Part shown: in pieces, positions 1 to 64,000 of the stretch
How positions within the stretch are numbered: position 1 is the stretch's first letter
Layout of the letters: each line of letters starts with the position of its first letter
Assembly: GCF_003918875.1 (NCBI RefSeq)
Contig: NW_025766059.1
Location: 310,001-374,000, forward strand
Source: Haliotis rubra
Taxonomy: Eukaryota
Length of the DNA: 64,000 nt
Direction of reading: 5' to 3'
Notes under the pieces: model-generated
Database searches by the model: none
The model's input: only the letters and a program-made list of their open reading frames with translations
Told to the model about the DNA's origin: nothing
Translations under genes and position numbers: made by a program

Positions 1-999
1 TCGATCCATCATTCAAGATACTCTAGTCTATTCCTTGTCCTCAACTCTTTTCTCTGTATACATAAATACTTTGATGGAAGAAGTAATTGTTATTACGTCT
101 GGAATTTCTATAGACCTTCCTCTTCTGCTTTTGCAGATATTTTTCACCTGCCAACGATAGTACAGGCATTGCCACTGATGTTTGGTACAGTTGCTATTTG
201 AAAAGCTTTTGTAAGTAAAGAACTAATAAATCTTTCTAATTTCAGGAACACACATATTTGTGTGATGGTCATTTTGAGCTCCTAGACCCCCCAGAGATAG
301 AAATCAACAAATATTTATCAATATAAGAGAATCTTGCTTTGTTAACATTTGGATCTATAGTTTTCAGCAAAGCAAACATATCAACAGGCATATATTTTCC
401 GGATTACAGTAAAATGCACTGAAGCAGGTGGGATGACCTATAACCCTGTAAACAAGATTGTATGATACCCATCTTCAACCAATCTTCCCTCGTTATACCA
501 AAGGTCCGGGTTCAGTTTTTCGCATGGGGACTCACTCATTCACTTCTCTAGCTTTGCTTCTGTTTCTGCCTACATTGCACACAAATGATTCATGGATTTT
601 TAGGATTTTATGAAACACAAGTAATATTCTTGGGAGCACATTGATTATGCAAATAAAAATATTTAAACCCTTTCCACGACCTCATCACACCACAATTCTA
701 CAATTCCGACTGTAACATGAGGTGTTCACCTGAAGAAGAAAAACAACTACACGGGAAAGCATGGATCAAGTCCTGCCTGTATCGCCCAATATGGGGGTAA
801 CGACACATAATCAGATATTTATTTATTTGATACACTTTCCGAAGAAAGGTTGCTCATTAAGATTTTTACCTACATGTTGAAAATAGTAAAACCCTTTTCA
901 GAGTTTACATTAAGAACAGAGCATCTCCAGTTACTGTATCAAATATTGCAAACCTTGAGTACCAGGCAACGTAACTATATCATCAGCTAAATGCCACAC

Positions 1000-1166
1000 A
1001 TATACTCATGGAAACGAATAAGGGATCACATGAAAGTACAAGTGTTCCCTTATTCTTTTCCAGGTTTCTTCACAAGGTATGTATTGCACTATGGGTGAAA
1101 TTCTGGAAATAAATAAAGGAACACTTGTACTTTCACGTGTTCCCTAATTCGTTACCATGAGTATAT
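1000..1166. mobile_element. Palindromic (hairpin) MITE-like element
   Basis: atatactcatggaaacgaataagggatcacatgaaagtacaagtgttcc at the left end is matched in reverse complement by ggaacacttgtactttcacgtgttccctaattcgttaccatgagtatat at the right end; non-coding. Confidence 0.6.
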
Positions 1167-1550
1167 CTTACCAATATTTACATAAAGCTGCAATTATCAT
1201 AAATATATGCATAAAGTTAATGAAAAATGTAATTAAGATTACAGCTGTAGCATATATTTTGGTATATAAATACAAGAACATATTTCATGGGTTGTCACAA
1301 GTCACAGTTCATTATTACCACGGGTAATTTAAAAGTTAAACGAGACTTACCTGTAAGTTGATGTTTGACTGGGATTCTATCAGCTTATCTTAAGTAATGA
1401 AAGGATTACGTGAGATTGCTCTGCGCATGTGCGAGTCAGACAGTTAAACACTTGTGAGGGAGAATCAGAAAACCAATAAGTATTGGAAATAAGACAACCA
1501 ACAAACAAACCAAATAATGATATTAATGGGTGTGCTTAGTTCTGGGAGGG

Positions 1551-1675
1551 CACGTAATCCCTCCATTACTTAAGATTAGCTGATAGAATCCCAGTCAAAC
1601 ATCAACTTACAGGTAAGTCTCGTTTAACTTTTAAATTCTATCAGCTAATCACGTAATGTTCGGTATTACGTGAGA
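1551..1675 (-). repeat. DIRS internal complementary region (ICR)
   Basis: 1551-1637 is the reverse complement of 1326-1412; 1633-1675 is the reverse complement of about 8593-8635. Confidence 0.9.
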
Positions 1676-1810
1676 CTTTAAAGACTGATACTGACTCACA
1701 ACAGATTAGAATTTATAACAACATCATAAAGGCAAGTCACAAGTTTACTGAAATGTTGGGTTATCCAGACAATAACATAATTATGTCAACGTACACAGTA
1801 AGTCATGGAC

Positions 1811-2270
1811 TTAGAACAAAGGCTTCTCCAAGAGTCTGTAACTGACTACATATTGTGAAATACTTGAGAACTGCTTCAGCAAATCTTTTACCTTTATCAA
1901 TAGGTTTATTGTAAAATCGTGCAAATGTAGTCTCTGAAGACCAATGTTCAGAATCTCTGATAGTGGCACTGATGCAGCCAGTGCTGCTGGGGGTGCTGCA
2001 GCTCTAGTACTGTGAGCTTTTAATGACAAGTCCTTGACAGGTGACAAAGTTGCCAGGAAACAGAGGACATCCTTCATAATCCATTGTATTTTGGTTTTGG
2101 TAGGTTTAACTGAAATGCTCCCTTTAAGAAACGGCAAACAGTTGGGTGGTTTCCATATGGGATGTTATCCAGTCGAATGAATGTTGAGAGAGCACATTTC
2201 GCTGTATCAATAGAGCTATAGCCCAGTTCTTGTTTCATCAAATTGAGAAGAAACTCAAGAACATGACCTA
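1811..2270 (-). pseudogene. DIRS tyrosine recombinase, internally deleted C-terminal remnant
   Basis: KAHSTRAAA carries the HxxR catalytic box; located 3' of the RNase H/MT region; much shorter than a full YR. Confidence 0.75.
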
Positions 2271-4473
2271 TAGATGGTTCATAAAACTTAATCTGCCCTT
2301 GACAACAAAAGTTTCTCCATTTTGCGATATAGCAGGAATACTGACGTCTTGTTTTGCTGCGCCATGATCCAACAATGACTTCTGTTGGTTCACTAGAAAT
2401 GCCTCTCTGTCTGTAGGATGTCCCGATAGCATAAAAGCAGTCAGTTTCAGTTTACTGAGAAAGGGATGTCTGTTTCCGTTGGAAGATGTTAGCAGGATCT
2501 GATTCACAGGTAATTTGAGGAGCCTGCAACACAAGAGGGATAACAAGTGTGAGAACCAGGCTTGTGTAGGCCACAGTGGTGCAATCAAGAGAACTCATAA
2601 ATAAGATCTTTATGCCATGCCTGGTAGAATGAATTGATTGCGAAAGCCTCAGGATCTGGGCGCCAGCTTACAAATTTGTTAACTTTCTTATTCAGTCGTG
2701 ATGCTAACATGTCAATAACAGGACTAATGTCAAAATGCCTAATGATAGCTGTGTAGACTTGAGCATTTAGAGACCATTCAGTTCTATCTGAAAACTTTCT
2801 TGATGCCCTGTCTGCATCTATATTGTTTACACCTGCTATATGTGAAACTGTCAGCCATATAGATTGCTCTTTACACCAGGTCCATATTTCTTTCACCAGA
2901 GTATTGCATATTTCAGATTTTGAACCACCCATAGCTTGTATATATGCCACTGCAGAAGTGTTGTCAGACAGAATATGAATGTGTGTTCCACTATAATCAT
3001 GTGTCAGAGCAAATGCCTGTAAAACCAACAATATAGCTTTAGTTTCGACCACATGGTACTTTTCCTCAATATTTGACCATCTACCACCTATACGTTGATC
3101 TAGCTTAGCACCCCAGCCATTTGAGCTGGCATCTGTATGTATTTGAAGGTGGAAGGATACTTTTTTCTGATCCTACAATATTTGTAGCCCGCCATGATAT
3201 TTCACTTCTACAAGTGGAATTGATTTCCATCAGAGACTTAAAACTTCCTGCATTTTTCATCAAAGCTTTAGATTTGTCAGTGTCAAGGTACCGATAATAC
3301 AGAGGACCAAATGTGACTGCTGGAAAGCTTGATACCATAAGACCAAGTAATTGGCAAATAGTTCATATTGTATGGTCTTGTTTCTTAAGAAGTGATAAGC
3401 ATTGTTCCTGAAAATAACATGCCTTTTCATCTGGTAGTCTGACTGGCATCTTCAGAGAGTCGATAATGAATCCAAGAAATCTGATATTTGTAGCTGGCTC
3501 AATACAGAATTTTTCTATATTAATTTGAAGCCAAGCAATGCAAACAATTTTGTCATAGCTTTGACCGAGACTGTGCCATCAGCATAATTGTCATCCTGAG
3601 TATATGTATCACCAATTTAGCCAAGACATTGAAATCCGTCTGTTCCTAATTGTGCAAAGACTGGCTTCAGCAGCTTTGTGAATATCCTTGGGGAACATGC
3701 CCCATGCACATGTACATGCACAAGTAAACTGAAATATTTCACCATTCCATCTAAACCAAAGATATTTTCTACTGGTTTCATCAACATTCACTGAGTAGTA
3801 TGCATTGGTCAAGTCAACCGAAGATATTTTCTACTGGTTTCATGCACATTTCACCATTCCATCTAAACCGAAGATATTTTTTTACTGGTTTCATGCACAT
3901 TTCACCATTCCATCTAAGCCGAAGATATTTTCTGCTGGTTTCACGCACATTTCACCATTCCATCTAAACCGAAGATATTTTCTACTGGTTTCATGCACAT
4001 TTCACCATTCCATCTAAACCGAAGATATTTTCTGCTGGTTTCATTCTCTGAGTAGTATGCATTGGTCAAGTCAACTGAAGTCATGTACATATTTGGTTTG
4101 AGCATATTTAAGATTGACTGCAAGCTTTCTTAAAAGGATGATATTTGAACATTCAATTTTTTTTTAGAATGAGTCTGTTTTTTTCATTCTTCTTCAGTCT
4201 CACAAATATGTTTGAAATAAACTGACCTTCACATTCAATTGCCTTTTCAATTACACTACATTTTCACAATTGATCTATTTCTAGTCCAATGATTTCTACT
4301 TCATTTGGATTGAATACGATTTGTTTTGGTTCAACCACTTGAATTGGAGTAGATGAAATCTCAATTTTCAGACCTTTTACAATATTCAAGATGTATTTGT
4401 CTGAAGTCATGTCAGTCCAGTCAGTTGGATAAACACAAAGCTGTGCTGCCAGCTGTGAAATCTGCACCATCAT
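2268..4473 (-). pseudogene. DIRS pol (RT, RNase H, Dam-like methyltransferase), frameshifted
   Basis: RT: MTSVDLTNAYYS, LRFRWNGE. RNase H: HILSDNTSAVAYI...HIAGVNNIDADRASR. MT: PVIDMLASRLN, IAPLWPTQAWF. Multiple stops and frameshifts. Confidence 0.9.
3735..4075. repeat. About 50-bp tandem amplification (about 5-6 units) inside DIRS RT
   Basis: aagatattttctactggtttcatgcacatttcaccattccatctaaaccg recurs at 3821, 3871, 3922, 3972 and 4022. Confidence 0.9.
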
Positions 4474-4475
4474 CT

Positions 4476-7154
4476 AACCCATGCGTGTGGTCTGGTAACA
4501 TCAACTGATACTGACCTACCTGGTCCCATGCCTGGGGTCTGGTAACATCAACTGTTACTGACCTACCTGGTCCCATGCGTGTGGTCTGGTAACATCAACT
4601 GTTACTGACCTACCTGGTCCCATGCGTGTGGTCTGGTAACATCAACTGATACTGACCTACCTGGTCCCATGCCTGTGGTCTGGTAACATCAACTGATACT
4701 GACCTACCTGGTCCCATGCCTGTGGTCTGGTAACATCAACTGATACTGACCTACCTGGTCCCATGCCTGTGGTCTGGTAACATCAACTGATACTGACCTA
4801 CCTGGTCCCATGCCTGTGGTCTGGTAACATCAACTGATACTGACCTACCTGGTCCCATGCCTGGGGTCTGGTAACATCAACTGATACTGACCTACCTGGT
4901 CCCATGCCTGGGGTCTGGTAACATCAACTGATACTGACCTACCTGGTCCCATGCCTGGGGTCTGGTAACATCAACTGATACTGACCTACCTGGTCCCATG
5001 CCTGTGGTCTGGTAACATCAACTGATACTGACCTACCTGGTCCCATGCCTGTGGTCTGGTAACATCAACTGATACTGACCTACCTGGTCCCATGCCTGGG
5101 TCTGGTAACATCAACTGATACTGACCTACCTGGTCCCATGCCTGTGGTCTGGTAACATCAACTGATACTGACCTACCTGGTCCCATGCCTGGGGTCTGGT
5201 AACATCAACTGATACTGACCTACCTGGTCCCATGCCTGTGGTCTGGTAACATCAACTGATACTGACCTACCTGGTCCCATGCCTGCCTGGGTCTGGTAAC
5301 ATCAACTGATACTGACCTACCTGGTCCCATGCCTGTGGTCGGGTAACATCAACTGATACTGACCTACCTGGTCCCATGCCTGGGGTCTGGTAACATCAAC
5401 TGATACTGACCTACCTGGTCCCATGCCTGTGGTCTGGTAACATCAACTGATACTGACCTACCTGGTCCCATGCCTGTGGTCTGGTAACATCAACTGATAC
5501 TGACCTACCTGGTCCCATGCCTGTGGTCGGGTAACAACAACTGATACTGACCTACCTGGTCCCATGCCTGTGGTCTGGTAACATCAACTGATACTGACCT
5601 ACCTGGTCCCATGCCTGTGGTCTGGTAACATCAACTGATACTGACCTACCTGGTCCCATGCCTGTGGTGATACTGACCTACCTGGTCCCTTGCCTGTGGT
5701 CTGGTAACAACAGCTGATACCTACCTACCTGGTCCCTTGCCTGTCGTCTGGTAACAACAACTGATACTGACCTACCTGGTCCCAGGCCTGTGGTCTGGTA
5801 ACAACAGCTGATACTGACCTACCTGGTCCCTTGCCTTTGGTCTGGTAACAACAACTGATACTGACCTACCTGGTCCCATGCCTGTGGTCTGGTAACAACA
5901 GCTGATACTGACCTACCTGGTCTCTTGCATGTGGTCTGGTAACAACAACTGACACTGATCTACCTGGCCCCATGCCTGTGATCTGGTAACAACAACTGAT
6001 ACTGACCTACATGGTCCCATGCCTGTGGCCTGGTAACATCAACTGATACTGACCTACCTGGTCCCTTGCCTGTGGTCTGGTAACAACAACTGATGCTGAC
6101 CTACCTGGTCCCTTGCCTGTGGTCTGGTAACAACAGCTGATACTGACCTACCTGGTCCCTTGCCTTTGGTCTGGTAACAACAACTCATACTGACCTACCT
6201 GGTCCCATGCCTGCGGTCTGGTAACAACAACTGATACCTACCTACCTGGTCCCTTGCCTGTCGTCTGGTAACAACAACTGATCCTGACCTCCCTGGTTCC
6301 CTGCCTGCCGTCTGGTAACAACAACTGATATTGACCTACCTGGTCCCTTGCATGTGGTCTTGTAACAACAGCTCATACTGACCTACCTGGTCTCTTGCGT
6401 GTGGTCTGGTAACAACAACTGACACTGATCTACCTGGCCCCATGCCTGTGATCTGGTAACAACAACTGATACTGACCTACCTGGTCCCATGCCTGTGGTC
6501 TGGTAACATCAACTGATACTGACCTACCTGGTCCCTTGCCTGTGGTCTGGTAACAACAACTGATACTGACCTACCTGGTCCCTTGCCTGTGGTCTGGTAA
6601 CAACAGCTGATACTGACCTACCTGGTCCCTTGCCTTTGGTCTGGTAACAACAACTCATACTGACCTACCTGGTCCCATGCCTGCGGTCTGGTAACAACAA
6701 CTGATACCTACGTACCTGGTCCCTTGCCTGTCGTCTGGTAACAACAACTGATCCTGACCTCCCTGGTCCCCTGCCTGCGGTCTGGTAACAACAACTGATA
6801 CTGACCTACCTGGTCCCAGGCCTGCGGTCTGGTAACAACAGCTGATACTGACCTACCTGGTCCCTTGCCTGTGGTCTGGTAACAACAGCTGATACTGACC
6901 TACCTGGTCCCTTGCCTGTGGTCTGGTAACAACAACTGATACTGACCTACCTGGTCCCATGCCTGTGGTCTGGTAACATCAGCTGATACTGACCTACCTG
7001 GTCCCATGCCTGTGGTCGGGTAACATCAACTGATACTGACCTACCTGGTCCCATGCCTGGGGTCTGGTAACATCAACTGATACTGACCTACCTGGTCCCA
7101 GGCCTGTGGTCTGGTAACATCAACCGATACTGACCTACCTGGTCCCTTGCCTGT
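4476..7154. repeat. 47-bp minisatellite, about 57 copies, inside DIRS at the gag/pol junction
   Basis: Unit gtctggtaacatcaactgatactgacctacctggtcccatgcctgtg with period 47 (e.g. 4681 to 4728). Confidence 0.97.
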
Positions 7155-7159
7155 GTTGG

Positions 7160-8260
7160 GCCTTGCTGGGGTCTACTGCTGCTTCCCCCTCCTTTCTTTC
7201 GTGGCCCCTTTGGGTGTGCCATCTGCTGCCGCGTCATAAAAAAGACGCTCATTGGTAGCCATAGTAACCTCTAGATCTACCACGACTTCTGCCACGATAA
7301 CCGTTGTGTCCATATGAATCAGGGTTGTATCTGTAACCACGTCCCTGGCCTTTTGTCCAATACGGCAGGCCACTGACATGTCTTTAAGATGTTTTGAAAT
7401 GTCGTCGCCAAACAGGTAGTTTGGGGCCACATGTGCTGAAGGAATACACAGTGCTCGAAACTATTCTTTTAGATGTGGCTTCATAAGTTCCTTTCTCCTC
7501 AGAATGATTTCTCTGTTTGCATGCGACGACACAGTGAGGGCGTCACTGAGGTTATTTACGATGTTCTGATACAGTTCAGTTGACACATCACGTTTCTTGT
7601 TAACGAGTGAGTCTAAAGTATTCACTATGGAAGTAGCAGTCTTGATGATTGCAGTTTGAGTTCTCTGCATTTTGCAATCGGAAGATCTCACATCAGGGGG
7701 CAAAGAGTCCCAAAATCAATTTGTTTACCTCGGGCGTGTTGAGGTCCTTGCAGTTACCGAGTTGTTTTATCGCTTTTTATTTTGACGCAATGGAGGCATC
7801 GTACATTCTGGTAACAAGTTCTGCCAACCTCGATGGAATCTCCATCTGTGTTTTCAAGGAGCAAGTTTGTTTTGATTGCATTGAAAAGACCATCGTCAAC
7901 TGACATGTCTTGTGAGGAAGAGGAAGTTGCATTCACTGGCGCATGCTCAGTGTGGTCATTCAATAACTGACTAGCAAAGTCAATCGAACCTTTATTCCTT
8001 AGTTGCGTATCGGCGCCATCAGAGTAAATTGACTCCACCTCATAGGGACGATAGTCTTCGTCATACATCTCGCAATCATAGGGCTCATCGTAAGAACTCA
8101 TTGTTTCAAGTTTGTTTACGAAACCTGACATGCGTTTGCTCAACTTTTGAATTTCCGACATCATCGTGGCAAAGCCACCTGCGTAGGAATCAAGATCTTC
8201 ATTCCTTGTACCGTCTTTGGAACACCCTGGCTGTTCGACAGACTTTTTATCAGTCATTTT
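7160..8260 (-). pseudogene. DIRS gag-like ORF1, frameshifted
   Basis: Broken ORFs 7754-8257, 7461-7703 and 7173-7430 (SSHANREIILRRKELMKPHL, YLFGDDISKHLKD) upstream of pol and inside the ITRs. Confidence 0.75.
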
Positions 8261-8716
8261 ACCACCTTTGTGGTGTCTTGAACTAGCACGTCATTTGTGT
8301 CGGCTTTATCGGACATATTGTCAGTTCTGGGGATTTTCAAATTCAATGCCACCTCGGACATGCCTATGGAAACGGTTTATGGTTTATGGTTTATATCGAA
8401 TTCAATTTATGATACATGACTTTCGAACGGTCTATCCACTTATGCATATATCACAATTACCGGTATGTGAGTTTTAAATTTCAGCAACGTAATTATACAT
8501 AATTAAACCAGAGACAAGAAATTATTCTTTCTCTACGAAGAGCATGTCTGACGAGATCGCTCTGAGCACTGACTCGCACATGCGCAGATCAATCTCACGT
8601 GATACCGAACAGTACGTGATTAGCTGATAGAATTTACGGTGAAACCTTGCATTACATGTGCTTCGTTCCGGGGCAGGACTGAAGTCCTCGAAACTCTCAG
8701 GAGTCAAGCTGCCAAA

Positions 8717-8800
8717 CACCCATCCAAGGACTCTCAGCACCCAACGTTGCTAAACTTCAACTGATTTGTGACCTGAGCTCAAGGCACATGCCAACACACC
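8717..8800 (-). mobile_element. 5S rRNA-derived sequence (degenerate 5S pseudogene or SINE3-like head)
   Basis: Minus strand atcagttgaagtttagcaacgttggg...gtccttggatgggtg resembles the 5S internal control region (A box AGTTAAGCAACG, C box CTTGGATGGG); the 5' and 3' stems are not intact. Confidence 0.45.
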
Positions 8801-9342
8801 ACCACTTTACATTCTGATATAAGTGTTCTTTAATAATTCATGTTATGTTTCTCACCATTTACATGAGTAAATGGCCACATTGTATTCTTGTTAACAGGAT
8901 ACATTTATTGTGTAAAAGTAAAAATATATATCTGTGGTTGTATAGCCTTGTGTTCTTTTTCCAAAACGTATTTCCTTACTTCTAAGCAGTGGAATCCCTG
9001 CGCTAATTGAGAATAAACAATTTATTCATCACTTAATTGTCTGGTTCGTTTAGTGACCGCCGTCTCAATGTGTCAAAATGTCACTAATTGGTGAACATGT
9101 TTCACTTTGCAATTTGTGTCATGACCTGAGATGTTCACTAAATTGGTGAATATGAAAATAATTAAATGAAAGAATTAGTATATTTAATTGTTCAATGGTG
9201 ATTAGTTATCATATGACACTATATAAAGGGTTGAATGACAAAATGCTTCATTGCAAAATGGCAAATGCACAGGTTGACATCGAGCTCATTCCAAACAGTC
9301 GTGATAGCAGAAGCCGTGTGTGTCATATAATAAAAAATAACC

Positions 9343-11240
9343 GATAACGATTACGAGCACGCCCGCGAGGTGATAAGGGGGTTGTAAGAATTTAGGCGAC
9401 TATAACGATCTGTACTAGAAAACCGACGTACTTCTGCTCGCCGATGCATTCGAGATATTTAAAATCGTGGAAATAGCGACATAAACATAATACCTCGGTA
9501 CTGAAACAGTAAAAAAGGCAACTTTAAATCGCTAAAACTGCATAAGAAAACGAAGAGCCTGCAACTTCGATTTTGCGCATGCGCACATGGAAGAGGAGTC
9601 TCGATCGCATGTTGACATTTTCCAGCTTGGACAAAAGTTACATTCCTCTTTAAGTATTTCTGTTATGTTATTTGGCATTTATCATCATCATATTTGTGTG
9701 CACACTTGTTTAGTTTACTTTCCATTCGTATGAAACGACTGACAGCAATTATTTCGACATATTTAATACTTTTTCTACCCGAGGCGATTCGTGGTTGCTC
9801 GGAAATTGGAAAGAACCACGGATCGTAATGCGAATGTGCACTAGAGGTCAAAGTTCGCTGATATGAAAATGTTGCAGTTTCATAGTTTTTCGTTACCGTT
9901 TTTACTGTTTCAGTAGCAAGGTATTATGTTTATGTTGCTATTTCCACGATTAATGGGCTTTTTCTGCGTTTTTCTGCACAGTGGGAACGTTTTCTTTTGT
10001 AGGCCTGCTGTTTATCGAGAAAGGTCCGCGTGGTGGAATTTCGATGGCTGCGAAGCGATACGCTAAAGCCAACAATAAATACATGGAAGGTTATGACTCG
10101 AGTAATCCAGCCTCGCTTATACTCTATCTTGACGCTAATAATCCATACGGCTGGTATGAGTCAACCTTTACCCACTGGGGTAATCAAATGGATTCCCCCG
10201 ATGTAGACATCAACGGTATCACGCCAGACTCGAACAAAGGTTACATACTCGAAGTCGACCTGGAATACCCCACAGAGTAACACGAGTCACACAACAGTTA
10301 TCCGCTCGCTCCCGAACGATTAATGGTTGACAAAGACTAGATGTCAGGATATCAACGAAACCTGTTAGGAAACAATAAACTGGCTAGCGCGGCAATATTC
10401 GCATCAAACTTGATGGATAAAATGAAAAACATTGTGCACTATCGTAACCTGCAGCTGTACTTGTTGTTGGGTATGAAGCTAAAGAAAATACATAGGGTAC
10501 TCGAGTTGGATCAAAGTCCTTGGATGGAACCTTACATAAGAGTGAACGCGGATTTACGAAAACGGGCCACCAGTGATTTCAAACAGAATCTATTTAAGCT
10601 CATGAACAACTCGGTATTAGGTAAAACGATGGAGAATTTAAGAAAGCGCGTGAATGTGAAGTTAGATCTCACGAGCAGGATAGACTTAGCTAGCCCGGCC
10701 TTCAACAGATGTAAAATATTCAACGATGACAGTAGCGTTGCGCATGGCCAAGAGTCATCTCATATTCAACAGACCAGTGTACGTTGGTTTGCGTATTCTC
10801 GATCTCTCCAAACACTTAATGTACGACTTTTACTACAACGAACTCAAGAAGCAATACGGTAATAGATGCGAGGTGTTTTACCGACACAGATTCGTTGTTG
10901 ATGCATATGGAACTTCAAACCGCGGACGTGTACGAGGGCATGACGGACAAAATAGACATGTACAATATGAGTGACTACCCAAAAGACCACGCCCTACACA
11001 GTATGATGAATGAAAAGGTACTCGGGAAAGTGAAAGACGAATGTACCGGGCCCGCGATCGTCGAGTACGTAGGATTAAGACCTAAAATGTATTCCATCAA
11101 GAAAGCCGACAGGGGCGAGATAAGAAAGGCTAAGGGTGTGAAGAAATACGTTGTGTAAGCAAATCAAACACGAACAATTCAAAGAGGCAGTGACAAGAGA
11201 AGTGACAAGCACAGGATATACGGTTTAAGGTTGAACAAAA
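9343..11240 (+). pseudogene. Protein-primed family B DNA polymerase relic (Polinton/Maverick or adintovirus type)
   Basis: ExoIII-like LGDYNDLY*KTDVLLLADAFE (about 9390-9460); RGGIS; YLDANN.YGW; GYILEVDLEYP; FKLMNNSVLGKTMEN; a frameshifted YTDTDS-like motif; GLRPKMYS; KAKGV; many frameshifts. Confidence 0.9.
9463..9951. mobile_element. Non-autonomous TIR element (MITE) interrupting the pPolB relic
   Basis: About 55-bp TIRs: aatcgtggaaatagcgacataaacataatacc...gaaacagtaaaa and ttttactgtttcagta...gttgctatttccacgatt; TSD unclear. Confidence 0.75.
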
Positions 11241-12766
11241 CCTTAAAATCGTTCAAGGTCAATGTCACTAGTACATGATCGATTAATTTGAGAAAGAGGT
11301 TTTTCAAAATCCAGCTCAAACAGCGCATTAGATATACCTTCAATGAATACCGATATCATCAGGCCACTGGACTATCCGGACCATTAGACTAACGCTTAGT
11401 CTCTGATTATATATAACTTTGATATTAACAAACAAGCCCATTTAAATTGAAAAGGAGCCCCAGGGAGACCAGAGATTCAGACTGATGAAATCTAGACTTG
11501 CTTCATTTGGGGCTTTAGCACTACAGAGAGGGCTCGGCAGTAGGGAAAATAATGTGGTTCAGGGACTGTGAGACAGACTATCCAGACCATTAGAATTCGT
11601 CTTTACGCGGTCCGTGCCCAGGCTCAGAGGTCAACTGATCCCATTTCACTTTGCACAAGGTGTGGTCGTGTCTGGGGACGTTGCAATGAACGTCTAGCCA
11701 ATGTCAGTCTGAGACTCATTTGGCTGCAGATCAGATTTTGTGTGGCATCAATTAGGCTGAGTGAATTCAATTCCACATTATGCACGGACACGGGCACCGG
11801 ACACCATACTGACGCAAGTCGTGTGAGTTGACGTTATGTCTTTCAGAGCTACAGAACTCGGGCTCACATTAAGTTTGCAGTGTTTCGGCGAGTATTTTCA
11901 GCGTTTTGTTTTGATAATGTCTGCAATGTCAAACTTTCAAAAGTTTACTTTCTTTTGCCAAGCAGTTTACATGAAGTTCATATTCCTTATAATAAACTTT
12001 TGAAAATAACATGTGTAGAAGACTTGGTGGCTATTTTCTGGGACGAGTAAAAGCAATGCTGTAAAGACAATTTATTTCAATAAGCAATCGATCTCATTCA
12101 TTTTACTTGGATACCATGTTATTACGTTGATATTTAATGTTCGGTTTCTATCTTAACTTGTTCGGTTTAAATACAATCTAAAACTAACGTCTCCTTACAA
12201 ATGACATACACGGGTTATATTTACCATTTATTGATAGTTACGCTTCATGAAATCCCAAAACAGCCAAGCACTCATGGGTTTGCCTGAGAAAGAATAAAAT
12301 AAGTTGTTATCCCGAAAAAGTGTCATGTATTAACATTTCTTTTGGGTGAATATGTGCTGAACACTACCACCACAACCACGTGTTCTAACGCTATAAATAT
12401 ACATATATATGTATAGGACCTTTTCAAGTTCAAGAGGCTTATTTAGTGTTCTTATGTTAGTTATGTTGGTTATTCATAAGTGCTTGTTCCGTCTGTCGTA
12501 ACTTTGGCTTGTCCTGTTTCTGTAGGATATGCTGGAACTGGTCCAGGAGGGTAAGATGGTGGAGGCTGTGCCGTCCCTGCAGGTTGAGTGTAGTGTGTAC
12601 CTGGAGCAGGCTGAGGCGGGTAGACGTATCCTGCATTGTATGCACCGGAGGTAGTGTTTGAACCTAGACAGAAATAGACACGATTAGCCGAACATGTAGT
12701 GTAGTAATCAGTTGGTTAGCAAGCCAAGGACATACGACATGTCTGTGTCCGACTGGCACAGTTCTG

Positions 12767-12875
12767 GGTGTCCTTGTACAAAGCAACCCCCTAGCGCTAA
12801 TAATGTCGTATATCTATATTAAGTTATGAGAGTTAAGGTCACCTTAGCTCTAGGATCGCTTTGTACAACGACACC
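12767..12875. mobile_element. Tourist/PIF-Harbinger-like MITE
   Basis: TIR ggtgtc(c/g)ttgtacaaagc with CTG TSD; absent from the paralogous introns of copies 2 and 3 (empty site gttctggtaac in copy 2); a related element lies at about 18743-18850. Confidence 0.8.
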
Positions 12876-12979
12876 CTGGTAACTAGTAGCCTACAAAGGC
12901 ACTGTGCAGCAGAGGTTTGTTAAACACTTTCCTAGAATTTTATGGACAGTCAGATAATCTTTTCCTTAATCATTATCAA

Positions 12980-13335
12980 TATTTATCATCCAAAGCAGTG
13001 TTCCACAGGAGATATTGCTTGTGTGAGATTAAACGATATCTCCTGTGAGATTTTGAACAATGCTATGGCGTCATGAACTTGATGACGTCACAATTCTATG
13101 ACATCGCTGCACTGCAAGTCTAATGGCAGTACTGCATGTTCAGAGATGTGCAGTTTTCATTCAAAACTAAAGAAAATGATTTTTGATGATAAAGATAATC
13201 TCACCCTCGTGATATTCAATACATCAACACTCATTGATTAAAGTAAAAATATCCTCGGCAAGTCTCGGATATTTGTAACTTTAATCAATTCGTGTTGATA
13301 TATTTGATATCAGAAGACACTTGGGTGAGATTGAT
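12980..13335. mobile_element. Non-autonomous hairpin-ended element in copy 1 intron
   Basis: Absent from the paralogous introns; long terminal palindrome aatctcaccc...atatcctcggcaagtctcggatat...gggtgagatt. Confidence 0.55.
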
Positions 13336-13514
13336 GTATCCATCTACTGTCTTCTCACTTTCACACAAACACATGGTTCTGCAGTAAAACTAACTATCAG
13401 TTACAAGCGGAAATCGTGAAGATCATAACACTACAACATAATGTAGTTGAAGCATGCTGATGCTCATCCATTATACGCGTGCCCATAATATACTTTAAAC
13501 TTCACTAAGTGTTT

Positions 13515-14191
13515 TGTTATGAGAGTGGGTTTTTTTGTAATTTGCATTATCATTGATTAGGTGATAGTTATTATGGGTCACAATGTTTAACGTTTTGAGT
13601 GTGGGTTTTGGCTCGCATCATGTATGTTCAATGGCAATAGGATTTGTAGCGGCACGTCTTTTTGATAGCGCTTCAGAGTTGCTTCCCTTGGCAACTTGTT
13701 GGCTCGTCATGCCGTGTATTCCACATGATTCCCTAACGTTTTGAGAAAATAATGATGGAGCCACTCTTTGCTAGAATGCTCGAGAACTGTGTAATAGCGA
13801 TATAAAGCCTGGTTGTTGCGTTGTGCGACAGGACTTATAACATCACTGGAGTTATACACAGCTGTCTGCCATCGTCGAGTTTGCCCAACATCGTCAAGAC
13901 TGACCGTGCTTGCCTATTCAACTGTTGTCACTGTAAACAACTTTCAATCAGTATATCTGTTCTCACTGTGAATGTCAAGAATCTGGGGAGTTAATATCTT
14001 ATATTTGTGACCCAATATTTTAGATTAGTGATTCAACTGAATTGTACTAGAAATCTGTATTGTCATTCATGGTAGCTTGCTCATTCTTTGTTGAATATAT
14101 TATTGAATATATTGGACTTATTTGTGTTCTATTTTGCTGGTTCAAAGGGGACTCTTCAGCCTTTTGTTACGACATATTATTAGCGGTAACA
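13515..14191 (+). mobile_element. Solo LTR (Gypsy-like)
   Basis: TG...CA ends, near-perfect 4-bp TSD gttt/gtct, highly similar to the LTR at 19863-20574, absent from the paralogous introns. Confidence 0.85.
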
Positions 14192-16906
14192 GTCTAAACA
14201 CTTTAAAGAAGGTGTGATCTTTAATGATTGTCCCAAATGAAATATTTGAAAGATTATAGTTATTGAATGGAAGTTATTTTTTGTGGGAATTCTGTTTTGT
14301 TTCTTTCGCGATCAGAACCTAGCACTTGATTGATGGCGAGGAATGCGATCTCACACGAGTACTGTGTTCCTTGCGCGGAGAGATACGGTGACCTCAGTGG
14401 GGAACTTTCAATAGTGACGTGTAAGATTTGATTAAAACAGTCTATGTTGTGAAAAAGGTATGCAATAAATACAGAACGTCGTACTAGTGCATTAGGACCT
14501 TCCGTATTGAACTCGAAAATGTCATATAGGACAGAAACAACTGGTTCTCTTTATTTCTCTAATACCATGACATCTTCTCATGCAGTACACAAGGTCCCAA
14601 TGCACTGTTATGGCGTTATATGTCTGTCTCTTTGTCTGTGTGTCTGTCTGTCTACCCGTGCTAAAGCTGCTAACAATGGTATATGTAAATTACCAGTGGT
14701 TATTACTGTAAGCGGTTGACCGGTGGTAACAACTTGACCTTGACCTTGAGATGATCGACAGCAGCAGCGTACACAGCACATGACTAATCCAACAATCACG
14801 ACGATCGTCAACACAACAGTGCAGACGATCCCGAGAATCAGTGCAATTGCTGCAGTCCGTGTTTCCGCTGCAAGAAAAAAGTTGGGCAATATGTGAATAC
14901 CACCTGCGTTTTGGCTTTATCGCAGAGAACATATTAATGGAGCATTGCTACCATCAGTTCCAACCATACTAGCTCACTTCACACAACCCACAATAATTAG
15001 TTCTTAAGATTTTCTAGCACCCAGATCCATCGCCGAGATGAAGAATAGAACATGCTAAGTGTCAAGAGCCAAATCTGTCATGAAATCTTAGGCCTACACC
15101 GGCTTCATGCCCACTTCCACGTTACCAGACACAATAATGTCTCTCAAGGGGATTGACTCTTGGATGGCTATTGAACATTGTGTCAATATCCGATCAAAGA
15201 TATACCTGATGCTCTAGTTAAAGTTCTACTTTATCTTGATTTGTAAGTCCGAGCAGAAATTCTGATTGATAGTGTGCATAAAGAAACACTCCGAGAGGGG
15301 TGTGGGGTGGGGGAGGGGTGTGTGGTGGTGCTTCTTTTTGTGTCAATCAAGGAAATCACAATTGTGTCATGAGCAGAATCAATAAGATTGACAGAAATAT
15401 AGACCGAAAGAGATCGAAGTAAATCGACCTTGAAAGTTGGAAAATGAAGTCGAAAATGTGGTATCAAGTTTTGTAGAAATACACTTAATGATCTTGCTTA
15501 CAATGTTTGTCGACAACATCTTTCTCTCTTGTGTTGACGATTGTATATCTTGATCCTCTTCTATTGCAAAGTACACATTATGATCAAACGATAGCAACTT
15601 TAATAAAAGCATGCATGTCCTTTTATAGAGACTGGTTTACGAGAAAGTTAGTTTAAGTTCTTCAGTTGAGGAATCTAGCAAACGGTCACACTGATGTGGC
15701 TTGTTCATGTACATCAATGAATGATTGGAAGAAATAGGAATAAAAAGAATGTTCAAGTGGATCGGAGCGGTTTGGTTTGTCAACTGTGATGCTTATCAAT
15801 GACAAATAGATGGAAAGTGTGGTTTGAATTGGTTATAGCTCACGTTAGCCAGATGTAATCAAATAATCAATTTCCCATTTCTTCAACATATGCTGTTGTT
15901 TCTTTGCTATTTTAAGGACACCTTGACATGCAGACATGCTTGGTTTCTGTTACAATAAGACTTTGGTAAATTGTGATTTAAATAAATTTTAACCTAGAAT
16001 CATTTTTGGGGTAAAGTTTAACTTTAAAACATCAAGATATCAATAAGTTCTCCCAGTACCAATCAAGTAGCGCACTTGTGATGGATACACTCGCTATTTT
16101 AAGAATACATGTATCTTCACTGTTTGATAGTGATTCTGAAGTACATGTTTATGATATTGTTGGCTTCGTGGACCAACAGTAGAGATATGTTATGGTTTAG
16201 GAAAGTTTTCTTCGGCTATTTTCACATCGAAATGAAATGGTCAAGGATGAGGATCTAGAACTGACCTGCTACAGCAGTAGTCCCCGTAGCATGCACAAAT
16301 AACATCCATAGCCGCACCACAAGTTCGAACCACCATTGTGCTGAAAAATATATTCAGGTAATTACGATTGGGTGAGGTGAGGTGAGGTGAAAGATATAAC
16401 GTCGTCGCGGTAACCTGTATCGATTGTATCGATTGGACGTGTAACTAATACATTTAATAAGTTAACATAGTAACGTTATTTGACCTAAAAAACAAAATCG
16501 TTTTAGTGTCATTAGTGACATACTAGGCCTGTTTAAACGTGTGGGAAATGATGTCATTTTAGATAATTGTACATAGGGTACAAAGAATACGTGCCCCACC
16601 TACCTGAGACCAGATGTCAAACAGCAGCACACTTACTCCAACGAAACAATGTATGTTTATAATGTCTTCTTCTGGTATGCTACAACAAATATCAACAAAT
16701 CCTTGATATGAAACAGCCTAATGCACCTATAACACTATTGTAATTGTAAGCTGTGTCTGCGAGGCGGGTGTCAGGGTGTCCACTGTGACAGGGAAAGGAC
16801 GCATGATCTTATCAGCTGGCAGAAAAAAACGTTCCAGTGTGATAAACGTAGGTTGAATCAATGCATACCTATGATACCATGAGTAAGTGTATGTTGGGCG
16901 CAACTG

Positions 16907-18209
16907 CAGACTAGTGCAAAAGGTATTCGGCAAAATTGCCGCCGCGGTATCGGGTAAGTTTTCAGTACGTTGTGATCTCCGTTCTCGCATTGGTGATTTT
17001 CGAATAAAATATCACAAGTAGGTAAGTATACTTACTGAATATTGTATAAGGTGTCCTTTGAGTCGAATTACTGTCATCACACGTCTTGGTAGAGTTGTAC
17101 AGGGACTGAATATATTCAGGTGGAATAGTTTCCCAAATTCGCTGAGTTTCCATGAAAAGTTCAACGTTCGATGTGATCAATTGAACTCGAGACTGAACCT
17201 TTCTTTTGATGTATAACCAAATATTTTCGATCACATTAATGTCAGGTGATCGAGCTGGCCAGCACATGCATCTGATTTGATTATTTTCTTTGTAGTCATT
17301 GATGACCAGCGCACGATGCACTGGGACATTGTCATCTTGGAAAATATACCCATTTGGGAAATGTCTTGCAATAACCGGCCATAATTTTTTTCTAGGATGT
17401 CTTGGTACTTGTTGGCATTCATATGACCATCTACAACCGTTAGTGTCCCCACGCCATTCCAGCAAATACAAGCCCATATCATAACCTGATATTTTCTGTT
17501 GGTTTCTGCCTCCATACGTATACACGTGTATCTTGTCCAATAACAATATTACTTTCATAAAAAAATATAACTTTTTTCCACTGTTCATTCACTGTCCACT
17601 TTCTCTTTTCACGACACCACGGAATTCGCTTTTTACGATTGATCTCTCGAACAACAACTTTCTTCTTTGAAACCTGACGTTTGAAGCCATGTGAATGAAA
17701 TTGATACTGAATTGTTCGTTTGCTGATAGGAACTTGCCTGTTTTCATTGAAGTTTGAAGATAATTCACCAAGAATGTCCCGTCTATTAAGTTTCACAAGT
17801 CTCTCTAACACACGGTAATCACGATCACGGTGTTTGCCCCTCCACTTCGTGGTTTGTTCTCCGTCGAACCCTTTGTTAAAAACTTCTTTATCACATTGTT
17901 TATTGTACTACGTGGTTTCTGCAATATTCTACTGATAGAACTGATAGAACTGCCAACCTGATACAACCTTACCGAAGTATTCTTAACACCGAGCGACAAT
18001 TCGGCGCTTTTTCGACCCATGTCGTCTGCATCAGGTAAACCGGAAGTATTCATAGCAGACGATAACATAACTAATCCTAATCTATCTATATGCGCGTTTG
18101 CAACCGGATGCGTAAGCTTGAAGCGGAGATATAGTCATCCAAATATCAGCGTAGATATGTCATAAAGACTGAATTTGTCAATTTGCCGAATACTTTTTAC
18201 ACTACTCTC
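16907..18209 (-). mobile_element. Tc1/mariner transposon with decayed transposase (about 18022-17040)
   Basis: TIRs cagactagtgcaaaaggtattcggcaaa and tttgccgaatactttttacactactctc followed by TA; motifs WKKVIF, IFQDDNVPVH, WPARSPDINVIENIW. Confidence 0.88.
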
Positions 18210-18865
18210 TAGATGCATTGTGTTTAAAATTCGTGTCTCAGAAGTTGTGCCCAACGTTGCTCGTCATAAAACAGCATCACTGACATTTTTTCCGTTTAGA
18301 ACAGTTTCCTTTGGACAGAATATTTTTATTTTGCAACCTCACGCTCCGACGTCGGGGCTTCAAATGAAATTTAGAAACTATCCGTTCTGTCTAACATTCA
18401 TCTAATGTCCAAACACAGTACGTTTATCTCCTAATTATTCAAAGTGCGACAATGCGACAAATGGTCCAAATGTCGCGTGTTTGCACTGTCGCATTATAGT
18501 TAATTTAGCCACTTTTTGCTTATTTTTGTAAGGGCGACAACGCGACAATGTCCCCTCTATGAATCCATAACAGAAGGCTTACAATTTGGTTTATTAGACC
18601 AGTGCAAAGTAATACACAGTCGTGACTATCCTTAGAAATAGATTTCGGTTGGTGTGGAGGGCACATTAGCTGTGAAATTCAGTGATGAATACGCTAAGCA
18701 TGTCACCCCCACCGGTTGCACCCGTCATTCACACAATTTACCTGGGGTCACTTGCACAAAGTGATCTAAGTGCTACAGTTATTGTAACTCCCATTCTCCA
18801 ACATAGGCTTAAGATAGCCGTAGCGCTAAGATCGCTTTGTGCAAGAGTATTTACAGTAGTTTCAT

Positions 18866-19726
18866 CCACATAACGCTGTGCAGTCAGATTACCTTGGATG
18901 ACAAGCAGATCACTCCTGAAACGTGCGTTGATGGACCCGCCAAACCATTACACTATCACCACCAAATCGATTTCTCTGTCTGACAGATGGGCCTGCATAA
19001 CGTTCCCCACGACGTCTGTAAACACGCTGTCTTCCATCCACAAATTACATCCACATTGGGCTGAAGCACAGGGCCACGGTATTGACGTCGACAGTTCAGT
19101 CCGGCCTGTCTCAGGCATCGAATGGCTGTCGATGGGTGGATCCTGCTTCCATGGCTACCAATCGTTGCTGCTGCTGTTGTTGTTGCCGTTCTGAAGCGAT
19201 CTCGAAGGTGCGCCAGTCGCATCTGTCGATCTTGTCTGACCGTCGTAACCGGAAGTCGTCCTAGTCGAGGGCGGTCGGCAACGCTCCCTGTCATCTGGTG
19301 ACGACTGACAAGAAGGCTAATGGTGGACTGGTTGACATTAAGGCGCCTAGCAACAACATTTTGTGAAATACTGGCTTCAAGGAGTCCCAGAGAGTGTGCA
19401 CGTTGCTGCAGATTCAGTCGCGGCGTTTTAAAGACTGTGAGCTCTATATAGCTATACACGTGTATTATATGGGAAAGGCCTCACGAAGTGCACGTGCATT
19501 TTCTTTATCAGGATTGCCTTGCTGTGTTTCAACGAATGATAAAAAATGCGTTTTCACGAATGTTTCTGTTTCCGAAAGCATGAAGTGGATTTGAACTTGA
19601 ACAACTGTTCCTAATCAAGTCTTGAACATTCATTTAAAATATCCAGTGCATCAATAGTACTTCTCACTTATGTTTCAAAAAATGATCTGAAAAAAAAACT
19701 TATGCGTTTTCATTGCGGTCAGTATA
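18866..19726 (-). mobile_element. Truncated Tc1/mariner (5' half)
   Basis: PRLNLQQRAHSLGLLEASISQNVVARRL...GSVADRPRLGR paired-like HTH; the element end at about 19722 is followed by TA. Confidence 0.75.
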
Positions 19727-20728
19727 TAAATGTTAATCACAAATAGAACAAATGTAAGCGTTGCAACTGGTGATGAGTCTGTGGGGGTTTCCCTGGAGGA
19801 AACTGGTATGCATGCATTGGTCAATAATTCAATATTTCATACACTTTGGTTAGTTTTGTATATGTTATGAGAGTGTGTTTTTTCTTGTAATTTGTAATAT
19901 CACATTGATTAAGACTTAGTGGTAGTTATTATGGGTCACAATGTTTAAAGTTTTGAGTGTGGGTTTTGGTTCGCATCTCACATCATATATGTTCAGTGGC
20001 ATTAGTATTTGTAACGGCACGCCCTTTTTATAGCGCTTCAGAGTTGCCTCCCTTGGGGCAATCTCTTTGTATTTGTTTTGGCTTCCTTCCATGTGTTTAC
20101 GATGGCTTTCGTGAACGTTCCGAGAGAATAAATGATGGAGCCCAGCTTTGCTAGAGTGCTCGAGAACTGTGTAACAGTTATATAAAGGCCAGTTGTTGTG
20201 TTGTGCGACGGGACATGACTGGTTATGACTGGATTTATACACATTTGTCTGCCATCGTCAAGCTGACCAATATTTCAAGACTGACCGTGCTCGTCTATAT
20301 TCAACTGCTGTCATTGTAAACAACCTTCAATCAGTATATCTGTGCTCACTGTGAATGTCAAGAATCTGGTGAGTTAATATCTTATATTTTCGACCCAATA
20401 TTTTGGATTTGTGACTCAACTGCATTGTACTAGAAATCTGTATTGTCATTCATGGTAGCTTGCTCATTCTTTGTTGAATATATTATTGAATATTTTAGAC
20501 TTGTCTGGGTTCTACTTTGCTGGTTCAAAGGGGATTCTTAAACCTTTTGTCACGGCAAATTATTAACCGTAACAAAATTTGGGGCTCGTCCCGGATAGAA
20601 TTCATTTGACATTTGAGACCTATAGAGGGCTTCGGGCTTTTCTACATTTCCCACAATGCATTCCCGGCGGCCATTTTGGAAGGCTTTGTTTACGCAGCTC
20701 ATTGTTGTTGATCATTCATCCAGAGATA

Positions 20729-23700
20729 ATGCCGACTACGTGTGCTATTGTTAACTGCAAATGTCGGGGTGGGAGAGATAAAAAGAGCTTTTATCGCATT
20801 CCTAAAGTTATTTCTGGACAGGGGGAAGCAGCGGAGAAGAAGATTGAACGGCGAAGGAGAGCATGGATTGCTGCAATCAACCGATCCGATGTGACGTGTT
20901 ACGAACAGCTTCGTGTTTGTTCGGATCATTTCATTTCAGGTAAGCTATATAATTAACATTTTGTAGGTACATACGAATCTAAAATCTTCACAATTCAAAG
21001 CCCCATTTCATATTGAATTGATGTGCTAGGTCTAGGTCGAGGTCGAGGGTCAGTCTTGGTAGTAGGAAGCCATGAACACTAAATGTTCATAGGGTATGCA
21101 GTATCTCATGTAAAGTTGATATTAGTACGAAAGTATTTATTATGAATTCAGTGTCTATTGTTGTTTTATCAGAAAAATAGTAACATATTTGTTATGGTTT
21201 ATTTAAACTTAAGTACAAAAGAAACGCTACAAACAAAAAAATTATAAAATATGAATTACTAAAAAAAAAGTTTTAGTTTCCAGGTACAGGAACTATATCA
21301 CCCGAACACATCTTAGGTGTTTACAAACAAAAATTGGAACAGAATCCTTGCTTTGTACACTTCCAAACAAAAACATGAAATGCACGTTTTTAGTCATTAA
21401 AATACAATTTTCGTTCGACTGGGGTATAAATTCGATGCAGAAGGCAAGCACAGCATCATTCCAAACTCAAAACGGCACCATAAGAATGCCGAGATTGACA
21501 GCAGCAGCAGAGAAAGAGCATTGAGAATGTTGGGAGATGGTCGCCACTCACGACCACGTCGCCAAACCCTCGGCTGTCACCCGCGTAACAGTGTCCAGAC
21601 TCGTCCAGCGATATCGACAGACTGGCCAGACTACTGATAGACCCAGAACTGGCCGACCCAGGGTTACAACACCACGCGAGGACCGGTACCCGCGCACATT
21701 GCACTTATGCATAACCGTTTCCCTGACGGTGACGCGCTAATCCTCATCGGCAGCCGGCGTTGGCGTTAGGTCGTCGTGTCAGTCGACACACAGTGACCAG
21801 GGCGGCTTAGAGCTTTTGGCATCAGGGCTTACAGACCGTTCCGGGGACAGGGGGCTGACCCAGGCACATCGACAGAGACGACTGGAGTGGAGATTTTGCA
21901 ACCTCCGGCGAAGTACGACGATGGCAGGAACGTCAATGGCAGCGAGTGCTCTTTAGCTGACGGATAGAGCAGATTTCTCTTGTACCGAAACGATGGCAGG
22001 GCACGGGTTTATCGTCGTACTGGAGAACGACAGGCCGCCTCGTTGCGTTCAGGAGGTCGTTCTCTATGGAATGGGAAGTGTGATGGTGTGGGGAGGCATT
22101 TGTGGAGAACAAAAGACGCCACTGGTCATCGTCAATGGCAACCTGACGGCCAGACGGTATATCGATGACATTCTTAAGCCCACAGTACTGCCATTTTATG
22201 CGCAATCGCCAACAGGGCATCCTGCTTCAGCATGACAATGCAAGACCCCATGTGGCAAGAATTACACAGAACTTCCTTCAAGCAAACAACGTTAATGTTC
22301 TTCCGTGGCCAGCATGCTCCCCTGACATGTCACCAATCGAGCACTTGTGGGACGCTCTTGATCGCCGCACCGTGTTAGGCTCCGTCAACATCCCCAACAA
22401 ACCGCCAAGAACTCGCTGACACCCTCGAAGAAGAATGGCGGAACATTCCACCTGCTGACGTCAGACGACTGACGTCATCAATGCGTAGAAGGGTCTATGC
22501 ATGTCTTGAGGCGCGAGGAGGCCATACTCGCTACTAGAGTTCACCATAGTCATTGCTATAGACTTTTCTTTAGCAGAAGTTTATGTGTAAAAAAATGAAA
22601 ATGAAATTGCTGAAGTGTCGTTAAAAGAATCCTCTGTAACACTGGTACCATATCGTTATTTATAATTGTTGACAATCATCAAAAAACTTTTTATGTCAGT
22701 CGTCTCAATAAACTTTATTGCATGTTTCTAGTGTTTGTGGTTTCTTCACAGGGTAATTTTGAAAAGTTGGTAGCGTTTCTTTTGTACTTGAGTTTAGTAT
22801 CCTGTTTCAAAGCACAATGTGGAAACAGTATAAATTGATATTGAATCATGAGTTAACTTGTCTTCTTTTACAGACAGATGAACTGTAAGTAATGACATTG
22901 TGTAATGAATAATTCATATATTTTCAGGAAAACCACATCAATATGATGAATCACATCCAGACTTGGCTCCTAGCAAGCATCTAGGCTATGAAGGGACAAA
23001 GTCACCAAGTAAAGCAGCTGTACGCCATGAAAGACTGCAAAACAGAAAGGAAGCTGCTAAGAAAACAGAAGCTGCTCTTAGTTTACTTGAACTTAGTGCA
23101 TACATGGAAAATGAATCTGACAGAGATTTGGCTGAGCCCACCCCTGAGTCACCTACTGTTGAAGAGGAACCAACCGTCACAGAGAAGCTGGAGCTAGCTA
23201 ATCAAGAAATAAGTGAATTAAAACAGGAAAATAAGCAGCTGAGAGAACAAAACGAGTGTTTAAAGAACATTGTACACAAAATGAAGGCCAATTCACCAGA
23301 GGACTTTGAAGATGACAATGAAAAGGTGAAGTATTATACTGGATTGCCAAGTTATGGCACTTAATCATCTTTTGGCCCCTGAAATGACAGAAAACAGAAA
23401 TTCATCTCTCAGCAAATTTCAGAAGATAATCATAACCCTAATGAGACTTAGACTAAATTTGCCCGTCAAAGACTTGAGTTATCGTTTTGGTGTATCTAAA
23501 TCTACATTATCCAAGGCTTTCTTAGATATTTTGAACTTAATGTATGTGGCATTACAACCTTTAGTGCGTTGGCCTGATCGTGATGAACTTAGGGAAACAA
23601 TGCCGATGGTGTTTCGTAAATACTTTGGAAGGAGAGTCACCTGCATTATCGACTTCTTTGAGATTTTCACTGATCGACCATCCAACATGACTGCAAGGGC

Positions 23701-24174
23701 ACAGACCTGGTCCAACTACAAGCACCACAACACAGCAAAGTATTTGATAGGAATTACTCCTCAGGGAAGTGTAAGCTTCATATCGGAGGGCTGGGGAGGA
23801 CGAGTAAGTGACAAACATCTAACAACCAATTGCAAATATCTAGACAATCTAATGAATGGAGATTTGATACCAGCAGATCAGGGATTTGACGTCCAGGAAG
23901 TGGTTGGCGCCGAAGTGAAACTTCCATCTTTTATGAGAGGAAAGCAACAGCTGAGTGCTACAGAAGTTGAGTCAACAAGAAAAATTGCTATGTGAGGATT
24001 CATGTGGAAAGGGTCATTGGAACTGTGCGTCAGAAGTTCATGATTCTTGGAGCGACGAGTCCGATTGATTACCTCATTTCGAAAGCTGGTGACAAGTGTG
24101 CAATTCTTGATAAAATTGTGTTTGTATGCTGTGCTCTTACCAACATGTGCCCCTCTGTTGTGCCATTTGACTGA
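20729..24174 (+). pseudogene. THAP + HTH + DDE_Tnp_4 transposase; exons 20729-20939 and 22928-24174, two frameshifts
   Basis: MPTTCAIVNC...RRRAWIAAINR...RVCSDHFISG|GKP..PDLAPS (THAP, phase-1 GT-AG intron); [44 protein letters not shown]. Confidence 0.9.
21206..22794 (+). mobile_element. Tc1/mariner transposon inserted in the ISL2EU transposase intron
   Basis: TIR aacttaagtacaaaagaaacgctac / gtagcgtttcttttgtacttgagtt with TA TSD; decayed transposase 21486-22536 (QHDNARPH, WPACSPDMSPIEHLW). Confidence 0.92.
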
Positions 24175-24360
24175 CATTAACAGCTATCAACATGTGTCCT
24201 GTTGTGCCATTTCTCAAACATTAACATTCACATATTAAATTTCCTTTAACTTTTACCTTGAGTTATTATGAGTTACTATTCATTGGCTACTGGTATGTTA
24301 AGCCATTAAAAAAATGAAGAAAAAACAAAAAACCAAAACAAAACAAAAAAAAAGATAAAA

Positions 24361-24455
24361 AACATGTCTGCAGTTTATCCATTCTGTGTTAGGTTTAATC
24401 ACAGTATTGGATAACCCAAGCTGCACTGATGAGCCCTGGGAGGGCGAAACATGTT
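24361..24455 (+). ncRNA. Type III hammerhead ribozyme (predicted cleavage after GUC, C24368)
   Basis: AACAU-GUC^UGCAGU...GCUGCA-CUGAUGA-GCCC-UGGGA-GGGC-GAAAC-AUGUU: full catalytic core with stems I, II and III paired. Confidence 0.88.
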
Positions 24456-24674
24456 AAATTTTCTGATTGAATCATATGATTTTAGACTACAGAAAATCTT
24501 TTTGTGAACACATTTGTGAGAGAGACAGGTATGTTTAATATTGTAACTGTTTTCCAAAATGACGACATATTTCACATATTTAGTCAATTTGATGTTGTCT
24601 ATTTGTTGTTGTTGTGAGGACAAATAAATTGCCCAGAAAAAGAAACCTTTCTAAACAAAGTTTGAGTGCAATGC

Positions 24675-24755
24675 AAACATGTTTCGCCTTCCCAAGGCTC
24701 ATCAGTGCAGCTAGGGTTTCCCAATAAAATAACTGAGAAAACTGCAGACATGTTT
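24675..24755 (-). ncRNA. Type III hammerhead ribozyme (predicted cleavage between 24747 and 24746)
   Basis: Minus strand AAACAU-GUC^UGCAGU-UUUCUCAG...UUGGGAAA-CCCUA-GCUGCA-CUGAUGA-GCCU-UGGGA-AGGC-GAAAC-AUGUUU. Confidence 0.88.
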
Positions 24756-24849
24756 TGGGTTTTTGATGATTTTTGTGTCAGAACAAACACATTATATCAA
24801 CAGTGATCAGTGAAGTCAGGTAGGGAATGTGGATTCCAGGTATTTTCTT

Positions 24850-26806
24850 TTATTTCCTTTTTATACTCCTCAAGAAGTTACGCTCCAAGCAGTCCGGACA
24901 AAACCAATCTCCCTCAGGTTCAGCTTTCAGGTTCACACATGACAAATGAAACCACTCAAAGGGCTTGTTGGGACAGTCTTCAGAGTCACAGCCAATCATA
25001 ATACCGCCTTTTGCACCATCACAAACACAGAACAGTTCCAGGTTTTCCTCAGATGCGTCCAGTCCAGGTGAGGGTTTGGAGGACTTTGATACAGCTGCTG
25101 TCGTAGCCTTGGACTTGGATGTCTTCTCTTTTGTAGCTGGTTTTTGCTTGGTCGCCTTTCTATTTGTAGACTCTGGCTGTCTAAGGGGCTTCTTCTTCGT
25201 TGATTTCTTTCCCGCAGATGAGATTGTCTCCTCTTCACTTAATCTGTATAATTTACCAACAAGTTCCGGAAGAATGACTGTGGCAAAACATCTTGACGAT
25301 CGATCCAGTAACTTGTTCCACACTTCGCTGTTGGGCTCAATCCGTTGAAGGAAAATGTCTTTTGGAGTCCATACAACAAAATCACAGTAGTCTACATCAG
25401 CAACATGGATATGAGTCTGAACTTGGGAATAATATGCATGGGTTTCCTTCAATTTAAGTCCTGCATTGGTATTCTCAAGACAAGATCCTTTCTGAGCTCT
25501 GACATTCTCATCTCTCATGCAATATAGACACTTCACTTCAACACATCCTCTTCCACAACAGTCACATTCAACTATGCCATCTGGAGAAGCGCCGAGGTGA
25601 GGATAGTCTTTGTTGAGAAACAGTCCACAAGGTTGGGTCTTGAAATTAACATGATTTTCCAAGGAAATACCAGTGTAGTGTCTCCTTGCAACATCTTCAT
25701 GATCACAACCCCATTGCATAGCAGCATTTGTAAATCTGTGTTCATGTGGATAACAAATTTGTTTCACTAAGCTGTATGATGGTTTGTCACATGATGTCGC
25801 ACAAGCAGCTTTTATCCTTGAAGATGTTATTCGTCCTGTCCAGAACCGAAACCACAAGTTACAGTCAGCTTGTTGCCTGGTAGCTGCCTCAACATTGATG
25901 GCTTCTTCCTCTGTAAAGGCAATACTGGGAAGTAGTGTACCGCAATGTTCCACTAGTTCGTCACGAGACATTCCTTCACACTTGTCATCCCTCAGTTCAG
26001 ATAACACCTTGGGGTACTTGGCCTGAAGACTAGTTGGCACATAGTCTGCGCTATACTCTTTCTTCACTGCCAAACAAACTGGTTTGTCTTCCTTCAGTGT
26101 CTTGAAAAAAGTGTCATACCTTGCCTGGGAAATGTTCACTGATAGCTTCTTCGCTGAGGTCTCATCCCTAATTACTTCAGTGTGGGTGGAATCAATTTGT
26201 TTATCAAGTTGTTTTTTAAGTGTTTTTGCTGATGTAAAATCAATGTCACGTAGTGGAGCATACTGAACACTTGTCTTTGAAGCAGGTAACATCCAGTAGG
26301 CAGGTTTCTGAGTCACTGTACTGGCCTCTCATCCTGACTGTTGCCTCTACATAAAACAAAACTGATGCCACGTGAGAAAAACTCTCTCCCAATTCTGCCT
26401 TACAGTCACAGTGAGCTGGCGTTACCTTAGTTTGCTTATCCGTGATTATCCAGGGTGTCAAACTTGGGTCAGATAATTTCTGAGAATGCATGACTCTTGC
26501 CTTGATAACACGATGTCCACTGGGCTGATGCAGATAAACAGAAACGTCACGAACCCATCCACAAACAAACCGGTCATAGCTGTCAAGACTCGTGAAATTC
26601 TGAAAGTCTTTCAATGTGTAAAATGGGCTGGGTTGAAAAATCAAGCAATTCACCAAGTCCGGGTATGAAACTTCTGGGAAGCTGTCGTGATCTTTACTCC
26701 ACTCAGACGTGTCGATCTGGTAAGGATCTTCACCACCAATTACACATATTTTCTCCTTGTAACGGGTAAAAGCCTTCTTGTCTAATGACTCGGAATACTT
26801 CTTCAT
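24850..26806 (-). pseudogene. ISL2EU accessory protein: SWIM Zn finger, YqaJ/lambda-exonuclease-like PD-(D/E)XK domain and C-terminal PHD finger; one frameshift near 26320
   Basis: AHCDCKAELGESFSHVASVL (SWIM-like); RITSS, LGASPDG..EVKC, YYSQVQ (YqaJ); FCVC..MIGCDSEDC..EWFHLSCV..WFCPDC (ING-type PHD). Confidence 0.88.
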
Positions 26807-27084
26807 GCTACAAAATCAGGTGAACAGTTATTTTCCACTGAATACTTCGGAAATATCACGTCTGTACTGGTAAGCGCTATAATGTGAGAATGACTCTGCA
26901 ATGAAGCCTTCCAAAATGGCCGACCGTAAGGCCTTGTGGGATACTGTTGCTATTTTTAGTAAAAATGACGAAGCCCTCTATTGTGAAATTAATTTCAAAT
27001 TTCTGCAATTTTGCAATTTTGTGAAACCAGCAAAATGGTGTTTGAACTTTAGAAGTTTCTTGAATCCCCTATGCCAGAGACTGA

Positions 27085-27210
27085 CTGACTGAGTTTAGTT
27101 TTACGCCGCTTTTAGCAATATTCCAGCAACATCACGGCGGGGGACACCAGAAATGGGGCCTTCGGTGTGACGAGCCAACGCTTTTAACCACTAGGCTACC
27201 CCACCGCCCC
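27085..27210 (-). mobile_element. tRNA-derived SINE (internally deleted)
   Basis: Head ggggcggtggggtagcctagtgg, (CAGT)n tail, TSD ctatgccagagac; same family as 40728-40875, 41056-41140 and 56150-56305. Confidence 0.8.
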
Positions 27211-27662
27211 CTATGCCAGAGACAGTTGGGGATTTGCTCATATCAGATTTATTGCAAACTCTTCACATTTCAAACTTGAGGCCAAACCTGCTATGAGGAA
27301 ATTTCAGATTTTGAAAATTTTGTTGAATCACTGTATTGATGAGGAGTTTTTGAACATGAAGTTTTGGAAATGGTGAAAGAAGAAAATTCAGAAAATTTGG
27401 AGATGAAAAAACTTGAAATTCAAATGCAAATTCAGAAAGAAGGAATAGATTATAGAAAAGGAAAAGAAGAATGGGGATTCTTAAACCTTTTGTCATGGCA
27501 AATTTTTAACCGTAACATATGCAACAGAGACCAAAACACCAAATTGTCGACGATTGATAACACTGAAAGCGTTCCGGGCGACTCGCGACAGCTGAGAAGA
27601 ACCAGGCGCTAGGAAGACTTGAAGCTGGCCACACTGCACAAGCCGTTGCCAATCACTTCCAG

Positions 27663-28208
27663 CAGTCTAAGTAAGCTTAGGCTCAGTATTATTTGGTACA
27701 CTGCTATACTGAGTCTTACAAAACCTAGTAGAAGGTCGCGTCAGCTAACCTTTTGGGAGCTATGACCGTCAATCAAACCTAGTCTGCTGACACTGATCTA
27801 TCAACAAAAATGAAAATCGCTGACACTGATCTATCAACAAATGAAAATCCGCAGAAAACACAGATATTTGACCTGCAGTATTTTCGCTTATTGGTTTATA
27901 ATGACATGGTTACAGATTTGCTTATATTTTCGCAAGATGACATCCTTGAATATTGACAAAAACGCTATTTACAGCGACTGTTTACTCATTACGTGTATCA
28001 GTCGGAAGCGATCGTGCGGAAAAATAGCATTCGGAATCGTTCGAGTTTTTGAGGTAAAGGTTCAAACGGTATGTGCGAATGTTACTTTCGCGATTTGGTA
28101 AACTGATTGGTCAGTCCAAAGGTTAGCTGGCGCGACCTTCTACTAGGTTTTGTTAGACTCAGTATAGCAGTGTAACGAATAATACTGAGCCTAAGTTTAC
28201 TTAGGCTG
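27663..28208. mobile_element. Non-autonomous element with long TIRs (MULE/fold-back-like)
   Basis: About 90-bp TIRs (cagtctaagtaagcttaggctcagtattat... / ...aataatactgagcctaagtttacttaggctg) and a 10-bp TSD tcacttccag. Confidence 0.88.
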
Positions 28209-28379
28209 TCACTTCCAGGTCAGCGTTCGGACCATCTACAGGCTGCAACACCGTTTCCGGGCCACCAACACCACGAAAGATCGCCCCCGTACTGGCAGAC
28301 CAAGAGTGACCACAAGACGACAAGACTTCAACTTCTTTATTTCTCCTACAACCATCCAGCGGTGGTACAAGAGTACAAA

Positions 28380-29095
28380 AAGCATCGGATTACTTTTAAA
28401 AATGACGAGATGGGGCACAGTTAGCATTTAAAGTGTGATAGTATACTATTAATAAACATCGATAGCATTTTCAGTTCTGCTGTTTTCTCTGTACACATTA
28501 GTTGTTTGAATGTAACCAGATTTTTCCAGTTAAGGTATTGCGAAGGAATATACTTTCGTCTACTATCATTAAAGTAACTACATCTCAGTAAATAATGAAG
28601 TTCATCAGCTATTGCGGGGAGTTGTATAACTTACATGTTCTATTTTCTCTGGTTATGCCCTCCCAGCTGCCGGTCTCGATGGGTAGAAGGTGGTTAGTTG
28701 TTCTGAATTTCAGCATGGGGATATAAACATTGGCTTGAAGAAAAAAGTAACGTTCAAATATTAAAGAGTCTTTTATAGTCCTATAATAAAGAGCCTTGGG
28801 GCTATTATTCATTAAAGACCACCAGCTCTGAGTAAATTGGTCTTTTAAAACTAGTTCTACCTTTAAGGCCAGCCAATCAGTGTTAACACATTCTGGATTT
28901 CTGAAAATATTACTAAGACCTAAATGATTTAACGTACATTCAATAAAATTTAACCATTTATCTTGATAGCCATAGTGCTGTTTGTGTAGTGTAACGAAGT
29001 TGTGTAAAGTGTGAGATAATTTAAAGTTTGATATTTTAGGTACAGCAAGAGTGTGCCAATATTTAATCAATCGCTTTACAATCTTAATGTTGTGC
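28380..29095 (-). mobile_element. Non-LTR retrotransposon 3' fragment
   Basis: C-terminal LINE motif KFRTTNHLLPIETG...RTCKL. Confidence 0.8.
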
Positions 29096-29887
29096 GACAG
29101 CATGTACTGCGTATCAACTGCAGATGGCAGAATAAGAATATGGCGACGACGTGGCCAGCGTCACTCAAACCAATGTGTTATGGAAAGAGACTCATGGGGA
29201 GGTGCAACCATCTTGGTATGGGGTGGAATAGGCTTGAACCAGAGAGTGGGTCCTGTGGTGTTCCAGAACCTTGGTCCAGGGAGAGGAGGCGGCATCACAG
29301 CGGTGCGCTACATCGACCAAGCTCTCAGACCCCACGCCATACCACATTTAGCACGTCACCGGAACAACATTTTCTAGCATGATAGCGCCCGGGCCCATAC
29401 TGCCAGAGCTACACGGAACTTCCTACAACAGAACGGTGTCAACATTATGCAGAAGCCAGCCCTTAGACCTGATTTAAACCCAATGGAACATCTTCGGGAT
29501 GAAATTCAGAGGAGACTGAATAATGTCATGCCAAGGCCGAACACAGCCGATTTATTGCGCCAGGCCTTCCTCAGAGTGTGGTTCCAGGTGCCAATGGCCT
29601 TCGTCAATCGAATCAATGAAGTCAAGGGTCTGAATGTACTGCAAACGTTCACGTAATGTCTTGAAATTGTTATTCATTGATGTGTCAAGATATTGTACAC
29701 AAAAAATGTTTTTGATCCGCTTGTTATGCCCATTTCTGTAATGATTTGATTACAGTGCCTATCTAATTTTGAATTCGTACTGACGTGTTGTTTTGCTGCT
29801 GAGTATATATGTATAGGACCGTTACAAGGCTTGTTTAAGGTTCTAATGCTGCTTGCACACAGTCTACCCCGCCTCTGGGGGTGTTGG

Positions 29888-32800
29888 TTAAGTCCTGGCT
29901 CCCTCTGGCGTAGCTTTGGCTTGTCCTGTTTCTGTAGGGTATGCTGGAACTGGTCCAGGAGGGTAAGATGGTGGAGGTTGTGCCGTCCCTGCAGGTTGAG
30001 TGTAGTGTGTACCTGGAGCAGGCTGAGGCGCGTAGACGTATCCGGCAGCGTATGCCCCGGGGGTAGTGTTTGGACCTAGATAGAAATAGACACGATCAGC
30101 TGAACATGTAGTGTAGTAATCCTATCAGTTGGTTAGCAAGCCAAGGATATACGACATGTCTGTTCCCGACTGGCACAGTTCTGGTAACAAATAGTCGACA
30201 AAGGCTGCTTTGCACTGGTTTGTTAAAACACATTCCTAGAATTTTATGGACAGTCAGATGATCATTTCCATTATCATTATGAATATATTTCCATCTACTG
30301 TCTTCTCACTTTCACACAAACACATATTTTATCGTTCGTGATCACACTTAAGTCTAGTAGAATCCATCGTTGACAGTATGGTACTGAGACATGTAACCAG
30401 GAAAAATCGGGGAGTCTTAGCTTTTTAGCAAACTTGATGAAGGCAATTCTGAAAGCAGCCTGCAGATGCAGTGTGTTGGGGTATTACAATCTACTGTTTT
30501 ACTATCGTTTATGATTCTGCAGCAAAACTAATTACCAATTACAACCGGATAACATAATGTAGTCTTAACATGCCACGAATCAAATGTTCAAATACGCTGA
30601 TGGTCAGTTACTATGCACCTGTCCATAATATACTTTAAACTTCATTTTATACTACATTTGAAAGACGGTGTAATCTTTAATCAGTGTCCCAAATGAAATC
30701 TTTGAAACATTATGGTTATTGAATGGATGTTGTATTGTGGGAATTCTGCTTTGTTTCTTTCTCTATCAGAAGCTGCCACTTGATTGATGGCAAGGAATGC
30801 AAAATCACGCATACATGTGTGTAATACGTTCCTTGCGCTGAGTAATACTCATGTCACAGCGGCCTCAATGAGTAAGTTTCAATAGTGACGTGTAGGGTTA
30901 GAGTACGAGTCGTCTGAATGTTATGTAATAAATACAGAACATCACACTAGTGACATACACTGTAACAACGTATGGATTTACAACTTCTTTATGTATTTTA
31001 TCTACAACACGCCGTTTCTGGGCTACGTCTTGCCCCTTCATTGTGTTGTAAATAATAGAGAGGTTGTAAATCAATACCATACATTGTTCTGTTAACTTCT
31101 GAGTGAGTGAGGGAGGGAGTTTAGGTTTACGCTGCACTCAGCAATATTCCAGCTATATGGTAGCGGTCTGTAAATAATCGAGTCTGGACGAGGCAATCCA
31201 GTGATCAACAGCATGAGCATCGATCTGCGCAATTGGGAACCGATGACATGTGTCAACCAAGCAAGCGAGCCTGACCACCCGATCCCGTTAGTCGCCTCTT
31301 ACGACAAGCATGGGTTACTGAAGATCAATTCTAACCCGGACCTTCACGGGTAATGTTAACTTTTCAAATGCCCATCAAGTATCTGTCATACTCGATATTG
31401 AACTCGAAGATGTCATAGTAGGAGAGAAACAACTGGTTCTCGTTGTTTCTCTAATACCATGACATTCATTCAATACACAAGGTCCCAATGTCCCGGTATG
31501 GTCCCGGTATTTACCCATTACAAAGATGATTATAGTGATATATGTACAGTACCATTTGTAGGTAATACAGCAAGCAGATGACCGGTGGTAACAAGTTGAC
31601 CTTGGTGACCTTTAGATGCTCGGCAGCAGCAGCGTACACAACACATGACTAATCCAACAATCACGACGACCGTCAACACAGCACTGCAGACGATCCCGAT
31701 AATTAGTGCAACCGTCGCAGTCGTTTCGGCATTGTTTCCGCTGCAAGAAACATGTTGGGCAATATGTAAAACCGCCTTGCCATTATCGCAGAGAACATAC
31801 TAAGGGAGCATTGCTACCATCAGTTCCAACCATGCTACCTCATTCTACAAAACAACACACAATAATTAGTTTTTAAGATTTTCTAGCATCCCGATTCATC
31901 GCCAAGATAAAAAATATAAGATGCTGAGTGCCAACAACCACATTTGTCATGAAATCTTAGGTTGACACCGACTTCATGCCCATTTCCGTTCCTACGATTA
32001 TGCATCTCAAGAAGACTGGTATACCTGATGCTCTTGTAACACTGGTACTGATGTGGCTTGTTCACGTATATCATTGAATGATTGACAGAAATAATGCCAT
32101 CGCTTGGATTGGTGACTAGGGAACTAGCTCATAATTTAGCCGAACGTTGACAAAGACGAAGTAAAGCTTGAGTTCAAACTTCTTTAGTTGGTTCCACAAC
32201 ACATGACAAACAAGTATACATGAATGAGGTGAACGAATTCCAGCTCAACCCCAGGACGTTTCCTACGAGCGGCATCATCCTGTTCGCGGTCGTCCCTACA
32301 CAGACAGTCGGTGAGGTGAGGTGAAATTAGGTTTAACGTCGTACTTGAGAATATTTCGCTCATATGACGACGTGCATGCGTGTGTACGTGTATGTGCGGC
32401 TGCTTGTACTAGCCCAGACTGAAGCCGGTTTTATAGTGCTAGCCCACTGAGATACAATGCGGCAGTGAAGCATGAATACCCCACTCAGACGCATTATACT
32501 GACTCCGAGCCGACCAGTCCTTGTTGAACCCATTAATGCCGAGCGCCAGGCGGGGACCACAGACAGTCGGAATACCAGACTCCTTGACAATATGGATGTG
32601 AGGGAATGTGAAATGTGAAACTGTGTTTGTTCAGTAAAGGGGCCACCGGCCCATTATACACGTACATGTACATACAACATGATGTATAAGATGTGATGAA
32701 GCGCCGTAACATATCACATTGCATCAATTCAGTTGAAAAAATGTAAACGTTTCTTAAAAGCTAGAAATACATATTTAGCTAAATTATTAATAAGAGGAGC

Positions 32801-35800
32801 ATTATAAGACGACAACAATTGAAAAAAATTATGGAGAGATTGAGAAGAGTAACAATATTTAGGGAGCATGTCTTGACGAAGATGATTATAAACATTACAT
32901 TCTAAGCAAAAGTGATATTCATACTCAATAATGGGTACAGTACAAAAAGGGCATAATCTTTCGCTCGGTGCTAGGCCGATCTTTGGTCCTTAACTCGATT
33001 AGGAGTTGATGATTAGCGCATCGGAGCTTACAGACTGCATACAGTAAACTGGTACAGTAATCAGCAATAAATAATCCTCACATTTAATTTCACTTTTAAA
33101 AAATTTATATAACCGAAGTTTGGAATAACTTGATATGCTTTCAAAGAAACACTGGTTATCAATAGCAACACACCTTTCCTTTAAACTTGAAATGAAACTG
33201 TTAATACAGCCTACATCTTGATTCACCCATACATAGCCGAATCCGTAACTAAACAATAATTTTTTAGCATCTAATGCCCAACACTTCGTTCCAGCTTCTG
33301 CCAAACTATATTGAAACTGATAAGCTTTGTTTAAAATAACATTTTCTTCTTGGAACAACAACCTTACCCAGTATTTAATAATCTTAACGTACTGATGAAC
33401 ACGAAGAGAATACCTACCAAGTTCACCACGAGCTACGAAATTAGGTGTTGTTCTACCCAACTGTAAAACGTCTTTACAATAGTTATCATTAACCCGCGCA
33501 ACGTCACTTGATGGATGAAACCCCCAGATTCCTGTGCCATACAGAAGAATAGGTAGAATTATAAAATCGACAATCCTGTGAGGGAAATTAAGATATATAT
33601 GAAAGTTAGAGCGGATAATTCTTAGAACTTTTAAGGCCTTTTCGTCTTTTGGTAAATTGTGGAAAGGACCTTCTGAGAGATGTACTATGAACCTGAACTT
33701 GAAAAATGTACCCCGAGATATTTATAACTACTAACAACCTCTAACCGTTCACCATGAAAGAGAAACTTATCATATTCTCTAAGCTTACCAGCCTTCCTAA
33801 ATACCATTACGTTAGTTTCTATATTTACCTTGAACTGCCATTTATCACAATAATTACTTATCGAGCCTTTTTGTAATCCTATAACTGTACTGTCCACAAC
33901 AGCCATGTCGTCAGCAAACAATAACATAAATATCTGCAAAACTCTATACTCCTCTGATCATCATCACCAAAAAAGTCAATAATTTACATACTGAGAAAAT
34001 AGGAAGGGTAACAACTGACAGCCCTGTCGAACGCCATACACACACTCAAAGAAATCAGTAAAGCCTTCATATAGTGAAACTCAAGACTTTACATTAAAAT
34101 ACATAATCTTTAATCAATCGAAAAACTCTACCCTTAATATTAGCCTGGCACAACTTCAATAGAAGACCATCCCTAAAGACTGAATCAAATGCCGCCTTTA
34201 GGTCTATAAATGCACAATATACTCTACCCTTATGAAGTGTTAAATATTTAGAGATGACAGTGCCCAACACAAAAATATTGTCAGTAGTTTGGAAGCCTTT
34301 CCTAAAACCCGCCTGCTCTGGAATAAGATTTCATAACCTGCCCATATAACCAATCTATTACAGATAACTTTTGAAAAGATTTTACCGGATACCTCCAGTA
34401 AAGTAATAGGTCTATGGTTGGAGGGTAAGTGCTTATCGACCTTTTTGTGGATAGGTATAATAACGCTTTTAGACCAAGCCTTGGGGTAAATACCTGTAAC
34501 CAAAATGGAAGTTTGGGAGCATTTTTGAAGAATTCGATTGGTAAACCACTATAACTTGGCGCCTTACCACATGCCATGTCGGCAATTGCATTACTGATTT
34601 CTCCACAAGAGATGTCACGATCAACAAGAGATGTCACGATCAACAAGAGATGTCACGATCAAGGAAGTCTACAAAAAGGGTATCATCAATTGATTGAACA
34701 AAGACTATTACAGAGAGATAAAAAACGTTCTCTTCCTGGGAAACATTAGGTCCATTGAATAATTTTTTAAGTTTTCAGTCCAAGCACTATTAGTATTTTT
34801 ATTGGATATAGGGTCTGTTCTTTTTCTCACAATAGACCAGAAGTATTATTATCATTTAGAGTAAGGGAATTCAGCAGAGATTGCGTAACAGAGTCAAACA
34901 CCGCAGTGTGCTTGGTTGCGCAGAGCTGCTTGTACTCAATCAATCTTTATTTACTCTAAGTTACCACCATGAGTAGTTACACAGAATAAACATAATATTT
35001 ACAACAAGATGGCAAATAATTTCTTCAGAAAATGTGATAAATTCGTAATGATCTTAATATTCCCATTACACATTAGTTTCTTACAATTTACTAAAGATGG
35101 ACATTGGTAATAATACTCATTAATCAAACTTTTACGTTGAGTTGATAAAGCAGTAAAATCAAATAGATAGTGGAATTCATCACCGATAAGTTACACTTAG
35201 TACATAATCTATCTTGACGAGTAATGTTATAATATCGTCCCTTTTCTACTGGTAAATTGTGGTTGCTTGTTCTAAAATATAATATTGGTTTATAAACGTT
35301 TTCATTCAATAAAAGATATTGCTCATTACATGCATGTGGAATCCTTAATGATAGAACAATAAAAACCTTTAGATGAATTGTTAACATCACTTCGCCATGA
35401 CTGTAAAAATTGATATTTTAACATGTCACAAACTGTTGCAATTATCCATTTTTGCAGTAATTCTGAGGAATATCGAAAATGAGTGGTAGACTACATGTTA
35501 CAAATATAGTTTTGACGTACTTCAACCAAGGATATGATATACTCTTGTTTATATATATAATTAAGCAGAAGTGGCGCAATTTTATTGTTTGGTTGGGGAC
35601 ATAATAATTTAGACCAATATGAGATCACACGTTTAGCCACTTCTTAGCGCAGTGGGGATCTGCCGAATTCACCGTAAACCATAAAATTTGGTGTAGACAT
35701 CTTTAAACCTGCTGCCAATTTTAAGAACTTCAAATGAACACGCTCGATAATAATAATGTTTTCAAACCCCAAAATTTTGCAACCATAAAAGCAGAATCGG

Positions 35801-38800
35801 AAGTACAAGAAATGAGACAACCCAAAGGTAGATTTAAGTTTCTCGCACGCTTTAATAAGGACATTGAAGCTTGTTACCCATATCGGCCAATAGCCATTAT
35901 CATCCTATGAAATGTAATTCCAAGGTATTTTAAAGTATCTACAATATCAAGCGGTTCCTGTTTATAAAAAAAAAAATAGTTTATTTTTGGTTTGCAGGCC
36001 CAGATCCAAAAATAAGAATTTTAGTCTTTTCATGGTTAACTTCCAGTTTCCATAAATCACAGTAACGTGAAAACCAATTAAGTTGGGTTTTTGTAGTTCG
36101 TAACTACTATCCGCTAGTAGTACCGTGTCATCAGCATACTATAAAACTAATGGTTTAATGTACATATTTACAACATCATTATCTAACTCGAGACTCAAAC
36201 CATCACACTGACTAGTAAGGTAATCTTCAAGATCATTCAAATACAATGAAAACAATATAGGCGAGAGATTTTCGCCTTGGCGTACCCTGAAAGACACGGA
36301 AAGAAATTGGATTGTATACGATTCACCGCTACACAAGATTTGATATCGCAATACATATTTTGAATAATTTCCCATTGACACCATGACGTAGTAACTTTAT
36401 CCAAAGACCGGTTCGCCACACTTTGTCAAACGCCTTGGAAAAATCGACAAAGGCACAGAACAGCTTTTTATGTCGATTTTTCAGAGAATTGATAAGATTT
36501 TGTATAACGAACACATTGTCCGTTGTTGAAAAGCCTTTTCGAAAGCCCGACTGTGTATGAGAAATTATATGAAACATTTCGCAAAAACTTGTTAGGCGTT
36601 CATTAATAATCGAGGTAAATAATTTGCCAAAGCAGCTGAGAACAGAAATCGGCCGGTATGAATTTGGGTCAGAAACTTTTCCCTTTTTCTTGTTTACTGG
36701 TTTAATCACACCTGTGAGCCATGCCTCGGGAAAAATTCCAGAATTTAATATCAAATTTATGAAATCTGTGTAAACTGTTAATAACCAAGGCGACACTGCA
36801 GTAAGACGTTCATTTCTTACTAGGTCTAATCCGGGAGCTTTATATGATTCTTTGATCGTTTTAATACCAACATGACTTCATTTTCTGATATCTCGTCATT
36901 TAATATATCTCGTCAGTCTGGAGTATTTTCAACTTCAAAATCGTCTCCATTTCCCATCACTTCAGTTTCATTTATCAGTTTAAACTGATCGTATAAAACT
37001 TCAAGTGAGATATTTTCCGGAGCAGCTTGTCCTTCAGTCTCATCAGTCGATTCTCTGTCTCTCTGTAGACACGTTTTCTTGTGGGTGGGGCTGCTCCAAA
37101 TTTAAGTTGAACAATCTTTGCCTTGTCTGCAGTGTCAATCTTCCTAATGACTTCAGTGAATCTGAAGATATTTGGATGGCGATGGGGCTAGGTCTGGTTG
37201 AGTCTGCTGTGAATCCCACCAAGTTGTTGGTGCGGGGTCCGACTGTTGATAGTATTCCTTTGCGTGTGGACTTCACACACTTCCAGTGTATGCAAGTGTG
37301 TCGGACAACATTCTTGTTGTAGACATACCCGTCTAACAAGACTTGTGAGGTTCCTTTCTGCGAGGTTACAAACTCTACTTTTCTTATGCCAGCCATTTTG
37401 CATATTCCTACTACAGGTTGACATTGGTTATATACTACAGTTTTAATCTCTAATAAAGTGAGAAGACTCAATTTGTAATATCAACTACATTTTTGACTGA
37501 ATTTTAAGTGTTTATTATCTAATTAATATTTATTAAATGTTTAAAATTATAACTGTTGCATGTCTCCACTGAATTGGCGATCTTGCATTATGTTGTTACT
37601 GCATTCACATACAACTCTTTCGTCTTACCAGGGATACTCTACAACAGAGTCTCCTTGATCTTACTTAGTAAGTAATAAGTTGTGACTGAACCTGTTTATT
37701 GGATATTTACACAGCGCACATATCCACCCAACTAATACATGCTAAAGGCGCTGGTATTGTTTCCCTCAATCATTGGATGTCAATCTCAACTGCCTAGGGA
37801 ACATAGAACTCTTGCTGCCACAAGGCACACCGAGTTATTGCTGCTTCCCTATCCTTACGAGGTGCCCATTCACAGCTGGGTGGTCATATACCTCTACGCC
37901 CAACTACTCCCTCTATAATCCCACCCCTAGGCTGTTCCATGATATCCATAGGTACGTGCATAATTCTGCCTTGACCTTTTGTAGAAGTTTTGGCATGTAG
38001 AAGTTTTGGCAGATAACCATGGTAGGCGCGGAGCCGACACTGGGCTACGAGTTGCGCCGACTTACATTCACTGGCATACCAGTTGCCTCCCTTTGTCAAG
38101 TCATGTCACCTACACTTAACTTGCTTGAAGTGAAGCGCTTGCACAGTTTAATAGGTTGGCATGAAGAGAGTCATGTGCATTGTTAACTTCGTTTTTGTTT
38201 AATAATTCTTTGAAGTTGTCTATGAGCTGATCTGTTATAGAGTCCCACCTATCCATAAATAAGGACTGGTTTTCAGCATTCCATCTGTATCTATCTAACA
38301 ATTAAAATTTTGTTCAAAGTTTTCGCTGCAATCAAAATTATTCAGAGATAGAGAGAATACAATTGGGAAGTGTGATGATTCGACTTGATCGCACACTGAA
38401 AAATCACAGAAAATTTTGAATGTTTTTTCTGGGCAGATCACATAATCGACGACACTCATTGGCTACACAAGTAATTTTACCCACATGTTTGTCGCTGAAA
38501 AGACGACCATTGCAAATCCGGAAACCAGTTCTTTTACAGAAATCTAGCAGTGCACGACCTCTACTATTAACACCAGCATCCTGGGAACTGCGAGCTGGTA
38601 TAGTATCATCATTTATATAATGAACATCATCCACAGCAATGTAGCGAGCATCGTCATTTTCAATGTAGTCTGGTAAGGTCCCCGTTCTGGCTTTAAAGTC
38701 ACCCTTTAAGATAACTGACAATATGGGTATGCTTCTCTAAATGATAAAATGTCTGTTTCTATAACGTCTAAAAGGTTTTCATGAGAGTCACTTGAGCCAC

Positions 38801-40184
38801 TAGGGGAGTAGTAAACAATGCCTAATATTAGTAGCAAGTTGCTGGTGATGATTTCTAATTTTAACCATAAAACGTTCACCGAGATACTTTTCAAAACTGT
38901 TGCTACTGTTGATATATTTTGTTTTATCAATGCTACAATTCCACCCAAATTCCGAATTTGCTCCAGGCTTAGCTGTGAGCACATAGAGTATACAGTTTTT
39001 GACAACAATGGACAGGCGACGACTCAGCAATGGACAGATAGAGAAACAATAGCACTTCCTTGACCAGTTGATGTGATGGCAGGCACGACCAAGGGGGATG
39101 ACCAATTAACGCAATAAATGTCACATACAATAATCAATGACAGTGACAGAGTGGTACAGGGTGGCTGACAAGACGATGTACACTGCGGTAGTGATAAGGA
39201 TGAAGATTGCAGATTGAATAATTACAATTAAGTCACACATTTCTTGGCTACCTAGTTTTTGGTCTTAAGAAATATTTGGACTATGGCTGTCCTGTATTAG
39301 ACACTATGACAATAGGAATAAAAAGAATGTTCGATTTCGGCTGAGTGGATGTGAGCAGTTTGGTTTGTCAACTGTGATACTAATCAACGACAAATAGATG
39401 GAAGTTTCGTTTGAATTGGGTATAGCTCACGTTAGCCAAACGTAAATAAATAAGCAATTTCCCATTTCTTCAACATATGTTCTTGTTTCTTTGTTATTTT
39501 AAGGACACGTAGACATGCAGGCATGATTGGTATATGTTACAATAAGCCTTTGGTAGATTGTGATTTGAATAAATCTTTACCTAAAATAATTTTTGGGGTA
39601 AAGTTTAACTCTCCCAGTACCAATCAAATCGTGCACACGTGATGGGTACACTCATCATTTTTCAAACACATGTATCTTCACTGTTGGATAGTGATTCAGA
39701 ATCACATGCTTATGATATGGTTGGAATCATGGACCTTTCGTAGAGATAGGTTATGGTTTAGGAACGTTTTCTTCGGCTATTTTCACATCGAAATGAAATA
39801 GTCATGGATGAGGATCTAGAACTGACCTGCTACAGCAGTATTGATGGCTGGAGTCCCCGCAACATCCATAGCTGCACATAAAGGTCGTACCATTACTGTT
39901 GCAATGTGAACCGTCATGTGCTGAAAAGACATATTCAGGTAACCTGGCTTTTCAGGTACGTGTAACTAATACATTTAATACAATTAACTTATTAACGTAA
40001 TTTGAGCTCAAAAACGATATCGTTTTCTTGAATTTACGTATACATGCCAGGCCTGTTTAAATGTGTTGGAATGATGTCATGTTAGATAATTGTACATAGG
40101 TTACAAAGAATACGTGTCACACCTACCTGAGACCAGATGTCGAAACAGCAGCACACTTACTCCAACAAAACAATGTATGTTCAT
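29888..40184 (-). CDS. CYYR1/Shisa-like single-pass membrane protein, copy 2 (175 aa); exons 40184-40127, 39920-39827, 31740-31553, 30075-29888
   Basis: GT-AG introns with consistent phases 1,2,1. Translation: MNIHCFVGVSVLLFRHLVSA-HDGSHCNSNGTTFMCSYGCCGDSSHQYCCSS-GNNAETTATVALIIGIVCSAVLTVVVIVGLVMCCVRCCCR...QPPPSYPPGPVPAY...; 6-Cys ectodomain, TM, Cys cluster, PPxY motif. Confidence 0.85.
31098..31350 (-). mobile_element. SINE-like short retroelement with (ACTC)n tail
   Basis: Head cccgtgaaggtccgggttagaat, tail aaactccctccctcactcact; a second, deleted copy lies on + at about 62225-62420. Confidence 0.75.
32310..32590 (-). mobile_element. 5'-truncated tRNA-derived SINE with (CTCAC)n tail
   Basis: Matches the full copy at 61697-62037 and the fragment at about 54465-54603. 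Confidence 0.8.
34960..37010 (-). mobile_element. Second decayed LINE RT fragment
   Basis: SYRPISVLSCFGKLF, QSGFRKG, FVDFSKAFD, VRQGENLSPILF, YADD, FRTSNHNLPVEKGRY. Confidence 0.85.
37275..37400 (-). pseudogene. FLYWCH-type zinc-finger fragment (MULE transposase-derived)
   Basis: EFVTSQKGTSQVLLDGYVYNKN...HWKC, truncated after the first Cys. Confidence 0.55.
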
Positions 40185-40727
40185 AATGGCTTCTTCTGGT
40201 ATGCTACAACAAATATCAACAAATCCTTGATATGTTACAGCCTGATGCACTAATAACACTATTGTAACTGTAAGCTGTGTGTGTGAGGTGGTCGTCTAAC
40301 TCCACTGTGACAGGGAAAGGACGCGTGATCTTATCAGCTAGCGTTCAGTCAATACATACATAATTTATGATGACATAAGTAAGTGTCTGTTGGGCACAAC
40401 TACATTCATTGGGCCCAATGTCTCTCGTAAGAAAACAATGTCACTGATTGAAACATTTACTTGTTTCAAAATTTCCAAAGTTTATTATAAATGCAGACAC
40501 AAACAGATTTTATAATTTTAAAAGAAATTTCTGAAGTATTTGTTTGTTATTTACAAATAGACAACATGCCCTTCCGGACGCATAACAGAGCAACTATACT
40601 GTACTATATACAGTCAACGTTTAAAATGCGTTGTCTGCATGACATAAACACTTATCTCCTTAGCAGTTTAGGTCCTAAGGTGTTCCACAAATATTTATAT
40701 TTTGTCTTGTCTTCCCAACATTTATTT

Positions 40728-40875
40728 GACTTGGCCCAGTGGTTTAAGCTTTCGCTCGTCGTGCCGAAGGCCTGGGTTCGATTCCTCACATGGGTACAAT
40801 GTGTGAAGCCCATGTCTGGTGTCCCCCTGATTTTGCTGGAATATAGCTAAAAGCGTAAAACCATACTCACTCACA
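40728..40875 (+). mobile_element. tRNA-derived SINE
   Basis: A box tggcccagtgg, B box ggttcgattcc, (ACTC)n tail. Confidence 0.8.
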
Positions 40876-43800
40876 CACCCAGTCGCCTAAGGTGCACTGC
40901 TGTGTTGCGTTTCTTTGGTTTGTGGAGTCTACTAAAGCCCCATGTGGTAACTGCTACCAATCCTGAATAAACAAAATAATGCACCAACAAATCTCTTAAT
41001 TACTACCTTTAACTTTGGCATAGAGTAATACAGTCCTGTTTGTTCATATTAATTACGTGAAGCCCATTTCTGGTGTCCCCCGCTGTGATGGTGGAATATT
41101 GCTAAAAGCGGCGTAAAACCAAACTCAGTCAGTCAGTCGTATTAATTACACTAACTCTGTTCAAGACAGTAAATGAAAATATATAATAGACAAACGAAGA
41201 AGTATGATGAATTCTTTGAACATCGAGAGCTGGTTAGTGGACTGTTACTAATCTAAAGTGACCATCCGTAAATGTCTTAAACAATCTGAAGGACAATCTG
41301 ACAGCGCATTGCCAGACAGTCTGAGCAGTGTCTACAGTGATTAATGAAAATGAGCCACAAGTGAACGCTTCATCTTAAAAAGAGTATTTTAGGACAACGA
41401 AAAGATGTTGATGAACTGCATAACATATATAAACGTGAGTTTCAACTTGAAATAAGACAAGAGTCACTCTCTAATTTGTTCAGCACCACAGTGTACAGGT
41501 TTTTCATTTGAGATGGGTAATATATGTATAAGTATTGATAAGCAGCCTTATAGAGCCCATTGAGGTGAGCAGTGTTTACGGGATATATCGCTTTTAAATT
41601 AAAAAAAAAGTACATAAGCATAGTGTAAAAGTAAAAAATACAATATCTGTGGTTGTATAGCCTTCTGTTGTATTTCCAAAACGTATTTCTTTACTTCTAA
41701 GCAGTGGTGTCGCTGCTCTGCTACACAGCAGTACTAATTCAGAATAAACAACCAGGTTCTGATTTCTTCATCACTTGATTGTCTGGTTCGTTCACAGGCC
41801 GCCATCTCAAGGCAGCAGTAATGCTGTGTGGAGTCACGCTGTAAATACACATGAGGTAAATTGCGTGAATGACGGGTGCAACCGGTAGGGGTGACATGCA
41901 AACCCTTTTCACGAACACCGATTTTCAGTGGTCCATTCGCATGATTTTCACAGCTAATGTGACCTCCACATCAAACGAAATATATTTCTAAGGATAGTCA
42001 CGACTGGGTATTGCTTTGTACCAGTTTATATATTGTCTTAAACCTGCTTGTTCTTCCACATTATGTTGAGTCAACCTGCCCAAATTGTAAGCCTTCTGTT
42101 ATGGATAGTTTTCAAGGTAAAAATGTTAAAATATAAACGAAATCATTTAAAATCTAAACGAATATCCATAACTGATGTCATCATCGTTATATAGGACTGA
42201 ATAAAGTGCACGTAATGTCATTTTTATTAAAAAAATTAGTTGTACATATTTTTAAATGTTACATGTTACATATCACATGTAATCAATAGGATACTAGTAG
42301 ATTGACAACTGTATGCTTTTAACACTTTTAGAGAATATTTATATAAAGATGCTAATATCAGAGTCTATACAGCTATGGAAATACATGTATATTGGTCTAC
42401 AGTCTTTGCTTACATTCCACGTTAAATTTGGACTTATCCGAAGCAAGTAATTATTAATATATTACGAGGCAAATAAAGTGTGTAGCGATGACAAATATTT
42501 TGTAAATCTATCACATGAACAGGTTGTAAAAACAATACATTTTATGGCATGATTGTATTGGCAGCAGATTCTAAAAATGTTCTTTTGATCAGGAACTATT
42601 CCATACTTTCGTTGTGAAAATTTGTCTGTTTAAATAGAAGCAAAATTATATTCAAAGGATCATTTCGATTTTCCTTTAATCAAAATACAATGTAGTATGA
42701 TTGGTGGAGTGAGTTTAATCCTTATTCCAGCATCAGACATGAGCCACTCTTCAATTTTCTTTCAAAATCTATTTATCAAATTACAATCCCCAGGTGAAGA
42801 AGGTGAAGAATGGTTTCATTTGAAATATTACAATAGCTGTACAGTGATGAGTCACTGACTTTTATTTTATGTAAATAATAATTTGTGCCTAAAATATTGT
42901 TAATAATTTTCATTTGGAACCATCTTAATTCCGTACTCTGTGTTCATCTAAATGGTATAATGTTATACATTCTCCAATCTGATTCATCAATGTTAGATTC
43001 AAGTATGGTTTCCCATTTTAAATTTGAGGCTGATTTCTTGGCTATTAACGGAAGAAGAGTGATACAAAACAACTTGCTACCCTTATCAGAGTCTAACAGT
43101 TTATTAATGTAGTAAGGCACTATAGGCAATTCTAATGATAAGTGATCTGAGATTAGGGTAGCAAAATTACAATTTTTTTGTAGGTGTTTCACACAGCTGA
43201 GCAAGATAAGAAGTTGGCATTGCACTGAAATTTAGCTACAAATTCCTTAAAATCAAAATATTTTCCATCATTATCCAGTAGGTCTTTAACCGACCTTACT
43301 CCTTTCTTGTACCAATCTGAGTAAAAAGGTGTTTCATCACCAATAATTAGTTTGTTGTTGAACCACAAAGGAAATGTCAGAAATTCCTGTACACATGGTG
43401 ATAGCTGCAACAAGGTTTCAATGTAATCTGCCCAAGCCATAAGTACATCGCTCCAAAAAGGATTATTCATGTTGTCAGCATATTCTCTTATTTGACTTGG
43501 GCCAATTTCAAAGAAACTTACTGGTAACGGGGGTAGATTTACAAACAAAAGATTTTGGAGGTTTGAGTCTTTTGTCAAGAATCTTTTCACCCAAGACAGT
43601 TTTTGTGACTGGATTGTTTTAAAGATATGTGGTACTTTAATTCCTCCATCTTTATGTGTACAGTACATTTTCTCTCTTTATTTTGTCAGTCTTTCCACCC
43701 CAAATAAATTGAAAACAGTTCCGTTGTAGTTCGCCGAAAATGTTCTGAGTTGGATTAGGTAACATTGAGAAGAGATGGTACAATTTAGGCAAGACAAGTG

Positions 43801-45511
43801 ATTTCAGTATTGTATTTCTTCCCAATGCAGTTAATGTCCGGAATGACCAGATTTTCATTAAATTTAACATGTTTTGTAGTTTATCATTATATTTTTTTCC
43901 TACCATCACATCCAAATCTACATCAAAGTCTATTCCAAGCAACTTAAAACTCTCTACCCATTCAAGATTCCATTTGTTACATAGTTTATGTTTTGATCTC
44001 TTTTTAGATCCAATCCATATAATTTTGCTTTTTTCAAATAAGTCCTGAAAACCTAGCAAGAAAGTTAGTTCATATATTGCTGTATATAAAGATTTTTCAG
44101 TTCCATCCAGAATAATAGTTGTGTCATCAGCAAATTGTGAGAGCATATATTCAATATTTCCAATTCTTACACCCTTAATATTTTTTGTTATTTCTCAGCA
44201 TAATGGCAAGGATTTCTACACACAGTAAGAAAATGTATGGTGATAATGGGTCGCCTTGTCGACAGCCACGTGATATTGGAAAGAAGAGAGTAGCAAATCC
44301 ATTCACAAGGATACAAGATTTTATATCTTTGTAGAGTAGTTTTATCCATTTGTATATTACTGGGCCAAAATTGAAAAAACTTAGTACTTTATCAATATAT
44401 TTCCAGTCAACTGAATCAGAGGCTTTTTCAAAGTCTACTTGAAGAAGCAAGCCTGGAATTTGATAGTTTTCAGTGTAATGCATGATGTCATAGATAAGCT
44501 GGCCGGCTTCGCCAATATAACGACCTGCCATAAATCCTTTTTGATCTTCATTGATCAAGTGTGGCAAGACAGATTTTATTCTTTGAGCAATAACAGCTGA
44601 AGCTAACTTATAGGAAACATTAAAGAGTGAGATTGGTCTCCAATTTTAAATAAATTGTTTCGGTCTATTTCCCTTAGGGATACAAGTTATAAGTCCTTGT
44701 TATTTCGAAAGGTATCTTGGATTTATGTGAAGCTTTTTATTCAGGAAGTCTCTTGATTCCAAATTTAAAAAAATATTTTGTAGGTTTTTCTCCTTCTTCA
44801 ACCCATCATGCTTTAGCTCTTATGAGGATACCTTTAGTTTTTTCTTTATTTATATCATCAAGTTGTTGGTTGATTGTTTTTTTTAATCCTAGGTCTGTAG
44901 TCTCATCCATTTTTTCTTGAACAGAGTCTATTTCTGATAGCAAGTCCTTCTCTAGAGTTTCTCTCTCTTTTTCCTTAATGAATTTTGTATGGTTCCCCCC
45001 CACCCCACCCCACCCCGTTTTTCCAAAAGAAGCGTTTCCCAAAGAAGGCTGTCATTAATTGTATAATCATCCTGGTTATTTGAATATAGTAATCTATATT
45101 CTTTGTCACTTAAGAGGCTGTTATTGAATTTCCAAAATCCTTTTCCCCTAGTTAATTCTGTTATTAGTGTTAACTTAAATACCATTTCTACAGGTGAATG
45201 ATCTGATTTGAAAGCTGCGGTGATGTAACATGATTGTACTGATGCAATTAGATAATGAGATATTAGAAAAAAGCCAAGTCTGGACTGTTTAATTGGAGTT
45301 TTTTTGTCTCCATGTAAATCTTGTTTTATACAGATTAGCTTCAAGCCAAGGATCCTTTAAATCAAGAGTATCTATAATCTTTAATACTGTTTTTTTGCCC
45401 CTGGGTTATTAATGTGCTTGTAATTATAGGTATCCATTTGTTGATCTTGTACTAAATTCCAATCGCCATTTAGGATTGTGTAAGGGTTATCAAACTCCAA
45501 AATGATATTGT

Positions 45512-45957
45512 AACATATGTTATATTTGGGATTACACTTTCTTAGTAAAGTACAAATTCTAGTACTTTTGTTTGGTTGAGCCCCATCCGGGATTCGAACT
45601 CACACCCTCAGAGTCAGGCACCTAATCGCCAGGACACAAAGTCAGCCGCCTAACCCGCTCAGCTACCGCGACTTCCACAAAAATGGAAGTCAGGCAATTG
45701 GCAGTCTAGACTGTGGACTTTGTGTACCCCTCTGATAAGTGTTAATTGGCGTGACTCCCACGGCCGAAAGCTATGATTACACACTGCCATCCTGGCGATT
45801 AGGTGCCTGACTCTGAGGGTGTGAGTTCAAATCCCGGATGGGGCTCAACTAAAAAAAAAAAAAAAAAAAAAGTACTAGAATTTGTACTTTACTAAGAAAG
45901 TGTAATCCCAAATATAACATGTTACATTTGATCACTTTCTTAATGGCAGTGTGTAAT
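45512..45957. mobile_element. Fold-back tRNA-derived retroelement insertion
   Basis: 14-bp TSD caaaatga(t/c)attgt; about 120-bp inverted arms; Pol III A and B boxes on the minus strand; related fragment at about 55730-55850. Confidence 0.75.
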
Positions 45958-46032
45958 CAAAATGACATTGTTTATTTTCTTAAAGAAATCTGGATTGTCC
46001 CCATTTGGTCCATAGAATGTCAACAGAGTAAT

Positions 46033-47141
46033 CAGAGGCCCAGATAAGCTGCGTATCCGGGTAAAATAGCGCATGGAATTACACATTGAAAAATAATTGT
46101 TGCGTACCAATTAGGCATTTAAAATGTTAGATACGCAGAAAGTTTAAAACAAATGCGTACGGAATATATTTATTAAAATCGCTTGAGTAATGTAAAAGAC
46201 ATCGATTGCTATCAAGTTGTACTGTTAGTATAGGACAAGTGTTGTACTGTCAGCATAGGATGAGTGATTTTTAATGAAATCATTTCCATTATATTTAAGT
46301 TGGTTTTGATTAACCGCCTCGTTTTCCATTGACTGCTAGTTTACAGTAACATCGGTAAAAATGTGTGAATTTAAATGGCTTCCGTATTTTACCCCATTCC
46401 ATGTGCATACAACTTCTGCTTACCACGTTCATGAGGGTCCGTATAACCTTAGTGTTTATTATATATATTTTACATAAAAACTGTAATAAAAATTACACAA
46501 TGCTAGGTTATATTTCTTTGGGTTAAATAATAGTACTCTGTATTATATTTTACTGATGACTGCGTCAGAATTTGTCCCGTTATATTATTGTGCATGTTTG
46601 AACTTGATCGCCAGGAAACGTGCACAGCTGATTGCTATTTCCGGCTTAGATACACATGGTAATCTTAATCCCTGCAAATAATACAATGCCCAGCAAAAAC
46701 AACTTAGAACTTAAAAGGTAAATAAGCTTGTCTAGTGATGTTTAATTGCAAATTTGACATCTCTACTGACAAAGTCGTCTTCTGTCGTTTGTTCACGCTA
46801 AGTGATACGATGTTGTTTTCTTACCCCTGGAGAAAAGTTTGACGAAAGCGTAACCCATGGATAAGACAACCGACCCCCTTCTACAGACTGCTTTTTTTGG
46901 TCCTCAATATTCGGCTTATAGACGGTAATATACGGTAGGTATGACATAAGGCAGAACATACCTGCTTAGTAAACTTACTCAATGGCACATACTTAGGTGA
47001 GTAAACAGACTGAAATACGCACATATTTGAAAGCAGTGGGTAACAGAAAAAGAAATACCCACTCAACATTCATAATACCCACTCCAAAAAAAATACAGTG
47101 AGTACAGTACTCACATGAGCTTAATCTTATCTGGAGCTCTG
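46033..47141. mobile_element. Non-autonomous DNA transposon inside the L1 EN domain
   Basis: TIR cagaggcccagataag / cttatctggagctctg; about 7-bp TSD gagtaat/gagtaac. Confidence 0.8.
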
Positions 47142-48639
47142 GAGTAACTTTCTTTTCCATTAATAAGTATATCTAAACCCAAGAAATTTCCACTATCATC
47201 AGATCTAGAATTTAGTATATCTACATCAATGGTGTCAGAAAACAGGATAGCAACATCCCGGGCATTACTTCTAAAGGAGCTGAAATAACATTTATTGGAA
47301 CCCCATTCTAATTTCTGACTCATTTTCTGTTCAATATCTTTGGTATCCTGTAAACAACATATTGATGGGTTCCTATTCCTAAGATGTCTGAAAATTTGTC
47401 TTCTCTTAAATGAGTCATTGAGGCCTCTACAATTTGCAGTTATTATTTTTAACGTTTCAGCCATAATGATCTAAGTTATAATGAAACTCAATCGTTGAAA
47501 GTACGAGTAGAACATGAAGTATCGGTATATACAGAACTGTAACCTAAATTCCTGGATAACCTTGACTCGTGGATAGCGGAAATTATCATGCTAGCTCATA
47601 AATTGTCTCGACTGACGTCACAAAGCGGTATTTTTGATGTACACACAGTGCCACGCCTCACTGACCAAAAAGTTCCGAAATTTACATGCAAGTACATTTT
47701 AAATATAATTGTCCAGCATTGAGATAAATAGACCCAGATCACCAATACCACCATTAACAAGTTGTGTGTTTACAAAATGTCAAGTAAAAAAAGATACCGT
47801 TAGCTGCAACATTCTCACTTCTCGTTGTCTGCTTTCCTTGGTGTCAATACTTACTGCAGTGGGATGTCGTACACAGTGGTATATAAAGTAACTGACTACG
47901 TAATCCACGAAACAAGGCGACGTCACATTTTGTGGGCACAGGAATGGGTGATGATTGCAAATGGCTTCCGTAAACAAACGTTTCATTCACGAGTGGAATA
48001 TTAGGCATTTCCAATTTGCTGAATCAATGAATAAAATAATCAGTGCGTATACAAAATAAAATCATGCATCTAAAATATGAATTTCGCCGTACTTCCCTTA
48101 TATCCACGAATCAAGGTTACGCGAGTGTAATAATAACAGTCAAGTGCACAAAGCAACTAAGAAAGACATGTGTGTCTCGGTGTTTTCACCATACACCAAA
48201 AATGAGGAAAAGGGCAAAGCAACATAATATAGACCTTGACGAACATAGGTCTTGCTTGTCTGGCAGTGATAACTACCATACTGGCGTCAACTCCGAGTTG
48301 GTCTCAGAGAAGAGAATGAGATCACATTCTCCCAAAAAGGATAAAACATAAGAAACGCAGGGTAGACGAGTATAACGAAGAATAAATGCCTGATAATAGA
48401 TATATGTTGTTGTTGTTAATTCTCACCTTCATAACCATATTTACTTGTGACTTCCATAAATCGGCCAGTTGTACTGTAAATAACAGGGGAGGTTACTCCA
48501 ACTCCTTGACCCTCTGGCTAACCGCTAGTGATATTTTTTCTAAATTGATGTATTTCACGTTATATAAATTAGTGTACATTTCTTATGCGTGAAATATTTT
48601 ACGATGATGCAATTATGTTTCTAGGTGTATATATAATGA

Positions 48640-49110
48640 TATAAATAAATGTTCAATAATGTGTCGACAGCTCCAGTGTAGAGCAGGCAATGTATTTCTC
48701 GCAAAGGTGGGTCACATATTTAACAGTCTACACGGTATACATAAATGTTCAATAATGTGTCAACAGTTCCAAACTTGAGCAGGGAGTATGTATCACGCAA
48801 AGGTGCGTCACATATTGAACAGCCTAACGGTATAGCGGTATACATTTTACGGTATACATACATTTTCAATAATGCGTCGACAGCTCTAACATAGAGCAGG
48901 GAGTATATATAGCGCAAAGGTGGGTCACATATGTAACAGTCTACACGGTGTATACAAATGTTCAGCAATGTGTCTACAGCTCAAACCTAAAGCGGACAAT
49001 ATATATCACGCAAAAGTGGGTCACATATTTTGCAGTCCACATGATGTAAATAAATGTTCAGTAATGTGTCGACAGCTCCAACATAGAGCAGACAACATAT
49101 ATCACGCATC
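48640..49110. repeat. About 96-bp tandem repeat, about 5 diverged units
   Basis: aaatgttcaataatgtgtcgacagctcca...gcaaaggtgggtcacatat recurs near 48647, 48742, 48860, 48956 and 49052. Confidence 0.85.
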
Positions 49111-49160
49111 CGTCGGACGTAGTATTTGTGCCAGTTTGTAAGTCAGTTCAGATGTTAGTC

Positions 49161-49889
49161 TAGGTAGACCTTGATTGTAGAGATAAATGGTAGTTGTGAG
49201 ATAGGTAGACCTTGATTGTAGAGATAAATGGTAGTTGTGAGATAGGTAGACCTTGGTTGTAGAGATAAATGGTAGTTGTGAGATAGGTAGACCTTGATTG
49301 TAGAGATAAATGGTAGTTGTGAGATAGGTAGACCTTGGTTGTAGAGATAAATGGTAGTTGTGAGATAGGTAGACCTTGGTTGTAGAGATAAATGGTAGTT
49401 GTGAGATAGGTAGACCTTGGTTGTAGAGATAAATGGTAGTTGTGAGATAGGTAGACCTTGATTGTAGAGATAAATGGTAGTTGTGAGATATGGGTAGACC
49501 TTGGATTGTAGAGATAAATAGGTAGTTGTGAGATAAAGGTGTGATTGTAGAGATAAATGGTAGTTGTGAGATAGGTAGACCTTGATTGTAGAGATAAATG
49601 GTAGTTGTGAGATAGGTAGACCTTGGTTGTAGAGATAAATGGTAGTTGTGAGATAGGTAGACCTTGGTTGTAGAGATAAATGGTAGTTGTGAGATAGGTA
49701 GACCTTGGTTGTAGAGATAAATGGTAGTTGTGAGATAGGTAGACCTTGGTTGTAGAGATAAATGGTAGTTGTGAGATAGGTAGACCTTGATTGTAGAGAT
49801 AAATGGTAGTTGTGAGATAGGTAGACCTTGATTGTAGAGATAAATGGTAGTTGTGAGATAGGTAGACCTTGGTTGTAGAGATAAATGGT
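49161..49889. repeat. 41-bp minisatellite, about 18 copies, inside L1 ORF1
   Basis: Unit taggtagaccttg(a/g)ttgtagagataaatggtagttgtgaga with period 41. Confidence 0.95.
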
Positions 49890-50699
49890 ATTAAAGTTCT
49901 TGCGGAGTTCATATGCCTTATTTGCAAGCTTGCCGCTGAAGTTTTTCAGGACAACAGGTAGGTCGCTTCGGATTGTTATTTTCCGTTCGCGAAGAGTAGA
50001 AGTGTTTTTATAGACAGCATTCATCACTCACTGTCCATCAAACATGCTGACGAATTTTACCACAATCGGTTTCGGCATTTGTGAGGTTCTAGGATTAGTA
50101 CTCTGCCTTGGCAGACGATGCACATTCACCAACTGCTTCTTGTCAACACCCGATAAGCCGATAGGAGACCTCTATTCATATCCTCACGCAGATTTAGTGA
50201 ATTCCTTGCGGAGGTTGATCGTTTTCAGAACTGTTTACATTTATAGCGTCCGAGTTATAATCTACTGTGCGAACAATTTCATCAGTTTTGACTTTTAAAT
50301 TGTTCACTTCACATTTAATAGAGTCGAGTTTGTCGGTTAGCTCGTTTGTTGGTTGGTTCAGCGAGTCTGTCATAAATTGTTTTAACTCACATGCGAGGGT
50401 CGCCATATTCACTTCAATCACCTGGCCTTGAGTCGATTCACTCTCGATTCAGCGGTTTCGCTCCTAGTTTGTAAAAATTCGGCGTACTTTGACTTTTGAG
50501 GAGAAAACAGACTACTTTGGTTGACTTTCGATTTGCTATTTTTCTTCTCACCCGCAAGTAATGTCATTGTTGAGTGATTAAGCTGCGACTCGATGTTGAA
50601 GGCTCCACAATGACCATACCTCCCTCTATTAGACTTGTTTCTATCAGAGATCGGTGCTCGTTTCGAAAATACGGTACTCTAGTCTCCAGTATTTGACAG

Positions 50700-52960
50700 A
50701 CAGACAGACAGATATTTTATTAAAGTCTCACCTCGTATTTACAATATAAAACAATTGATAAGTCATTAAAACAAACTATCCTTTACGAGCCACCCATTGG
50801 GGGTTACGACAGACTATATGTACAATGTAAAATACGGCTTAATTAATACAAGGTATTAAGAAGCAATATTTGTTAAATACACACTACACATTCCAAAAGA
50901 AAAACTACCCATCATAATATAAAATACTTTGCCGTTTTTCCAATAAAAGTTTGCAGGTTTCGGCCTCGGACATGATAAAACTAAACTTGTCACTATCACT
51001 CAAACATTTAAAATCATAACATATTTCTTCACATTTGACTAAAAGACTGTTTGTAACATCAAAATAAAATGGACATTGGAATAAAACATGTCATTCATCC
51101 TCAACGCACTCGTTACAATTAAAACACACACGTTGGTTCAGGGGCACGTAGGTGTATCGCCCGTCTCAACACGTAGCGGGGCGACTCCACAGCGGAACAT
51201 GGGTAGCTCTCGGCGATACGACCAAGAGAGAGGCTACTCTGTAGATACGGCTCAACTCCGTAGGACTGTTTAAGGTTTCAACTTGTTCTTGCCATCTCCC
51301 CACCCCATATCACCAGCTACAGCATTGTTCGGCGTATACTTCCTCACGCCCACAAAGTACCTCATAGCTCGGTTGTGAACAGCATTTATGGCTGGGATAT
51401 GATACGTTCCCCATATTGCAGCACCGTAGTCTATACTAGCCCTTACCTAGTCGTAAAGCTTTGTAAAAGTCCTGTGCTGCATGCCTCCAAGGATTTTACA
51501 CTTTGATATGAGGAGTCCTAGTGCCCCGCTGGCTACGCCTGCCACCGCATTGCCCATCCAGGTGTAGTTCATATGCTCTGTCAAGAGCAGGCAGAGGTAG
51601 TGGTAGTTTTCTACTATCTCTAGGGTCTTGTTTCCACACTGAAAAATCACAACTGTTCTTTCTACTCCGGCTTCTAAAATGTATGACCTTTGTCTTCTCT
51701 GGGTTGACACACATCTTGTTTACTTGGCACCACTGACTGAGTCCCTCTAGAAGTATATTCAAGTCAGCTTCGGTCTCGGCAAGCAGAATGTTATCGTCGG
51801 CGTAGGCAAGGACGCTTATGCTCTTGTCATCAACTGGTATGCCGATGTCAAAGGCGTTGAGGGTTGATATCAGGTCGCTGATGTACAGGTTAAATTGTAA
51901 GGGTGAAAGCAGACATCCTTGACGTAGACCACTGTTGACCCGAAACCACGGCGTCCTTGACCCGTTTATCCGCACACATGACTTTACATTATGGTAAAGC
52001 GATACGATGGCATTGAATATTTTCCCTTCAATACCAATATTCTGCGACCTTTCTATAAAATACCTATATCTATACAATCGTACGCTTTCCGAAAGTCCAC
52101 GAAAGCTGCGAAAGTCTGTTTGCCCATACTTTTCCTGGTCTCTATAATTGACGTCACAGCTGATGCATGTTCTATGGTTGATCTTCCTCTTCTAAAGCCG
52201 TTCTGCTCATCACCTAGTATATCACAGTTCTCCACATGTTCAGCGAGTGAGTGAGTTAATATTTAACGTCACATCGGCAATATTGCAGCCATATCGTGAC
52301 GAAAACAAGCCATACAAGAAAAAGTAGAAACATTTTGAAGATTAAAACCTGTCGACGATGGACAGTAAAAAGACTAGAAAATCACAGGTATAAATATAAA
52401 ACTAGCCACATGTTCAGAAAGCCTGTTGTTTAGTGTTGCTAGTGTTATTCCTCTGTATGACAACGGGTTGCGAGGATCATCTGTATTCGACTTTGGTATG
52501 GGGTTAATAATTCCCTTCGACCATCCAGTTGGAACTTTCCCATTTCTAAAACACAGATTAAAAGAATTGTGTAGAAACATGAGGGCTTCTTCATTCTTTA
52601 GCACTTCCACTGGTATGCCATCACACCCTGGAAACTTACCTTTCTTGGGTTGGAGTAGAGCATGACGTATCTCCTGAAGTGTTGTTGCGTCATTAAGGAG
52701 GGCGACGTCACTGTGGCGACTGTTTTCCTCTCCATCGATGTTATTGTTAAGAAGGGTGGAGAATGCTGTAGCCCATGTGTCCAAAACAACAGTCTTATCT
52801 CTTGATATCGATCCATCTTCAGTAACCACCTCCATAGGAATCTGTTTTCTTCTTGCACTTCCAACACCAACCTTGCCGATCTTCTTCCAAAACTCACTTG
52901 ATCCTGATTCACATATATCTTCTAAATCTTGCAGGGTCATTTCATATCAAAGGTCGTTGT
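50700..52960 (-). mobile_element. Decayed LINE RT fragment containing a SINE remnant (about 52243-52400, TSD ccacatgttcag)
   Basis: YRGITL, EQNGFR, FVDFRKAYD, SGLRQGCLLSP, LAYADD. Confidence 0.88.
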
Positions 52961-54296
52961 CATGTCTAACCATGTCCGGAAATGAGGTACATGTACTCAG
53001 CGAAATGCACGCTCAACGCTCGCGGTACTGTTACTGAACACGCCTCCCGAACCGATTCAAGGAAACCAGTCTGACCTTTGCTAAATTCCAAGAAAAGCTA
53101 ATGAGTGCTTCTAAAATGGAATGGATTTTCAGTTTCTGCAATTTGAAATTATGCTCTGAACTAGTACAAGTGTTCTGTATTATGTGTAAATTGTTTTGAA
53201 TTGAAAGTGTATCAGTTTCTTAACACTTCGGATCAGTAAAAGCACAGCGTGTGTTTGAATTAGAGATTTATAGCATTTCTGCATTAACTATGAAGTAAAG
53301 CAGGACAATTATTTTGGATTACCCACATGGTAGCGTGGCTCCTTATTTGCTACAGCTTTGTTCATTGGTCATTTGGGAATTGCCAAAATACAAAGAGATT
53401 AAGTATAATTGGGTGACAGTTCATTTTGAATAATCCAAGTGTATATTATAGAGAGAAATATCACTTGCGAGACAAATTCAGGCACAATAAAAAATCTTCA
53501 CTATGTTAGATGCTTGATGAGCATTTCGAAGCTGGAAGGTAACATAACAACGTATGGTATGGTTTACAACTTCTATGTTATTTACAACACGACGTTTCTG
53601 GGCCATTTCATGCCCCTTCATTATGTCAATGAAAGAAAATGATTAACAAGCAAAATATATAGTACGTAAGGGGCACGTAAGGGCCAAAAAATAGCCCAGA
53701 AACGCCATGTTGTAAATAATACAGAAATTGTAAATCCATACGATACCTTATGTTCACTACATTACATGAAAAGTCACCGGTCTGATTTGAAATATCCAGG
53801 AGCTCCACCTCTACTTGTGCAATATTTAGACACAGCTATAAAATGTACAACGAGCCTTACCCTGACCCAGCCAGTATTGAAAGTTCCAGTTGCATTTTCT
53901 TGGGTGTTCAAGGGGAGATCACTCTTGCCTCTCATCTCACATTCAGTCTCAAGTGTCAGTCCTGATTTATTCTTTAAAGTAATAAGAGTTCTGTCGTGTT
54001 GTGTATATTATTTTACAGAAAAACTGTATTCTCTGTGAACCTTTAGAGTGTTTTATCTCCTTCAATCTCTGATTCCCGAAATATAGAATGAATGAAAACT
54101 CTCAAGGAACATATTTTATTTTATGAAATAACAGCAAACAAGAAAACTGAAAAAAAACTTAACAATATGTACTGAACGTCGTGCACCACTGATGACACTA
54201 AGGGTAGTCCTTACAGTTAGTGGTTCCACATCAGGGCGTGACGTACTGAAAAACCGGTCGTACACCAGTTACAGTTTACATTTACACTGGGAAAAG

Positions 54297-54345
54297 ATGG
54301 TCTCCTTGCATGATGCCTTCATCCTCTCTGTCCTGATCACAGTGT
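54297..54345 (+). CDS. Orphan signal-peptide first exon (MVSLHDAFILSVLITV, phase 1)
   Basis: aagATGG context, 49 nt, ends T|GTGAGT; same size and phase as copy 3 exon 1; no downstream exons found. Confidence 0.45.
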
Positions 54346-54603
54346 GTGAGTAGCATAGTTACATACCATATACATGTACCGTATATCAATATTGATCAGA
54401 TGAAGATGTGTTGAAGTGTTACCGTGCTACATTAAAAAAATCAAGCAATCCGGACTTTTTTATGTTTGACGTACTTGATAATATTTCGCTCATATGACGA
54501 CATGCATGCGTGTGTATGTGTATGTGCGGCTGCTTGTACTAGCCCAGACTAAAGCTGGTTTTGTAGTGCTAGCCCACTGAGATACATTATACTTACTCCG
54601 AGC

Positions 54604-54750
54604 NNNNNNNNNNNNNNNNNNNNNNNNNNNNNNNNNNNNNNNNNNNNNNNNNNNNNNNNNNNNNNNNNNNNNNNNNNNNNNNNNNNNNNNNNNNNNNNNN
54701 NNNNNNNNNNNNNNNNNNNNNNNNNNNNNNNNNNNNNNNNNNNNNNNNNN
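54604..54750. other. Assembly gap (147 N)
   Basis: Run of n. Confidence 1.
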
Positions 54751-54830
54751 AGTTCACTAGACTTATTTAGTGTTCTAATGTTGGTTGCACACAGTCTACC
54801 CCGCCTCGGGAGGGTGTTGGTTAATCGGAG

Positions 54831-57800
54831 TTAAGAAGTCGGGGCTCCCTCAGACGTAGCTTTGGCTTGTCCTGTTTCTGTAGGGTATGCTGGAACTGGT
54901 CCAGGAGGGTAAGATGGTGGAGGCTGTGCCGTCCCTGCAGGTTGAGTGTAGTGTGTACCTGGAGCAGGCTGAGGCGGGTAGACGTATCCTGCAGCGTATG
55001 CACCAGTGGTAGTGTTTGAACCTAGACAGAAATAGACACGATCAGCTGAACATGTAGTGTAGTAATGCTATCAGTTGGTTAGCAAGCCAAGGATATACGA
55101 CATGCCTGTGTCCGACTGGCACAGTTCTGGTTACTAATAGTCTACAAGGCTGCTTTGCACTGCGCATCAGAGGTTTGTTGAAACACATTCCTAGACCTTT
55201 ATGGACAGTCAGATAATCATTTCAATTATCATTACCAATGTATATCCATCTACTTACTTCTTACTTTCACACAAACACATATTTTATCGTTCATAATTAC
55301 ACTAGTAATGGTTGCGAGTATGTTGCTGAGACATGTATTTAGGACAAATCGGGAAGTCGAGCCTACAGTCTTAGCATTTTTGCAAACTTGATGAAGACAA
55401 TTCTGAAAGCAAACTTCAGATCTTTGGACGAGGATGATAGCGGGTGTAGGTATTTCGATGTGTTACATAACTGGTTTTTTTATTTCTGTTTTACTATCAT
55501 TTAGGGTTCTGCAGTAAAACTAATTATCATGTACAACCGGATAACATCATGTAGTTTAAACATGCGACGAAACAAATGTTCAAACATGTTGATGCATTTA
55601 TGATGAACGTGACCTATATATACGATTAGGTAACTGACTCTGAGAGTGTGGAATGTCTTTGAATGCAGACTTGATCTCGTCACTATATGGCTGGAATAAT
55701 GCCGATGTATCGTAAAGCCAAACTCAACTGAGAGTGTGGGTTCGAATCCCGGATGGACTCAACCTAACAAAAGTACTAGAATCTGTGTTTTACTGGGCAA
55801 GTGTAGTCCCAAATATATCATAGGCTACATTTGACCACTTTCTAAATGGTGTATTCGTAGTTAGAGTTGTATCTCTGCATCAGACAAGTACAAGTGCAGT
55901 ACAAGTATTTCCCATTTGACACTGAAAGAATATAAAATAAGAATGGTCCCGCAACAATGCCAGTTGCAACGGGCGACTTTGGTAAAATTAAGAAAGAACA
56001 GTTTGTTCATTGAGCTCGCACGTTTGAACCATTACATGCATAACTGAATGTGAATTTAAAAAACGGTTGTGCATATATTGGTAAATGAATATATTATGGA
56101 GAAATATATGTTGTTAGAATGAGATGAGTAACTTTGTAAGCATTTGCATTTTTTTAGTTTTACGCTGCTTTTAGCAATATTCCAGCAATATCACGACGGG
56201 GGACACCAGAAATGGGCTTCACACATTGTACCCATGTGGGGAATCGAACCCGGGTCCTCGGCGTGACGAGCGAACGCTTTAACCACTAGGCTACCCCACC
56301 GCCCCAAGTTTGTAAGCAATCAACTTTATTCCCATAAGAACCACCTTCAAGAGCACATTTGACGTGTTGGTTATTTAACACAAACATAAAAATGTATAAA
56401 ACACGACAATAATATGACTGTAAACATGCAGAAGTATACCTAACTGGAGGTACTGAAATTTATTATGCTAATTCCAGTGAGATTTCCATATTTCACGACT
56501 GACTGATCTTGAACTTGACTTTGAACTTCACTAAGTTTCAAAACATTTGAAAGACCATGTGATCTTTAATCATTGTCCTAAATGAAATCTTTGAAACATT
56601 ATGGTTGTTGAATTGACATTGTTTTTGTGGGTATTCTGCTTTGTTTCTTTAGCGATCAGAACCTGGCACTTGATTGATGTCGAGGTATGCAACTTCACGC
56701 ATACGTGTGTAATACGTTCCTTGTGCGGAGTGATACCGTGACCTCAATGAGGACGTTTCAATAGTGACGTGTAAGATTAGATTAAAACAGTTTATGTCGT
56801 TAAAAAGTATGTAATAAATATAGAACGTCGTGCGAGTGCATTTGGACCTTACGTATTTAACTCGATGATGTCGTAGTAGGAGGGAAACAACTGGTTCTCG
56901 TTGTTTCTCTAATACCATGACATTTTCTCATTCAATACACAGGGTCCAAATGCACTGTTATGGCGTTATCTGTCTGTCTACCCGTTCTAAAGGTGGTAAT
57001 AATGGTATATGTACAGTACCAGTAGTAGCTATTACAGCCATCGGTTGACCGGTTGCAATAACTTGACCTTGGTGACCTTTAGATGATCGGCAGCAGCAGC
57101 GTACACAGCATATGACTAATCCAACAATCACGACGATCGTCAACACAGCACTGCACACGATCCCGATAATTAGTGCAACCGTTGCAGTTGTTTCGGCATT
57201 GTTTCCGCTGCAAGAAACATGTTGGGCAATATGTGAACACCACCTACCTTTTGGCTTTATCGTAGAAAACATATTAATGGAGCATTGCTACCATTAAATA
57301 AAACAACGATACTAGCTCACTCCACAAAATAATCCACAATAATTAGTTTTAAAGATTTTCTGGCATCCAGATTCATCGCCATGATGAAGACTACAACATG
57401 CTAAGTGTCAAGGACCAAATCTGTCATGAAATCTTAGGTTGACACCGCTTCATGCCCATTTCCACCTTTCCAGACACGATTATGCCTCTCAAGGGTATTG
57501 ACTCTTGGATGGCTACTGAACAATATCCGATCAAATATATAACTGATGCTCCAGTTAAACTTCCAGACCAAAGTACCTTGTCTTGACTTGCCAGAAATTC
57601 TGATTCATAGTATGTATGGAGAAACACCGAGAGAGGGAGGAGAAAAGCAGTAAAGCTTGTACAATTGTATAATGAGCAGAATCAATTAATAGGATTGACC
57701 GAAATAACCCCCCACAGAGAGTAAATCACAAGTAAATCGACCTTGAAAGTTGCAAGATCGAGTCAAACATGTGGTTCGGTGTCAAGATTTATAGAAATAC

Positions 57801-60800
57801 ACCTAACGTTCCTCCTAGGCTGTTTGTCGACAACATCTTTCTCCCTTCCAATATTTGGTGTTAACGATTCTATGTCTTGATCCTCTGCAGTTGCAAAGTA
57901 CACATTATGACCAAACGATAAAAACTTTAATGCAAGCATGCATTTTATTTTATAGAGACTGGTCTACGAGAAGGTTGGTTGAAGTTCTTCAGCTGAGGAA
58001 TGCAGCAAACGGCTACACTGATGTGGCTTGTTCACGTGTATCAATGAATGATTGACAGAGATAGGAATAAAAAGAATGTTCAGTTATGCCTGGTTATGTT
58101 TGGTTTGTCATCTGTGGTGCTAATGAACGACAAATAGATGGAAGTTTGGTTTGAACAGGGTATAGCTAACGTAAACCAGACGAAATCAAATAACCAATTT
58201 CACATTTTTATAGCATATGTTCTTGTTTCTTTGTTAGTTTAATGAAAAGTAGACATGTAGACAAGACTTTGGTAGATTTAATTAAATCTTTACCAAGAAT
58301 CATTTTTGTGTCAAATTTAACTTTTAAACATTAACATGTAGATGTGTTCTCCCAGTACCAATGAAATAGTGCACACGTGATGGGTACACTCGTCATTTTT
58401 CAAACACATGTATCTTCACTGTTGGATAGTGATTCAGAATCACATGCTTATGATATGGTTGGAATCGTGGACCATTCGTAGAGATATGTTACGGTTTGGG
58501 AAAGTAACATCTCTAACTGAAGTGAGCAGCGGAAATGTTTTCTGTATACAAGCTAACGACCTCAGTGACATGGTAGTCAGTAACCTCACTGACATTCTTC
58601 AAAGCACTGCTGTGTTGTGTGGTTTGGGAAGGAGACCTAAATGTGATAACTCTCATAACTCTACTGTATGGTACGACAGAGAATGTGAAATCCTGCAATC
58701 ATAGAAATTCAGATTATTAGAAAATTTTAGACTAACTGGAAGTAAAGAGTAATGTTCATGCAAGAAATAATTACAGATACATATGCAGATAGAAGAAGAG
58801 AAAATACGAAGAGTTCCAAATTCACTATTAATAGACAGTTCCAGGGAAAGCAAATTATTTGGGCAAAACCTAAATAGATGACAAGCAACAGGTAACACAG
58901 TGAATATAACAGAACTAGAAGAAGCTGACCATTGCACTAGACATCCACTGTGAATGTGTGTGTGATGATGACAGGATAAAACAGAACTAGAAGAAGCTGA
59001 CCATGGCACTAGACATCCACTGTGACTGTGTGTGTGATAATGACAGGATAAAACAGAACTAGAAGAAGCTGACCATGGCACTAGACATCCACTGTGACTG
59101 TGTGTGTGATAATGACATCATGTATCTACTGAATAGAGACGTGATGCTCCAAGAAGTTGAAGCAGCCATAAAAGGCATGACATCGGGTAAAGCAGCTGAT
59201 CCGGACGATATTAAAGCAGAGATGGTGAAATCATGTGCTGATCTTTTAAGTCCACATGTAGTCATTGTATATAATATCATCCTAACCAAAGGAGAATATC
59301 CTACTGAATGGGCTAAGGGATTAATCGTACCACTCCACAAGAAAGGCGCCATTAACTTAGTCAACAACTATAGAGGTATCTCACTCATGGACATTTTCGG
59401 AAAGATATTTTGTTCCATTCTAAACAACCGTCAACAAACATTTGCAGCACTTAATGACTAGAGTCCTAAAGCTAAAGCAGGATTTAGGAACAACTACAAC
59501 ACAACTGATGATATTTTTACTACGCTACAATGTTTCATACAGAAATACCAATCAAGGCGAGCGGGACGATTTTATTGTTTATTTGTTGACTTTGATTCAA
59601 TAAATAGAAAACTTATCTTCATTCACTATTAAAGAATGATATCCATGGACGAACTCTTACTGTGCTAAGGAATATGTACTCCTAAAACCACGTGTGCTGT
59701 CCGAATAACCAACACCCCAATCTTAGAATACTTTGACTGTCTTAGCGGAGTTAGACAAGGATGTGTCTTGAGCCCCATTTTGCCCATGATGTTTATATCA
59801 GAATTGCATTAATGCAAGAAAACGCGGAAATTAGAGGAATATTTGTTGGATCTGAATTTTTAGAATTATTACTTTTGCTTTGAGATGGTGATTTATGTAT
59901 TTTCGATTACTCTGTTTTTGGACTGCAAGGAAACATTGACATTCTAAACGACTACTGTACAACGTTGGGATTACAGGTTAGCATGGATAAAACAGAGATA
60001 CTGGTCTTTCGAAACCGAGTTTTACGTCACTATGAAAAATGGTTTCTTCAAGGAGCACAGTTAAAAACTTTTTGTTTTGTTTAAGGATATTTCTAAACGA
60101 TATCATATTTACTTGCAAATTCTTAGGCAAAAATCTACCCCGAAGGTCTTTATAATAAGCTGGACATTTTAACAAAAAGTGATATTCATCTTCTAAATCT
60201 ACTTTACATGCAGGACAATTTCTTTGAGATACATCAATATTCTGCCACCTTCCTACGTTATTTTTTAAACGTAAGACACCAGCTCTGAATTTGACCAATA
60301 CTTTACGGAATTAATATTCCAAATTTGAAGACAGATACCCCTTAGGCTCAAGAAGACTCTTATATTCTGCATATCACGTATAACGTGAACTGTTTTCAAG
60401 AGTAGATGTCCAATTGTGGTAAAACATATTGATCAAGCGTTCTTTAAAATCAAGCGTTCATTAATCTACAAGTATCCAAATATTCCAGTTAATATTCTTT
60501 TTAAGCTCTTTGATACCAAAGTGAAGCCAATTCTACTTTATGGTGCAGAAGTGTGGGGTATTCAAGAGCGACAGTTGATAAACAAATTTCATACAACTTT
60601 CTGTAAATATTGCTCTTGGCCTTTGTAAACATGTTTCTAGCAATGTTATGTTATCAGATTGTGGTAGATATTGTACAAGTGTTGATTATTATGTTAAATG
60701 TGAATGTTACGCGTGTAAATGATTTTATATGTCTGAAGACAGGTATCCTAAACAATGTTATATTTTGATGAATTATCTCGACTCATTTGGTAGATATACT

Positions 60801-62747
60801 TCGGCATCATACGTACAAAGTTTGTTAAATACCAACGGGTTTGGATTTGTGTGGTTTAGTCATGGTGTTTGCAATATTGATAATTTTATATCCATGTTCA
60901 AACAGAGGCTTACTGATGTAAAGGGGCAAAGCATATTGATAAGAATTAATTAATCATCGCATTTAGTATATTAAAAAAACCATTAAGTCTTTATTAAATG
61001 TAGAGTTTTATGTTACAATTGTACATTTTAAAGAATATAGACGATATTTACGTTTCTTTAGACTTTATCACCTACCCCGTCTTTATAATGTAAGACGTAC
61101 AGAAGATTATTATGCCCCAACAATATGTAACATGTGTAACAATTACATCCCAGAGGATGAATTACATTTTCTTTTTGTCTGTGATGCATATGTAATTTTA
61201 CGAAGTTTATATTTACCCAATTTTGATCAATGTCAAGATATCATTAAATTTAAAAAAAATAATGCAATGTAATTATACCAGTATTCTTTTAAAAACTGTG
61301 CATTATTAAGTATGCCCTCGTGATCAAATCAAAAGTGTGTAAATAATGTATAACTTCTACATTGCTTTGTCAAGAATAAAATTTGTATCCTACGATTGTA
61401 CATGGGCCGATGGCCTACTTACAGAAATACACACAGTCGTGGATGAGGATCCAGAACTTACCTGCTGCAACAGTATTGGTTGCTCAAGTCCCCGCAACAT
61501 TCATAGCCGCAGTAAAAGGTCATACCACCGTTGTTGCAATATGAACCGCCATGTGCTGAAAAGGTAAAACCATCTTTGTCAGTCTTTGTTAGAATGATGA
61601 TATTTTGGCATGAACATAACGATGATGTTTTGGCATGAATATAATCACGATTTTTGGCATGAACATAATGATGATATATTTTGGCATGAACATAATGAGG
61701 TGAGGTGAGGTGAAATTGGGTTTAACGTCGTGCTTGAGAATATTTCGCTCATATGACGACGTGCATGCGTGTGTATATTTATGTGCGGCCGCTTGTACTA
61801 GCCCATACTTAAGCTGGTTTTATAGTGCTAGCCGCAGTGAAGCATGAATACCCCACTCAGACACATTGTACTGACTCCGAACCGACCAGTCCTTGTTGTA
61901 CCCGTTAATGCCGAGCGCCAGGCAGAGACCAACAAGTACCATATTTTAACGTCTTTTGGTATGACGCAGTCTGGGATCGAACCCGCGACCTTCCGCTCTC
62001 CGGGCGGACGATCTAACCACTACACCACGGCGGCGGTTGAACATAACGATGATATTTTGGAAAGAACACTGACAAAACGAATCGATGGTTTATGGTACCC
62101 TGAACTCATGTGTTGGATTATGAGGCAGTACTTCCAGTAAGATAATGTCCTTGGATCGGTTCAAGATGTTCTTCTCAATGTTAGTACTATAGATAACATT
62201 TCATCCACAAGCAACCCGTGAAGCAACCCGTGAAGATCCGGATTAGAATTCATCTTCAGCAACCCATGCTTGTGGCCAGGCTCGCTGATTTGGTCGACAC
62301 ATGTCATCGTATCCCAATTGCTCATATCAATGCTCATGCTGTTGATCACAGCTAGGTCCACATTCGATTATTTTCATACCGCCGCCATACAAGTGGAGTA
62401 TTGCTGAATGCGGCATTAAACAACCAATAAACACATCTCGTGCACATGCATACATGCTGAAGAAGTTATGACAAAACAAGTTAATGGTATGAAATATGCA
62501 GGGCTTGGATCGCCCCTGTGGAATTTAAAAGTAGACGGTATAGTGATAAGGCCTTGGGTGTGTTGAGGTGTTTGACGATGACGAGAACACTGCATAAAAT
62601 GTTGTAGGTTTTGTTTGCCTCCATTTCCACCCGTTACATTTGACCTGGTGATGTTTACAAATGGCATAATGGTTTACAAATGGTAGATGAATACTCACAA
62701 ACAATAGCCAGTACAAGAATAATAAACACAGCGGTTAGAGAGAACAT
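54831..62747 (-). CDS. CYYR1/Shisa-like single-pass membrane protein, copy 3; exons 62747-62699, 61555-61462, 57207-57020, 55021-54831
   Basis: MFSLTAVFIILVLAIVS-HGGSYCNNGGMTFYCGYECCGDLSNQYCCSS-GNNAETTATVALIIGIVCSAVLTIVVIVGLVICCVRCCCR...PPPSY; GT-AG introns with phases 1,2,1; exon 1 assignment is less certain than exons 2-4. Confidence 0.8.
56150..56305 (-). mobile_element. tRNA-derived SINE, full length
   Basis: ggggcggtggggtagcctagtgg...ggttcgattcc; TSD tttgtaagca. Confidence 0.85.
58505..61420 (+). mobile_element. Decayed LINE in intron 2 of copy 3, with a short internal tandem duplication (about 58910-59115) and an inverted LINE 3' fragment (about 60060-60415)
   Basis: NNYRGISL, GVRQGCVLSP, PILLYGAEVWG; absent from the copy 1 and copy 2 introns. 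Confidence 0.85.
61697..62037 (-). mobile_element. Full-length tRNA-derived SINE
   Basis: Head gccgccgtggtgtagtggttag...ggttcgatccc, (CTCAC)n tail, TSD tgaacataa; sits in a 26-bp-like local tandem repeat. Confidence 0.85.
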
Positions 62748-62789
62748 CCTGTCGATTCGAGTACCACCGAGATACGTATGCTGTCGTGA

Positions 62790-62816
62790 CTACATTTCTA
62801 TATAAATACTTCCTGT
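62790..62816 (-). promoter_or_regulatory. Candidate core promoter of copy 3 (ETS-like CAGGAAG next to TATA-like TTTATATAG)
   Basis: caggaagtatttatatagaa about 50-65 nt upstream of the ATG at 62747. Confidence 0.35.
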
Positions 62817-63309
62817 GTTGTGTCATTGTGTTTAGAAACTCTCGTTACTCTTCCAACATAATTTATCTCTGTGTACACATAAGCTAATATAACACCCCTG
62901 TACAAAGTGTTCAATGAGGAAATAATTCAATGACATTTGTTTGTACAGTGTATAGAACATTCTACCAGACCTCGTCGCATACACACAAAAACCGATACAC
63001 GTGAGCTCATAGCTCGCTCCACAATCAATACACACCATACGGTACACAATAACCAGACCACACATCACCGTACAAGGCCCGACTGGCCCAGTTGTCAAAG
63101 GTGTCATAATTCTGCATACAAGGTGTTTTGAATTTAGATTCAGTGCAATATACATTCAGTGTGTGAATAATATATCTAGCAAGTTATTGATGTATTCTGT
63201 ATCTAATTTTCTTAGTTTCAACACCTTGTGAATTGATATAATGTCTAAATATTTATGATATTTTAAATAATTAAGGAAAGAAACATCCATTCATTCATTT
63301 AGACATCAA

Positions 63310-63645
63310 GTTACACACACATCCTACTGCACACACAACGCATCTTACACACACGAACTGATTATATGTAACATACTTAACGCTGACTCTACACCACAGA
63401 ATAAACATACATTACACACCGACCTTACACACACGCTTACACACACACACACACACACACAAAAGACACAAAACACGACACGCACACTACATGCTGACCC
63501 TACACTAAAGAATACATATGCATGACACTAGACATTCCACACAACTATCGCACACACATACACATGGAACACGCCACACAGGCTACACACAGTCTCTGTG
63601 TCCCACAATAGACGGTCCCAATAGACATATGTGACACTACACACC
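63310..63645. repeat. Degenerate (CA)n-rich microsatellite region
   Basis: Repeated acacac tracts; pure (CA)n at about 63440-63460. Confidence 0.85.
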
Positions 63646-64000
63646 AACAAGAGTTGAGTTGATGAAAAGTTGGGTTTTACGTCACATCAATATTATTCCA
63701 GCCAAAGAATTACCGGAAAGCAAGCGATGAGAACGAGATCAACGCTGAATTCATGCACAATGAACATACCAAATGAGTTTTATTTTGAAAACATATATAT
63801 TCATTACATTGTTATTCATGAAAAAACAGATAATAAATGGCGTAGCAGATTCATATCTGCAGTTGCAAAAAGATATAATTCAAAAGCAGGCAATTTGTTA
63901 TTCACATTACAGACCGAGACAGACTCCTTCCAATCGTCACTGGGATACTCAGTATACGCATTATGTCTTATCACATGAATGAAACATTTTGACAAATTCT

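Follow-up and report, generated by a model that had tools for sequence, protein, structure and literature searches.

The window, by which we mean the whole stretch of 64,000 nucleotides of Haliotis rubra DNA analysed here, contains a copy of an ISL2EU DNA transposon whose two genes converge on a short intergenic region. Its left end (20622-20686, plus strand) consists of an AT target-site duplication at 20622-20623 and a terminal inverted repeat that starts AGAGGGCUUCG at 20624. The right end (26904-26981, minus strand) consists of the other terminal inverted repeat, which runs to 26979, and an AT duplication at 26980-26981. The transposase gene, on the plus strand, comprises a THAP-domain exon at 20579-20953 (Pfam THAP, E 1.9e-8) and a part with HTH_Tnp_4 and DDE_Tnp_4 domains at 22963-24174 (Pfam, 3.6e-16 and 7.1e-32, respectively; tblastn), ending with the stop codon 24172-24174. 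The second gene, at 24850-26806 on the minus strand, encodes a YqaJ exonuclease with a C-terminal PHD finger (Pfam YqaJ 4.7e-22, PHD 4e-4) and has its stop codon at 24850-24852. Both stop codons lie where a preliminary description of this DNA had placed them.

ISL2EU transposons have an AT target-site duplication, and those that are autonomous encode both a transposase of the THAP-HTH-DDE type and a YqaJ protein (PMC4482050). With its THAP-HTH-DDE_Tnp_4 transposase, its YqaJ second ORF and its inverted ends with AT duplication, the window element belongs to this group. A copy on contig C1546 is 96-97% identical to it, and the homology between the two ends at 26986. In the C1546 copy the DDE match is unbroken and forms one tblastn piece, whereas the window transposase has two frameshifts and falls into three tblastn pieces in different frames. 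Likewise, a frameshift splits the YqaJ-PHD gene of the window into two overlapping ORFs, compared with a single 652-aa ORF in the C1546 copy. A 1.56-kb insertion with 31-nt inverted ends of its own is nested at 21205-22770; it is missing from a related copy on contig C2533, where it appears as a gap in the blastn match (L040/L003). With three frameshifts in two genes and a nested insertion, the window copy is a dead element.

Two hammerhead motifs, one on each strand, lie between the two stop codons. HHR-A occupies 24360-24456 on the plus strand and HHR-B 24755-24675 on the minus strand, and each has the sense of the gene that ends upstream of it. HHR-A is directly preceded by an A-rich tract (24308-24359, plus strand; A makes up 78% of the 45 nt that precede stem III), and HHR-B by a moderately A-rich stretch (24756-24790, 40% A on the minus strand). 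Between the two motifs is an AT-rich spacer (24457-24674, 30% G+C), which is unconserved between families and holds AATAAA at 24623-24628 on the plus strand as well as ATTAAA on the minus strand.

The two hammerhead motifs

The preliminary description had reported a complete type III hammerhead on each strand, and a reading of the sequence bears this out in core, triplet and stems. Both motifs have the type III core elements, namely CUGAUGA, a G-C pair closing helix II, GAAA and a GUC triplet. In HHR-A, stem III is AACAUGU/ACAUGUU, the cytosine of the triplet (C17) is 24368, and stem I is UGCAGU/GCUGCA with a distal extension UUAUCCA/UGGAUAA; the core is followed by stem II GCCC/GGGC and then GAAAC. 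HHR-B has the identical core, its C17 at 24747 and stem II GCCU/AGGC, and its distal stem I, UUUCUCA/UGGGAAA, consists of other letters than that of HHR-A with pairing intact. The predicted cut of HHR-A, after C24368, is 194 nt past the transposase stop, and that of HHR-B, after C24747, is 103 nt past the YqaJ-PHD stop.

The Rfam model RF00008 (Hammerhead_3), which had been proposed as a check with Infernal, confirmed the motifs in part. HHR-B aligned with it over its full length, with 42.8 bits (local E 6e-8), and HHR-A scored only 16 bits with a roughly 50-nt insertion in helix I. Neither reached the Rfam gathering score of 48.5 bits, because helix I has 29-50 extra nucleotides. A default scan of the whole window at gathering thresholds therefore listed no hammerhead, and the two motifs surface in Rfam only with E-value reporting on a short stretch. 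Related hammerheads from other loci score 37-45 bits with RF00008. Our own covariance model, R1, gave 107.6 bits for HHR-A and 91.6 bits for HHR-B. Taken alone, HHR-A has the hammerhead as its minimum free energy fold (-32.2 kcal/mol, z -3.2); this fold and the pairing counts show three helices, of which III is open and I and II are closed. For HHR-B taken alone, the minimum free energy fold is a different one. We take both motifs to be genuine extended type III hammerheads that are probably active.

Distribution of the ribozyme pair

A genome-wide DNA search in H. rubra found further places that match both ribozymes and only the ribozymes. The matches come as pairs of unchanged order and orientation, and every such pair is flanked by converging DDE and YqaJ-PHD genes (tblastn). 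The ribozymes of these other pairs are separated by ~550-640 nt of unrelated spacer, compared with 218 nt in the window; across elements, the spacer varies between 117 and 642 nt in length and its interior is not conserved. The layout with an A-type ribozyme forward and a B-type ribozyme reverse is present at at least 10 H. rubra loci, which fall into two main divergent families. The second main family (contigs C2769, C1191, C400, C11, C45 and C1) has ~73% identity to the window element in the DDE protein and ~50% in the YqaJ protein.

We searched the 1.38-Gb genome for a pattern of 19 fixed bases that combines the 3' strand of stem I with the core and CGAAAC. It occurs 18 times, each time in a PHIS-transposon locus (16 between convergent ISL2EU genes, and two as the C-type copies on C2106 and C151), and never in the reversed control, which speaks against chance. 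The preliminary description would have been contradicted by a ribozyme block that had inserted on its own and had dispersed copies outside ISL2EU. For the A and B types no such dispersal was found, and an independent insertion of the block is rejected by the restriction of the exact pattern to PHIS loci and by the lack of a duplication at the block edges.

Related hammerheads also occur elsewhere in the genome, away from recognised DDE genes, which bears partly on the matter of dispersed copies. Relatives of the D class are ~69 nt long, have the core CUGACGA and stem II GUCC/GGAC, and exist in at least seven identical copies (C424:1459666 and C1224:3494252 among them); none of these copies stands beside a DDE or YqaJ match among the matches scored. 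Of the 150 ribozyme candidates scored, none fell in a third H. rubra ISL2EU family (C14, C2486, C2703 and others).

In other species, homologues of both proteins were taken together with the surrounding DNA and scanned with R1. The pair is present at two loci in H. cracherodii and at two loci in the vent snail Gigantopelta aegis, where the ribozymes lie 92 and 157 nt past the DDE stop and 172 and 155 nt past the YqaJ stop. The limpet Patella caerulea has a single intact B-type ribozyme, 70 nt past the YqaJ stop, and the pipefish Festucalex cinctus has an intact B-type ribozyme and a 5' stub of HHR-A after a THAP-DDE gene. The strict pattern had no match in metagenomes. A loose pattern matched 59 metagenome contigs, but only L110, with a related ribozyme ~150 nt past a DDE ORF, and L072 belong to this class; the others carry unrelated type I or short hammerheads.

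R1 found no hammerhead in six ISL2EU loci, namely those of H. asinina (L044), H. cracherodii (L045, second family), Patella (L046, second family), Saccostrea (L047), H. rufescens (L052) and the pipefish Corythoichthys (L053), and the five of these that were also searched with Rfam or a loose regular expression were blank there too. These related loci rule out that the hammerheads are a general feature of ISL2EU. In a maximum-likelihood transposase tree, made from tblastn pieces of partly broken genes with C2106 as the outgroup and C2247 on a long branch, all ribozyme-bearing elements fall in one clade (support 98/99). Of five ribozyme-free relatives (from H. asinina, H. rufescens, Patella, Saccostrea and Corythoichthys), four are outside this clade and one, from Corythoichthys, is inside it and would represent a loss. 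The distribution of the ribozymes on the tree takes two state changes, compared with 5.5 in shuffles.

Together, these comparisons of sequences support the view that the ribozyme pair is an ancestral and conserved part of one ISL2EU clade. It is kept at the same place in other family members, in other families and in other species, as an integral part of the element would be. The attribution to ISL2EU in the preliminary description thus stands for one clade and fails for ISL2EU at large, where related loci are ribozyme-free.

Conservation, pairing and relation to known hammerheads

Between families and species, the ribozymes share 82-100% identity over their 5' 22 and 3' 52 bases. The 100-nt flanks reach 0.46-0.62 in global alignment, against a shuffled baseline of ~0.4, and are unalignable. 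The core is intact in 24 distinct sequences, decayed copies apart. In these sequences, 93.5% of the pair cells hold standard pairs, compared with 30-45% when the partner columns are slid. Seven pairs have changes on both sides, and none of 500 shuffles reaches the covariation score; this alignment was fitted to the model, which favours structure, and a MAFFT alignment of 12 sequences agrees with it.

Helix I consists of a 6-bp stem, a 5-nt bulge on its 3' strand and a covarying 7-bp distal stem, and every copy has a helix II of 4 bp with a 5-nt loop. The bulge in helix I and the loop of helix II can form a pseudoknot, in which three pairs between CCCA and UGGG are paired in 94.4% of the cells. 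Among the changes at these positions, one is compensatory (C-G to G-C in the C-type, giving GCCA with UGGC) and five are wobble changes; the pseudoknot pairs were absent from the model used for the alignment.

The covariation of stem II and the distal stem I between HHR-A and HHR-B, as well as the statement that the two are not a plain inverted duplication, had been part of the preliminary description, and both are upheld here. The differences between HHR-A and HHR-B preserve the pairing within each ribozyme and weaken the pairing from arm to arm. The stem II closing pair and the distal helix I remain distinct for A-type and for B-type ribozymes in the H. rubra families, in H. cracherodii and in the pipefish, which indicates that the A/B pair is older than the split of the families.

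Extended type III hammerheads with a pseudoknot between loop 1 and loop 2 are known from delta-virus-like circular RNAs of toad and termite, and as genomic copies in termites, Drosophila pseudoobscura and other flies; the termite genomic copies have no recognisable ORFs nearby (PMC7936874). The ribozymes described here resemble them in being type III and in the build of helix I, where a short first stem of 5-6 bp is followed by an internal loop and an additional hairpin. The pseudoknot is also similar: those hammerheads pair GCCR with YGGC, the present ones pair CCCA with UGGG, and the C-type matches the published form exactly with GCCA and UGGC. Like the transposons, the viral agents carry the ribozyme in both polarities. 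However, helix II has 6 bp in the published type and 4 bp here, and the host here is a DNA transposon with two protein genes and a conserved context, in contrast to the circular RNA replicon of those agents. An integrated viroid- or delta-like circular RNA would likewise have both polarities, but is rejected because the spacer, variable in length as given above, is unalignable between families and the flanks are transposon genes.

The pair also has features in common with the hammerheads of retroelements such as Penelope-like repeats, Terminons and the retrozymes of plants and animals. Those are likewise carried and inherited along by a mobile element, and the palindromic stem III and the stem I UGCAG/CUGCA found here recall Penelope-type motifs. 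However, the hammerheads of retroelements stand in direct repeats within elements that move through RNA, process a transposition intermediate, and in animals are mostly type I or minimal dimeric ones. The present ribozymes are inverted and follow coding regions, and they belong to an element of the cut-and-paste type with a DDE transposase, inverted ends and AT duplication. A retrozyme or Penelope-like element is rejected on these grounds, as well as by the lack of a unit bounded by two cuts of the same polarity.

Placement and possible function

The predicted cut sites lie 62-208 nt past the stop of the same-sense gene. In the 45 nt before stem III, the A content is 51-78% for HHR-A and 38-49% for HHR-B, compared with 25-37% further upstream. 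The tract, which also precedes the ribozymes of Patella and the pipefish, is short, is broken by other bases and is weakly A-rich ahead of HHR-B. Of 12 UTRs with a ribozyme, 8 lack both AATAAA and ATTAAA ahead of the cut. In family A the cut is preceded by ATTAAA hexamers, and no AATAAA or ATTAAA follows the stop of the family B YqaJ gene for 900 nt. AATAAA is present 65-290 nt downstream of HHR-A in seven of eight elements, and most HHR-B spacers have no AATAAA or ATTAAA downstream. Of the listed sequencing runs that contain the stretch, none is recorded as RNA, and three small runs that may be RNA contain next to none of it. Runs X1 and X4-X6 gave short contig pieces only. Pieces from X4 and X5 match the family B spacer beside HHR-A; they show neither ends nor strand, and the spacer would be transcribed if these runs are RNA.

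An engineered reporter with an A32 tract just 5' of a hammerhead gives a translatable mRNA without a poly(A) signal (PMC2702688). The order of the parts, A-tract and hammerhead, is the same in the transposon. The reporter is synthetic and has 32 adenines in a row, whereas the natural tracts are shorter and interrupted, with 40-78% A over 45 nt, and their effect is putative. The cut after the stop codon, the A-rich tract, the scarcity of poly(A) signals and the result with the reporter lead us to read each ribozyme as a candidate cis-acting device for ending an mRNA.

On balance, we consider it somewhat probable that an ancestral pair of hammerheads cuts the nascent RNAs of both convergent genes and so gives non-overlapping mRNAs. 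Each ribozyme is located in the 3' UTR of one convergent gene and has the same sense as that gene. During transcription it would fold and cut the nascent RNA at the distance from the stop given above, usually right after the A-rich tract. The cut would release a coding RNA that ends in the A-rich sequence, eight ribozyme bases and a cyclic phosphate. This RNA would be parted from the downstream transcript, which is antisense to the partner ribozyme and the partner gene. With the antisense part severed, the two mature mRNAs of the element would not overlap. The benefit might be non-overlapping 3' ends, and thus less double-stranded RNA, or a control of dosage. The sequences establish the motifs with their placement, conservation and covariation; cutting in vivo and either benefit are inferred.

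Several features qualify this model. The cut by a hammerhead leaves a 5'-OH and a structured end, which is a poor substrate for the Xrn2/Rat1 torpedo (PMC2702688), so the cut alone should not terminate Pol II: the RNA would be severed, and the polymerase need not stop. Of the bidirectional ribozyme terminator put forward in the preliminary description, the integral ribozymes past the ORFs are retained here, but the word terminator is doubtful. Given the AATAAA past HHR-A, the usual poly(A) site of the transposase mRNA may lie in the spacer, in which case the ribozyme would take off the tail and limit dosage. RNA that reads through both ribozymes is predicted to form a hairpin of ~95 bp (-158.9 kcal/mol, z -12.6), in which the ribozyme fold is lost. 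This hairpin being far more stable, cleavage would have to win a kinetic race and occur before the second arm is transcribed. It is possible that the predicted read-through hairpin is itself a trigger of small RNAs.

More tentatively, it is tempting to speculate that this clade has replaced or backed up protein-dependent 3'-end formation with an encoded A-rich tail and a hammerhead for each gene. The element would then produce two non-overlapping mRNAs at any landing site, independent of the poly(A) and termination signals of the host. In such elements, cells might also keep a reservoir of the extended type III hammerheads with a pseudoknot that are found in delta-virus-like RNAs. We regard this wider scenario as possible but distinctly less probable than the cutting of nascent RNAs.

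The placement in 3' UTRs calls for a comparison with a host system. In rodent Clec2 genes, the 3' UTR has a discontinuous hammerhead that follows the stop codon and precedes a poly(A) signal; it reportedly acts in cis and lowers gene expression (Martick et al. 2008). The transposon ribozymes might be self-limiting attenuators of this type. Real poly(A) sites would then lie downstream in the spacer, the ribozyme would remove the tail from a share of the mRNA and thereby cap the dosage of the transposase or its partner, and the avoidance of antisense overlap would not be the point. Both systems have a sense-strand hammerhead in a protein-coding mRNA; Clec2, however, is a host gene with one split ribozyme, while the transposon has two continuous ones, one for each convergent gene, with an A-rich tract before each. 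The AATAAA that follows HHR-A in nearly all elements, in spacers that are otherwise unconserved, is what an attenuator would require, and the hexamers that family A has before the cut also speak for it. However, at 26-39% G+C a chance AATAAA in a spacer is not unusual, and neither the family B YqaJ gene nor most HHR-B spacers offer the signal that a tail to be removed would need. An A-rich tract before the cut would also make little sense if the cut product were meant for degradation. We therefore consider an attenuator unlikely, though it deserves weight as the best of the alternatives.

A more doubtful reading is that the ancestor of the clade captured a foreign ribozyme sequence, such as the cDNA of a viroid- or delta-like RNA, a retrozyme or a small palindromic element, which has been carried since without any service to the transposon. 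Circular RNA replicons typically have hammerheads in both polarities, and delta-virus-like agents share the extended type III architecture (PMC7936874). The related hammerheads away from recognised DDE genes would fit such an origin, as would the core mutations in many ribozyme copies; the core-mutated copies that were examined, however, all belong to decayed elements. A neutral passenger would hardly keep its sequence at 82-100% identity while flanks and spacer diverge beyond alignment and the proteins fall to ~50%. Nor would it be expected to have covarying helices or to hold its position and orientation to both stop codons in four gastropod genera, and the variable spacer without conserved interior is unlike a replicon.

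Least probable, and in our view very improbable, is that an inverted repeat was selected, with the ribozyme cores incidental, for a hairpin that feeds small RNAs or blocks the polymerase or for a DNA cruciform in transposition: the arms (24405-24455 and 24676-24726) are indeed 90% complementary and the predicted read-through RNA is very stable, but all invariant hammerhead core bases, which a plain hairpin does not need, are kept, the A/B differences in the stem II closing pair and distal helix I lower arm complementarity and are kept across families, and Patella and the pipefish retain one intact ribozyme without a partner arm.

The animal hammerheads on record are associated with retroelements, satellites, circular RNA agents and a small number of introns and UTRs. 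The associations listed in the introduction of one study are with retroelements only (PMC7936874). In the literature searched, we found no paper that links hammerheads with ISL2EU, Harbinger or DNA transposases, which agrees with the remark in the preliminary description that the layout was not known from a cut-and-paste DNA transposon; many subscription papers lay outside this search, and the novelty is thus unproven. As far as we found, the type of ribozyme is known, and the host, the paired convergent layout and the conserved placement past the ORFs are new.

A DNA transposon with a conserved hammerhead pair would place this ribozyme in a new biological setting. The pair has been kept while the proteins of the element diverged to ~50% identity, and it is common to anciently separated gastropod lineages, with a further copy in a pipefish. 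It might also provide a genomic home for the extended type III hammerheads that lack a known context in insect genomes. The candidate job is an RNA-only definition of mRNA 3' ends together with the separation of convergent transcripts, and the combination of A-tract and ribozyme, in both directions, suggests a compact natural part for expression cassettes. The conserved pair suggests that the element trims its own messenger RNAs, and it may serve as a natural model of how mobile elements with facing genes avoid double-stranded RNA directed against themselves.

Hammerheads in other genomic settings

A third subtype of the same hammerhead, the C-type, was found at two H. rubra loci, each encoding a distinct PHIS transposase with 36-38% identity: L041:9836-9908 (C2106:1112335-1112407, minus strand) and L043:9815-9887 (C151:148814-148886, plus strand). 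It is shorter, at 73 nt, shows compensatory substitutions in both stem III and the pseudoknot, and lies in the sense orientation relative to the transposase gene. A GTAAGT splice-donor-like site is located ~130 nt upstream of the hammerhead, and the HTH/DDE exon begins ~800 nt downstream. The C-type appears to be an intronic hammerhead within the transposase gene, with putative intron borders, and its placement looks like a second layout of a hammerhead in a transposon.

D-class hammerheads, ~69 nt in size and scoring 58-73 bits with our covariance model R1, occur singly, without a paired partner. They share a CUGACGA core and a GUCC/GGAC stem II, and at least seven copies are identical across 31 nt. 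In the H. rubra genome they are located at C424:1459666-1459734, C1224:3494252-3494320, C2066:181554, C2335:146105, C1557:3220321 and C2282:1520, at three sites on one contig (C2397:297194, 301791 and 375216), and on contigs C502, C535, C133 and C2478. None of these sites adjoins a scored DDE or YqaJ match. On L110, a contig of metagenomic origin, a similar stem II is found close to a DDE gene.

A type I hammerhead repeat with a closed stem III is present in many contigs from one metagenome study (ENA assemblies ERZ1740055/69; L065, L069, L071, L075-L077, L083, L086, L091, L092, L098, L101, L104, L109 and L114). The 3' strand of its stem I is that of the transposon ribozymes, and the hammerhead resembles a retrozyme-like repeat from some animal. 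Distant DDE or YqaJ matches were observed on two of these contigs.

A related gene in pipefish

In the transposase tree, a THAP-DDE gene of the pipefish Festucalex cinctus (GCA_051991245.1; L050:6001-9000) is sister to family A of H. rubra, to which the window element belongs (support 100/98). This locus has host genes on its flanks, contains no YqaJ gene, and retains a near-identical B-type hammerhead as well as the first ~25 bases of HHR-A, the ribozyme that follows the transposase. Related genes are present in Corythoichthys and Hippocampus. The gene appears to have passed horizontally between gastropods and syngnathid fishes, and it may subsequently have been domesticated.

At another locus, in H. 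cracherodii, a tRNA gene (66.7 bits; L049:5369-5450, minus strand) precedes the transposase gene by ~550 nt.

Rearranged copies and the read-through hairpin

Three family B units form a tandem array of partial elements at C400:157500-168500 (L033, L013 and L012). Each comprises part of the transposase plus HHR-A, arranged head-to-tail with a period of 4.64-4.66 kb, and only the first contains HHR-B and the YqaJ gene. In the window element, a 1.56-kb insertion (window:21205-22770), which ends in 31-nt inverted repeats (94% complementary), separates the THAP exon from the remainder of the transposase gene. The C2533 copy lacks this insertion.

As a single RNA, window:24340-24775 is computed to fold into a nearly perfect hairpin of ~95 bp (-158.9 kcal/mol, z -12.6), in which HHR-A pairs with the antisense of HHR-B. 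If cleavage fails, this block would give strong double-stranded RNA.
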